Source: the human T2T-CHM13v2.0 reference genome, Homo sapiens. From it: 64,000 nucleotides of DNA. The stretch lies in the NCBI RefSeq assembly GCF_009914755.1, contig NC_060927.1. One strand, given 5' to 3'. The notes under the pieces were generated by a model. It saw only the letters and a list, made by a program, of their open reading frames with translations. It had not been told where the DNA came from and made no database searches. The translations under genes were made by a program, and so were the position numbers. Position 1 is the first letter of the stretch. Each line of letters opens with the position of its first letter. Shown here piece by piece: positions 1-64,000 of the stretch.

Positions 1-1320
1 TTTATATAATATATAAATATATAAAAATATATATTTTATATTATATATAAAATATATAAATATATATTTATATATATATAATATATATAAATATATATAT
101 TATATATATAAAATATATATAATAAAATATATATATAAAATATATATAAATATGTATAAAATATATATATAAAAATATATAAATATATAAAAATATATAT
201 TTTATATTATATATAAAAATATATATAAATATATATTTATTTATATATATTTATATAAATATATATTATATATATTTATATAAATATATATAATATATAT
301 TTATATAAATATATATTATATATATTTATATAAATATATATTATATATATTTATATAAATATATATTATATATATTTATATAAATATATATTATATATAT
401 TTATATAAATATATATTATATATATTTATATAAATATATATTATATATATTTATATAAATATATATTATATATATTTATATAAATATATATTATATATAT
501 TTATATAAATATATATTATATATATTTATATAAATATATATTATATATATTTATATAAATATATATTATATATATTTATATAAATATATATTATATATAT
601 TTAAATATAAATTTATAAATATATAAATATATTAAATATATAAATATATATTTAATATAAATTTAAATATATATTTATACATATAAATAAATATATATAT
701 TTATATATATTTATGTATATATATTTATATATATTTATATATATTTATATATTTATATATATATAAATTTATATAATATATATTATTAAATATATAATTT
801 ATATATATATTTAATAATATATATTATATATAATATATAATAATATATAAATATATATTATATTTATATATATAAAAATATATAAATATGTATTATATTT
901 ATATATAAAAATATATAAATATATAAATATATATTTACATCTATATATAAATTTATATATTTATATATAAATATAAATATATATTTATATATAAAGATAA
1001 ATATATATTTATATATAAATTTATATATTTCTATATATAAATATATATTTATATATAAATTTATATATTTATATATATAAATATATATTTATATATAAGT
1101 TTATATATTTATATATATTTATATATATAAATTTATATATTTATATATATTTATATATATAAATTTATATATTTATATAAATTTATATATTTATATATAA
1201 ATTTATATATTTATATAAATTTATATATTTATATATAAATTTATATATTTATATAAGTTTATATATTTATATATTTATATGTAAATTCATATATTCATAT
1301 TCATATTTATATTTATATTG
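1..1320. repeat. Extremely AT-rich (TA)n-derived low-complexity tract containing a 25-bp minisatellite (~14 copies, 251-600) and 18-20-bp sub-repeats (~1000-1270)
   Basis: Almost only A/T. Unit TTATATAAATATATATTATATATAT recurs with 25-bp period across 251-600. Confidence 0.95.
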
Positions 1321-1956
1321 AAACCCGATACCTGAAAATATAGTAGTATTTCTTAAAGTGACACAGAAATGAAATTTGATACCTGAAAACATAATGGTAT
1401 TTAAGAAGTTACAGAAGTAAACATATTCTGAAATTAGAAGCTTGATCCCCTCTAGTCTGTATTGTCACTATAATGGGTTCTAAGCTATGGTTGATCTTTT
1501 ATAAAATTGAAAATTTGTGGGATTAATGTGTTGATAACACTTAGACATATCTGTGACCTACATCTAATCTGAACTATTTCTATTCTCTTCTACATTATAC
1601 TTATCACCAGCAATCTTCTAAAAGTACATTCAAGAATATGCAATCATATTTATGCATTATTTGAGCTAGATAAATGTTAAGGAATCATATAATAAATTCA
1701 TATATCATATATATGTAATCAGGTAAAGAATAAAAGTTATAAGGTTTACTAATAAATCAATTGTTAGTAATTCTAAAATTAATTGTATAGAATTTGTCAA
1801 CATTTTTATATCAATACTTGTAAAATTCAAATTAAAAATATTTAATGGTGGCTAGCATTTTTTAAGTGTTTAACAGGCATTAGGTGTTTTAGCTCCATAA
1901 ACTTGTTTCATTTCTACGACCACACTATGAGACAATCAATTACTTTAAGTACTTTA

Positions 1957-2785
1957 CATGGCTGTTATCAAAAAGACAAAAAAATGTTGTTGAGAATATG
2001 GAAAAAGGGGAATGATCATACACTGTTGGTGGGAATGTAAAGTTGTTCAGCCACTGTGAAAGACAGTATGGAGGGTCCTCAGAAATGTATGAATAGAACT
2101 ACGATATGTTCCAGCGGTCTTATTGCTGTATATATATGAAAAGAAAGAAAAGCAACATATCAAAGAGATATCTGCACTCCTATGTTTACTGCAGCACTAT
2201 TTACAATAGTCAAGATACAGAAGCAACGTAAGTGTCCATCAATGGAAGAATGAATAAAGAAAATGTGATATGTATACACAATGGACTACAATTCAGTTGT
2301 GAAAAAGAAAGAAATCATGTCATTTGCAGCAACATGGATGAAACTGGAGGTCATTATATTAAGTGAAATAAGCCAAGCACAGAAAGACAATGATTGCATG
2401 TTCTCACTCACAGGTGGGAGCTAAATAAGTGCATGTCATGGAAGTGAGGATTAGAATGGTGGTTATCACAGGAAGGGCAGGGAAAGGGGGAGGAGAGGAT
2501 GAAGAGAGCTTGGTTTATGGATACAAAAATATAGTCAGATAGAAGGAATAAGTTCTAGTATTTAATCGTATGGGGGAGAATTCTAATTAACAATATATTG
2601 TTTATTATTATATGTTTCAAAATAGCTAGAAGAATTGCAATGTTCCCAACACAAAGATAAATGTTTGAGATAATGGATACCTTAATTACCCCAATTTGAT
2701 TATTACACATTGTGTACATATATCAATATAGTCCATGTACCCCACAAATATGTACAAATATTACATATCAATATAAATATTAAAA
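1957..2785 (+). mobile_element. L1 (L1MA-type) 3' fragment: end of ORF2 plus 3' UTR
   Basis: Typical L1 motifs: CATACACTGTTGGTGGGAATGTAAA, GATATCTGCACTCCTATGTTTACTGCAGCACTATTTACAATAG, GCAACATGGATGAAACTGGAGG, TTCTCACTCACAGGTGGGAGCTAA, A-rich end. Confidence 0.9.
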
Positions 2786-3149
2786 GTAAGCCATTAATAA
2801 AATTAATAAAATAAGCCATTAATAAAATATTTTGCAGGTGAGGAAATTGAAACTTAGAGAGATTGAAGATCTTGAACGGATCCCCCAGATCTTTTCAGGG
2901 GTGCTGGACATTGACTCCTACGATTTTCACATCATGTGGACCTTGAACATTCTAAACACAGAGCCAAGAAGGAAGTGTTGCTGATAGCTCATTAACATTT
3001 AGGACACCTACACAACACCAGTTCATGTTAGAAATATGCAAACAGGATCCAATCCTGGTTAAGTATTCAATGGAAGTGATTTATCAATCAATACGAGTAT
3101 CAAATAGGTAAAATGACAGCATATGAAGCTACATAAAGGTATGAGGAAG

Positions 3150-3520
3150 AATATCCAATAACACAGCACTAAATCTCATAAAATTTCACTCCAGATCAAA
3201 GCATCAGCCCACAAACATTACAGTTCACATGGGGCTGCTGTGTCAAAAGCAGCAGCAATTATGCACCTACCAGACATTGGAAGAAAACCCAGCGGGGAGC
3301 ACAAAAAATGGGTCTATTTGCTAAATCACAATTCACCCCAACCCAGGGGAGTCTAAGATAAAACCCACTAAATGGAGGAAACACAATAACATTGAATGTC
3401 TTCACCATTATCAAGGCCATTAAAGGGATGTGAAAAGCACAACAGCAAACCACATTCATTAATAGTAAACTAGCCTTCGAGAAGGCCATAAGAACTCAGT
3501 CTCATAAGTAACTAGATGTA
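3150..3520 (+). mobile_element. Ancient non-LTR (RTE/L4-like) reverse-transcriptase fragment
   Basis: Manual translation FTPTQGSLR*...LNVFTIIKAIKGM*KAQQQTTFINSKLAFEK resembles RT motifs Q.GFR...DHIFT.....FID..KAFD. Confidence 0.45.
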
Positions 3521-5639
3521 CCTTAATTTAATTTAATTGGAAGGAGAAGTAGAAAGTATAAAACATTAATCACCATCTCAGGAATGATTTATTTTGCACG
3601 TATGCCTGCAGGGACAAGGAAAACTGTTTACTTTTGGTAGTCTTCCAATGCTTGCTTCCTTCCGTCTTGATCATCAAGAGGCTGCATTCATACATCTTCT
3701 GTATGTCAATAGTCGACAGGTCCTGACATGGCCATCCTCTGCTTTTGTTTTTGTTTGTGCAGCCAGAATCCACTAACATTCATGGGCAAATGGTGGTGAG
3801 TCTGGGATTTGCGATAATGCTATTATGCATCAGATCTCTGGGCCAAAAAAACTGATCTACAGACTGTACCAGATGCTCATGCTATTATTCCCTGCCCCCA
3901 TTATATAGGAATGGGCGGGCCCCTTTCTAAGAAAACGTGCCTTTCATCAGAAATCTGGCATTCTGAATTTCCTGACTGACACAGGTCAGTACATATATTG
4001 TGTTCCAGGAGTTGAGGAAATCATTTTACCTTTAAGAGTGATTCAGTTGTTGATCTAAGATATTGAGAAAATATAACTTCCACAGTCAGCTTTTTAACCT
4101 ACTTAGGTCGATTTGTGTCAAGGTTTTTGAAAGTAAACAAAAACTTTCAAACATAAAACTAAATCGAGCTATCCAGGAAATAACAACAATTTCATCCATA
4201 CACAGACCACCATGTATACACCATACACTAGTAAAATACAGCATAGCAAACCTGAAGTCCTGGGGGAATGCAGAGATGAGCTTAGATGTAGTGGAATGGC
4301 ACTGATTTAACCTGTTTAAAAAAAAATCAGAAAATACCCCAAAATAAAACTTAATCATAGAAAATAATTTATGAAGAACTGGTATTAGGTAATTGCTTGC
4401 TACTCAATTTTCAAAATGACCAACTCCAAAATACAATTTTTTGCTTCAGCCTTGCTGAAACTCATGTTTTGGGTGGAAGTATGCAAATTACATGTATTCC
4501 ACAATGCACATTTTTAATTGTATACAAATAAAAATCTTTCCTCTTACAGCTTTTGAGGAGATTATAAACATATTGTAACTACCCTATTATTGCTCAAGAT
4601 GCTGTTACAACTCTCATGAGATATAACCTTTAGAGAATTTCCTCCTGAAAAACTTCAGCAGAGGTTATTTTCATTTTGTTGGGTTTGATGCTTTGGAAGA
4701 GGACAGAAGGAATTCTGAACCAAACCTGATATTAAATTGAGGATCAGGATAGATGGGACCATATAATTTATACTGATAGATCTGGTGTTTTGTACAGTTT
4801 GTAAAGTAGCTCTGAAAAAAATTTCCAGAATGAATTCTAATCAAGTTTTGAGTAACAGCAACCTTCATTGGAATGAGTTGTTAGTTCTCAGATATATGAA
4901 TTCATTTTTGAAGAACAGCACTCACTGAGAACCATTTTTCAGTATGTTTGCTAAAAACTCACTTACCTAAAAATTATTCAGTGTAGCAGGAAACCAAAAG
5001 TTAGACATTGAGCTGAGGCTGTCTGATACGAACTTTCAAACTTTCCCTAATCTAGAACTAGTGATGTTTTGCTCAGGGATGAAATCTGTTTCCTGAATTA
5101 ATTCATATTACCCTGGAGCTATGTGTTAGAAAGCAACAACATCTTTTGTGCTTATAGTTAGTAAACTTCAACTCAAATTAAAAGTAGTATCAGTGTGCCA
5201 AAAATCATTGCAGGATGCAATGATTGCTCATGAGAGTAAACCTAATCTTTTATTAAAATGATACTGAGCACTTTTTACTTCCCAGGAAAGGAAGTCAGGT
5301 TTATTCTCTGTTGAAAATAAGAAAAATATTGCTGCTTCCAAACTACAGGTAGGATTAAACACTTTAACAACACATCTAAAAAATGTTTACCCATTAAAAA
5401 ATTCTAAAGTGCTTTTTAGAGTAGCAGAACTAGAATACCCTAAAAAGCACAAATTGAGAGTTAACAACAGTGTCAAAGTAAGACACACAACCAGTATTTC
5501 TCTGGATAAGCTAATGCCCATTTTGCCAAAAATCTAAAAATTCTCACTTTCTTCACCCAAATGTATTCAATTTCCTAACAAGGATGTTTCATATAGCCTT
5601 TGTAAATTAGTGCTCTTGATCATCCTGTGGTACCTGTTA

Positions 5640-6180
5640 TTGGTGTCCTGTCCAGCTCTGGCTTCTTGTGGGAAAGCTTCTATGCGTGCTAGAAGCAAAA
5701 GTGGCAGCTGGACCAGTCAAGTCTGTGGAGTGCCTGGCTACTGTCCCTAGTGCTCGCTCAAGTCTCACAGGGATTGCTGACATTGCCATTGCTGACACCT
5801 TAAACTTCTTAAGGAGATTCTGTTGGGAGGAAGAAAACTTACTTTGCATTCTTTCTTTGGTAATGCCCCATTCTAGGCCTGGAGCAAGAGCACAAGGACT
5901 AGGCTGAACATCAATTTGAGTGACATTTTCAATGCTCAGCCTCACCTTGCCATCCTCATCCTGGATTCATAGCTTTGATCTTTTACTGATGAGTTACTTC
6001 TTCTCCCTGAAAGGACTTCTCAACGCCCTGGACAAATGTCCTCAATCTGAACCTTGGCTGTTCTGTACCACCAGTAATCTGGAGCAGACATGCCTAATCC
6101 TGGACAAAACAACCTGACCCTTGATATAGTGGTTTCCATTAATAAGCTAGCTCTTTACTTACCATGGCTTTGTAACATCA
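5640..6180. mobile_element. Possible old LTR-derived segment (family not determined)
   Basis: GC-richer island inside a putative intron with no recognisable protein in any frame; composition is suggestive only. Confidence 0.25.
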
Positions 6181-6269
6181 ACATTGTCACTACCTATGAA
6201 GATTTTTACTTTAACCACTTAAGGCTACAAGTCAGATAAATTGTAACAAAAATTTTATTATAATAGCAA

Positions 6270-6450
6270 ATGCTAACGTTTGTTTTCCTATTGTAGGCCC
6301 TACATGGTTCTACATTGCATTTTACATTGATTAACTCATTTAATCTTTGCAATAATTTTTTAACATGGGTACCATTATTTCCCTCATTTTACTAACGAAG
6401 ACACGGGCACACGGAAATTAAATAATGAGTTCAAGCTCACACTAACTAGA
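6270..6450 (-). mobile_element. MIR fragment
   Basis: ATTAACTCATTTAATCTT...CCATTATTTCCCTCATTTTAC...AAGCTCACACTAACTAG is the reverse of the MIR core. Confidence 0.65.
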
Positions 6451-6599
6451 TTCAGAGCCTCAGCGTCTGATGACTAGCAAGAAAGGGGAAAGAAGAGGAG
6501 TGAAGTTTGCCTTCATTTTATTTTGTTCTCTAGTGTTACTTTCAAAAGCAGATAAGTAGAATTAAAAAATATTTCTCTCTCATTCAAATGATAATGCTA

Positions 6600-6708
6600 A
6601 CCAGCACAAAGGTCATGCCTGTTTACTCTCTCCATGGTATCTGAGACACCTAGTCTACCTCTAGTACAAAACACACACTCTATAAATATTTGTGAGATGA
6701 ATGAATGA
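6600..6708 (+). mobile_element. L2 3' end
   Basis: Ends ATAAATATTTGTGAGATGAATGAATGA, the L2 tail. Confidence 0.6.
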
Positions 6709-7685
6709 TGTAAAAACTTTTAGTTGCTTTTTCTTATGTGACCTTCATTCTTTTTTTTATTTGTCTTGTTCTTGTCAACTCGTGTGAGCTTATTTTAATT
6801 TACTGTAAAGAACTGAAAAGTATCTGGATTAGAGTAATTTAATAATCCTTGTCAATAACTCACACAGCCTTCTGTGGCTGTCATTGCCAACAGCGGATTG
6901 GGGTTGGTTGGGTAATGAATCAATTAAGAGGGTATTTTCCTTATGGGATATCATCAACCAGACTCCTCTAAGGTGTGTAATTAGGGGCACATTGAAATGT
7001 GGAATCCATATCTAGCTGGATGAGTCATAATTTTCACTGCTTCTGTAAGGTTCTTTACTGTATACTATTTTTTAAATTATTTCTTGCAGTGAGAATAATT
7101 TCAAAAAATAATCTCTTGTATGTTGTCAAAGCTGACAACACTGATGGAACTATGTGAGTTACATGAAATATGCTCATAGGGTGAGTTGCAAAGCTACTTA
7201 ATGAGTAGTACATATGAAAGTCATGCTAGTCTGTGACTCCTCAACCAAACCATGGCCATGTGGTACAAACTGTATTTTAGTTCTGATCTCGGTATTTGGT
7301 TGATTATTAATCCTATAACTCAATCCTAAACTAATTAATCATAAAACTTGATTTGATTATTAATCCTATAACTTGTTAAATGTTTATACATTTTGGCCAT
7401 CTTCAACTTCTTGGTTCTGAGACATCATGCTAACCACGTTCATTAAAAGAATAATGAAATGGCTTCATTTTACACAGTTCTTACTTTTAAACACTTTGAT
7501 ACCACTTAAAATTTAAAGACAAATGTTAAGATGAATATGTTAAAACTTTAAGACAGTACTTATAATTATTCTTGGGATTTGACCTTGATAATTCACTTAT
7601 GCTTACTGTGCCCTCTTCTCCACTTGCAAATGAAGTGACAGTCTCGATCCACTTTCCAGAGGAGTCAACAAAAATGATTAATTGA

Positions 7686-8005
7686 GGCCAGGTGCAGTGG
7701 CTCATGCCTGTAATCTCAGCACTTTGGGAGGCCGAGGAGGGCGGATCACCTGAGGTCAGGAGTTAGAGACTAGCCTGGCCAACATGGTGAAACCCCATCT
7801 CTACTAAAAATACAAAAAAAAAAAAAAAAAAAAAAAAGAAAATCAGCCGAGTGTGGCGGCACACGCCTGTAATCCCAGCTACTCAGGAGGCTGAATCAGG
7901 AGAATTATTTGAACCCGGGAGGCAGATCTTGCAGTGAGCCAAGAATAAGCCATTGCACTCCAGCCTGGATGACAAGAGTGAAACTATGTCTCAAAAAAAA
8001 AAAAA
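7686..8005 (+). mobile_element. AluS element with expanded middle A-tract
   Basis: GGCCAGGTGCAGTGGCTCATGCCTGTAAT...polyA; TSD GATTAATTGA at 7676-7685 and 8006-8015. Confidence 0.97.
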
Positions 8006-9188
8006 GATTAATTGAGCCTTATAGAGTACCTTAAAATATATAATTGCTTTGGATATAGGCAAAGCAAATAACAAATTCTAAAGACATGTTTAAGCATAAC
8101 TGGATGAAAAACTCAGGATGCAAATAGGGACCTGCTAATGCTGAACAAGGCAGAACATATTTTTGTGTCAGTTTTACTATTTTAAGTAAAGACTATTTAA
8201 TTATAAAAATCAATTTAATCAGCAATAGAGTGATTTTACTTTAGTGTCTAATTGTAGGGGTGCTCCATAGCACAATTATAACCTCCTGTTGTGCTCAGCT
8301 CAGGACCAACTGTAATAAAATGTGACGATAGAGCAGTTCCCTTGATTAAAGCACTTTAATAAATAAATGATAGCTAGATGAATTTACCAGCTAGGAGGGA
8401 AAAGGAGCAGATGAAACTGTAAATCCTATAAGAACAGCTTTATTATTCAAAAAAATTTTATGGATTATTTAAATTGTGCTCTCTAATTACAATGGCTGAT
8501 AATGTTTCATTTTGTTTAATAGCATTTGTTTTGATTGTATCATTATCACAATTAACAAGTTGCTCCAATATCTACCTTACAGTATCTTCCCAGTAATGTG
8601 AAGGATAATTGGATCTATGTGAATGTGCTTTTCTTTTCTGTCCCTAGGAGGAGATCATAATAGTCAGAAATCTGGAGAAGTTCCACTTGTAGAAAATTTA
8701 TATTTCATAAGTACCTTACCCCACTCAAAACATTTAAGATTTATCTATTAACAGTTTAATATTACACGTCCACCCATTCTAATTGCTCCCTCACAAATTT
8801 TAATGATTACACTTTTCTTTGGCAGTATAGCAGTAGAGATAAATTTTCAATTTTTTCTTCTTTTTTGGTAAATCCACTGCAGTGTAGAGATAATTTTAAA
8901 AGATTTCAGTCTTCTCACATACAAGAATGTTGGGGAAACCTCTGAGCTGACCTGGGATCCCAGTCTTCCAGCTCTGGTTTCAGAGGTTATAAATGGGGAC
9001 AGCCCTCACTTTCTCTCTTGCTTTGGATGGTCCCTTGGAGCTGATATTTATTTGTGCAACTTTCCTTGGTTGATTTCAGGGTGAAAAAAAAAGTCACTGT
9101 AACAGGAGTCAAGAAGGGGCTTAGAACCTAGTCATGTGAATATTTTCAAGTTTTTCTTGCCTTGTGTTTTTTCATCAAATGAGGGTAG

Positions 9189-9232
9189 GTGTGTGCATGT
9201 GTGTGTGTGCGTGTGTGTGTGTGTATGTGTGT
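9189..9232. repeat. Interrupted (TG)n microsatellite
   Basis: Direct reading. Confidence 0.9.
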
Positions 9233-9329
9233 ACTGTAATTATATTATAATCACGACCAAGTAAAACATCCTTCACCAGCTTTCATAGAGTAACTGCAGT
9301 TCCTGTAGAAGGGAAAACGGTGTTGTGCT

Positions 9330-9510
9330 ATAGTAAAAAGGATATGGGCTTGGTATTGAGAACATTTGAGTTAAAATTCCAGCTGTGGATTCACAGATAA
9401 TTAACTTTTATTTGCTTTGCAAATTCACTAAACCTATCTGAATTTGTTTTCTCATCTGTAAAATGGGAATAATACAAACCTCAGAGGGTTGTTGTAAATA
9501 TTAAGTATAT
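9330..9510 (+). mobile_element. MIR
   Basis: TTTTCTCATCTGTAAAATGGGAATAATACAAACCTCAGAGGGTTGTTGT core. Confidence 0.8.
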
Positions 9511-9937
9511 AAAGTATATGGAATATTATATGCTTGTAATAAGTTGTGTTCTCTTCTGCTTCTTTGTATTCCATTGTGGTGGCTTACCACAAACACAGGA
9601 ATATGAAAAAAAATAACATTGCAGCAGAACTATCAAAATAAGAATAATACAAAGGAAGATAAAACAATTAGGCTAAAGAAATGCCTAATCTTTTTTACTG
9701 TGACTAATTGTAGTACTTAGCTATCAGGTTCTTAATGGACAAGGGGACAAGAGAAACACACTAGGTTATATTATTGCCACTAGCTGAGAAAAAAAAAGAC
9801 AGATTTTTTTTTTCTGGACCAACATATTTAAAATTCAGTATTAAGTACTTTTACTTTTATTCTGTATCTCAGATTTCATTAAGTTTTTACTTAAAAGTTG
9901 AAGATGGATATTCCTGTGATACAAATATGGCCACCTC

Positions 9938-10254
9938 TTTTTTTTTTTTTTTTTCCGAGATAGAGTCTCGCTCTGTCACCCAGGCTGGAGTGCGGTGAGT
10001 GGCTCGATCTCAGCTCACTGCAACCTCCGCCTCCTGGTTTCAAGCGATTCTTGTGCCTCAGCCTCCTGAGTAGTTTGGACTACCGGCGTGTACCACCAGG
10101 CCTGGCTATTTTTTTTTTTTTTTTTTACATTTTTAGTAGAGACGGGGTTTTGCCATGTTGTCCAGGCTGGTCTCAAACTCCTGAGCTCAGGCAATCTGCT
10201 CGCCTCAGCCTCCCAAAGTGCTAGGATTACAGGCGTGAGCCACTGCACTGTCCG
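9938..10254 (-). mobile_element. Alu (AluS/J type)
   Basis: polyT then GAGTCTCGCTCTGTCACCCAGGCTGGAGTGC...GTGAGCCACTG; flanking CACCTCTTT duplication. Confidence 0.96.
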
Positions 10255-10416
10255 CACCTCTTTCTTTAAAAAAGGCACTGCTAGCAAATAAAGGGAATCT
10301 TGGTAGAAGATGTTTGCAAGGTTTGCACTGAAGCTTATTCTATTGTAGAAACGATAGAAAAAGAAAAGCTGACTAAATGAAGAACATATGACCAGCTGAT
10401 GCTTGTTTTCTTTCAG

Positions 10417-10607
10417 TTCAGTGAATTCGGGACTCAGTAACTCCATTAGTGACTGCACCCACATAGACCTTTTTCTAAAAGTCTCCACATTTGTCCAGTT
10501 GTTTCCTCCTTGGTCCAATGCCAACGCTCCGTCAATGCTATTGCCACCCCCATTCTGCCTCTTCCAAAAGCCTGCATCAGTCATGGAGTCCTCTTCACCT
10601 GAAATAA
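10417..10607 (+). other. Exon with intact splice sites: relic cadherin LamG1-end/EGF exon, candidate distal non-coding exon of ZPLD1
   Basis: Acceptor TTGTTTTCTTTCAG| and donor AA|GTAAGT; translation [12 protein letters not shown] then (frameshifts) CFLLG-QCQRSVN...FCLF-KP. Confidence 0.6.
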
Positions 10608-11474
10608 GTAAGTGTGAAGACTTTTGATTTTGACAGCACTCACCCACAACTGGTACTACAATTATAAAGAAAGGTGTAATGTTTTAAACTTTCTGACATA
10701 CATTAATCTTTGGATTTTTCCAATGAGTAATTGGAATTCCTGGAGATTTTCAGGAATTCTACAAAACATAAATAATCCTTGAAATACATTCCTTGTAGTA
10801 TTTATGAATATCTAAACACATTATTACAAAGATAAGTGAAATGTTACATTTTATATATTTACAAAGGGCTGTAGCTTATGGTGCATATTTAAATACTTGT
10901 GTATACACCAGTGAAGACTACTGAGTTATAGCTAAATAATGTAATATTCTGAACCTTAACAAAGTTAACAGCACTACACAGAATCATGTGCCAAAATCGC
11001 CAATGTTAAGATTTATTTTGCTGTCTAAACTTATTTCTTGGGACATCACTCACAGGATTTGTTTGAATTATGCTATGCATTAAATTTATTAATATAAATT
11101 TTAGTTGCAAGCATGATTTAGTTTTAGTAGTAGACAGGGCCATGAGCATACACTTAAAACAGGGCAATAGCTACAAGCAAGACACCTGATTAGATCATGA
11201 AACTTCTCTCCTCCTTCCTCTTGTCTGGTTCCCAGAAATGTCAACTTCAACCTCTCTGCTCTCCACTGGACTAGTAAACTTGACTAGTGGGTTTCTTCGA
11301 ACCGGTAGTGTCTCTGTGTTGATTGTTATGTTTTTATCTCTTGCAAGAAATCATCACATCTCATTTTCTCCACTCCTTGACTGATTTTTTTTCTCCCAAT
11401 GCAAAACACATAAATTACCCAAGAAATGCTGGAAAGAGATTCCTCATGATACTAGGAAATAGCTTCATTTAGGA

Positions 11475-11640
11475 CAGTAGTTTTCAACCCTTGGTGTCAC
11501 TTCAGATTCACCTGGATACTTTTAAAAAATACCTATGCCTGGGCCTCCACCCCCAGAAAATTGATGTAAGTGGGGTCTTTTTTTTTTTTTTTTTCCAAAT
11601 ACAGGTGGCTCTGTTGTGTAGCCATGTTTGAGAACTTTTC
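11475..11640. mobile_element. MER5A-like hAT-Charlie DNA element
   Basis: CAGTAGTTTTCAACCCTTGG...CACCTGGATACTTTTAAAAAATACCTATGCCTGGGCCTCCACCCC...TTTGAGAAC. Confidence 0.75.
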
Positions 11641-13111
11641 CTCCAGGAATGCCCCAGTGGGTTACTCTCCATTCTGTAAATTCTACATTTCTAAGAATAC
11701 ACTTAAAAGCGTTTTTTAATTCTTTCATCACAGGCAAATTTATTTTTGTATTCTTCTAAATAGTTTGTAAGTTTTTATGGGAAAATTAATTTACTTTTGA
11801 AAATGTATTCTTAACCAGTAATTTCCAAATTTGATTAGTAATTTCAGAACCTAAGAGGTTGTTTGTGGCTTCCCAGATATTTTGAAAATAAATAAGATAA
11901 AATGTTATCTAAAAATAGTGTATGTGTCTCATCACCCCAAAGTTAGGCTTCTGAAGCAAGTGAATATATTAAAGACAAATTGAAATCATAATATTTAGGA
12001 GGTTAGTATATTAAATATTAGTACATTTATTATTACATTTTGGTAGTTATAGGTTTTACTCAAACATATTTTTAGTTATTAAAGAAATATATATGCCAAT
12101 TTAGAAAGTCAAGTCATGAACAATTATTTATAATAAAAACAAAACTTACCAACCCTAGACTCCCTCTCCAGAAGTATCCATTTTTAATCCTTTTGGCTGT
12201 CCCAGTTGTTATCTTAGCATTTTTAATAAGATGTTTATGCTGTTATTTCTTGATGGAATATTTTTTGATGTCTATTTCTTTTCTGCTATGATAGCAAAGA
12301 TTTAGCTATCTATTCTCCTCCATAATTTCCTCCATCCTTCCATTAAATTACATTATTATTTTTCAGTTGTGTACTGGTTACTTCTGATTTTAATTATATA
12401 GCTCCATCATTCTTTCCTGTAAATTAACTGTGAGCTGGGTCTCTTGACTCTTCACTTTATAAGATGAGGATGTGACTGCCTGTGGCCTTCTCTTCCACTG
12501 TCCCAAGTCTCCCCAAATCTACCATTTTTACTTTTGCATCATCACAGTTGATAAAAACACATTCCATTTTACATGTCTTCTGTATTTTACCTATAGATTA
12601 GTTTTAAAATGTGATAGCTAATATATAGTTTTCACATTCATCTGACTATAGAGAATTACACATAGTAAAGCCTATCAGACATTTGTATATTGAGATGCTC
12701 TCCCATTTCTTCACCTCTTTTGTATTCTGTCATCATTTAAAAAAATTTATATTAGGTATTTTTTCTTGACTTTCTTTGTCAGAGACCACTACACTCAATC
12801 ATGGGCCCTTTTTCATACTCTTAACAATCAGGACTGGCTCTTGGATCAAAGTTGAAATCCTGGGACTTCCTTCTAGGTTAAGAATCATTTTCTCTCATAT
12901 TTCAAAGGCATTATTGTATTGCTTTTTAGCATCCAGTATTTATGGTTAAGTCTTCTGTTGGTCATTTTTTCTGACCTGGTAAATTTTAATCCCTTCTGAA
13001 ACTTTTTGAATTTTCTTTTTTATATTTGGCACTACAAAATTTTACAATAAAGTGTCTAGTTGTAATTTTTCATTAATTATCCTAAGCACTCACCCACTAT
13101 TTCAATCTTAA

Positions 13112-13448
<337 letters not shown>

Positions 13449-13718
13449 TCAGTTCTGAGAAATTCTTTCTCGTTTTTTCTGTCGTGATTTTCACATCTTT
13501 TTCCACTCTGCTCTGATCATCCGAACTACTGTAGGTTAGTTATTGGACCTCCTGGAGGATATACTGAGAGAGTATACTCTCTCTTGTATATTTTCTCTCA
13601 TATTTGTAATTTTTGGCAATGTTTTACAATCTTTATCTTCAATTATTTTATAACTTATTATTTGGGCTATAATTTTTAAAACGTATTAAGCTATATTATT
13701 GGATTTTCTCTCCTGGAG

Positions 13719-13740
13719 TCTCTCTCTCTCTCTCTCTCTC

Positions 13741-13772
<32 letters not shown>
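13719..13772. repeat. Compound (TC)n(TG)n microsatellite
   Basis: Direct reading. Confidence 0.95.
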
Positions 13773-13773
<1 letters not shown>

Positions 13774-16608
13774 CTTTCTGTTATATGTATATAATACTAA
13801 TTTATCTCTGAGGATGTTATTTTCATTATTTTAATGTTCTCCTCTACTCCCTAAATTATGTCAGTTTCCTCCGGAATGACATTTTCCTGTTTACCACTAG
13901 TTTCTCTATTCCGTGGTGCAGTCTTGCCTCCAATACCTTATGATGTTTTGCTACTTAATATATTTAAAAATAAAGCAATATTAAGCACATCAGTAGTTCT
14001 CTGCACAGTGGTTTTTGATAGGTTTATTTTAGAGCAATTGGGCAGGCATGTGACTATTACAACTGTTAAAAATATCACAGTTAAAAAATATTTCTGGGGG
14101 GGTGAGGAATCAGGAAATCCTTTAGAGAAGAGACTTCTGATTTTTTTGTCCAAGTGATAGATGTCTGGGTGCTACAATGTGATACAGAAAGGCAAGAGTT
14201 TGACTTTTAATCAATATTCCTATTTTTCACTCAATTTTTCTCTTGTGTTGGTGTTAAGAAACCCCAACCTTCACCCTCAGTTGTATAACTTCAGTTTAAC
14301 TCTTCTGGGCTGTTTCTTCTTTATCCCCACATCATCATTTTTGTTGTACTATCTTTCCTTTGTTGTTCACTTCAAGGATGTGGATAATGTTTGCACACTC
14401 AAATGCCCATATGGCCCAGGCAGGTAATTAAGTAAATGAGGAAGGCTGGTCCTTAAAAAATAAAAATGGACTAAGTATGCCCTGGTGCTGGAGAGAGTGC
14501 TACTACTTGTTTCAACTATGATTTATTCTTTTACAATTAATTTGGTGAAATTTTCAGAGGCAAAAAAGATCAACACATATGGTTGACATGTCATCTTGAC
14601 TCAGGAGTTGTGCTAAGTGCTAAACTCTAAAATGAATTCATTACTTCTTAGTGGGAGGGCTTTAAGTCATTACTTTCTGTCAGACTCCTCTAAGCTACCT
14701 TAAATGAACAAAGGTTCTAGGTAAAAGTATGTATTTGCCATGCACAGGCAACCTCAAGGCATACCAAAAATGAAACATTTATTTTTTATTAAAAAAACTT
14801 CAATGTAGAAGGCCCTGAATAATCTAAAAGGCAGTAATTCTACCTTGATTTTGTAGTACCATGGCAGCATGTTTCATGTTTCTTTCTCATTTGGACCCTA
14901 GATATAAATTTAGGGCTGAATATTGAGACATAACTCAGAGAAAGTGATTTTGTATGGGTCTAGGTTAACGTGGTTCATTTATATAGCTTTCTGGTTGTAT
15001 AGCTTTATCCAAAGATAGGGCTGAGTTATAATATATAACCTGAGGATCCGATGGATGGCATATTCTTAGATGGTCACTTTTAATATCATTTCTCTTTTCA
15101 GGCCATTAGCTAATGCAACAGAGAGTTAATGATCTTATTCTCAGATGGATCCTGAGTGTCATGGTTTTCTGATGCTGATTGAAAGAAGAATTACTAAGAA
15201 TTATTTGCTTTGGATATGTGATGGTGGTAGGGTTGATAGCATATTGGATATTGAAAAAATATAAGTGTATTTTTGGACTGGAGGAAGACCTTTGAAGGGA
15301 TACTTGTAAAGTAGGCTAAAAAGAAATACTTAATGTGTTACACCCTCCTTATGATTTTGGTGAGTTTATCAGAGTTAATAACCAGATATAACTTGATGGA
15401 GGCAAGAGAGTTAGGTCTCAGTAGTTTCTGTGAGATTTCTCCAAGGCACCTCAAATAAACGTACAATCTATATTAAAACCATGTGCTTTACTCAAAAAGA
15501 TAATTTTAGGCCCTAACAAATAAACACACAGCGTGCTTTCTACTCTAACTAACTTCAAAGCAGCTTCCCAACTTTTACCCCCAACCGGATTTCTACCCTT
15601 AAGTTTCTCCGTTTTAGAATCTGTCTTAGTACCACCATACTATCAATGGAAATATGAAAACAGCATGTAACCACATTTTATACTTCTATCTGCGTTCACA
15701 AGATTTACTGAGAAATAGGGCATATGTGCTTTAAAATCCATAAAAACATATCCTAAAATATTTTATTCAGTTAAATCTGGCTTACTCAGGTATTTAGAGC
15801 AAAGAGTATGTTTTGAAGGTATTGCCTCACCCTATCAATTCAACATGATGCAGATGCCTCTATTAAGCCTGTCAGTTCCTCTACAGAACAGAGAAAATCA
15901 AATCAAAGCTCGACAAACATGAAGTGCATGGTTTGCTGCTGTGAGTCTTCACAATGATTATAGATCTCTAAACAACTGATAAAGTTGTGGCATTTGAAAT
16001 TGATTGCTGAGATGAGCAGTGGTGCACACCACAGCCTGTCTTTTCCTTGCCACACGTTGCTTAACTGGCCACTCATAGCCATGTGTCTAGACCAATATCC
16101 CAACATGTGAGAGATTATTGGAATGTTGCAAACTGAAACAATTTCAAGGTAGGTTTAAGCTGCTGACATTGGAAAGCACCTCAAATAATTAGCATGTAAG
16201 CCCAGTGATATTCTAGGCTCCCAAGAAAAAAAAAATGTCAGAAAAGGACCCCATGTCCTTTTTAAGTTATAGACTAAGTAAATTTTTAGTCTCCTTAGAA
16301 AATTATCCAGAAAGGGAAATGATATGTTTAACACATGCTTTGCTTTTGGTATGCTGATATATTTTGGCTTTCTTAACTCATTTTATACAACCCAAAGAGC
16401 CGACCTCCTGCCAGTTTCTTTGGAGAGAGAGCTTATGGATTCTAGCTTCTAAACTTAAATTCTGCAACTAAATACATCACACTTGCAGAAAGTTTTATGA
16501 AGTATTTAAAAAGATTCTCTAAGGCTAAACTATAAAAGTATACTTTATCTACTAAACTCTGATCAAACCTGCCCCAGACTAAAAGCAAAGAGAGAAAACT
16601 TAATTTTT

Positions 16609-17108
16609 GGGTGGCAGATTGTATATCCTCCAAATTGCCACAACAATGTCTCCCATCTCCCATTCCCTTCCTTGATGTTCCTGTTATCAAGATGTGGGGT
16701 GTCTGTGTTCCTTCCTCTTGAATCTGAATGAGATTGTGATAATAGCAGAAATGATATGATGTGATTTCTGAATCTCGGTATAAAAAGTGATACAGTTTCT
16801 GCTTGGTTTTCTTGGGAGAGAACACAGTCATGTTATTGGGAACATGTTATAAGGAAGCCAAAGCAACCCCGTGGAGGAGCCACTGGGAAGGATCCAATAG
16901 CCAGAACCTTCTTACTAGCCCTAAGTGAGCCATCTGGGAAGTTGATTTCCAGCCCCAGCTGAACCACTCCAACTGACTATTTTATGATGCAGCAGTCAGA
17001 TATCCCCACTGAGACCTGTACAAATTGCAGATTTGCGAGCAAAATAAGTGATTATAATTGTAGTTTCAAGGTTTGGAGTGCTTTGTTAGGCAGCAAGGGA
17101 TAACTGTA
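16609..17108 (+). mobile_element. MaLR LTR (MLT1F/G/H-like)
   Basis: TGGCAGATTGTAT...CCTCTTGAATCTG...CCAGCCCCAGCTGAACC...TTTGTTAGGCAGCAAGGGATAACTG. Confidence 0.75.
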
Positions 17109-17168
17109 TCAGGGAATCAGACAACCTTATGGGCACTCAATTTGGTAGTGTTTTCCATTCCTCTGTAA

Positions 17169-17420
17169 CAGGGCTGGGCAATGTGCAGGCTAAATAGTCT
17201 CTGCAACCTGCTTTTTCGAGCTCATAGCTAAGAATAAGTTTTACATTTCTAAAGGGCCATTGAAAAGAAAAACCCTAATCAACTAACCAACCAACCAACC
17301 AACAAACCAATCAACCAAACAAACAACAAAGAATATGTGACAGAAACTATATGTGGCTTACAAAGACGAAAATATTTTTTTAATCTGGCCCTTTACAGAA
17401 AAAGTTTGCTGACTTCTGCT
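17169..17420. mobile_element. MER58-like DNA element
   Basis: Ends TCTGGCCCTTTACAGAAAAAGTTTGCTGACTTCTG; contains an (AACC)n expansion. Confidence 0.75.
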
Positions 17421-17458
17421 TTATAATGGTGTTGTTCCACAATACCCTCTTCTTTTAG

Positions 17459-17514
17459 GCACTTAGTATAAACCGATGCAACTGGTTTTGTGCTGGAAGA
17501 CAAGCTTAGCAACG
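17459..17514 (+). other. ZPLD1: Candidate 56-nt non-coding (5' UTR) exon of a long ZPLD1 transcript
   Basis: Strong acceptor CCCTCTTCTTTTAG| and donor ACG|GTAAGA; gene assignment is inference. Confidence 0.5.
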
Positions 17515-17572
17515 GTAAGAACTCTCAGGTCTTTTTCTTAAGGCCTTATCATAACTGTCCTTCTACCACCAC

Positions 17573-18090
17573 TGTGTTAATACATTTTCTGTTGCTTGCA
17601 ACAAAATAACTGAAACCAGGTAATTTGTAAAGAAAAGGGATTCATTTCTTACTGTTCTGGAGGCTAGGAAGTCCAAGGTCAAGGGACCATAAATGATGAG
17701 AACCTTCTTGCTGGTGGGAACCCTCTATAGAGTTCCAAGGTGGTGCAGGGTATCACATGTGCTAATATGTTACCTCAGGTGGATCTCCCTTCCTTTCTTT
17801 CTTCCTTCCTTCCTTCCTTCCTTCCTCCCTCCCTCCCTTCCTTCCTCCTTCCTCCTTCCTCCTTCCCCCTTCCTTCTTTCTTCTTCTTCTGCCATCAGTT
17901 CCCCTGCCATGATAACTCATTTAATTCCTTAACCTGTAAATCCATCAATCTATGAATGGTTTAATCCATTTAAGAGGGCAGAGTCCTCATAATCTAATTA
18001 CCTGTTAAAGGTCCCACCTCTCAATATTGCCACATTGGGGATTAATTTACAACATAAATTTTGGAGGGGACAAATATTCAAACCGTAGCA
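17573..18090 (-). mobile_element. MaLR LTR (MST family) with internal (CCTT)n/pyrimidine tract at ~17785-17890
   Basis: TG...GTTCTGGAGGCTAGGAAGTCCAAGGTCAAGG...TTTTGGAGGGGACAAATATTCAAACCGTAGCA; near-TSD ACCAC/ACCAA. Confidence 0.85.
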
Positions 18091-20459
18091 ACCAAACTGA
18101 GTTTCAAAAACAGTTGCACTTTTTATTGGGTACCTTCATGCAAACATGTTGATTTCCCCATTAAGATGTAATAGACTATAGTTCAAGAAAATATATTTTG
18201 GATGTTATATAACTCAGAATCAAAAATAATAGCAGGAAATTGAAATTTGAAAACATTTTCTTGATATCTGTTTACATGCATACTATCTTCTTTCCTCTTC
18301 CTTCAAACACATGTATCTGGTACGTCTATAATTTCTTATCTAAGGCCTAAACAATATGAATTTGTCAACACAAATATTTTGTATTCATATGTAATGTATG
18401 TTGTAATTATATATTGGAACTAAAGTTTTCCAAGGTGGAAATTGAGCTAGAGGGTGTGAAGATACAACACCAAAAATTTTAGCATTTCTTTTTCCTTAGG
18501 TGACTGAATTGGTTAAATTTTAAGACACCACGTCAAAGCCAACTACCGGCCCAGAAGTATATTAAGCGCTTAACTGTGCTATTACGTGTGTTCATTGTAC
18601 CAGTGAAATCACAGGCTTTTGTCTAGAAAAGTCACTTTCTCAAGTCGTTCTTCCATTAAACAGATTTTAAAAAATCTTATCTTCAATTGCAGATTCAACA
18701 ACTCCGGATATCCAAACTTTTACCAGTGCAGTAAAAAGAATAAGAGTATTTTGGTATAATTGTGTTTGGATTTAGACAGGGAACTAACAGAGTTTGCAAT
18801 TTTGAATTCTGCTTACTTGTCAGTGAATTGGGGAATGGGGTGACATTCTGAGGGCAAGAAGGCATGGCAGAAATCTACCTAACCTGATGTATGCTGAGAT
18901 TGATTCATACTCCCACATTACATTTGCTTTGTAGATTAAAAAAAAAAAAACTCTGGATAAAACACTTAGGTTTGAAAGCTAGTTTTGAGTTGGTAAAAAT
19001 TTTATTAGAAATATCTTTGGCATTTAAGCTACTATCACTTTGCCAATTGCCAGTGAAATGTGGCAATGGAAAATCCTGAATATCAAAGAAAGAAATGACT
19101 TTCACAATTAGAATACATTTGAGTACTGACTCACTCTGTCCTTTACCTGAGATCTTCGTGATTTTTAGAGAAAACAACATAATGCAGGCTTTATAAAGCT
19201 ACATTAAATCTTTGATAGGTTGAAAATTGCTGTGGAGCTTTAATTTTTTGAAATAGGTTTTCAGTGCAAGGTAAAATTGATGTAATGACATAAAGAAGCA
19301 AAACAAGTAACAACCTTTCAAAGATATTCAACATAATTGTTACAAAGTGAAAAACCTTTTAGAACCCCCCATACATTTCAGCAAGAATTGTGTTGTTTTC
19401 CATTACAGTTTTTATAGAGCTTCTGTAACATTGGTTCATAAAATGTGTGTCTGCAGAAATTACCTACGGAAGTTAGAGGTAGAAAAGACCTGCTAGGGCA
19501 TCTATTTCATTTAGAAGCTATCAATAACTAATGTAAGACATGACAATAATGCAACATTAAGGTTATACATTTAAACATAGAAGTCAGGAAATGCAAAATT
19601 CAAGGATCTCATAATAACATCAAACACCCACAGTACACAGATAAAATATTTTTGATTGCTAATTATACTGTTAAGTGTTATGCCTTAAAATGAAGCACAT
19701 GAAATATGAACAAGCTAATGTTCCCTTAGGATACTTAAATGTCCTGGCTTTTATGTTTAAATTGGTAACTTTAAAAGTTTCATTGACATAGATTTTCTTT
19801 TTTTGTTTCCTTCCTTTATTTAAAAAAATGAAAAAAAAAGTTTCCATTGATCACTGATGTTAACAGTGTTAAGAATTACCCTCAGCCTCCATATAGCTTT
19901 CCAAAGAAGTTATTTTAAAATGGGGCTGGTAAAATTAGCCAGAATTATGGCCTACATTCCTTAGGATGCGGTCATCTGTGTCTCTGAACATCACCTGGTG
20001 CTGTGGTTTGACCCTTTCATTTAAGCATGGAACTGTCTTCCCTAAACAAATTGATTTGGTGTCACATTTGCAAATTTCTCAGTCCTACAAAGTACAATAT
20101 GGAAAGAAATTGAGAGTGGTGATGTAACCACATCTGATAAATTTTGATTTGAAGAAGGCTTTTTAAGAGGGTAGACTCTCCTTTTCAAAAGATTATTCTT
20201 AATTAGGGCAATTAAAAGGAAGGAAAAAGGTAAAGCCATTATAGGTGCAAAGCACAGCAGCAAAAATATACATGGGTTTTGAGATTAGAAACTGAGTATA
20301 AACTTAAATCAGAGATTTGAAGATGGCATCAGTGGGGTAGTAGAAGGAGGGATCAGGAAGTAGATGATAACCTTTACTGACCCTTCATTGCTTAAGGTCT
20401 AAATGCTTGACAAGGCAGACAAAATCTCCCTACCCCAATTTACCACCTGTTTATCTCCA

Positions 20460-20977
20460 GTGGTAGGCAAATAACAGACTCCAAAAACGTCCATGTCCTA
20501 ATCCCCATAACCTATGACTATGTTGCTTTACTTACCAAATATATATATATACACACACATATATAAAAATATATATACGTATATGTAAATAATTAGCAGA
20601 TGTGATTCATTTAAAAATCTTGACATAGGGAGATGATTTTGGAATATCCCAGTAGGTCCAATGTAGTCATATGGGTCTTGATAAGGAGAATCAGAGAGGA
20701 TACCTGATGAAAGACGAAGAGGTTGGAGTTATGTGAATGCTGGCTTTGATGATGGAAAGGGGCCACAAGCTAAGGAATGTAGGCAGCCTCTGGGGGCTGG
20801 AAAAGGCAAGGAATGAATTCTGTCCCAGAGCCTCCTGAAGGAATGCAGTCGTTGCTGACACCTTGATTTTAGCCCCATAAGATCAATTTGGGCTTCTGAA
20901 CTCTAGAACTGTAAGAACAAATTTGTGTTGTTTTAAGCTACGATATTTGGAGTAATTCGTAACAGAAAACCAATGCA
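20460..20977 (+). mobile_element. MaLR LTR (MLT1C/D-like)
   Basis: GTCCATGTCCTAATCCCC...GGCCACAAGCTAAGGAATGTAGGCAGCCTC...CTGACACCTTGATTTTAGCCC...AGAACTGTAAGA. Confidence 0.88.
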
Positions 20978-21899
20978 CCTGTGCACATTCATAACAGTTG
21001 CATCATATTACTTTGTCTCCAAGGTGTCATCTATTTTAAGACACAAAACTAATTTCATAAGACTTGGAGGTGGGTGCAAAACACAACCATTTCTTCTATG
21101 AACTAATAATAATTTGTATCAATTGTATATTCCTATCCTTTTAAATAGCATAATTAAACTTGGAGCTCAAGTTTCCTTTACAGTCAAAGTTTAATGATTC
21201 TTCTGACTTTCTTCAGGCTATTAGAAATTATGTATTTTGGTCTTGACATGCTGCTTTTAATAATGCATGTTCATGATTTCTTTAGAGACAGATATTGTCA
21301 TTTCAAGATGTTTTGTTTGCATTTCCTACTTGTTAATTCATGGTTCAATTTTTTCTTTAATTGAATTACATGTTGTTGGAAGTTTAATAGTTTCTCTTGA
21401 AAACCTAGGAGAAGCATTTGTCAGGCAGATGTTGGTGCCTCAGTGATAGTCCATCGCAATGCATGAATCAGCCGTGCTGTGCTTCACTACTTTTAAAAGT
21501 CTTATGATTTATTCTAAAACATTGTCTATATCTTTTGCCTCTAATTGCATTACCTGTTTGTAACAGTCTTCACATGCAAGCTGCTTCATAGGCCTCATAG
21601 AGTAATCTTTTTTGAAGACGTTTAAGTGACAATTGGGTATTCATATTTCAGTGAAAATTAAATTGCATGTGATGCTACCAACGCACCGAACTCAGACAAG
21701 TTAATGAACAAACACCTTTCACGCAGACTAGTTTTCTACACTCAGAACAAAAACTAATGGGTTACATCTTTCAGCTGAAAAGATTATTTGGTATTGATTA
21801 CATAATACATCCTGATTTTTAGCTACATAAAACTGTGAAAAAACGTGCCCATCAGCATCAAGGAGATGTGGTAATACTGTGAATAATAGCTAATACAGC

Positions 21900-22340
21900 A
21901 CAGTCCCGATGAGGACACTAAGGCTGGGAGAAGATAAGTAACTTTTCTGAGATTGCAGGGTTAGCCGGTGGCAGAGGCAGCATTCAGATGGAGTGGTGCT
22001 GGCTAAAGCCTGAGCCTTTGACCACGGCACTCTGTTACGCTCTTTCCTCTTTCCACCAGCTATACTGAACAGCTCGGTGGTCTATGAACATGCTGTTCTC
22101 TTTCTAGCCTCAATTTCCACATCTGGCAATTTCTCTAAACAGAGTGGTTAAAAATATGTACTCAAAAGTTAAATGATTAGAGCCCTGGCCCCACTACTTA
22201 CTAACCATGCCTCGGTATCCTCATTTCTAAAATGCAGATTTCTTGGTACCTATGGCATAGGTTTGCAGTGAGGATTGTATGAAATAATGCAGGTAAAGTG
22301 CTTAGTATTAATTACAGGCACACAATAAATTCTACTTAAT
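21900..22340. mobile_element. Two MIR fragments (21900-22010 minus; 22140-22340 plus)
   Basis: GATGAGGACACTAAGGCTGGGAGAAGATAAGTAAC; CCTCATTTCTAAAATG...GTGAGGATTGTATGAAATAATGCAGGTAAAGTGCTTAG. Confidence 0.65.
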
Positions 22341-23400
22341 AAAAAGGAGGAGAGGAAGAAAATAAGGACTGATGCTTATGTTAGTTGCTTTTGAATAAAT
22401 TCCACCACTCCTCACAGAAAATTTTTCATATCCTTCAATTTGATTACAGTCAGAAAAAAATTTTTGGATCATCTACTTTGTGCATACCCAGTGCCAGCTT
22501 CACTATCAAGGGAATTAAGGGATTACAAGATATGTAAGAATGCTGTGCAATGGGGAGAGCTCCCACACCAGAATCAATGGCAGACAGACTGTGAGCAATG
22601 GTCCTGTTTTTCTTGCTCTCTCTTTCCTCCTACTGCTTCAGTTAACGTAATATTTTTGGAATATCTTAATTGGGTAGACTTAGTAAAGCCCCATCTTTGC
22701 CACTGAATGTTGCTTGGAGAAGGAGGATTGATGGGAGACTCTTCAATCAACAAGTCAACCAGTACTGCCCCGCTGCTCAAAAATAATCTAGGTGCCTTTC
22801 TCAGCTATAAATTGGAAGTGAGTAGGAGAACTCTGATGAAGCATTTTAAAAATTAAAGCCTTAAATTTTGACAAGTAGTGATATTTGGTCTGTGTTATGT
22901 CAGTCTCTTGTATTCTATTTCAGAAGGTGCCTCTCTAGGACAGGGAGTCCTGTGCATTGCTACTCCTGCACGAATTTAGAAGATGACATTATCTGCCACC
23001 TGTTCAGGATACCACCTCACTCACCTTTCCCTGTTCTGAATATACACTGGATCTTAATGCAATTATCGCAGTTTATTACTAATGAAGGATCTTACGTGAC
23101 TTTGTGCTTTGTTCTCATAGTCTAGGCCGCTGCCTTCACTAATCATCAGGGCTTTCAAATTCCCACATTTACTGAGTATAATACTTCCTTGAGGTATTTG
23201 CAAAACCTTTACTTGTTCTAAAGATGTGGTGAACTAAGTAATAATTTCTCTTTAAAAGTGTTTTCTGCACAGTTGAGTTAATGGAGACAGATCACTTTAA
23301 CACTTAAGATAAATGTGTGTGTGAATGCACACCCACATAATATACACTCATATATACATATAGATTCAGCAGTAGCAAAGAGGAGGTTTGATGCCATTTA

Positions 23401-23406
23401 AATAAA
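23401..23406 (+). terminator. Candidate relic polyadenylation signal of the cadherin pseudogene
   Basis: AATAAA ~180 nt downstream of the TAA (23219-23221) ending the CBD-like frame; common motif in AT-rich DNA. Confidence 0.3.
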
Positions 23407-24158
23407 AGCTTTGATTTTAGAAAAAATTGAAAATTAATAGAGACAATTCTCAAGGAAGGGGATTTTTTTTGAACTTAGGGAAAACCACTATTTCCTATAT
23501 ACTCTTGACCTTTGGTATATTATTTATCTAGTGGGTTGCAGCTAGCTTTAATATTTGAAGAAGGTCATATGAATAGCCAAATTCACATACCATATTTGAA
23601 TAATGTAGGCAGCAGAGGTCTAGGGAATTAGCGTACTTAGATCAGGAAGTGTGAGTTCCAGCCCAGTCTCATTTCTACCCCTGATTTGTTGTTTGACCTA
23701 AGGTGAGTCATTCTCTTCTTTGTCTGTCAAGGGTGATAATGAGATCTCTTCCTTCTCTTTCTAATATAGATGTTGTGAAGAATGCAATAATCTCCTAACT
23801 GGCCTTTCCCCTTTATATACTACCTCCAGAGACATCTTCCTAAAACACTGTTTTGCACTGTAGCCCTCTGTGCAAAAATCCCTAGATCTTTTCTGTGGCA
23901 TAATATCCAGGGTTCTTCCCATTTTTAATCCCAAGCAATTACTGACCATCTTCAATGTGGCCTGTGCTGTGCATTTTTAATATTAACTCTTAATCTTCAC
24001 ACCACCATGAGCATATTTAGTAAAGATCATGCCTTTTAAATGTAAAGAAAATAAAATCTTTAAAAACACAAGTTTGAAGGCATGTCTATTGGATTCTTGG
24101 CTCATGCTCTTCCCACATGCATATTTATACTGCTGCTACTTAGCTTGTGCTTTTATGC

Positions 24159-24206
24159 GTGCGCACGCACACACACACACACACACACACACATGCACGC
24201 ACACAC
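24159..24206. repeat. (CA)n microsatellite with GC interruptions
   Basis: Direct reading. Confidence 0.9.
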
Positions 24207-24349
24207 TTTTATTTATAACTTTATATTCATGCCCCACTTGTTTTCCAAAAGGATACAAGATGGAACAATAAAATTCACATGTATAACAACGCTAGTACAT
24301 TAGTAATGAAGCAAAACAAGAACTATGAAAAGGAAGAGGAAGCAAGCAT

Positions 24350-24810
24350 TTTATCTCCAGAATCTTTCCCCACACCATTTACTCCACCACATTTGCCCTG
24401 TGATCACACTGTTTCTTGCGTGGACTGCTGCAATGGCCACCTATCTTGTATCCCCACCCTGCTGTTACACCTGTATACTTCATGTTCATACAGAGGGTAG
24501 AGTGACTATTTTAAAAGATAAACCATGTATCTGCTTAAAATACTGTGCTGGCTCCATTATTTTTAGGTTACAATGTCATTCTTTGCCACAATCTTCAGGG
24601 CTATATGTAATCTTCTCCATGCCCAGATATCAGTCTTCATCGCCTCTCATTCCTTATCCACCTCACTTCAGTCATGGGTGGCCTTCATTATGATCCTTCA
24701 GGACATCTTGTCTACAGAGTTTTGCTTTTGTTGTCACCTAAGGCTTTTATGTTCTAATCCAAGATCATCGTATGTATGATTCCTTCTCATCATGTAGATA
24801 TCGGCTCCTA
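24350..24810 (+). mobile_element. L2 fragment (further L2 pieces ~23770-23950)
   Basis: CTTGCGTGGACTGCTGCAATGGCCACCTATCTTG and TGCAATAATCTCCTAACTGGCC are L2-type motifs. Confidence 0.55.
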
Positions 24811-25074
24811 GTTTGCTAGTTCTCGGTCAGTATATGGACAGATAAATTATTCTTTTTTAAATGTCTGCATGGTAAATACATATTTTCAGAGGATGGGTTA
24901 ACTGCATTAAGGTGTATCTATTTGCCCAGTCTTTCTCAACTACAAAGAAAAAAATAAAAAATACCGAAACGATCATGTATACACATTAATATACTCGAGG
25001 GAAATTGTTTTTAGGAACCATTTTTTGAATTAGAATTACTGGATCAAAGACTATGGGATTATTATTTTTGATAG

Positions 25075-25468
<394 letters not shown>

Positions 25469-28189
25469 TAAGGTAGTCATGATGTGTAGCTTTATGAAGC
25501 TCTAACCTGATGCAAGCATAGAGCTTAGAAATCCTTGAGGAGTAAATGTCTTGAATGATTTTCCTTGATGTGCACTTTTCTCAGCAGGGTTTTATGTAGG
25601 AAATTTTATGTTGAACACAGTCTCTCACATTTCCTGTCGCTAACTAAAGGATGAGTCGTAGGCTTAGAGGTACTGGAATAAAAACAAGAGTTGACCTCCT
25701 GCTACGCACATTGGAAAGTCTGAGCTGTGTTTTTCCCTGGCTGGAGGGTCCCAGGCTTCTCTATGGGGATAAGCCGGGGGTCCCTTTGCCGAATACCCAC
25801 CCTCTGCCTTCTCCATGCTCAGAAGGGCTAGCACCATGGTTGTCTCTTTCAGAAGTTTCCCCTGACTATATCTCTCCCTTTTCTTTACTCTTTCCACACT
25901 TACTGACTGCACTATTTACTTGGTCCTTGAAATATACTGTACTTTATCATTTATTATTTATTTAATTTATGTGTCTTGTTTCCCTCATTGGGATAGTGTG
26001 ATGCTCAAGGGTAGAGATATTGTCCCACACTTCTTCCTATTTCCACACCTGATGCAGCAACCCATACACTAATAAAAAAAATACAAAGAGGAAGAATGGT
26101 CATCCTGCTGACTTTCCATTACTGCCCGTAGCAATGGACCTCTCACCACTCTTCAAACTAGTCTCCCTTTGGCCTATGATATTCAGCATGAGGCTACTAA
26201 CCCAGACCAGGAGCTGACCACAGGTGTGGAATATTTTCATTCCACATGAATTTCAAACCAATATGAGTCATTTCCTCTGCTTTCTTAGCATTTTCTAACC
26301 CATTGCACCCATGACTAAACATTTTTAGGACAAAATTTCCATCACAACTCATTGTTAAGCTGACTCTAAGAAGAAAACAAGGTGTAGCCCTGAAGGAAAA
26401 AAGCATCAAAAACTTGCCAGTGAGAGAAAATTAGGATTATATCGTTAGTCATATGAATGACATGTCAGCTACAATATTCCTGCTCTATAATGAGCTATGC
26501 AGAGAGATCTCTTTCTCTCTCATATAGACACACATATATATGTATGTGTGTGTTTATGTGCATTGTGTGCATCTCAAAAGACTGCTAAAATGCAATTTCT
26601 AGATGCAGTCCTTACTGATATTTTCGTCCTCTGGCAATGTAACATTTGACAGGACTGCACAATTTTGTGCTTTTGCTGCTGCAAAGCTTAGTGTTTCAAA
26701 GGCTGTGTATGAAGTGCATACAATGTGAAGCTTTTGTTCTCATCTCCTCTGAATTTCTCACAGATTATGGGCACTCAGTCCATTGGATTGGTGCTTTGTC
26801 TTCACACGATACCTTAGAAGTTTGCATATACTTCTTTTGGCTTGCTTCTAGAAAGAAGAGCATTCACTGTCTAATGTTCTTTGAAATGAAGGATTGGGCA
26901 CTTAGGCACTGCAATATGGCAGGAGCAAAACCAGCTGATTTTGTCTAAATTTTAATTTACTAGTTTTGGCTTTTGATGTTGATAATGATTGACTTGCTAC
27001 TCTTTGTTACAAAAAGAAAACCATTGTGTAGAATGCTTAGTGCAGATTTAGTATAGCCCCTTTGTTGAAGAGTGGTTAGGATTATTTAAATTCTTAAGCT
27101 GTTGCTACTTAGTATTTGGCACAAAAACTGTAGCAAAGAAGAGAGAAAAAGTAACTATTCAGCTAATTTAGACTCCACAAAGCTTTTTGTCTCATTTTAG
27201 GTTTCAATGGTTAGATCTTTTAAAACCAGTTTTCACCAAAGTTAAACTTAGCAAACTAAGGCTATCCTCATAATAAATGCGTTGTAAGTAAAGGCATTTT
27301 TTTCCCCTAGAGATTTGACTGCTTCTCTTAGCAGTTATTAGACCAATAGTCCTTTCTATAATTAAAAAATGCTATATGTATTTTTAAAAATGCCTCAGTA
27401 AAATGAGGCATTTCTTAGCCCACAAGAAGTCCATAAATGCTTCCCAGTGACACTAAATATGAAATCTTTGAAATGCTCTTTTTTAGTTTAAGTATTTTAC
27501 TGCTCTTTTTTTACTTCTGTCTTCAAAGTCAATTAGAAAAAATTTTAAATCACTTAAATATCTCTCTTCTACCATTCACTCATTCACTAAACATTTATTG
27601 GGCACTAACCATTTCTTACATAATAATTTCAAGATATCTGTGCTTGTAAAGCAGTTTTACCTTCACTTTTAATTGTACCAAAGCTTGAACATCAACTAAA
27701 CTTTTTTATAAAGACTTCAGTATTGATATATCAGTAATTTAAGTAGGATGCTGTGTAATAGTACAGAGTATTTTTAATCTGAGGATCTCAGAAATACAGT
27801 AGTAGAATTAATAAAGGCTAAGTCGGTAGTGAGAGGACATTGGTAAGTCCAAGTAGCTCAGTCTATTTAAGGTAGTGGAAAGAAATGGCGACAACATTGC
27901 AGGCCTAAAAATCCTAACTGTGTAGAGTTGCTTGGGTATCCCTGACTTTCCAAGGCAATAGAACAATATTTGATGACAATGAGAATGCTTTTTAAATGTC
28001 CCATCTTTATTCAAGCAAAAACCCAGAGGTTAGAAAATGTCAAGCTGTTTCCTTCAGGTAGGGCTGTGTGAAGGTGATGTCTTCAGTCTGCATTGTTAAA
28101 TGTCAAAGATATTAGTGGATTTTAATCATGGTCCTTATATCGATAAAAGCTGTGACTGTGGGATAATGAAACTAAAACTATTAGTGTTT

Positions 28190-28480
28190 TTAAAACCTTT
28201 TCTTATGGGAAATCTCAAACCTATTCAAAGTAAACAAAATAGCATAATGTACCCCTATGCACCCATCATCCTGCTTCAAAATGTATCAATATTCAGCCAT
28301 TCTTGTTTTATATTTGCTTCTGCCCACTTCCCACCCCTACTTTATTATTATTATTTACAGTTCTATTTTGTGAGATATAATTTACAGATATTAAAGTGCA
28401 CAAATAGCAGCTTTACAATTTTCACAAATACGTTCATTCTGTAACCCTGCCTATACCATAATGTGCAATGGGATTTATAT
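28190..28480 (-). mobile_element. Old L1M 3'-end fragments
   Basis: ATAGCATAATGTACCCCTATGCACCCATCATCC; GAGATATAATTTACAGATATTAAAGTGCACAAAT. Confidence 0.6.
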
Positions 28481-31084
28481 TTACTATTGTGGATGCGATA
28501 TATTCTGTATGTATTCATATGAGAGAGAGAGAAAAAAAAATTCTCCATCCATCTACTCCCTGATTCTTAGGCATGGTGGTTAGGTTTTATACATGGGCTC
28601 AAAAGACAACAGATAGATGAGCTTTTGTTTCCAAGTTACTAGGAAAAAATTTAATATTCATCCGAATTATAGACTCTCTGACATATCCTCTTCTTGTACC
28701 TCTTCAACATATATGTAACTATCATGAATTGGTGGAGAAAGAATCAGTGGAAGAATCTTCAGTCCCATGTTAATCCTCAGAGGCTTTTCTTTGTTAGAAA
28801 ACTGGCTGGAGTTAAATTCACATAACATTATCTGAGGCTTTTACCTAAGTGAGAAAATATTAATTTTTCCTTTTGATCTCAGTAACCCATTTTTGGGCTT
28901 TAATTCAATAGCTTAATCATACCCTTAGATTCCTATAACTTCTTCACAAATCAGGAAATTAATAAACTTCTAGTTTATCCTGATGTGTCTTAACTGTGGA
29001 AGTTGAAGTCACATAGGTATGGTTGAGTGGTAGGTGGGCCATAAAGGAATCTCTGGGGCATATTGGAGGATGTGAGTAACAGGCGGTGTGAATTGAGAAG
29101 GTTCTACTCTACTTAGATTTCCTCTTCCTAACTTTGTCAAGCCCAACCAGTTGATGATACAGATCACTACAGATGAACAAGACCTTAATTCCATGTATCA
29201 GAGATATTCACAGTATTTCTTTCCTCTGTTGGCATGGAAAATTGCAAAGTAGTACCTAGACATTTAAAAAATGAAGTCAGAATTCTTCACTAGTTGCCCA
29301 GATGGTATTACTTATTCATAGTGAGTGGTATTATGTGAGGCTGATCATTATAATTCTGCAGAAAACTGCCTATATTCCCGTGTCACTCTTGAATAATCAA
29401 AATCCAGAGCTTCAATAAGAGTGCTCCTTATTTACAAGGTTAATTCCTCCAATAATGATGTCTACAATCTCACCCACATTTCAGAGCCGAGAATTTATTG
29501 CATGCAGCATAAACTCATTGGATATGCGTGTAAATAACCTTATTAAGAATGCAATAAGAGGATATACATTACTGTTCTTTTGGATCAGAAGGGTAAACAC
29601 AACAAGAAAATGAGGTATTTACCACTAAGTTGTCCCGCTGATTTATTTTTCTGTGCCTTTTTTCATTTTGAGCCTTTAAAATGTAGGCTGCCTGGATACT
29701 CTGCCTTCACCTAAACATTCATTTCAAAATTCTAAATTTTAGAGGATGTGTGAATTGTCCCAGAGGACACAACCAGTGCCTATATGTTAACCTAAGTTCG
29801 AATTGAGATGAATGTTTCGGGTGAGAGTCAGTGAATAGCAAATCTCCTTTTGCTTTTGTGCTCCAGGTGTTTCTATTAGGATTCGATGTAACATATGATG
29901 GTGAATTTTTCCCTTCCAGTATAAACAAAACTCAATTGATCTAGTTCTAAGCAGCACAACTGTAAGTAGAGGCCAGAGCCAATGCAGAGCAAGATGTATT
30001 AACTCTTCGGCTATCTCTTGTGTATGGTCTGTATTTCCAGTTCAACTCTAAGTGCTTGGACACTAGAAAGTTGTTCTCTACTTATTTTCTTCCTAGAGAC
30101 AGCACTCAGGATCAAAATGTGCAGATGAGAATAACTCCATCAGCCAAGTGGTTTACTGGGACACAAGGTTACGTATTATATAACAGAAAAGCCATATCAA
30201 AGCTGTAATATTCTCAGAGACATTCCCCACAGAGTTACTCAGCATAGTACTATACACTTTTCCAGTCCTTGAAACAACAACATATTTTTAGGAAGATATT
30301 AGTATCTTTGAGCTTGTAACAGCTGCTGTGATATTCCTTTAACTGAAAATTATGATTAATAGATGACTATTTGCTATATTACAAGTATTGTAAAGTGGAG
30401 TAGAGTCATGAGAAAAGCGTTTGTTTTATGATAATCCCAAAGCAAGAGTCATAATAAGTGCACTTAATAATCCATACATTTCTCCAAATAAGTAGATTGT
30501 TGAGAGTTACACATTTGGTTCATTCTCTGATTTGCAGGGAAAAGATGAAGTTCCTTACCTTTTCTTTACCCAACACCCACAAGATTCCATTTTGAGTTAC
30601 CTTGCCCTATTTATACTTACCTAAGAATCTAAAGAGAAGGGTGATTTCTCAATTTTTATTGTTCCAAATCTATGCCTCATAAAAGTAGAATGTTTTAGTT
30701 GCTTAAATATTTCATTTAAATCAGATAGACATGTTGACTATCAATAGCAGAAAGGAAAGCAAGATAACTAACAGAAGGCTTGAGGTCATGTGGTATAAGG
30801 AACAAGAACCTAAAATTTGGGAGGAACAGGTCCACCTCTTCCAGGTGGCTTTGAATTCAAATGCATGAATGTAAAGTGTGTTAAATGAGACCATCAAAGT
30901 GGTAACTGCTTACTCATTGTGGTGCCAAATTATCTTCTAAACTTATACTAGCATGTTCCATCAGTGTCAGCTATAACCAGATAGACCAGTTGTTTCTAAT
31001 TCTGATTTTTTTAAATGTCTGAATCATTGGTAAAAGAAAATTTATTCTTCTTTGTCCTGTTCAATTTCTTTAAAAGAGGTCTGG

Positions 31085-31250
31085 ATTGGGGGTGAGATGG
31101 TTTTGGCTCCATTTCTTGCCCTTGGGCTAACCAGCCGGTGACCTTGGATCTTTCGCCCGTTTGGGCCTTGGTTTTCTCTTTGTTAAGTGAAAGAGTTGGG
31201 CTGTATGCTTCCCGAGATTCCTCCCAGCTCTAAAATTCTCTATTCTACAT
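31085..31250 (+). mobile_element. MIR (MIR3/c-like)
   Basis: GTGACCTTGG...GGCCTTGGTTTTCTCTTTG...CCCAGCTCTAAAATTCT. Confidence 0.6.
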
Positions 31251-32678
31251 CACTTAAAAGCTATTTTGTTTTTATTTAATTATATAATACTAATCAATGA
31301 CAATTAACTGTCTTTGGAAATGTAAGTCTGTGATGGGATCTGACAGAAACGCTTGCTTTCAAAATATATTGCTTTTATAATTAATATGACCAGGCATGGC
31401 AGTCATACAGTTGTACACTAAGGATCTCTTCACAGAAGAGATGTCCATTTGGAAAATCAGATAATTCTCAGAAAACTCAGAGAAAAGTCTAAATTAACTT
31501 TGAAACCATGCTAATAGATTGCTGTGCATCCTTCTTCACTATAGAAATAAACCTGCTGAGAAGGCTAGGTTTCTAAACCTAGAAGGGCACCCTTTTCTAT
31601 GGCATAAGCTTGACACACAACTACACAAGTTACCCTCATCTCAACCTGTAATTGCAATATGTAATTCTCAACTCTTGTTTACCAGGATTTCACCCTTCTG
31701 AAGACCTTGGGTATTGCAACTTTAGATATGTAATTGATCTTCTATTGCTTATAGTTTTGGGGTCCTTTCCTCTGTGGAATTTGTCTATACACCCTTATCC
31801 TCAGTACCAAGACATTTATATACAAGTTTTTAGGATGGACACTTCTCTAAATGGTTGATCAAATATATCGATTATGGTTAACTTCACTTGTAGAAGTTTA
31901 TATTTTGCTTACTTTCTCCTCAAATTCTAGGTAATTTTTACTAATTTCTTATGTTAGAACTTTAAAAATACCTGCTACATTCAGAAGTTCTTAAAAAATG
32001 AATGATTTTTATTCTAAACCACAGTTTAAAATGTTTTAAAAAGAATGACTACCTCTAGCCATCCTCTAATCCACTGCTGTAATTCAGAGCCTATCTTTCT
32101 CTTTGAGTGAAATCGTTCAGAATTGCATTTTCCAATTATTTATGGTGTCAACATGTTTCTTTTATTTATACAATGAGGTGGTCAGCTTGAACATATCGTG
32201 CAAATGTTATCAGAAGTAAGAGCTCAATATCAACTTCAACAAAATGAAAGTTATCATTTTTGAAGTTGTGATTACATATCCAAGTGGATGATGCTTAACA
32301 AGTTTATTCTGCAGGTTCTGTGGGAGTAGCTCATCTTGAAATGCCATTAAGGTGTGATTCTCCTCAAATTTAAGTTTTTCTCAGCACTCACATGTTAGAG
32401 ATTGAAAATTATTAAAGCATACTCTTAAAGTTGTTTTTTAGTTAATGGATGAAGCTGTGCTCCAGGGGTTTAACTGCATTATTGAACATACCTTGGAAAG
32501 AACTAAAATTGCTGAAAAGTCTTCATTCTTCCCAACTCTATTGTTTTGCAGCTGGGTAGGAATACAGATAAGTTATTCAATATTTATATAAAATAAATCT
32601 CAAATCTCACCAACTCTATAACTAATAGGTAAGTCATTTAAAATTTTTATTTCAGGTATTTATAGAAGCCTTGATTTT

Positions 32679-32682
<4 letters not shown>

Positions 32683-32727
<45 letters not shown>
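32683..32727. repeat. Pure (TA)n microsatellite, ~22 units
   Basis: Direct reading. Confidence 0.97.
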
Positions 32728-32737
<10 letters not shown>

Positions 32738-33289
32738 GCCATCCTTTATGAGTCCACTGGGATAAACAATCAATTTTTTAAAATTTACAATCTATTCTCT
32801 GCTTTAAATTAAATCAGTAGAAAGCTACAATATTCAGTTCTCAAAAAATTTCATTTCAATGATTGATTAATTTATATATTTGACTAGTATTTATTGATAT
32901 TTTGCTATTTACTAGAAACTCTTTTAGGCAGTAGTCATGAACACAGTCATGGCTCTGTACTCATGGACTGCCACAGAGTGACACAGATACCCAGTACCAT
33001 CAGGCAATGATCAGAGCTATGAAAAATAAGAGAGACATCGTTTTTAATACTGTGTTTATTGTCCTGAATGCCAACATAAGGGTTCTGGAACAGAGCAGAG
33101 TTATGATTATTTATTTATAGCAAATAATAAAATGCTGTTTTTCCTATCCTTCAGTATCCACCTTTCAGCACGATGCAATGAGGCTCAGGTGCCACTCTAA
33201 ATATACTGGGTTTGTATGAAATGTCACAGAGGCAAGGAGGAGCACCTAAACCAGACTGGGACTGGGACACATAAAGGAAGTTCAAGAAT

Positions 33290-33810
33290 TAAGTTTGTTT
33301 TTTGCTGTATGTCACAGAAACTTAAAGAAAGTGCTTTATGTTATTATTTTATCTTATTCTTTATGTAATAGTCTGCAGGCAGAAAGTCCAGGGTTGTTAT
33401 GGTGATATGATCACATCGATGTCCCAGATGCCCTCTAGCTTTTAGTTTTGCCATCCTTACACCAATGTTGTTTTCCTCATGCTCACAAGCACAAAAAACC
33501 TATTACCCTTCTAGACCTTATGTTTCAATTCTAGAAGGAGAAAAAGGGAAAAAATGAAGGGCAAAAGATACACTGAGTAGGTTTGCTCCATTTCTCAGGA
33601 AGACAGTAACACTGAAAAGCCCAACCCTGTAGTTGCCATTTACACTTATTTGTCAGAACTGGATCACACGCCCATCCTCAGATTCATGGGATTGTGGAAA
33701 GCTAAGTATTTTCAAACAGAAACATTAGCCATTAAGTTAATTTCTATTCTATTAGAAAGAAAAATTTAGCGAATAGATATTAGGAGGGCACTTAAAAATG
33801 TCTAGCACAG
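33290..33810 (-). mobile_element. Old MaLR LTR (MLT1J/K-like)
   Basis: GCAGGCAGAAAGTCCAGGGTTG...TTGTCAGAACTGGATCACACGCCCATCC...GGAAAGCTAAGTATTTT. Confidence 0.6.
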
Positions 33811-34303
33811 GGATGATTTCTGCAGAAACTGAGAATGAAAGAAAGAAAAATTATCAGCAGACCATCTAGAGACTTACAGGAAAGAGAGATTTCTTGCAAT
33901 TTAACTTTGCTTCTCAACTTTTTTTTTAAAGAAGCAATGATAAGAAACAGTCTAAAAAAAGAATGGCTGTGTTCTTTGTTTTCTGTGAGTTGCTATTAAA
34001 AACACTGTTCATATCTTAGTCAATGGTCCCTTATACACTCTTATACACTAAATCCCCTTTTCACTGTTTGACGTTTGTCCTTTAAATTTGTCACAAAACC
34101 TTTATTATATCTACTCTTCTTATTTATAAGATCCTTTAAATCAGTCTGGAAGTATAATAATAATCTAAACAAACAAATGTGATAGCATAGTGAGCTTGAG
34201 GAAACATACTTGATTCTTAAAATATTTTATTAACCAGATATCTAGTACAATGGACCCTGAGATCCTCAATAAACAGAATACACAAATGTTGACAAAAACA
34301 TAC

Positions 34304-34739
34304 TGTCTTTGTTTTCTGCTGCTACAACAGAATATGGCAGACAGGTCAATTTATACACAATAGGAGTTTACTTGGCTTATCATTCTGGAGGCTGGAAAGT
34401 TCAAGATCAAGGAGTCATATCTGGTGAAGGCCTTCTGGCTGCATCATAACATGGCAGAAGGACAATCACATGGTGAGGAAGAGCAGGTGCAAGAGACAGA
34501 GAGAAAAATAGGGGTCAGATTTATGTGTTTATCAGGAGAGTACTCCATCGTTTTTCCACCATTTGGCTAAGATAAAGTGTAGGAGGACACTCCTTGTTCT
34601 CGAGATAATGGCATTAATCTATTTATGAGGGCAGATCCCTCATGGCTTGGTCACCTCTGATAAACACCACCTCTTAATACTGTTACAGTGGCAATTAAAT
34701 TTCAACATGGGTTTTGGAGGAGACATTCAAACCATAGCA
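34304..34739 (-). mobile_element. MaLR solo LTR (MST family)
   Basis: TG...CA ends with perfect 5-bp TSD CATAC (34299-34303 / 34740-34744); TTCTGGAGGCTGGAAAGTTCAAGATCAAGG. Confidence 0.9.
34547..34582 (+). pseudogene. 3'-truncated U2 snRNA retrocopy (first ~36 nt) inserted in the MST LTR
   Basis: ATCGTTTTTCCACCATTTGGCTAAGATAAAGTGTAG vs U2 5' end ATCGCTTCTCGGCCTTTTGGCTAAGATCAAGTGTAG; flanked by AGGAGAGTACTCC / AGGAGGACACTCC. Confidence 0.8.
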
Positions 34740-37096
34740 CATACCCACACATATCACTGCCCAGAATATTTCCTGTGTAATGTAGGAATTATACAAAATA
34801 AAATTATGTTAAAAACATGTTAAACTATCAAAGATATAATCTAATTCCTTAATTTCAGATTATATGGAGTATTTGTTTCCAAATCCTTCTAAATCCTTTT
34901 GGCTTATATTTCTTAAAACTTGAGGAAGGAACACCTCCTCTGAAAAGAAGGAAAATTCCTTAGGATGAATATCAGTAAACACAATTACCTATGGAGTTTC
35001 CATTTTTTGCTGAAACAGTGATTAAAAGCTGACTTCCATAAAGCTGTTTATTTTAGTAATGCCTTACCTTGATTTCAAGGTTAGAGCTCCACTGTGGATC
35101 GAAGTCAAATAAATCTTCACAAATAAACTTGCAGGATCACATGGTTCAAGTGTGGCTATTTGGTAGTCTTGTGCCTCAGAAAGCATAGGGGATAATGGAC
35201 ATTCTTTAGGAGAAGAAATCATAACCAAGAGGCATGATTTACACAAGGCTAACAACATTGATTAGGTTTTGCACAAATTATTCTTGAGGGGTCATTATAT
35301 CTGTATGAAACTCATTTTCCAGACTACTGATCATATTCATAAAAGTAATAGTTTTAGTGTTTTACCTCCTGTTTTAATTTCATATTTGATCAATTGGAGA
35401 GTCTTCCTTTCAGTGTGAATTTTATTTCCTTTTTCATCTTGATTGCATATTGATCTGATTGGACATGAATATGTGGAACTATTGCTGCAAACTGGCTTTT
35501 CACATCTGTAGACTAGGAGTTTATGGATGCACTCCCACCCTGAGGACATTTTACTTTTTGTATTCAGATAATGAGCAAATATTTGCTTGGAGTGGAGTTC
35601 AGAATCAGTATGGGGCAAACACATGCATTACTTTACTTTTGTTTTTCTATTACTACACAGATTATTATTAGAATTACTATAATGTTAATCTTTAATTTCT
35701 CATGAAAGCCTGAAATTCTGAAAACTAGAACACCATAGAAGTGCTGTTTTCAAAAAAACATTGCTCAAAAATTTATATGCACAAAAATGCAACAGATTGC
35801 TAGCTACTCTAATATTTATTCCACCAAAAAAGAAAGAAAAAAATCATTACATCATTTACTCTGTTCTAAAGCTTGTTAGACACCTGAAGGCACAAATGAG
35901 GTAGTCTTTCAGCAACCTAACATTGGTCTTTAGAAATGGTGAAATCAGGAAGCCATTTAAAGTTTATTCCCCCCTCTATTAAGAATTCTTTTGGAGAAAC
36001 AGGAGAGTTGCTGTTTGGCACCTACAAGTGCATAGGAAACCTGCTGACTGAGAACTGGCCCAGGAATCCAAATCTTGAATGGATTTCTTGTTCATGAAAG
36101 GCTTGCTACACATGCCTGTGTTCACAGAGAGGGTAGGGAGATGGGAATGGTGGTCAGATAAAAATTCCAACAGATTTGTGTCATGCTTCAAAATGTAATA
36201 TTGTTCACCTTCCAAAATATTTATTGGACCAAATAAAAATATTATTTGACCTAATAATTGTTTATGTAAAGGTTAAAAATGTTTCAGGAAATAATTTTTA
36301 AAGGACACCAGTTTCTAAGAAAGAATTGTGTCTGCTTGCAAAATAGTCTTTTAGTGGCCTTAATATCCCCAGCTGTGTTCATTGTGGGGAAGAAATACAT
36401 TGGGTTTTAAATAACACGAAGTGGTTTCAAAAGTTTGTTTTAAATAGACAAAGTATTTAACTGTGGGAAAAAAAGATGAGAGCTGGAGGCAAATTGGATT
36501 CTATTTTTCCAAAGCTGAAAGTATGTAAAACTGTACCAAAAAACCCTTTGCCCAGCAAAATTAGCAGATGGTCTAAATCCCCTTGGGGTACACAGGCTCA
36601 ATTCAATACTTATTTGGGATTATTCATTCAAAGGGTATGATCTCTTCTGAAAATTTAGTAAGCTGGGTAGGAATAAACTGTATTACTAAATTTGAGCTTT
36701 ATAATTTTTCTAGTGTGATTTAAAAATAGTTATTTATGCTTTGGAAAAACAAGAATAACACTCACATTGGTTATTGCTGGTGTTAAACTATTTTCTTACA
36801 GAGGTAACTCTTATATGGATTGAACTTCTGGAACTGGGCTTGGTGAAGCAAGTATGATTCTATCATCTGTATTTGAGATAAAGCTGGACAGATAGTGAAT
36901 ACGTGGGAGACCAGATTTAGGTCTCCAAAAGAATCCTTCCCCCAAGAATAATGAGTCAACTCAAATAGAATGAAGTTTATTGTGAATAAATATAATTTCT
37001 TTCATTTTGGGTATGGACAAATAAAAACTAAAAATAAAATTAATTATAGGATAGGAGAGATGGAGTTTAGCAGCAGCATGTATAAAACTGGCTTGC

Positions 37097-37575
37097 TGTA
37101 TTGGTCAGGATTCTCCAGAAAAACAGAACCAATAGGGTATATCTCTGTCGATCTCAATGTCTTAATGTCTCTCTATCAATTTATATATCTATCTAGGGAA
37201 TGTTTTAAGAAAGAAATTGGCTTATGCAATTGTGGGGAAGTCCAAAATCTGTAGGGCGGACTGGCAGGCTAGAAATCCAGTGAGGGGTTGATGTATTCCT
37301 GAGCTTGAAATTGCAGCAGGTGGGAACCTCAGGTAGGGCTTCTATGTTGCAGAATTGCTTCTTTCTTGGGAAACCTCTGTCTTTATTCTTAAGGCGTTCA
37401 CATTGGATGAGGCCTATTTACATAATGGAGGGCAATCTGCTTCACTCAAAGTCTACTGATTGTAAATAACAATCATATCTAAAAACCATCTTCATAGCAA
37501 CATCTAGATTGGTGTTTGAACAAACAGCTGGGCATTATAGCCTAGCCAAGTTGACACATAAAATTAATCGTCATA
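37097..37575 (-). mobile_element. ERVL solo LTR (MLT2 family)
   Basis: TGTATTGGTCAGGATTCTCCAGAAAAACAGAACCAATAGG...AGCCAAGTTGACACATAAAATTAA; 5-bp TSD CTTGC both sides. Confidence 0.9.
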
Positions 37576-37669
37576 CTTGCTTAACAAAAATATGTTTTGG
37601 GAGGCATAGGATCTGGAATACTTAAGTAGTAGTTCTTTTCAATTCTGTGCAGTGTGCTCACTAACTCCC

Positions 37670-38060
37670 ACCTAGAGGATTATATTTGATTCTAGAACCA
37701 GACATAGAGAAGAGGATGCTGCTACACTAGCTGTAGGGTATTTAGAAGTGAACATGATATTAGGGAGGATTTAACCTATTATAAGAATGATTGAAGGAAC
37801 TTAAGTTGTTTTGCCTGAAAAATGGAAAACTTGGAGATGATGTATTAGCTGTATTCAGTTTACTGTATTGAAATATATAGTGCTGTCACACATAATTTGT
37901 ATTGTTCCAAGGAGGAAGAATAAGTAACTATAACAGAAAGATAGAGTTTACTTCAACATAAGGATGAATTTGCTGATAGTCATAGTTGCTCCAAAGATAA
38001 AATGGACTACCCCTTATCAAGAACTGTGAGCTCTGTAGCAGGTTTACAAGCACAGATTGA
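37670..38060 (+). mobile_element. L3/CR1 3' fragment
   Basis: GAAGGAACTTAAGTTGTTTTGCCTGAAAAATGGAAAACTTGGAGATGA...TCAACATAAGGATGAATTTGCTGATAGT. Confidence 0.65.
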
Positions 38061-39039
38061 CTGGTTTCATTTGACAGGGACATATGTATATATCCCTATA
38101 TATACACACATATGTGTATATATATGAGTGTGTGTGTGTGCAAGAGAGGGAGAGACACTATAAGACTATGTACATGAATGGTTAGAAGAGATTCAAGCAT
38201 TGAGGGCGTATTGGATTAATTATATGGCCGCTATCATTATTCAAATGATTTTTGAAATAATTCTATGAATTTTATTTGACATTTGAAAAATTTGAAGCCT
38301 ATAATGATTTTACATGGCTATGCAGAGCTAGAATAGAAACTGGTTTGACTTCTGCTAGACTACACCTCAGTCATCTGTCCTTTGGTGTGTATTACACTTA
38401 GTTTTTATCAAGAATATATATAGAAACAAACAAATAAATATTAATTAATGATTAAAATTAAATGTCATTCTACAGTTCACACTAAGTCATAAAATTTTTA
38501 AAAAGACTATTTTTTTAACAGTAAAATTAAATTACTAAGACCATGTTGTGTTTGTTTCTGGGAGTGGGTTCACAGTGCAGGCAATGATCTTAAGATGGTC
38601 ATAGACACTTTCTCCAAATCAATTTGAAAAGTTAATTATTTGTGTTGGAAACTTATTCATATTTATTTAGTAGCCTCATTGCTACTTATCAATAGGGTAG
38701 TGCTTATTTTACATTATTAAATGATTTTTCTTTCTTATGAAAAGTCTGTATTTTAATTTTTTAGAAAACTCCTTTATGGACAATGGTTTTATAAAATCTG
38801 TTAGACAATGACTATCCTGAAACAAAAATTAAGTATATGGTGCTTTTTATATGCTGAAAATATATACATGCAACTTTGATGCTGGGCCCAATGGACATTC
38901 CCTATAAATGGGCATACAAAACCTACTCTTTAACTCAGGAGAATGCCAGTACTGACCAGCTGGGTAGTGCTGTCCAAAAGCAATGAGATTTTAGTAGAAA
39001 ATGATCCCATAGTAAGAACATATTATTGACTTGTCAGAC

Positions 39040-39445
39040 TTCTAGATAAGGTGGAAAACTGGAAGCTCAAAGGTTTAATCCAGTCCAAATATGTGCAAAT
39101 GATTAAAAAACATGAGCAGCATATAAAATTTGGGTGATTTCAATATAAAATTCATATAAAATTTGGGTGATTTCAAATAAAAACCTTGATTGCTTTTTTT
39201 TTGTAAAAAAAATGAAGTTTCTGGCAATGTTGGATAATGTATTCCTGGATGTCAGTAATCTTCTGGAAGAGTGTAGCCAACCATTGCTGCCTTGAGGAGA
39301 GGAGGCGAGCTGTGTGCTTTCCAGTTGGACATGATTCCTGTTACTTGCTGAATGTGTTCACATGCCCATTCACCAGGTGGCTCTTATCACTTATTTATAT
39401 CACCTTCCAGCCTTGGTGGTCCTTGAAGTTTGTTTCCTGTTCTAG
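39040..39445. mobile_element. hAT-type MER element (MER102-like)
   Basis: AAAATTTGGGTGATTTC...TTTCTGGCAATGTTGG...; TTCTAGA at both ends. Confidence 0.5.
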
Positions 39446-41914
39446 AGAAGAAGGGATTCTCAATTTAACTACTGGGTTCAGGACAAACTCCCACAATTCT
39501 ATAATGTGTATTGAAAGTATAGCAGTAGCCTATTTCTAGCTTGCATGTTGCTTAGAATTGTTGGTTTTAAAAGGAATAGCACTATCTATGACAATAGAAA
39601 TATGATTAGAACAATTTTTCCTACCATTATCCAGTTTGTGGCTTTCAACAAAGATTTGCTGGAAATACAAACCACAATTTCAGTGCTTTTATTGTCAAAT
39701 AGGACAGTATTGGTGAGCTGATACAGTAATTGCGCTTTAATAGCCATCAGCACTCCAATTTACAATTATTTTAAATTTAATGCTTTGATTAGGCATTTCC
39801 AGAAATAAGTAAGCTTAAGTAATCCAAGAAATAAGGAAATGCCTTACAAATCTGGGGATGATTTAAAAGCTTTCTTAAAGTTATTCAATATCAGTTACCT
39901 AGTAAAGCTAGTTCCTGGAATTGATCATGTGTAAATAAATAACTGCGAAGAAATTATAGTACAATAAATACTGTATTCACCATTAATTCTTCATTGAAAC
40001 CATCGAGAATGTATCAGTAAATCTTATATATAAGGGGAATTATTTGAAAATACCCAAAAAAAACAAACAGATGTTTAAGTATCATGCCATATATGAACAA
40101 TATATCAGTATTTCCAGTAATGGTCTTAAAGTAATAAATTCAGCATTTTCAAAATAACATTTTCTCTTTTTGTGGTAAAATAATATGTACAATACAATAA
40201 AACTTTAGCCTCATAGCTGCTTGCTAACTTATCAACTAACAATTCATGCTGATCAAAAGTAAGGCTAATTTATTCAGCTTTTAGACTCCTGAGATTAGAA
40301 ATATTTGGGTAAATTACTTGTTGAGCTGGGAAATCGATTGTACTTATGTATGAAGCTTGTTTGGGCCTTCTTTCAAGTGTGGCTGAGTCTGTTCTTATAA
40401 TTCGTCTACAATGCTATGTGGCCTGAAATCCCATTAGGACATAGAGCCAATTTATTTGTGTATAATAAGAGTATCTCGACTACAACTCATTTTGTAAGTA
40501 ACTGAAAAGCCTATAGCTCTCCTATAATTTAGCTCTGCAGTAAGAAAGCCATTACACTGTGTCTATGAGATACCAACATACTAGTTAAAAATAAAAGGTA
40601 AAGTGATCTGGGCCAGGGTGGGGGATGAGGGTGAGATCTCTGATGTTCAAAACTATTTTCTGGCTGCTGGATTAACTGATTATTTCAATCCAAGTGAAAA
40701 ATCAATGTACATATGTATTTATGTTGCTGAGTTTAGGCCCATTGTAAAGCAAAAAAAGGAGCTCTGAAAATGAGGCCAAACATTTGGATGGATGCTACAA
40801 ACTTCATGAAGCATAGGGGTTTAGAGATAAAAATTTCTTATGTTTGTTTTATAATGAAATGTTTTAGCGTGAAGCTAAAACTTTGCTTTAAAGAAAAAAT
40901 GTAATCTGCTTTTCCCATATTGAAAAGGTGCTTATACTGAATAATATAAAGGACATAATTCTCCCATAAGCAAGATCCTAAAGTACTGACTTACTAACGA
41001 TGCTTAATTTACAGCTCCCTGTGACAAGGAGGGCTTTTTACTTTCATTTTCTAACTGGAGTAATTCAGTCATTGAGAGTTTAGTTATATGACTTTTAAAG
41101 GATGACAGGAATGAACCATTTAGTTTGAAGAAATAGTTACCAGTCAGACTGCCTTAATCTAAATTCAACCTTCTTTAGGAACTAAAGGGCACTGGTCACT
41201 TTTCTCTGATTATGAAACATTAAGTCCTTTTCTGCACAGGATAACTCCTCAGCTTTCCACTTCTGGTGCTATCAGATACTGATGAATATTTTATATGCCT
41301 AAAATTATTCCCTGATAGAAGCATATGCTACTTGTACAACTAATCAAATATTCAGCCAAGTCACCCAGCTTGTAAGACAAGAAATCTCCCTGATAAGGGG
41401 CTCAATGTTTTCCAATAACTGGTAAAATTTCCTTTGAAATTTTGTGGGATGTATGACATTGTTGTTCATCACATTTTAAAAGCAAAATAGTAACAAATAA
41501 TGTCAGCTACTTTATCTCAACTATTTTATATTTTCCTTGCTGAAAGCCTGTAATGGAATTACTACTGTCTTTTTAGCTAACCAACTTGTAGGGTATATGG
41601 GTAGTGGTATTCAATATTTATGAAATGCTCATTTTCTTATAGGACAGAGCTACTGATTTTTTCTATAAATGACAGAATTTATTAATTCCTACTTGAACCT
41701 GTTGCATTTTCATTTTAAATTTTAAAATAGTAGAAGACATGATGGATATGCGTTCAAAGCGAAACCTGAAACATTGCTTGAAAACATCTAGCTTGATGCT
41801 TCATTATAGAGTAAAACACACATGAGTCTCTGGAGAATGAGAAAAAGTTGCAGTTACTGTCAACATAATTAGGAAGACCTAAAAAAAGTTTATCATGATC
41901 ACTTAAATTACTTA

Positions 41915-41978
41915 TCTATTATTGATACATAATAAATGTACATATTTGGGGGTACATGCAATAATTTGATACATTAAT
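41915..41978 (-). mobile_element. Short L1MA 3'-end fragment
   Basis: TTGATACATAATAAATGTACATATTTGGGGGTACATGCAATAATTTGATACAT. Confidence 0.75.
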
Positions 41979-42345
41979 GATTTATGTTTTTAATGAGTGC
42001 TTAACCCCCTCAAATACAAGACAGATTATATTAAAGGTATTTGAAAAATCAGTGGACTCATGCACTTCACTATTCGTGGGTAGAATAGTATTATAAATAT
42101 GCTTTTTCGTGAAGCTGACACTTCCCTGCAGAATATGAGCCTGGATTTGTTTGGTGTAGAAAGTACCAAGCTCTCACTCAACACTAAACAGAAGATAGAA
42201 GGCAATGTGAATTGCTTCTGGCTATTATATTTTTAGTGGTTACATTAGATTTAAAATCACTTACCATTTAGGGAAAGAGTTTGGTCCAGGGGGTTGACTA
42301 GAAATTTTAAGAGGCCGAACTCTTAGATTTTAATCTCAGTTCGCA

Positions 42346-42360
42346 GTAACCATAGGCAAC
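42346..42360. promoter_or_regulatory. RFX X-box motif in a non-repetitive, CpG-retaining block
   Basis: GTAACC ATA GGCAAC fits GTNRCC(N0-3)RGYAAC. Confidence 0.4.
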
Positions 42361-43344
42361 TTGCCTCTATCCCAGAGGTAATTGAGAACGTAAATGTTGT
42401 TAAAGTACCCTGAGCCAATAGAATAAAATGAAATCTTATAAAGGTGTAGGCCAGTGGAATTACCGTTAGCGCAATGTGCTTTTTTCAGGGTAGCCATCAT
42501 TATTAAATGGCAGACGGAGTAATATAAATCAATACAAAAGGCTTCAATCTTCCACACAGTTATCCCTAAGCACAGTAGTGCATTTCAGTACTAAAATAGT
42601 AGCAAAGTATTTCACTACTTCACTACGGCCAAAACATCTTGAAAAGTGTTCGCTGTGGTGCCTGTGTCGCAGGTTCCCACTCTTCTTTCCAAAGAGGAAT
42701 CATAATAGCTTATGGAGTGGAATGCTTAGATGACTTCCAAATTGGGTCCCAGGCTCCAAAGGCTGGTGGAGGTGGGAGGTGCTTGGAGGCCCCTAAACAA
42801 AAGCCGAGGTTATGAAGCAGTTTCAGTGTCTAGCTTCCTCTTGACAATTGGGTCCTGTTGGGTTTGCTTGCATTGTCAGCCTCTTAGTTATTATTATTCC
42901 AATCAAACAAGTTTTCACGGTGATATTCCATATCCCGTTTTCATCACTGCATGAAATGTAGTATTGAAAGGGCCCGGCATCTTTCACGAAGCACAACAGG
43001 ACATTGATAACTGTGCAGATTAGCTCCCCTTCCAATCCCAGGCCTTGTTTCTTACTTTATGATTTTTTTTCCAGCAGGCTTTCCCTCATCAGGCTGATGA
43101 TAGCTCACTTCACATATACCACTCACGACATCTGTACAGTATAAAATACAAGATCAAACGCAGGTAGGGGAAAAAAAGAGAAAGGGAATGAAATGAAAAC
43201 AAAGAGAAATAGAAGGAAACAAAGGTCCCTAAAAGATGAGCTCAGATTTCATGGTGGTGATGATTAGTTTTGTAAAACCTTGTGAGACCTGTGGAAGCAT
43301 TTGCTTGTCTAAAATTCAGTTTTTTCTTTCTTTTTTTTTTAAAG

Positions 43345-43492
43345 ACATTTCAAAAAGAGCAGCTCTTCTCTCATTTGAAGCCTTGACTCTTTTCTGAAAA
43401 AGTTTGGTAAGGTCAGGCATTTGAACACTCAGTCACATGCGGCAGAACCTAGCACATGGAGGACAGCTGACTCCACAGAACCAGGGATTTGG
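43345..43492 (+). other. ZPLD1: Candidate 148-nt non-coding (5' UTR) exon of a long ZPLD1 transcript
   Basis: Long polypyrimidine tract TTTTTCTTTCTTTTTTTTTTAAAG| and consensus donor GG|GTAAGT; gene assignment is inference. Confidence 0.55.
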
Positions 43493-45672
43493 GTAAGTGC
43501 CCAGCACTGAAGCCACCTGAAGTGACTAAAAATGCTGCCTTTTTACTAAGCATGGAAGACTCAGTTTAATTTAATAATGTTTTCTTTTTAACACACAAGA
43601 CAACCTCCCGCAAAACTCCTGTAGTTGTTGTTGTGGTTCCAGTGATGGGTAATGTTTGGCCTGGGAAGTATCTTAAATATAGCAAAAGGAGGTTAAAAAC
43701 ATCTTCCCCTACTTGGGTGCAGGAAGATAGAAACAAAATTGTATTTTGTAAACTTCAATTTATCCCAAATATTTTTATTATATTTGGAGAAAGGACCGAG
43801 TCTTTTGGCAGTTTCTTCAATCTTGAGGTTCAGACTTGAGGTCAAAAGTTGTGCAGGATTTGCCACATCGTTGTGCTTCAGACATGAATTCCAGCCACAG
43901 ACTTTGCCAGCCGGCTACAGCTCACAGATGCTTCATGAATGGAAGCAAACAGTGTATATTTTAGATTTCTTATCAGGGTTCTATTGCACCAGAGAAGCTG
44001 GCTAGATATGTGTGGCATCATCTCTAATTACAATGATGATATGATAATTGAAAATAATTATGGTGTGATTTTCTTTTAAATAAAAATTATTCTAATGATT
44101 GGCCTAGTATTGTTAAAATTGACACAGAATCTCCCATAACCTGGGAGAAGTTATCTGTGAATAAGGGGAAACACTGTGATTTCCATTTCTTGGGTGATCT
44201 CTAAGTTTCCTTCCATTCTAATGGCTTCTTCTATTTTGCCTTTGGTGAAGCCAGTTACTTTTTGGTGTTAAGGAAGAGACTATGTTCATGTATTTGAGAT
44301 AATAATCTTTTTGGTTTTCAGGGTTATGACATTATTCATTTTGCTCCTTTGAATTGGATTCTTATAATTCACTTTAAGGGTCAAATAAAAAGGAAAATCA
44401 GAAACAGTTCTAAACTGTCAGTTTAAATAAATTAGGTAGCAACAACAAAGAGGTTGAATTTAGTTAAACATCTAATATTTATCTTAATACATAATTGAAA
44501 ATCTCTATTATTTCATTTTTCAGTCACTAGCTTTCTCTCATGTGACACATTTCAGAACTTTCATTTGAATAATTGTGCCTAGTTTTGTATTTTTAAGTTT
44601 CCCTATGTAAGTTTTTATTTTTCTTTACTATTATAATACTTAGCTAAATATAAAAATCTAAAAATGTGTTGTATATATTTTTGTTTTAGAGATTTTCAGA
44701 AACATCCTCAAAAAAAGTTATCATTATTGTTAATAGCCTCATAACATAGTAACAAGATCATGGTAGACATTACAACAAATTCTACATTTCTTTGTTTCTC
44801 TCTCTCTTGTTTTTCATGATTCTGGGAACTAAGGGAAAATTCTACATTTCTTTCAAGACATTTAAAGCTTCTTTTCCCCTTAAAAGGGCCTATAATAATG
44901 CAGAGGTAATAAACGACTGATTTTTTTTTTTTTGCAAGGAATCTCTTTCTAAACGTAACTTTTGAACCACTGAACTGTGAGCAGATGCTCATATTGTAAT
45001 CTATTCAGTTATGATATCAAACAGTAAATGACTAAAGATACATGTTTTCATAGCTTTTTCAATAGCTTGAATAACTTTAAGTTCATGAGTAGAGAATGAT
45101 AATCTTTTGTCTCATTTAAGTACCTATTAGAAATGTTTGCTTGCAAGGAACTCATTTTTTTTTTTTTGGTTAATTTACCAAATTTGTCCTTTTTTTTTTT
45201 CTGTATTTAAGCTGGAATGTAAAGTAGGTCAAGGCTATTAATTAAGCTTGATCTGGTTTGCTGTGTTTGTCTTCATTGTAAAATGGTGTAGCTGGAAGCC
45301 AGACACAACAGCTTTACCAAGATATGATAAAGCACTAGACTGAGTATTACAGATTCAGAGTCACTGCTGATTATTATTAGATGTCTAAGTTGATTTCAAG
45401 TGGGAAATTATAGGAATTTCAAACTCTCAAGACCTCAATGATGAGGCAAAGAAAGGTACACCTTAAAAAAGCAGCTGATCAATTCCACCAGTTTGAATGA
45501 ACATGGTTTTTTATTGCTAATGGAAAATGGCCTTTGTCAAGGCTTGCAGAAAAATATATTAATGAGAAAGTACTGAAAGACAATATTTGCTGAATTTCCT
45601 TAGAAATACATTGTGTCCTGTCCCCCAGATTTATATGTTTTGTGGTTTATAGTCATATTCTAATTGTTTATA

Positions 45673-46000
45673 GCAGGGTGAGCAAACTTTTCCGTAAAGG
45701 GCCAGATCACAAATATCTTAGTTTTTGTTGGTCTCTGTTATAATTACTAAAATACGTCACTGTATCTCAAAAGCAGCCAAAGAAAATTTGAACACAGATA
45801 AGCTGGGTTAAAATAACATTTCATTTATAGATACTATACTTTGAATTTCCTATAATTTTCACTTTTCACGCAAGGTTATTCTTCCTTTGATTTTTTTTCA
45901 ACCATTTGAAAAATGTGAAAACTATTTTTAGCACGTGGACCATACAAAAATAGGTGATTGGCAGAATTTGGCTTGCCGGCTGTAGTTTACCAATCCCTTG
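45673..46000 (+). mobile_element. MER58B-like DNA element
   Basis: CAGGGTGAGCAAACTTTTCCGTAAAGGGCCAGAT...GGCTGTAGTTTACCAATCCCTTG. Confidence 0.85.
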
Positions 46001-47419
46001 GTTTACATTTTAATTTTCTGGAACTCACAATAAGATATCCTAGAACATGAAGAAATATATTTAAAAAACAAATTTTGTACATGGAGCTTTATGGATTTGT
46101 TCTTGGAAAGTGACAAAAATATTTTAAAAATTATGAAACCAAAATATTTTAAAGTGGCTAAGCCACAAGAAGAGTAAAGTTATACTAATATAATAATTTT
46201 GTTATTTCTACTGCTGTATCTGTGAAAAATACAGATGCTAAATTCAAAAAGTATATTTAGTTTGATAAAAGTCACCTAAGGCCAAATGAAAATGTCAATG
46301 GCTTTGTTTGTAAAGTTAGGATTCTCTATAAAATGAGATTAACTTGAACCTTTCACTAACATTGTAAGTTCTTGAATCTAAAATTTAACCATTCAAAAAG
46401 TAAGAGAGACTGAAGACCGCTTATTGTCATCTATTAGAATTTAAAGTATTATATTTGCTCATATGTGCTTATCTGAGAAAAGCCAGAGTTACAACTACAC
46501 TATCTCTCAGTTGAACACACCATCATTACATGACAGAATATAAATCTTGTTTATATTACATGAGTTGTACTTTGAAATTAAATCATTTTTCTTTATATAA
46601 TAAATATTGTGGAATTGGAAATAATTTGTGACCAACTTTTCTATTTCAAATGTAATTTATCATGATTTTCATGTAATAAGTTATAATAATTGAATAATTT
46701 TTAAAAACTACTCATCTTTTAGAGATTTAAAATTGTTATCCATAGGTACACACATTTAAAAACTTTGGTGCATTTGTGTATTATGTATTTGTGCTCATGT
46801 ATTTGAATTCTGGCAGAGAAATTCTAATTAGAAATCTCTTGAATAAATATTTAAAATGAAGGTAATATATTTCTATTTTCTAAAATTATTTATCAATTCT
46901 ATTAAAATGTGTGCCATCACTGTCAGTGAAGTGAAAAGGAGACTTGGTAAAAGATTGTATTGTTTTGCTTTTTTTAGTTTATAAAAATCAAAGTTAATTA
47001 CAGGGCATAAAAAGTACAGCTGAACCTTGTTTTAGAAAGTGAACCAATTAATTAAAGCTAGTTACAGAACATAAAAATACTAGTGAGACTTAAAAAAAAA
47101 CTGAACCAATGAACTCACTAAATTCAAGCAATTTTTATTGTGAGTTTTATATATCTAGGTATAATTTCAAATCAATTTCTAGACCCCCAAGTCCCATTTT
47201 CTTTTGTATTAAAAACATACAAAAATAAATATAAATTATTTCTAGTGATGGATAGATTGATTTGATGATTTTAGTTTGATTGATGTTTAGATGAAATTGA
47301 AAAGTTTAATTAGTAATGGAATGTTTAAACAGTAAAGCATTATCTTGAGGACTAAATGTTGACACACTTAATTTTCTACATTTTGATGATATGGCACTAT
47401 CCCCTTTGTAGCAAGATAA

Positions 47420-48230
47420 TCATTCATTTAACAAACATTACTTGAAAATCTGCAGTGGATCTGCACTCTAGTAGCTCCTAAATACGAAGATGAATATCAT
47501 ACTCTTGCTGTCATGAAGCTTAGAGGTTTACTAGGAAAGAACAAAGTTGTATCTCCAAAGGGTGATTTTGCCCCCTAGGAGACATTTGGCAATGTCTGAA
47601 GATATTTTGGGGTGTCATGACTTGTGGGGAACTATTCCTGGTATATAGTGGATAGAAGCCAAGGATGCTGTTAAATATCCTACAATGTTGTTATGGCATC
47701 CTACAACAAAGAATTATCTGGCCCAAAACATCAATAGTGCCAGCTTTGAGAAATGCTGATCTAAATGCATAGCATTTTTAGAACTGCTATTATAGAATGA
47801 TGCATAGACTCTGAGGAAAATACAGAAGAAGTAGTGAATTCTATGAGCACGAAGGGGTTGTTTTGATAGAAGAGTGTCTTGAAAGAAGAGCATGGGAAGG
47901 TTTTTGAAAAGCTGAATGGAGAGATGTCTTTGTGGAGGGTTGGTGGGCTTGGGAAGAGCTGCTTTATAGCTGGAAGCAGTGAAGTGAGAAAAGATATGGA
48001 TATATAAAACAACTTATTGAATTTGGGAACTGTAGCAAGTCTAGAGTGGATATGATGGGCATAGGGAATAGAAACATGTGATTGGGCAGATAGGAACTTT
48101 TTGTTGTTGTTGTTGTTTTGCCGTGTCATGGAATTGGAGCTTTCTCCTGAGTGGTGTTGACATTAACAAAGGGTTTCAAGCAGGGACATGACATGATCAG
48201 GCAGTCTATTTATAGGATTCATCAACCTTG
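47420..48230 (-). mobile_element. L2 fragment interrupted by MER20
   Basis: CATTCATTTAACAAACATTACTTGA start; GGGTTTCAAGCAGGGACATGACATGATCAG end. Confidence 0.65.
47543..47758. mobile_element. MER20
   Basis: GGTGATTTTGCCCCCTAGGAGACATTTGGCAATGTCTG...ACAACAAAGAATTATCTGGCCCAAAACATCAATAGTGCC. Confidence 0.9.
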
Positions 48231-51200
48231 GTGTGAAATGTCATGGTTATTTAAGAAAGCATAAAATTTTATATCATTTGATCAGGAAAGAGCCACAGGG
48301 AGAACAAGTCTGTCAGTGGGAAGAAGGATCCCTCCTTTTTTCCCTACAATTGTTTTACTTTTGGTCCAAAACTTTTCACTTCATTTGTAAGGACTCTATC
48401 AAAGAAATACAAACTGAATTCATTTTCATTGGGTTGACAAATGCATTATGTTGCTGATTAGCTGACTCTTTCAGGCTTAAACTGCCATGTTGTAGCATCA
48501 GGGAGCATTATCCTTTCTTGGAAGTTCTGTTTTCAGATTCCAGCTCTGGAGTCATGGTGAGGAAAAAGAAAATATGCTTACCAATGACAAAAGACAACTA
48601 GAAATGGAATCTCAAGTATAGCAAAACCTTATTCCTCTATCTCAGTGGTTCGTAATCTCAAAAGCTTATTAGAATCACTGTAGGAGAAATTTGGACATTC
48701 ATATTTCTTAAAACTCCTCAAGTAATTCAAATTAGCAGTTAGGATGCAGACCATTATATTATCTTAACTCAAGGAACTCTCCTATAAACACAGAATATTA
48801 ATCTTACAATTTTATTTTGGCTCCATAATGATTTTTAAAAATATTTTTTCTCCAGTAAATTTACCTTCTAATTTCCATTAAAAATTAAAATAAATTTGCA
48901 TTTTCTAAGCATACACTAACTTTCAAAGAGTAGCTTTCTGACATTATTACAGTACAAGAGGGACCTCGACTATGATTTCTCACCTAATGTTCATGAGTTA
49001 GGTGAGTCTCCCTCAAGAAGCAGAGAGATAACTAGAGATTTCAACGTGGAGTTTTTCAATGGTGGCATGCATAGTCTTAAAAGGTCTTATTTTGTGCTGC
49101 TCAGCTCTGTAATTGATTGGTTAACATGACCAATAAGCAGCGTGCTAGCCATGGAAAGGCTAGGAGTTTGCTTTTCCTGTAGCCCATTCTCTACTCTTCA
49201 GCTGTAGATCACATACTCCATTCCAGGTAGCTGCTTTGGAAATGGGGGTTTTCTTACTAGAGTGCTACAGGAGAAACTGTGTACCAATGCTAATTCATCC
49301 TTGTAAAAAGGAACCAAAGATGTCAGTCTTAATCCTTTGTTTACAAATAGTCATTAATTACTGCTCTATGTAAGGGAATGATTTTCTTTTATCCATCAGG
49401 AAACAGAAAGGAAACGATGGCTCAGTCTTTGTTCCTTATGAATTAATTACAACATTGCATCAATGAGCAAAAGAGAAAACACTATTGTTATAAATTGTCC
49501 TCGTCTCTCCAGTCTCTTGAATATACATATTTTTTGCATTTCCTTTCTCTGCCATCAAGTTTTCCCTTTGTGAAAAAATTTCCTCTAGATACAAATTTCC
49601 TTCTAGGTATCTTCATATTTTTCTCCTTTCATTCACAAATGAATGTCCTATATCTATTCCCTCTAATTCCTTACCATACTATATATTTATAACAAGCATC
49701 CTCCCAAGACACACACAAATGAAGAATTAATCAAACTCTATAATCTAACTTTGGGTCTTTACCTAGAACTTGGGAAATACATTTTCTCTCAACATTGTTC
49801 TTGCGAGTGTTGTCTTGGAATGCCAATTTCCTCTTGTTTGCTACTTCTGCGAACCCAATCAAAACTTGTCTGTGGGTGGGGAGATTCGGCCCATGGGTAC
49901 CATGTTGCTGTCTTGTTCTAAACTGGTAGCTTTTATACTTTTTGACTATGACTCACAGTAAGATATGTTACATAGTGATCTAATATATACACACCTATAA
50001 ATGCATACAAAACACATATACATTTTACGAGTACAGTACATACACAGTGCTCTCTAAGATGTTCCCTTCCATTCCAATACTTTCTATTTGCTCCTATACT
50101 ATGCAATCCTATTCTATTTCATGAAAAATGCTGCTCTTGACTCATTAACCAATATTCTAGCACATTATTTGTTGCAAATTATTGTTCTAATCTAAACCCA
50201 TGATTTTCAGCAGGGCCTGTGGAACAAGGAATTAGTAAAACTCTCCAAGGCTGTGTAGGTAGTTTGAAAAATAGCTGGGGTTTTTTTTTTTGTTGTTGTT
50301 CCATTACTTTGATTTCTTTTTAGTGAAGAAAGCTAATTTATTTAGAAGTTCAAATATTACATACAGGAGGAAATGCAACTATTTTATATTTTTCAAATAC
50401 CTAATCTCTGCTCTTCTTCAAGCCTCATTTATATTTCATCTTTGTTTTATGGCACTGACCAAGGAATAGACCAAACTAAACAGCTATTGTCATTCAATTG
50501 GCAACTAGTTATGTATTTCTGGGTGACATCTTTTGTATAAGTCTTTGGGTAGAGACAGTTTTGCCATGATGAATCTTGGTTTTCATACTATTCTTGATAG
50601 AACTTTTACCAAAATACTATGAAATGTATTATATATTATAATATACAGAAAAGGTGGGGGTCTTCATGCCCGTAAATGTTTATGTTCAAATTTGCCAAAA
50701 ATCCTGATTTATTAGTTATAATGCAACATTATCTGCAATCTCAACCAAAATAATACATCCTTCTGCTCACCTCCTCCCTGTCCCTGGTCCCAGCCTCACT
50801 AAAGCAACTTTTCTTTTGACAGAGATCATTGCTAGAACAGCTTACTTTGCCTACTGTGGCTCACAGCTATTTCTAGAGCTTGCCTGGTGTTTCAGATCCC
50901 AAAGAACATTTTGGTTATTGAGATAGGAGCTGAAAGTTGTGTTTAGCGTTATGTCTTACATCCCCAACTTTGACTATGGTAGGGATATAATTTTCTTAGA
51001 TTATGTTCATCTCATCCGGGACACAAAAGCGTGTTAACTTCTTAAGTAATAATTTTCCTTCCTTTCAATGCTTTCATTCTCCAATATCTTGACAACATTT
51101 ACTTTGATCCTTTAAATAAGTTAGTCTTATTTTTACTTCTATGCCTTAAGCCTACTAGATGAAATATCCTTTGCAAAGTTCTATAACTTAGTTATAGTTA

Positions 51201-51396
51201 TAGTTATTTAGTCACTTAGATGATGTAGGTCCTTATTTTACAGATAGCAAGGGAGGTAAAGTGAGTTATTCAAGATACCACAGAATAAATTATCTATAGG
51301 TCACCTGTTTTTAAATTTCTACTATGATAAATTTCAAATATACAAACATTGAAATAGTATAATTAGTATAATCTTTAACATTTTGACATATTTCCT

Positions 51397-51458
51397 ACAC
51401 ACACACACACACACATGCACACACACACACACACACACACACATGCACACACACACAC
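51397..51458. repeat. (CA)n microsatellite with two TG interruptions
   Basis: Direct reading. Confidence 0.95.
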
Positions 51459-51514
51459 GAACATTTTTTAAAGAGCCATTTCAAAACAGAAATACTGCCA
51501 CTACTTAAAAGTTA

Positions 51515-51886
<372 letters not shown>

Positions 51887-54719
51887 TTATCTTCATTTGT
51901 CTATGAGTAATTTTATGAAATCCATAAAATAGAAGCAATTAATATGGTGCTAATTGAAGTGTTTAAATGTAAGGGCTTAAATTTTAGGTTCTCCTAGATT
52001 TCAATATTGATTGTTAAGTAATACTTTTGAGTATATATGCTACTTGATCCAACTGGCTAAAACTTTTGTGGATGTGATTTCATCATGTCCAAAAGTATCA
52101 TATTTTGTGGATGTAGTTTTATTGTTCACAAGCAGCTAAGCTATAAATTTTAGAAATTATTATTTCAGGAGATGTTTTTAGTTGTCCTTTTATATTACTT
52201 ATGGCAATAATGCAACTATCTAAGAAAAACACTCAGCCACTTGACATCAATTTCCAGATCTAAAGAGCAAAGGCAGCTCTGTTTGCTTCAACACCTTCCT
52301 GAGTAATGTCATGAAGTTTAATATTACATCCTCCCAAACAGGTCAATAAATAATTTTAAAAAATCATGAACGTTAACGAGAACAGGGGTGAAAATGTGTT
52401 TTGGACAGAATAAAGTACTATTATAAATTACCAGCAGCCTATTTTATTTCGTGATTATTGCTTCCTAAAGGCCATTGAGAAACAAAAATGTAGACTCAAA
52501 AAGAAATAAAATAAAAGTATACCACCAATAGCGACTTATTTTTTTCATGTAATTTTAATTTTACCATTTTTGTCTGGAAGGAAGGACAAAATCATCCAAA
52601 AGTGGAAGGGCTAATGTTTTTCTTTAGCAACATGGAGATTAGGCTGTAAGATCTCTTGCTGATTTTATCTCTTATACAATGACCAGAGGTAGATATGAGG
52701 GTTTTGGGGATGCATCACTTGCCACCTCTTCAATTGTCATGGATAAAGCAAGAAGACAATGGAAGATCTCTAAATCCTTTTGGAATAGTAAAGCCTACAT
52801 TCTGATAAAGGAGGTGATATTTGAAGGCAGGTCCCAGGGAGTGTATTACTATTTTATCCCCCAGTTGTTAAAACATCACAGTTTCATAGGTACTTTATCT
52901 CTAGGGCAATACTTCATTTCACATATGAAGTAGTTGGCAGTAAGGCCCAGCATATGACATCCCCAAGAGCACACACACAATTCGTGACAGAATGAGAACC
53001 AGAGCCCAAACCTACAGTTATATTTATTCAAGGGTCAGCCCTACTATGTGGCATAAATGACATGTTACATGAAATACACAGACAACATGAAGACACAAAT
53101 ATCTCCGTGAGGCTCCAGAAGTTGTTGGCAGGCTCAGCCCACTACTTATGGTGGTAAAGCATTTTTTTTTCTTAAAAAACTTTCACTACCCCTAGATCAT
53201 AAAGATAGTTTCCCATATTAACTTCTGTAAGTTTTACTGTTTTTAATGCAATTATTATAAAGCTGAAGTGCTTCCTTTTGATTAAAAAGTTTTTGAGGAA
53301 GAAACAGATATTCTATGCAATTAGTAAAGTCACATCAAACTGGCATTTTTATTAACAAACTCAACTATATAGTCTCAGAAAAAAAGAGGGAAGTGCAATT
53401 AATAAAAATAGTATGTGTAGTCTTTCTATTGTTTCGGTCAATGACTTTATTTATTACCCTGTATAAACGTGAGAGACAATATCAAACTGACTTTCTTCCA
53501 TTGGTTTTAGTTCCTATATAACTCAGTGTGAGCATCTCACCTTGTAGTCTATGATTTTACGGTTTAAAGACGTGAATCTTGCATCTAACATGGCTTCTGA
53601 AGCAAAGCAACCACTTTTCTTTGTGTTCACTATGATGTTTTTGATTCCCTAAATTGAATTGTTTAAAAATATATTCTAGAGTTTTAAGAATTAATATTCA
53701 AATAAAATAGCTAGGCTCAAATCTAGTCATTCCTCAAGATTTTAAGTTTAAATTCTAACTTAAATTCTGACTTAAAAAATTCAATAATAATTTTTAAGTG
53801 GCCTTTGAAAAATGTTTCATCTTATATGCAAAAGCATTTGATTGATGTACTGAAAAGAAATCAAATATACTACATTTTTAGTAGGGGCAGTTTCATATGT
53901 TTACAGGAGTTTAATTATCTGCTATTAAAAAATCTCAAGCATTTAATGCTTAAAAATTAAAAAAATAAATTTGTTCAATCTTAGGTTTATTAAATAACAT
54001 ATATGTATATATATGTTATATATATGTGTGTGTGTATATATATATATATGTATATAAAACCTTGGTAGCATTTCAGTTTTACATAAGAAGTTTCCATTGT
54101 TTACTTGTTACACATTTTAAGTCATAATAAAAAGACTAACCGGTTACTTAAGTAGGTCAAATTCTTTAACACATTAGAACTGCTAAAAAAACCAACACGC
54201 ATAGATTCTTTAACATTAAGACATTTACCTAATTGTTGATTATTTTAAACATGTGCTTATATATGCCTGGGCTTAAGTGATACTTATCCACTTGAAACAC
54301 ATTTGTCTTCTAAACTAACTGAAATTACTTATTAGTCAAAGGTTTTGGCTGGGACTATGGCTAGATTCTTATTTGCAGCCATCATGCAACATAATCCTAT
54401 TTATAGTCTATGTAAGGGCTTAATAAATTAGGGAAGTTCATGTCATTGTTGTTATAGCCCACACAACTCATCTAACTCATGTAATCTAAGTGTTTAACAT
54501 CCCTTAGATGCAAATGACACATTACCCAATTCTCTCTGCAACCATGCAGCTTTTAATATTTGATTAAAATTTTGCATTTCTTGATTCTTAACATATTTGA
54601 ATAACTTGTCATGCCACTTTATTTCTGATTTGACAGAATCTTGCATTTTCTCCCATTCTTCTGGTCTGGTAGGACCATGGAATTCTTACAGATTTAAAAT
54701 GTTATCTGACGAGGGGGAA

Positions 54720-55110
54720 TTTCTATATTACAAGAGACTAATGGAATATAACAACCAAATGTAATACATCATCCTTTTCACTTAGTTGTATTATCTCCTT
54801 GGACTCTTTTTAGGGTTTACTGGATTGGGGGGGAAAGTTATATAATATATTTTTTATGAATTGAGAAAGTTTGACTATGACTTGATATTGGATGCTCTTA
54901 TGAATTAATTGTAACTTTCTTGCGATTGATAATGCCATTGTGGTTATGTGGAGAAGGCCCTTATTCTTGAGATGTGTGCTGGAATATGGATCAAAATGTC
55001 TAAAACTAACTTCCAAATGACTCAGTATCCACCACCACCACAACAGATAGATGGATGGATAGATAGATAGATGTACATATGTTTGGATAAATACATAGAT
55101 AAAAAAGATG
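54720..55110 (+). mobile_element. Old L1M (L1MC/ME) 3' fragment with (GATA/GATG)n at ~55045-55072
   Basis: ACAACCAAATGTAAT...GATAATGCCATTGTGGTTATGTGGAGAAGGCCCTTATTCTTGAGAT. Confidence 0.7.
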
Positions 55111-55119
55111 AGAAATGCA

Positions 55120-55850
55120 ATATCTAATTGGAATCTCCACATCTCAAGGCTGTATTAGACTCTGTTATAGTCCTAGTTTCTGAGAATGTAACTTGTGAGT
55201 CATTCTTGATTCCTTTTTCGTACTCACTCTGCACCTAGAATGCAACAAGTCCTGTTATTTCCTTTTCAAAATAATATTTTAAATATGTTTACTTTAATGC
55301 ACCCCTAGTATTATAACAGTAGCACTCAATTCAAAAGTCTTCAATGATTTTCCATTCCACTTAGGAGAAAAGGTGTAGCCCGGCCCTGCTGCCTACAGGG
55401 AGACAACTTCTGGCCCTCTCCTCCTAGCTCAGGATGATGGACTTTCTTCCAAAAAAGTTTCACAAAGTATTGACTGTTTTGACATTTGAGGATCTGTGGT
55501 CATGCGATGAATGCTACCTAGTTCACCTTGCTCCAGCCTTCATCTGACTAACTTGACTCAGTCCTTCAATACTTTTCAACTGTTGCATTTCTCAGAAAGT
55601 CTTTTCCTGACACCTGCCATCTAAATTAGGATCTACTGTGCTTTACTTTTCTTTCATAGCACTTTCCTAACATATTTTGCAAACATTTTTTAATGTGCTT
55701 GATTATTAATTTAATAACTCCCTCTGTCTATAGTCTATAAGCTCTGTGTGGGTAAAGCTTATGTTTGTTTTGCTTACTTCTGACTTCCCAAGACCTTGAG
55801 TCCAATGCTTAGAAACTGCTCACCAAAAATATGTGAAATAAATAATTAAT
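55120..55850 (+). mobile_element. L2 fragment
   Basis: GAGTCATTCTTGATTCCT...CTGACTAACTTGACTCAGTCCTTCA...TATAAGCTCTGTGTGGGTAAAG. Confidence 0.65.
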
Positions 55851-56910
55851 TAACAGAAATCTCAAAGAGAGGAGTACTATAGGAAAAAGAGCTGTTTTAT
55901 TCTTAGGAAAGGGTTGACAAAGATGTGAAATTATATTGCCATTATTCATTGTTGGTACCCATGAACATACATTTGAATATCGGGGAGTGGGTTTATATTC
56001 AGCCAAAAGATACTGGCATTTTGTCCCTTGTGATTGATTCCTGTGCTGTGCCTTCTCATAAATATTTTGCCTATCATCTCTATTGAGAAAGAAATATTTT
56101 TATTCTGATGTAATAATACCAATAGTCAAGTTTTCATTGGAGGGAAATGAGCAATTAAGATAACTAGTAAAATTATTATTTTATTATTAATTTGTTATGA
56201 TTACACTTCATGAAAGGAGGAAGGAAGTCAATATGCTAGCATATCTTCAAAGCTGCTTCAGAAGAATAAAATGTGCAAATATCTTGAAAAGGAACCTGGT
56301 GAATTATTAAGGGAAAGCTTTTAAAGTGACTTAGTTCCACCTATCATTTCACTTACTCCCCCAAAACTCAGATTGTACAATAAATGTTCTAAACTAAACA
56401 CTGTAGATCATTTAAATGCTGTAGATTACTTAAGAAAACCCTCAACAGAAAGACAAATGAGGAAGGCAGGCAAAGGGAAATAAATGAACACTCACTTTGT
56501 GTCAGAGAAAATTGGAGTAGGTTTTTCTCTTAGGAGCAGCCTTTAGCATTCATATTTCCTTATGGTATACATCAGCATCTTAAGAGCCATAAAATTTCTG
56601 AATGTCTTCTTGTTGGCTCAACATATTTCCTTCTTTGTTTGAGGCATTATTCTGAAAGTACATGGTGTGTTTTTTTCTTTATTTAGCAAGACAAGGACAT
56701 TCTACATTAATGAATGTATATGTACATAATAATGAATATTTCCAATGAAGGTCATATATTTTCATTTTTCTTTTAATATATATGTTGACTCTAATGTGCA
56801 AGTGCAAGATAAAGATAAAGAATATAGAGCTTCAGTCTAGACACCCCATCAGAGAACATGTTTCTTTATTAAGGAGTTGTGATCCTTAGCACTTTAAAAC
56901 TAATGATTTA

Positions 56911-57216
<306 letters not shown>

Positions 57217-58209
57217 ATAATGATTTTGAAGGGCGAGTTAATATGTACTTTTCCTGGAGAGAAGACTGTGTAACATCATGATTCTTAGCTGGGCAATACA
57301 GTTGCCTACCTGTGTGGCTTTAGTGCCCGTTTACCTAGGATCTATTAGTTGTCCAATGCTGGAGTAGAGTTTCATCCTTTAACTTAAACTTTGATCTCTG
57401 TTAAAATACACACATTTTTTTCTCCTTTTTTCCTGAGATCTTTTAATGTTTCCAGTAATTTAAACCTTAATGAACTGTTGTGATCTTTTCTGCAGAGCAG
57501 GTTTGAGTGAGTGATGCAGAAGCACTGGGTATGAGGCCATGCCCCTACAGGAATGGCAGCCTGTGGAGAGTAGCTGCTCAGTAAATGCAGTGGAGAGCCA
57601 AGAATTAGAGGACTGGGGCCTCACCGATGCCAAAGAACTCATTTCACATTTTTGTGAATCTGTATGATAAAAAACTAGCTTTAGTTTAGTGGGGAAAAGT
57701 GCATAAATCTCAGATTGATGTTTAACATTTGAAGAGATGATATTTAGTTTGAATTTTCTATTTTTCTTTCCAACTATAACAACAGATCAGCCTATATCAA
57801 GGCAATGAAATTAAGGAAATTTAAAAGTTTGATAAATTGTTGAGGTCATTTGTCTCTGCAAAAGTTATTTCTTGAGAGCAGATAAAGGCACTTTCGAACA
57901 TGTTCACTTTTTTTTTCAGGTCACAGGGGTGCTATTTAATAAATTACTTTTCTCAGGCACTAAGAGCCACCTTTATTCATCTGAAAAGGTTAATGCAGAT
58001 TTTTAAAGTGTCCAAGTTATTCCCAAAGAGTAATTTGTGCACTAGGAAAGTCTATTTTATTTGAGAAGTAGCTAAATGGCAAGAAAAAAAAAGCAAGTGA
58101 GGTATACATTATAGACACATAGATCTGGGTTGTTCATAATCAATGTTCCCCCCAGCAAGCTTCATTTATATGGGTTAGTTATATATCTCTGACCACTTTA
58201 TTTAAAACT

Positions 58210-58780
58210 TCAATATTTCTTCCTTCCACCTTAGAACTTCCTACTATTCTTCTTGCTTTATTCATCTCCATAGCACTTATCACAAATATACTCTATATTT
58301 TACTTGTAGATTTTGGTTCCTTCTGACTTAGAAGTTAGAATGTAAGTTCTATGCAGATATGCAATAAAAATTTTTCTGATTGCTGTACCTCAGCATCCCC
58401 CCACTCCCTGGAGAGTACCAGACACATATAAACATTCAATAATTATTTGATCAGTATACACAAGAATAAAGCAATACTGATCAAATTTACCAAGAAATTG
58501 CCAAATTTCCATTTGATTTAGCATTATATGCATCATTTTCTGGAAGGCGGTGCCACATAATAGTTGAGGGTTGTTTCTGTAGTCATTGCTCCGGGCGTGA
58601 ATCCTGATTCTAACAGTGGCTGTCTGCTTAGCATTGGGCAAATTACTTCAGATTACTGTGCCTTAGTTTTCTCATTCCCCAGTATAGGGAGAATAAATTG
58701 CCTATCTCATAGTTAGAAAACACATATAAAAGTATTTAAAACACTCTGGTACACAGTCAGCTCTTAAAACTTATAAGTAT
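58210..58780 (+). mobile_element. L2 3' end (58210-58460) followed by MIR (58590-58780)
   Basis: CTCCATAGCACTTATCAC...TAGAATGTAAGTTCTATG; TTGGGCAAATTACTTCAG...GTGCCTTAGTTTTCTCAT. Confidence 0.65.
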
Positions 58781-58814
58781 TACATTAAATCAATTTTTGA
58801 AAAGAACAATATTC

Positions 58815-59113
58815 TTTTTCTTTTTGTCTTGAGACGGAGTCTCGCTCTGTCACCCAGGCTGGAGTGCAGTGGCGTGATCTCGGCTCACTGCAAGCTCCGC
58901 CTCCCGGGTTCAAGGCATTCTTCTGACTCAGCCTCCCGAGTAACTGGGACTAAGGCACCCGCCACCACGCCCGGCTAATTTTTTTGTATTTTTTTAGAAG
59001 AGACGTGGTTTCACCGTGTTAGCCAGGATGGTCTCGATCTCCTGACCTCGTGATACACCCGCCTCGGCCTCCCAAAGTGCTGAGATTATAGGCGTGAGCC
59101 ACCGCGCCTGGCC
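58815..59113 (-). mobile_element. AluY
   Basis: CTCACTGCAAGCTCCGCCTCCCGGG, CCGTGTTAGCCAGGATGG; TSD AAGAACAAT(A/G)TTCTTT. Confidence 0.96.
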
Positions 59114-60399
59114 AAGAACAATGTTCTTTATGCACTCACTGCCTAATGAAATAGAGTCATGAAAATTATGTAGATATTAAAAAATATTTTGTCTCAATCA
59201 TCTGAATTATTTAATTCAGAGCATATCTTAAGCATACATTATTAATATAATTTACTTTCTGAAAATTAGTAGGACATTAATTTTATTTGAAAACCTCCAA
59301 TCAAGTCAAAGAGAATAATGTAATAATTCCAAATGTCAAGCTCATTTTTGAATTCTGCATTGCCATTTACTATGTCTGTGACCCTGTGCGAGTCAATTAA
59401 AATATTTAAGCTTTGGTTTTCACATTTTTAACATGAGTAAAAATTAAATCTATGTAATTAGTTGAATATTAAACATAGCACAGTGCCTGGTACATACAGT
59501 AACAGATCTCAATAAAAAGATTAAACAAAGATTATTTTATATTAAAATCTAAAGACCAATGTTTGTGACAGAACTATACCAATTAATATAAAATTGAGGA
59601 GGAATTAAAAGTGCATTATATTTTTCTGACTCCAAATTTAATTCTAAGCAAAGAAATTAGAGATTTATATGTTGGAAGAAGTCATTTTAAAAAGAAAATT
59701 TAGTATGAGAAATATTGACATATTTGACAGCAAATCACTTAGCATATGACTTCCTTTTCTATTAGTAACAGTTTATGAGATACAGATGTCTCTTTTTTTA
59801 CACAAACACTTCTGAATTTCTTAAAATTCAACATTTTACTTATAATCCTCCTTCTCCTCCCCATTCCCATCAATTTAAACTTATGAAGATTCTAAATAAG
59901 AAACACATACAAAACTCTTTTGCACACATATCTTCAAGGCCATTATCATCTCAGACTGTGGTATTAATATTTTGTATTATTGGATGTATTAGACAAGGCA
60001 TTCTTGTAAACCACTATTAAAATCCAAGCAGAGACATTGGTTGCTGCACTTAGATGTGGTGGAGAAGGTGAAAAATGCTTCTGCTCAGATTCTCTGTCAA
60101 GAGTTTGCTGGAGCCACAGTGGGACAGCAAGCACCTTAGATTATTCCAGAGTAAACCACAGAATCAGGTTCTACATTCTGAAAAGAAACTCCACTAAACC
60201 TTTATAACCAGATCAGAGCTAAAATACACATGTCTGGAATTGCACCTGCCTAAGATCTAGGGAGCCTGAGCAGCCAGGATGATATGTTTTTGAGGAATGT
60301 AAAGGGTGTTAACATAATCCCCCAATCCCATACAATTCAATTTCAGAAAAGTATTTAGGGACTGTGCTAAAATAGCATCTCCAAGCTTGCTATGGCAAG

Positions 60400-60439
60400 A
60401 TGATGCTCAGGTTTTCCATGTGCAGGGGAAATGATGAAG
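60400..60439 (+). CDS. ZPLD1: ZPLD1 first-exon coding segment of the N-terminally extended isoform (MMLRFSMCRGNDE/G)
   Basis: ATG ATG CTC AGG TTT TCC ATG TGC AGG GGA AAT GAT GAA G|GTAAGG; phase-1 junction to 63765 gives G-F-A-MEQIW in frame. Confidence 0.75.
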
Positions 60440-60922
60440 GTAAGGTTGAGGATGGGAAATTTGCAAGATAATAGTTCATCAGTTTGTTTTAACTTACAGT
60501 TGAACTATAAAGAAGGCTTGAAAATGTCGTAAGCCCTGCCAAGACTATAGAGATTCAAAATAGGGATACTGCCTTTATAAGAGATATGGGTGTCCTTTTA
60601 AAATTCCTTGCCTAATGTGCCTTAATATTAAAACACAGATCAGCACAAATATCATTGTAACTCAAATAGAGATTCAACCAATTAGGGATGTCACTAGCCC
60701 ATGAGACACTTTGTATTGTAGCTTAGCTCTAGAGTACATGGCTAGTCCAAAGAAGTTCAGACCTAGACATTGTTTTCCTGCATTGGATGCCCTTGTGGAG
60801 GGTACGACCTGCACATCAATATGTGGTGGCCTTGAAACTAAGTTTTCAATGCCTTCTGTATGTCCAAACTATACTATACTTTATGCACTTATACTTTGTA
60901 AAGTCTATGATCATCATCTTGA

Positions 60923-61226
<304 letters not shown>

Positions 61227-61859
61227 ATTATCTTGATTTTTAAATGACAAATCTACAGAATGGCTGAGAAGGGATTTATCTGAATCTATACCTGCTAACA
61301 TAAAAATCAATATATTTTCTGTTAAAGAAAGCTGCCTTCTACTTCCACCTCGTATTCATTAAAAAATGGTTAGGGTATTAATCACTATGAAAGTGCTGTA
61401 GGTTTTGTTAAGGAGAGTAGGACAGTGTCATGCCTTTTTGGGACAACCTGAGATGTGATTTAAAGCTTTAAGGCTAAGAGTTTACTACTTGTTCTCAGTG
61501 AGCTGTTTCAATTAACATGAGTTTTTCATTTATTTTTGGCCAACACAAATGTGTCTAGTTTAGTCAATAATAATTTTTTTGCTGTTTTCACAATGAGAAA
61601 TAAACAATTCTCTCTGTCTCTTTTTTAAAAATAATTTTATTTCTCATAATGCCCCATTATAAAATATATCTATAAAGAAAATTGTATTAATTACATCAAA
61701 ATTGTTTACTCATTATAAATGAACAGATCTATTAAAAGATACACAAAGTAAAAAGCTAAAGAAAACAGCTGATGATAAATGGCAATAAAGAAAATCTTAA
61801 ATTTAATAACAGATGAAATTTAGGTAGCTTGTTCAACAAACTTTACTATCAGAAAGACT

Positions 61860-62050
61860 TAGGGTTGAATTCTAGTTCCTCCACTTCATTTTCACGTCAT
61901 TTAAACCTTCTGAGACTCATTCTTTTCTCTGTACATGCAGTAATAATTGTAACCTCACCCATCATTATAAAAAATATAAATGAGCAGCTATAGGAAAGTT
62001 ATCTGGCACAAAGTGCCTTCTTTGTGCAAAGTGTACATTCAGTAAATGTT
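61860..62050 (+). mobile_element. MIR
   Basis: GGGTTGAATTCTAGTTCCTCCACTT...GTCATTTAAACCTTCTGAGACTCA...CATTCAGTAAATGTT. Confidence 0.6.
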
Positions 62051-62144
62051 ATTTTCTCCTGTGAAAAATATATGTTAGCTAGAAAGCATTTCAGAACCAC
62101 AAAATAACTCACCAACTTAAATTCCTGATTCTGTAATTTCTTAG

Positions 62145-62258
62145 GATACACCTCTGTGTTGGGGACAACAGTGTGGGTCTAGAGTTTCCAATGTCTTCCA
62201 GGAGTTCTTGGGACCCATCATGAGAAGGAAGTGGTGGAGCATGGAGCATGGAATAAAT
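62145..62258 (+). other. ZPLD1: Candidate 114-nt cassette 5' UTR exon of ZPLD1
   Basis: Acceptor TAATTTCTTAG| and weaker donor AAT|GTGGGT; carries a TAG (62180-62182) in frame with the 60400 ATG. Confidence 0.5.
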
Positions 62259-63709
62259 GTGGGTGCAGTGGAGTGTATTGCTTATTCAGGCTTCTTTCTT
62301 TTCTAGTGTCTTCCAAAGACTCCAAAAGAGCAAGACTGTCTTATTCTAGTTGAAGTATCTTGAGGAGCTAGATAATGATGGCGCAGGTATGGCCAAGAGC
62401 TCCTAGGGTCTGGGTCAGCCACTGGTGTGAGCCTTTTGCTTATGGACTGTCACAGGCAATCAGAACTAACTAGGCATATGGCTGTTCTCTCCAAAGTCTT
62501 TAGATCTGTGCCCGAGTACTGTGTGATAGTGCCAAAGGAAGGAAGTTCCTGCTGAATTAATATTTTTTTTCAGTCGATTTTTGAGAGTGAGCATGACTTT
62601 CTTTCCCACATCCTCACCAAAGTGACTTTATTCACTGTAAACTTGTTATTCTGAAATGATGATTCAAAAGCAAGATGTGTTTCCTTCCTTTTCCTAAAGA
62701 CTTGATTAATTATCTAAGGGTAGATTTTTAAGGACAGCTAAAACACCATTTTCCTTCCAAAACCCAAGCTTTTAAAATCCACTAAATTATTTGAGTAAAC
62801 CACTTGCAATTTTATTTTCTTTTTGCTTTTTATGCGTAGACCAAGACCACCAACCCAAAAGATTCTTTTCAGTGTACAAACTATGCTCTGAGAATAAGTT
62901 AGGTATTCCTGAAAGATGTTTTAACTCTATCAGGCCAATGAATGGGCATCCAGGAAAAAGAATTATTAAACGCAAAACTGACTGGTGTTTAAGTAAAAGT
63001 CCATTTCTATTTAACTGTTCAACCCACACTGATACATTTAAAAAAATCTTCCATTACTTTATCCTAAGAATTCAACGTTTTCTTATGTCTGTATCAGTCC
63101 TTACTACCCACCAAGGAGCAGTTGTGGGAGGAACTGCAATGTTGTTCACACACAGAGTATTTTCCTGTTCTTCCTTTTGCTTTATCACTATGTTTCCTAA
63201 GAAAATGACACACAAACCATTGATTTTGAAAAGTTGCAGTAGTCTGGAATTCTTCTGTTGGGGGAGACTTTTTTCTGTTTTCTGTTAAGGGAAAGTTGTT
63301 ATTTGGTCATTAAGATTATTGAGATTCCTCTTAGAATCAAGTATCCAACATTTAAATTCCTCTGACTATATACTTGTTGGTATTGTAAAAAGTAGACTCA
63401 TCTCCAAATTAGTCTGCCTAGTTATGCTATTCCAATCTGCTAGATACTTGGTTTGCGTTCTTCCTATGCATAATAAAGAAGTTTCCTTTTGTAAACTTTA
63501 TGATTTATACCTTAGCTCTTCTACTATGAAAATCTAGCTTTGTCACCCTTAGCCAACAGGAGGCAATGATGAAAACAATATTGAAATGTTGTAACCCAAA
63601 TATCTGCCTTTACTACCGATAATCCTCAGTTATTTCGTGAGCTTTGGCTGCATGGATGTAAACTGCTTATCCAACAGTGAGCTGAGATCAGCCTCAGTTT
63701 TTCCAGTAA

Positions 63710-63931
<222 letters not shown>

Positions 63932-64000
63932 TGAAGAGCAAGTCATTTAAATATATATGGAGAACGGGGGGCTATCTCTTTACATTAAGTGGATATTAAC

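What the first reader, a model, noticed from the sequence alone, without database searches (positions are those of the whole stretch)
10417..10607. Cadherin EGF exon with perfect splice sites: possible exaptation as a ZPLD1 5' UTR exon
Translation [16 protein letters not shown] parallels DN-cadherin PGLSRNSVAGCPQTE (recalled). With frameshifts it continues SSCFLLG-QCQRSVN and FCLF-KPA-SHGV, an EGF pattern (CWEHGNCVGS...CHCRPGWTG). The coding frame is destroyed, yet both splice sites remain near consensus. Inference: the exon is still spliced into a long transcript running 10607 > 17459-17514 > 43345-43492 > 63765, so the dead cadherin transcription unit would feed ZPLD1. This agrees with my unverified recollection that ZPLD1 has long multi-exon 5' UTR isoforms.
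Basis: partly seen in the sequence, partly recalled or inferred. Interest (0 to 1): 0.75.

Follow-up and report, generated by a model that had tools for sequence, protein, structure and literature searches.

The report
Known noncoding first exon of ZPLD1
This stretch is an already annotated, untranslated leader exon of the human ZPLD1 gene, and its supposed descent from a dead cadherin gene rests on a resemblance no better than chance.

Summary
The sequence features are there. A strong acceptor-like site ends at 10416, a TAA|GTAAGT donor follows 10607, and the quoted peptides occur in the three forward frames. The hub's RefSeq table already lists 10434-10607 as the 5'-most exon of a ZPLD1 transcript. 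It also lists 43345-43492 and 63765 (ATG 63773), so the 5' UTR reading is known annotation; 17459-17514 is not annotated.

The cadherin/EGF origin is not supported.
- Pfam, PDB and 1.84 billion protein representatives gave no hit.
- The recalled DN-cadherin peptide is real (CADN_DROME about 2575-2589). However, 62% of 300 random segments of the window match DN-cadherin as well as the exon does.
- With frameshifts allowed, the exon ranks in the top 4% against fly and between 4% and 68% against eight other type III cadherins.
- Profiles and tblastn with 25 type III cadherins over 264 kb found nothing above a reversed-sequence control.

The annotated start sits exactly on an initiator-like TCAGT, as does a second ZPLD1 start in the window. 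This favours a true start site. Verdict: an ordinary alternative leader exon.

The parts
10434..10607 (+). Untranslated alternative first exon of ZPLD1 (174 nt)
   Evidence: Hub RefSeq table (exon of 'other transcripts'; the gene span starts at 10434). No open frame runs from it into the ZPLD1 ATG. Single copy in the genome at BLAST sensitivity.
10608..10613 (+). 5' splice site GTAAGT after TAA
   Evidence: Its use follows from the annotated exon end at 10607.
10369..10416 (+). Acceptor-like site: CTGAC (10369), CTGAT (10396), pyrimidine tract, CAG ending at 10416. Its use is unproven.
   Evidence: It lies 17 nt upstream of the annotated start and is not part of any RefSeq exon in the hub table.
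10413..10438 (+). Cluster of three TCAGT initiator-like motifs (10413, 10418, 10434). The annotated start 10434 is the first base of the third.
   Evidence: TCAGT occurs 98 times on the + strand (1 per 653 nt). A second annotated ZPLD1 start, 43315, lies 1 nt before a TCAGT at 43316.
43345..43492 (+). Second untranslated exon (acceptor ttttaaag|A, donor TGG|GTAAGT); a longer form starts at 43315
   Evidence: Hub RefSeq table.
63765..63878 (+). First coding exon of ZPLD1, ATG at 63773
   Evidence: Hub RefSeq table.
17459..17514 (+). ACG|GTAAGA), not annotated
   Evidence: Searches show the motifs. It is absent from the hub RefSeq table, and no RNA evidence is available here.

Best explanation
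Window 10434-10607 is a noncoding leader exon made from a distal, TATA-less, CpG-poor, initiator-type alternative promoter of ZPLD1, about 53 kb upstream of the start codon. Transcription starts at or near the TCAGT at 10434. The strong donor after 10607 is spliced to 43345-43492 and then to 63765-63878, giving a 330-nt 5' UTR.

That UTR carries five upstream ATGs, three of them in this exon. One upstream reading frame from the second exon overlaps the ZPLD1 ATG out of frame, so this isoform is probably translated less efficiently than isoforms from the proximal promoter. The exon has no detectable protein-coding ancestry.

Shown: the motifs, the annotation, and the lack of homology. Inferred: promoter type, splicing order within one transcript, and the translational effect.
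For: - The hub RefSeq table lists 10434-10607, 43345-43492 / 43315-43492 and 63765 (coding from 63773) as ZPLD1 exons.
- The junction motifs fit.
- The annotated start coincides with TCAGT at 10434. A second annotated start (43315) sits 1 nt before another TCAGT, although the motif occurs only once per 653 nt.
- The region is CpG-poor (2 CpG in the exon, observed/expected 0.25).
- The spliced leader is 330 nt with 5 upstream ATGs, none giving an N-terminal extension of ZPLD1.
- No protein homology in any frame: Pfam 0 families at E<=10, PDB 0, 0 of 1.84 billion representatives at E<=0.001.
- No homology to type III cadherins by tblastn, Smith-Waterman or profile search.
Against: - I saw no RNA data (CAGE, junction reads, long reads). 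Exon use rests on the annotation table alone, and that table does not say which exons join in which transcript.
- A near-ideal branch point, pyrimidine tract and AG end 17 nt upstream of the annotated start. The exon could therefore also, or instead, be an internal exon of a longer transcript whose 5' end is missing from RefSeq.
- The TCAGT coincidence is suggestive, not proof of a start site.
- The translational effect of the upstream ATGs is inference only.
Confidence: 0.8

Rival explanations
1. The exon is, at least in some transcripts, an internal exon 10417-10607 that uses the strong acceptor. It would be spliced from a promoter far upstream, possibly the + strand lncRNA LOC107986105 at about -77 kb. 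The RefSeq start at 10434 would then be a truncated cDNA end or a second, internal start site.
For: Branch-point-like CTGAT lies 17 nt before the AG. The next 15 bases include 13 pyrimidines, there is no intervening AG, and the site ends in CAG|T. The hub table places a + strand lncRNA upstream. My own unverified recollection is that Ensembl draws ZPLD1 much longer than RefSeq does.
Against: No listed RefSeq transcript uses 10417. The annotated start falls exactly on an initiator-like TCAGT, as does another ZPLD1 start. Acceptor-like sites of this crude quality occur 43 times on the + strand of the window.
Confidence: 0.25
2. One reading: the exon is the decayed LamG-end/EGF exon of a type III (DN-cadherin-like) classical cadherin lost in mammals, and its splice sites survive because ZPLD1 took it over as a 5' UTR exon.
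For: - Type III cadherins exist in non-mammalian vertebrates and not in mammals (PMC3216324, passages read). Tetrapod and fish members were retrieved here.
- The recalled DN-cadherin strings are genuine.
- With frameshifts allowed, the exon scores 38 against DN-cadherin 2561-2640, versus a null of 24.6 (sd 5.7); 4% of 300 random segments do as well.
- The corresponding figures are 4% of 200 for axolotl and 7% of 200 for turtle.
Against: - A 4% rank, picked after the fact, means roughly a dozen equally good 191-nt segments per strand of this window.
- Against the other six homologous segments the rank is 12.5-68%.
- In single frames, 62% of 300 random segments match DN-cadherin as well. The 16-mer's best match in DN-cadherin is at a different site, and 21% of 759 random 16-mers equal it.
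- Pfam EGF models find nothing in any frame, and there is no cysteine-codon excess.
- Profiles from 24 mixed and 15 vertebrate type III cadherins find nothing above the reversed-sequence control in the window or 200 kb upstream.
- tblastn gives no colinear series and no hit on the exon.
- No cadherin cytoplasmic-domain match anywhere on this chromosome, out of 23 genome matches.
- The only marginal EGF-like hit lies 110 kb upstream. It matches a later part of the protein, which is the wrong order for this model.
Confidence: 0.02
3. The exon and its promoter derive from an old, diverged transposable element that NCBI's file does not mask, a common origin for alternative first exons.
For: Only 7% of the window is masked in NCBI's file (hub note), so old repeats are probably unmarked. 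An Alu abuts the region at 9929-10252.
Against: The 421 nt around the exon match only themselves in the whole genome. A word-7 blastn of 10253-10900 against the window gives only chance hits of 31 nt or less. Both tests are blind to repeats more than about 30% diverged, and no repeat library was available.
Confidence: 0.1

Closest known systems
Alternative untranslated first exons from distal promoters of human genes (here the RefSeq ZPLD1 transcript that starts at window 10434)
   Same: - It is annotated as the 5'-most exon.
- It is noncoding.
- It has a strong GTAAGT donor.
- It is spliced over tens of kb to a common exon that carries the ATG.
- Several alternative starts exist for one gene (10434, 43315, 60300 in the hub table).
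   Different: Nothing differs in kind. The one oddity is a well-formed acceptor-like site 17 nt upstream of the annotated start.
Type III classical cadherins (DN-cadherin / CADN_DROME, chicken Hz-cadherin, vertebrate 'neural-cadherin')
   Same: Only a short, gapped, multi-frame resemblance to the LamG1-end/EGF stretch (DN-cadherin about 2575-2625).
   Different: - The similarity is not significant in any search.
- There is no cysteine pattern in one frame.
- No neighbouring cadherin, LamG, transmembrane or cytoplasmic remains were found.
- The resemblance is not stronger to tetrapod than to fly sequences.
EGF-like domain (Pfam PF00008 and relatives)
   Same: The exon has scattered cysteine codons: 8 across three frames.
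   Different: No frame holds six cysteines. No Pfam EGF model matches at E<=10. The cysteine-codon count is average for this window.

Membership tests
EGF-like domain | Match to an EGF profile (six cysteines in the canonical spacing within one reading frame) | tested here: not met
   Pfam scan of the three forward frames at E<=10 found 0 families. The cysteines are split 2/3/3 over the three frames. The cysteine-codon count of 8 compares with a window mean of 6.58.
Type III classical cadherin relic (pseudogene exon) | Sequence similarity to type III cadherins above chance | tested here: not met
   Smith-Waterman of the exon frames against 5 type III cadherins: 15-65% of 300 random segments score as well. 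The frameshift-tolerant rank is 4% to 68% over 9 targets. The exon is not reported by either profile search: at E<=1000 and at E<=50.
Type III classical cadherin relic (pseudogene exon) | Colinear series of further exon remains on the same strand (EC repeats upstream; LamG2, EGF, transmembrane and cytoplasmic parts downstream) | tested here: not met
   - tblastn of 10 queries against the window.
- tblastn of 15 vertebrate queries against 264 kb.
- HMM searches.

Best real hits were E 3.7-9 against reversed controls of E 0.71-3.2. PF01049 found 23 genome matches, none on this chromosome.
Type III classical cadherin relic (pseudogene exon) | Conserved synteny: the live gene lies next to ZPLD1 in non-mammalian vertebrates | not testable with these tools
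   No vertebrate genome other than this one is held. The passages read in PMC3216324 and PMC5473995 give no chromosomal position.
Alternative noncoding first exon of ZPLD1 | Annotated as an exon of a ZPLD1 transcript, with a donor joined to downstream ZPLD1 exons | tested here: met
   Hub RefSeq table (10434-10607; the gene span starts at 10434). The donor and the downstream acceptors were verified in the sequence. This rests on annotation, not on RNA data seen here.
Alternative noncoding first exon of ZPLD1 | Lies wholly upstream of the start codon, with no in-frame extension | tested here: met
   In the joined 10434-10607 + 43345-43492 + 63765-63878, the ATG is at position 331. All five upstream ATGs end in stops or are out of frame.
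Alternative noncoding first exon of ZPLD1 | Genuine transcription start (capped 5' ends) at about 10434 | tested here: inconclusive
   The initiator-like TCAGT lies exactly at 10434 and another lies at 43316, next to a second annotated start; the motif occurs once per 653 nt. No CAGE or RACE data are available, and an acceptor-like site 17 nt upstream leaves internal-exon use open.

The most novel reading that the evidence does not exclude
A type III cadherin gene once lay upstream of ZPLD1 in the mammalian ancestor and has decayed beyond the reach of profile searches. On this reading, 10417-10607 (acceptor included) is its one surviving exon, kept because ZPLD1 transcripts use it. The marginal EGF/transmembrane-like match 110 kb upstream would be another trace.
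Probability: 0.02. Interest if true: 0.6.

Novelty: already known. Interest (0 to 1): 0.07.

Why it matters
It matters little. The exon and its link to ZPLD1 are already in RefSeq. The part that would have been interesting, a fossil of the classical cadherin type that mammals lost being reused by a neighbouring gene, fails every test available here. Two points have modest use. ZPLD1 has at least three alternative starts in this window, and this distal leader carries five upstream ATGs that may damp translation. The case also shows that an accurately recalled peptide can still yield a chance-level match.

Tried and rejected
- **Six-frame Pfam scan of the whole window.** It failed twice: once because of stop codons, and once because the read-through with X was too long to print. 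I then scanned stop-free + strand ORFs of at least 30 aa, but only the first 148 of 591 (window 17-15667). None hit Cadherin, EGF or Laminin G. I dropped the other 443 once real type III cadherins were in hand.
- **Finding type III cadherins.** A human CDH11 last exon as seed with 'longer' returned only CDH11-like proteins of 290-2000 aa. Seeding instead with a 1167-aa hit, restricted to its cytoplasmic domain, worked.
- **Whole-genome search with a turtle type III cadherin.** It scored only 16 of 344 candidates and returned FAT, CELSR and protocadherin exons. On this chromosome the only hits were at 48.69 Mb. It is too coarse to detect relics.
- **Marginal hit at window -99714 to -99565 (+ strand).** It scores 31.2-33.5 bits (E 0.02-0.11) against the last EGF/transmembrane region of 7 of the 15 vertebrate queries, all fish.
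- **Single hit at window -19560 to -19880 (- strand).** It scores 36.6 bits against one salmonid protein only and has four stops. I treated it as an oddity of that predicted protein.
- **Literature.**
  - 'ZPLD1' + 'cadherin' listed 15 of 28 papers, none relevant by title or abstract.
  - 'type III cadherin' + mammals + chicken found 0.
  - A loosely set search returned 18,016 papers and was useless.
  - Gianfrancesco 2008 on ZPLD1 disruption is not held.
  - The mouse Zpld1 paper says nothing on leader exons in the passages read.

Full report
**What is in the sequence**

The window is human chr3 (T2T), just upstream of and into ZPLD1. At 10369-10416 the + strand reads CTGAC ... CTGAT gcttgttttctttcAG, and 10417 follows. 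The exon-like stretch ends ...GAAATAA at 10607 and is followed by GTAAGT.

The peptide [16 protein letters not shown] is encoded at 10421-10468, in a 75-codon open frame at 10400-10627. The proposed EGF pattern therefore needs repeated frame changes within 191 nt.

**What is already known**

The RefSeq table added by the hub lists 10434-10607 as an exon of a ZPLD1 transcript and starts the gene span at 10434. It also lists 43345-43492, a longer form 43315-43492, and the first coding exon 63765-63878 (coding from 63773).

I checked the junction motifs of all of these in the sequence. Its extra exon 17459-17514 has plausible splice motifs but is not annotated. The exon is annotated as a first exon, starting 17 nt downstream of the acceptor-like AG.

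**Are the splice sites more than chance?**

I applied a crude rule: at least 12 of 14 pyrimidines, then YAG, with no AG nearby, paired with GTAAGT 50-300 nt downstream. By this rule the window has 43 acceptor-like sites and 17 GTAAGT on the + strand, forming 3 pairs including this one. The - strand has 2 pairs. The pair alone is not remarkable. What makes the donor real is the annotation.

**Testing the EGF/cadherin claim on the exon itself**

- Pfam found no family in any of the three forward frames at E<=10.
- phmmer against all PDB chains found nothing at E<=10.
- HMMER of the 75-residue frame against 1.84 billion representative proteins found nothing at E<=0.001.
- Cysteine codons counted in any frame number 8, against a mean of 6.58 (sd 3.05) for 191-nt windows here; 35.5% of such windows have at least 8.

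**Testing against real type III cadherins**

Passages of PMC3216324 confirm that type III classical cadherins, such as chicken Hz-cadherin, exist in non-mammalian vertebrates. A lost mammalian gene is therefore a fair idea. To obtain sequences I proceeded in three steps:
1. I took a human CDH11 last exon from the window's own genome.
2. I used a long hit, restricted to its cytoplasmic domain, to pull proteins longer than 2044 residues (289 hits among 513 candidates, 120 listed, including CADN_DROME as P0232).
3. I used the amphioxus member to retrieve vertebrate ones (347 hits among 6893 candidates, 120 listed, including turtle, geckos, axolotl, gar, bichir, sturgeons and teleosts).

P0232 holds the peptide at about 2575-2589, at the end of a laminin-G region, and the EGF-like CWEHGNCVGS...CHCRPGWTG just after it.

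The similarity, however, is not above background.
- **Single-frame Smith-Waterman.** The exon's three frames against P0232 score at most 33. The null from 300 random 191-nt + strand segments is 34.0 (sd 4.0), and 62% of those segments do as well. For four other type III cadherins the figure is 15-65%.
- **The 16-mer.** Its best match in DN-cadherin (score 27) lies at another site, and 21% of 759 random stop-free 16-mers equal it.
- **Frameshift-tolerant alignment.** It gives 38 against DN-cadherin 2561-2640, with a null of 24.6 (sd 5.7); 4% of 300 segments reach that score.

It was found after the fact, and it implies roughly a dozen equal matches per strand of this window. Against the homologous stretches of eight other proteins the ranks (200 random segments each) are:

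| Target | Rank |
|---|---|
| axolotl | 4% |
| turtle | 7% |
| amphioxus | 12.5% |
| bichir | 21.5% |
| gar | 22.5% |
| zebrafish-type | 23% |
| gecko | 25% |
| acorn worm | 68% |

. A relic of a vertebrate gene should resemble tetrapod sequences clearly better than it resembles fly; it does not.

**Testing for the rest of the supposed dead gene**

- tblastn of 10 type III cadherins against the window gave a best hit of 30.8 bits, on the - strand at 39.3 kb. The reversed-window control reached 26.6 bits. There was no colinear series.
- A profile from 24 type III cadherins (2978 positions), searched over 3630 stop-free six-frame fragments, gave a best E of 9. The control gave 0.71. The exon's forward frames were not reported even at E<=1000.
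- I then fetched the 200 kb upstream. tblastn of 15 vertebrate type III cadherins over the 264 kb gave 53 HSPs at E<=10 and none on the exon. A vertebrate profile over 14,547 fragments gave a best E of 3.7, against 3.2 in the control.
- The cadherin cytoplasmic-domain model PF01049 found 23 places in the genome, none on this chromosome.
- A whole-genome search with the turtle protein returned only FAT, CELSR and protocadherin exons. It scored just 16 of 344 candidates, so it says little about weak relics.
- 148 of the 591 + strand ORFs of at least 30 aa (window 17-15667) had no Cadherin, EGF or Laminin G match in Pfam.

**One marginal signal**

At window -99714 to -99565 (+ strand), seven fish proteins match with their last EGF/transmembrane stretch at 31.2-33.5 bits, E 0.02-0.11. 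I do not count it as evidence, for four reasons:
- The queries are not independent of one another.
- The profile gives only E 13 there.
- Tetrapod sequences match worse than fish.
That is the wrong order for a + strand gene.

**What the exon most likely is**

The RefSeq start 10434 is the first base of a TCAGT, the core of the classical initiator motif (motif name recalled). A second annotated ZPLD1 start, 43315, lies 1 nt before another TCAGT. The motif occurs 98 times on the + strand, once per 653 nt. Three TCAGT copies cluster at 10413-10438. The region has no CpG island: 2 CpG in the exon, observed/expected 0.25.

This favours a genuine initiator-type start site of a distal alternative promoter. 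The hub table shows at least two other starts, at 43315 and 60300.

Joining 10434-10607, 43345-43492 and 63765-63878 gives a 330-nt leader with five upstream ATGs. Three are in this exon. None extends ZPLD1, and one frame from the second exon overlaps the ATG out of frame. A damping effect on translation is my inference.

The exon's DNA is single copy in the genome at BLAST sensitivity and matches nothing else in the window. An old transposon origin cannot be excluded without a repeat library.

**What stays open**

The well-formed acceptor 17 nt upstream leaves room for use as an internal exon of longer transcripts. I give that about one chance in four, not exclusive of the main reading. No RNA data, other vertebrate genomes or repeat libraries were available. 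Gianfrancesco 2008, the paper on ZPLD1 disruption, is not held, so neither exon usage nor synteny could be checked directly.

**Verdict**

This is an ordinary, already annotated untranslated leader exon of ZPLD1. The cadherin ancestry is a chance resemblance built on an accurately remembered peptide.

Noticed in passing
window 10015-10683, - strand: This is the longest stop-free frame in the whole window: 222 codons, against 134 for the next on that strand and 170 on the + strand. It runs antisense through the exon into a sense-oriented Alu. Pfam gives only sub-threshold chance hits (E 0.035 and 0.069).
   Followed up: partly
upstream of the window, -99765 to -99565 (+ strand; G000:C3:104990235-104990435, loci L012/L013): A stop-free stretch with an EGF-like C..C.CP.G..G..C pattern followed by a hydrophobic run. 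It matches the last EGF/transmembrane region of 7 fish type III cadherins at 31.2-33.5 bits (E 0.02-0.11). The vertebrate profile gives only E 13, and tetrapod sequences match worse. It is probably chance.
   Followed up: partly
window 10413-10438 and 43316: Two of the three annotated ZPLD1 first-exon starts in the window (10434 and 43315; not 60300) fall on or 1 nt before a TCAGT initiator-like motif. Three such motifs cluster within 26 nt at the distal start.
   Followed up: partly
It is not in the RefSeq table. If included, it would add one more upstream ATG.
   Followed up: partly
upstream of the window, -19560 to -19880 (- strand; locus L021): A 109-residue tblastn alignment (36.6 bits, E 0.002, four stops) to residues 1523-1622 of one salmonid type III cadherin prediction only. 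None of the other 14 vertebrate queries hit there.
   Followed up: no
G000:C8:95946904-95947032 (+ strand): A cadherin cytoplasmic-domain match (PF01049, 39.1 bits) with one internal TAA. It is the only one of the 23 genome matches that carries a stop, so it may be a cadherin pseudogene or a divergent family member.
   Followed up: no
window 1-1324: A long AT-rich simple or tandem repeat at the start of the window (masked in NCBI's file). It translates as runs of Y, I and K.
   Followed up: no
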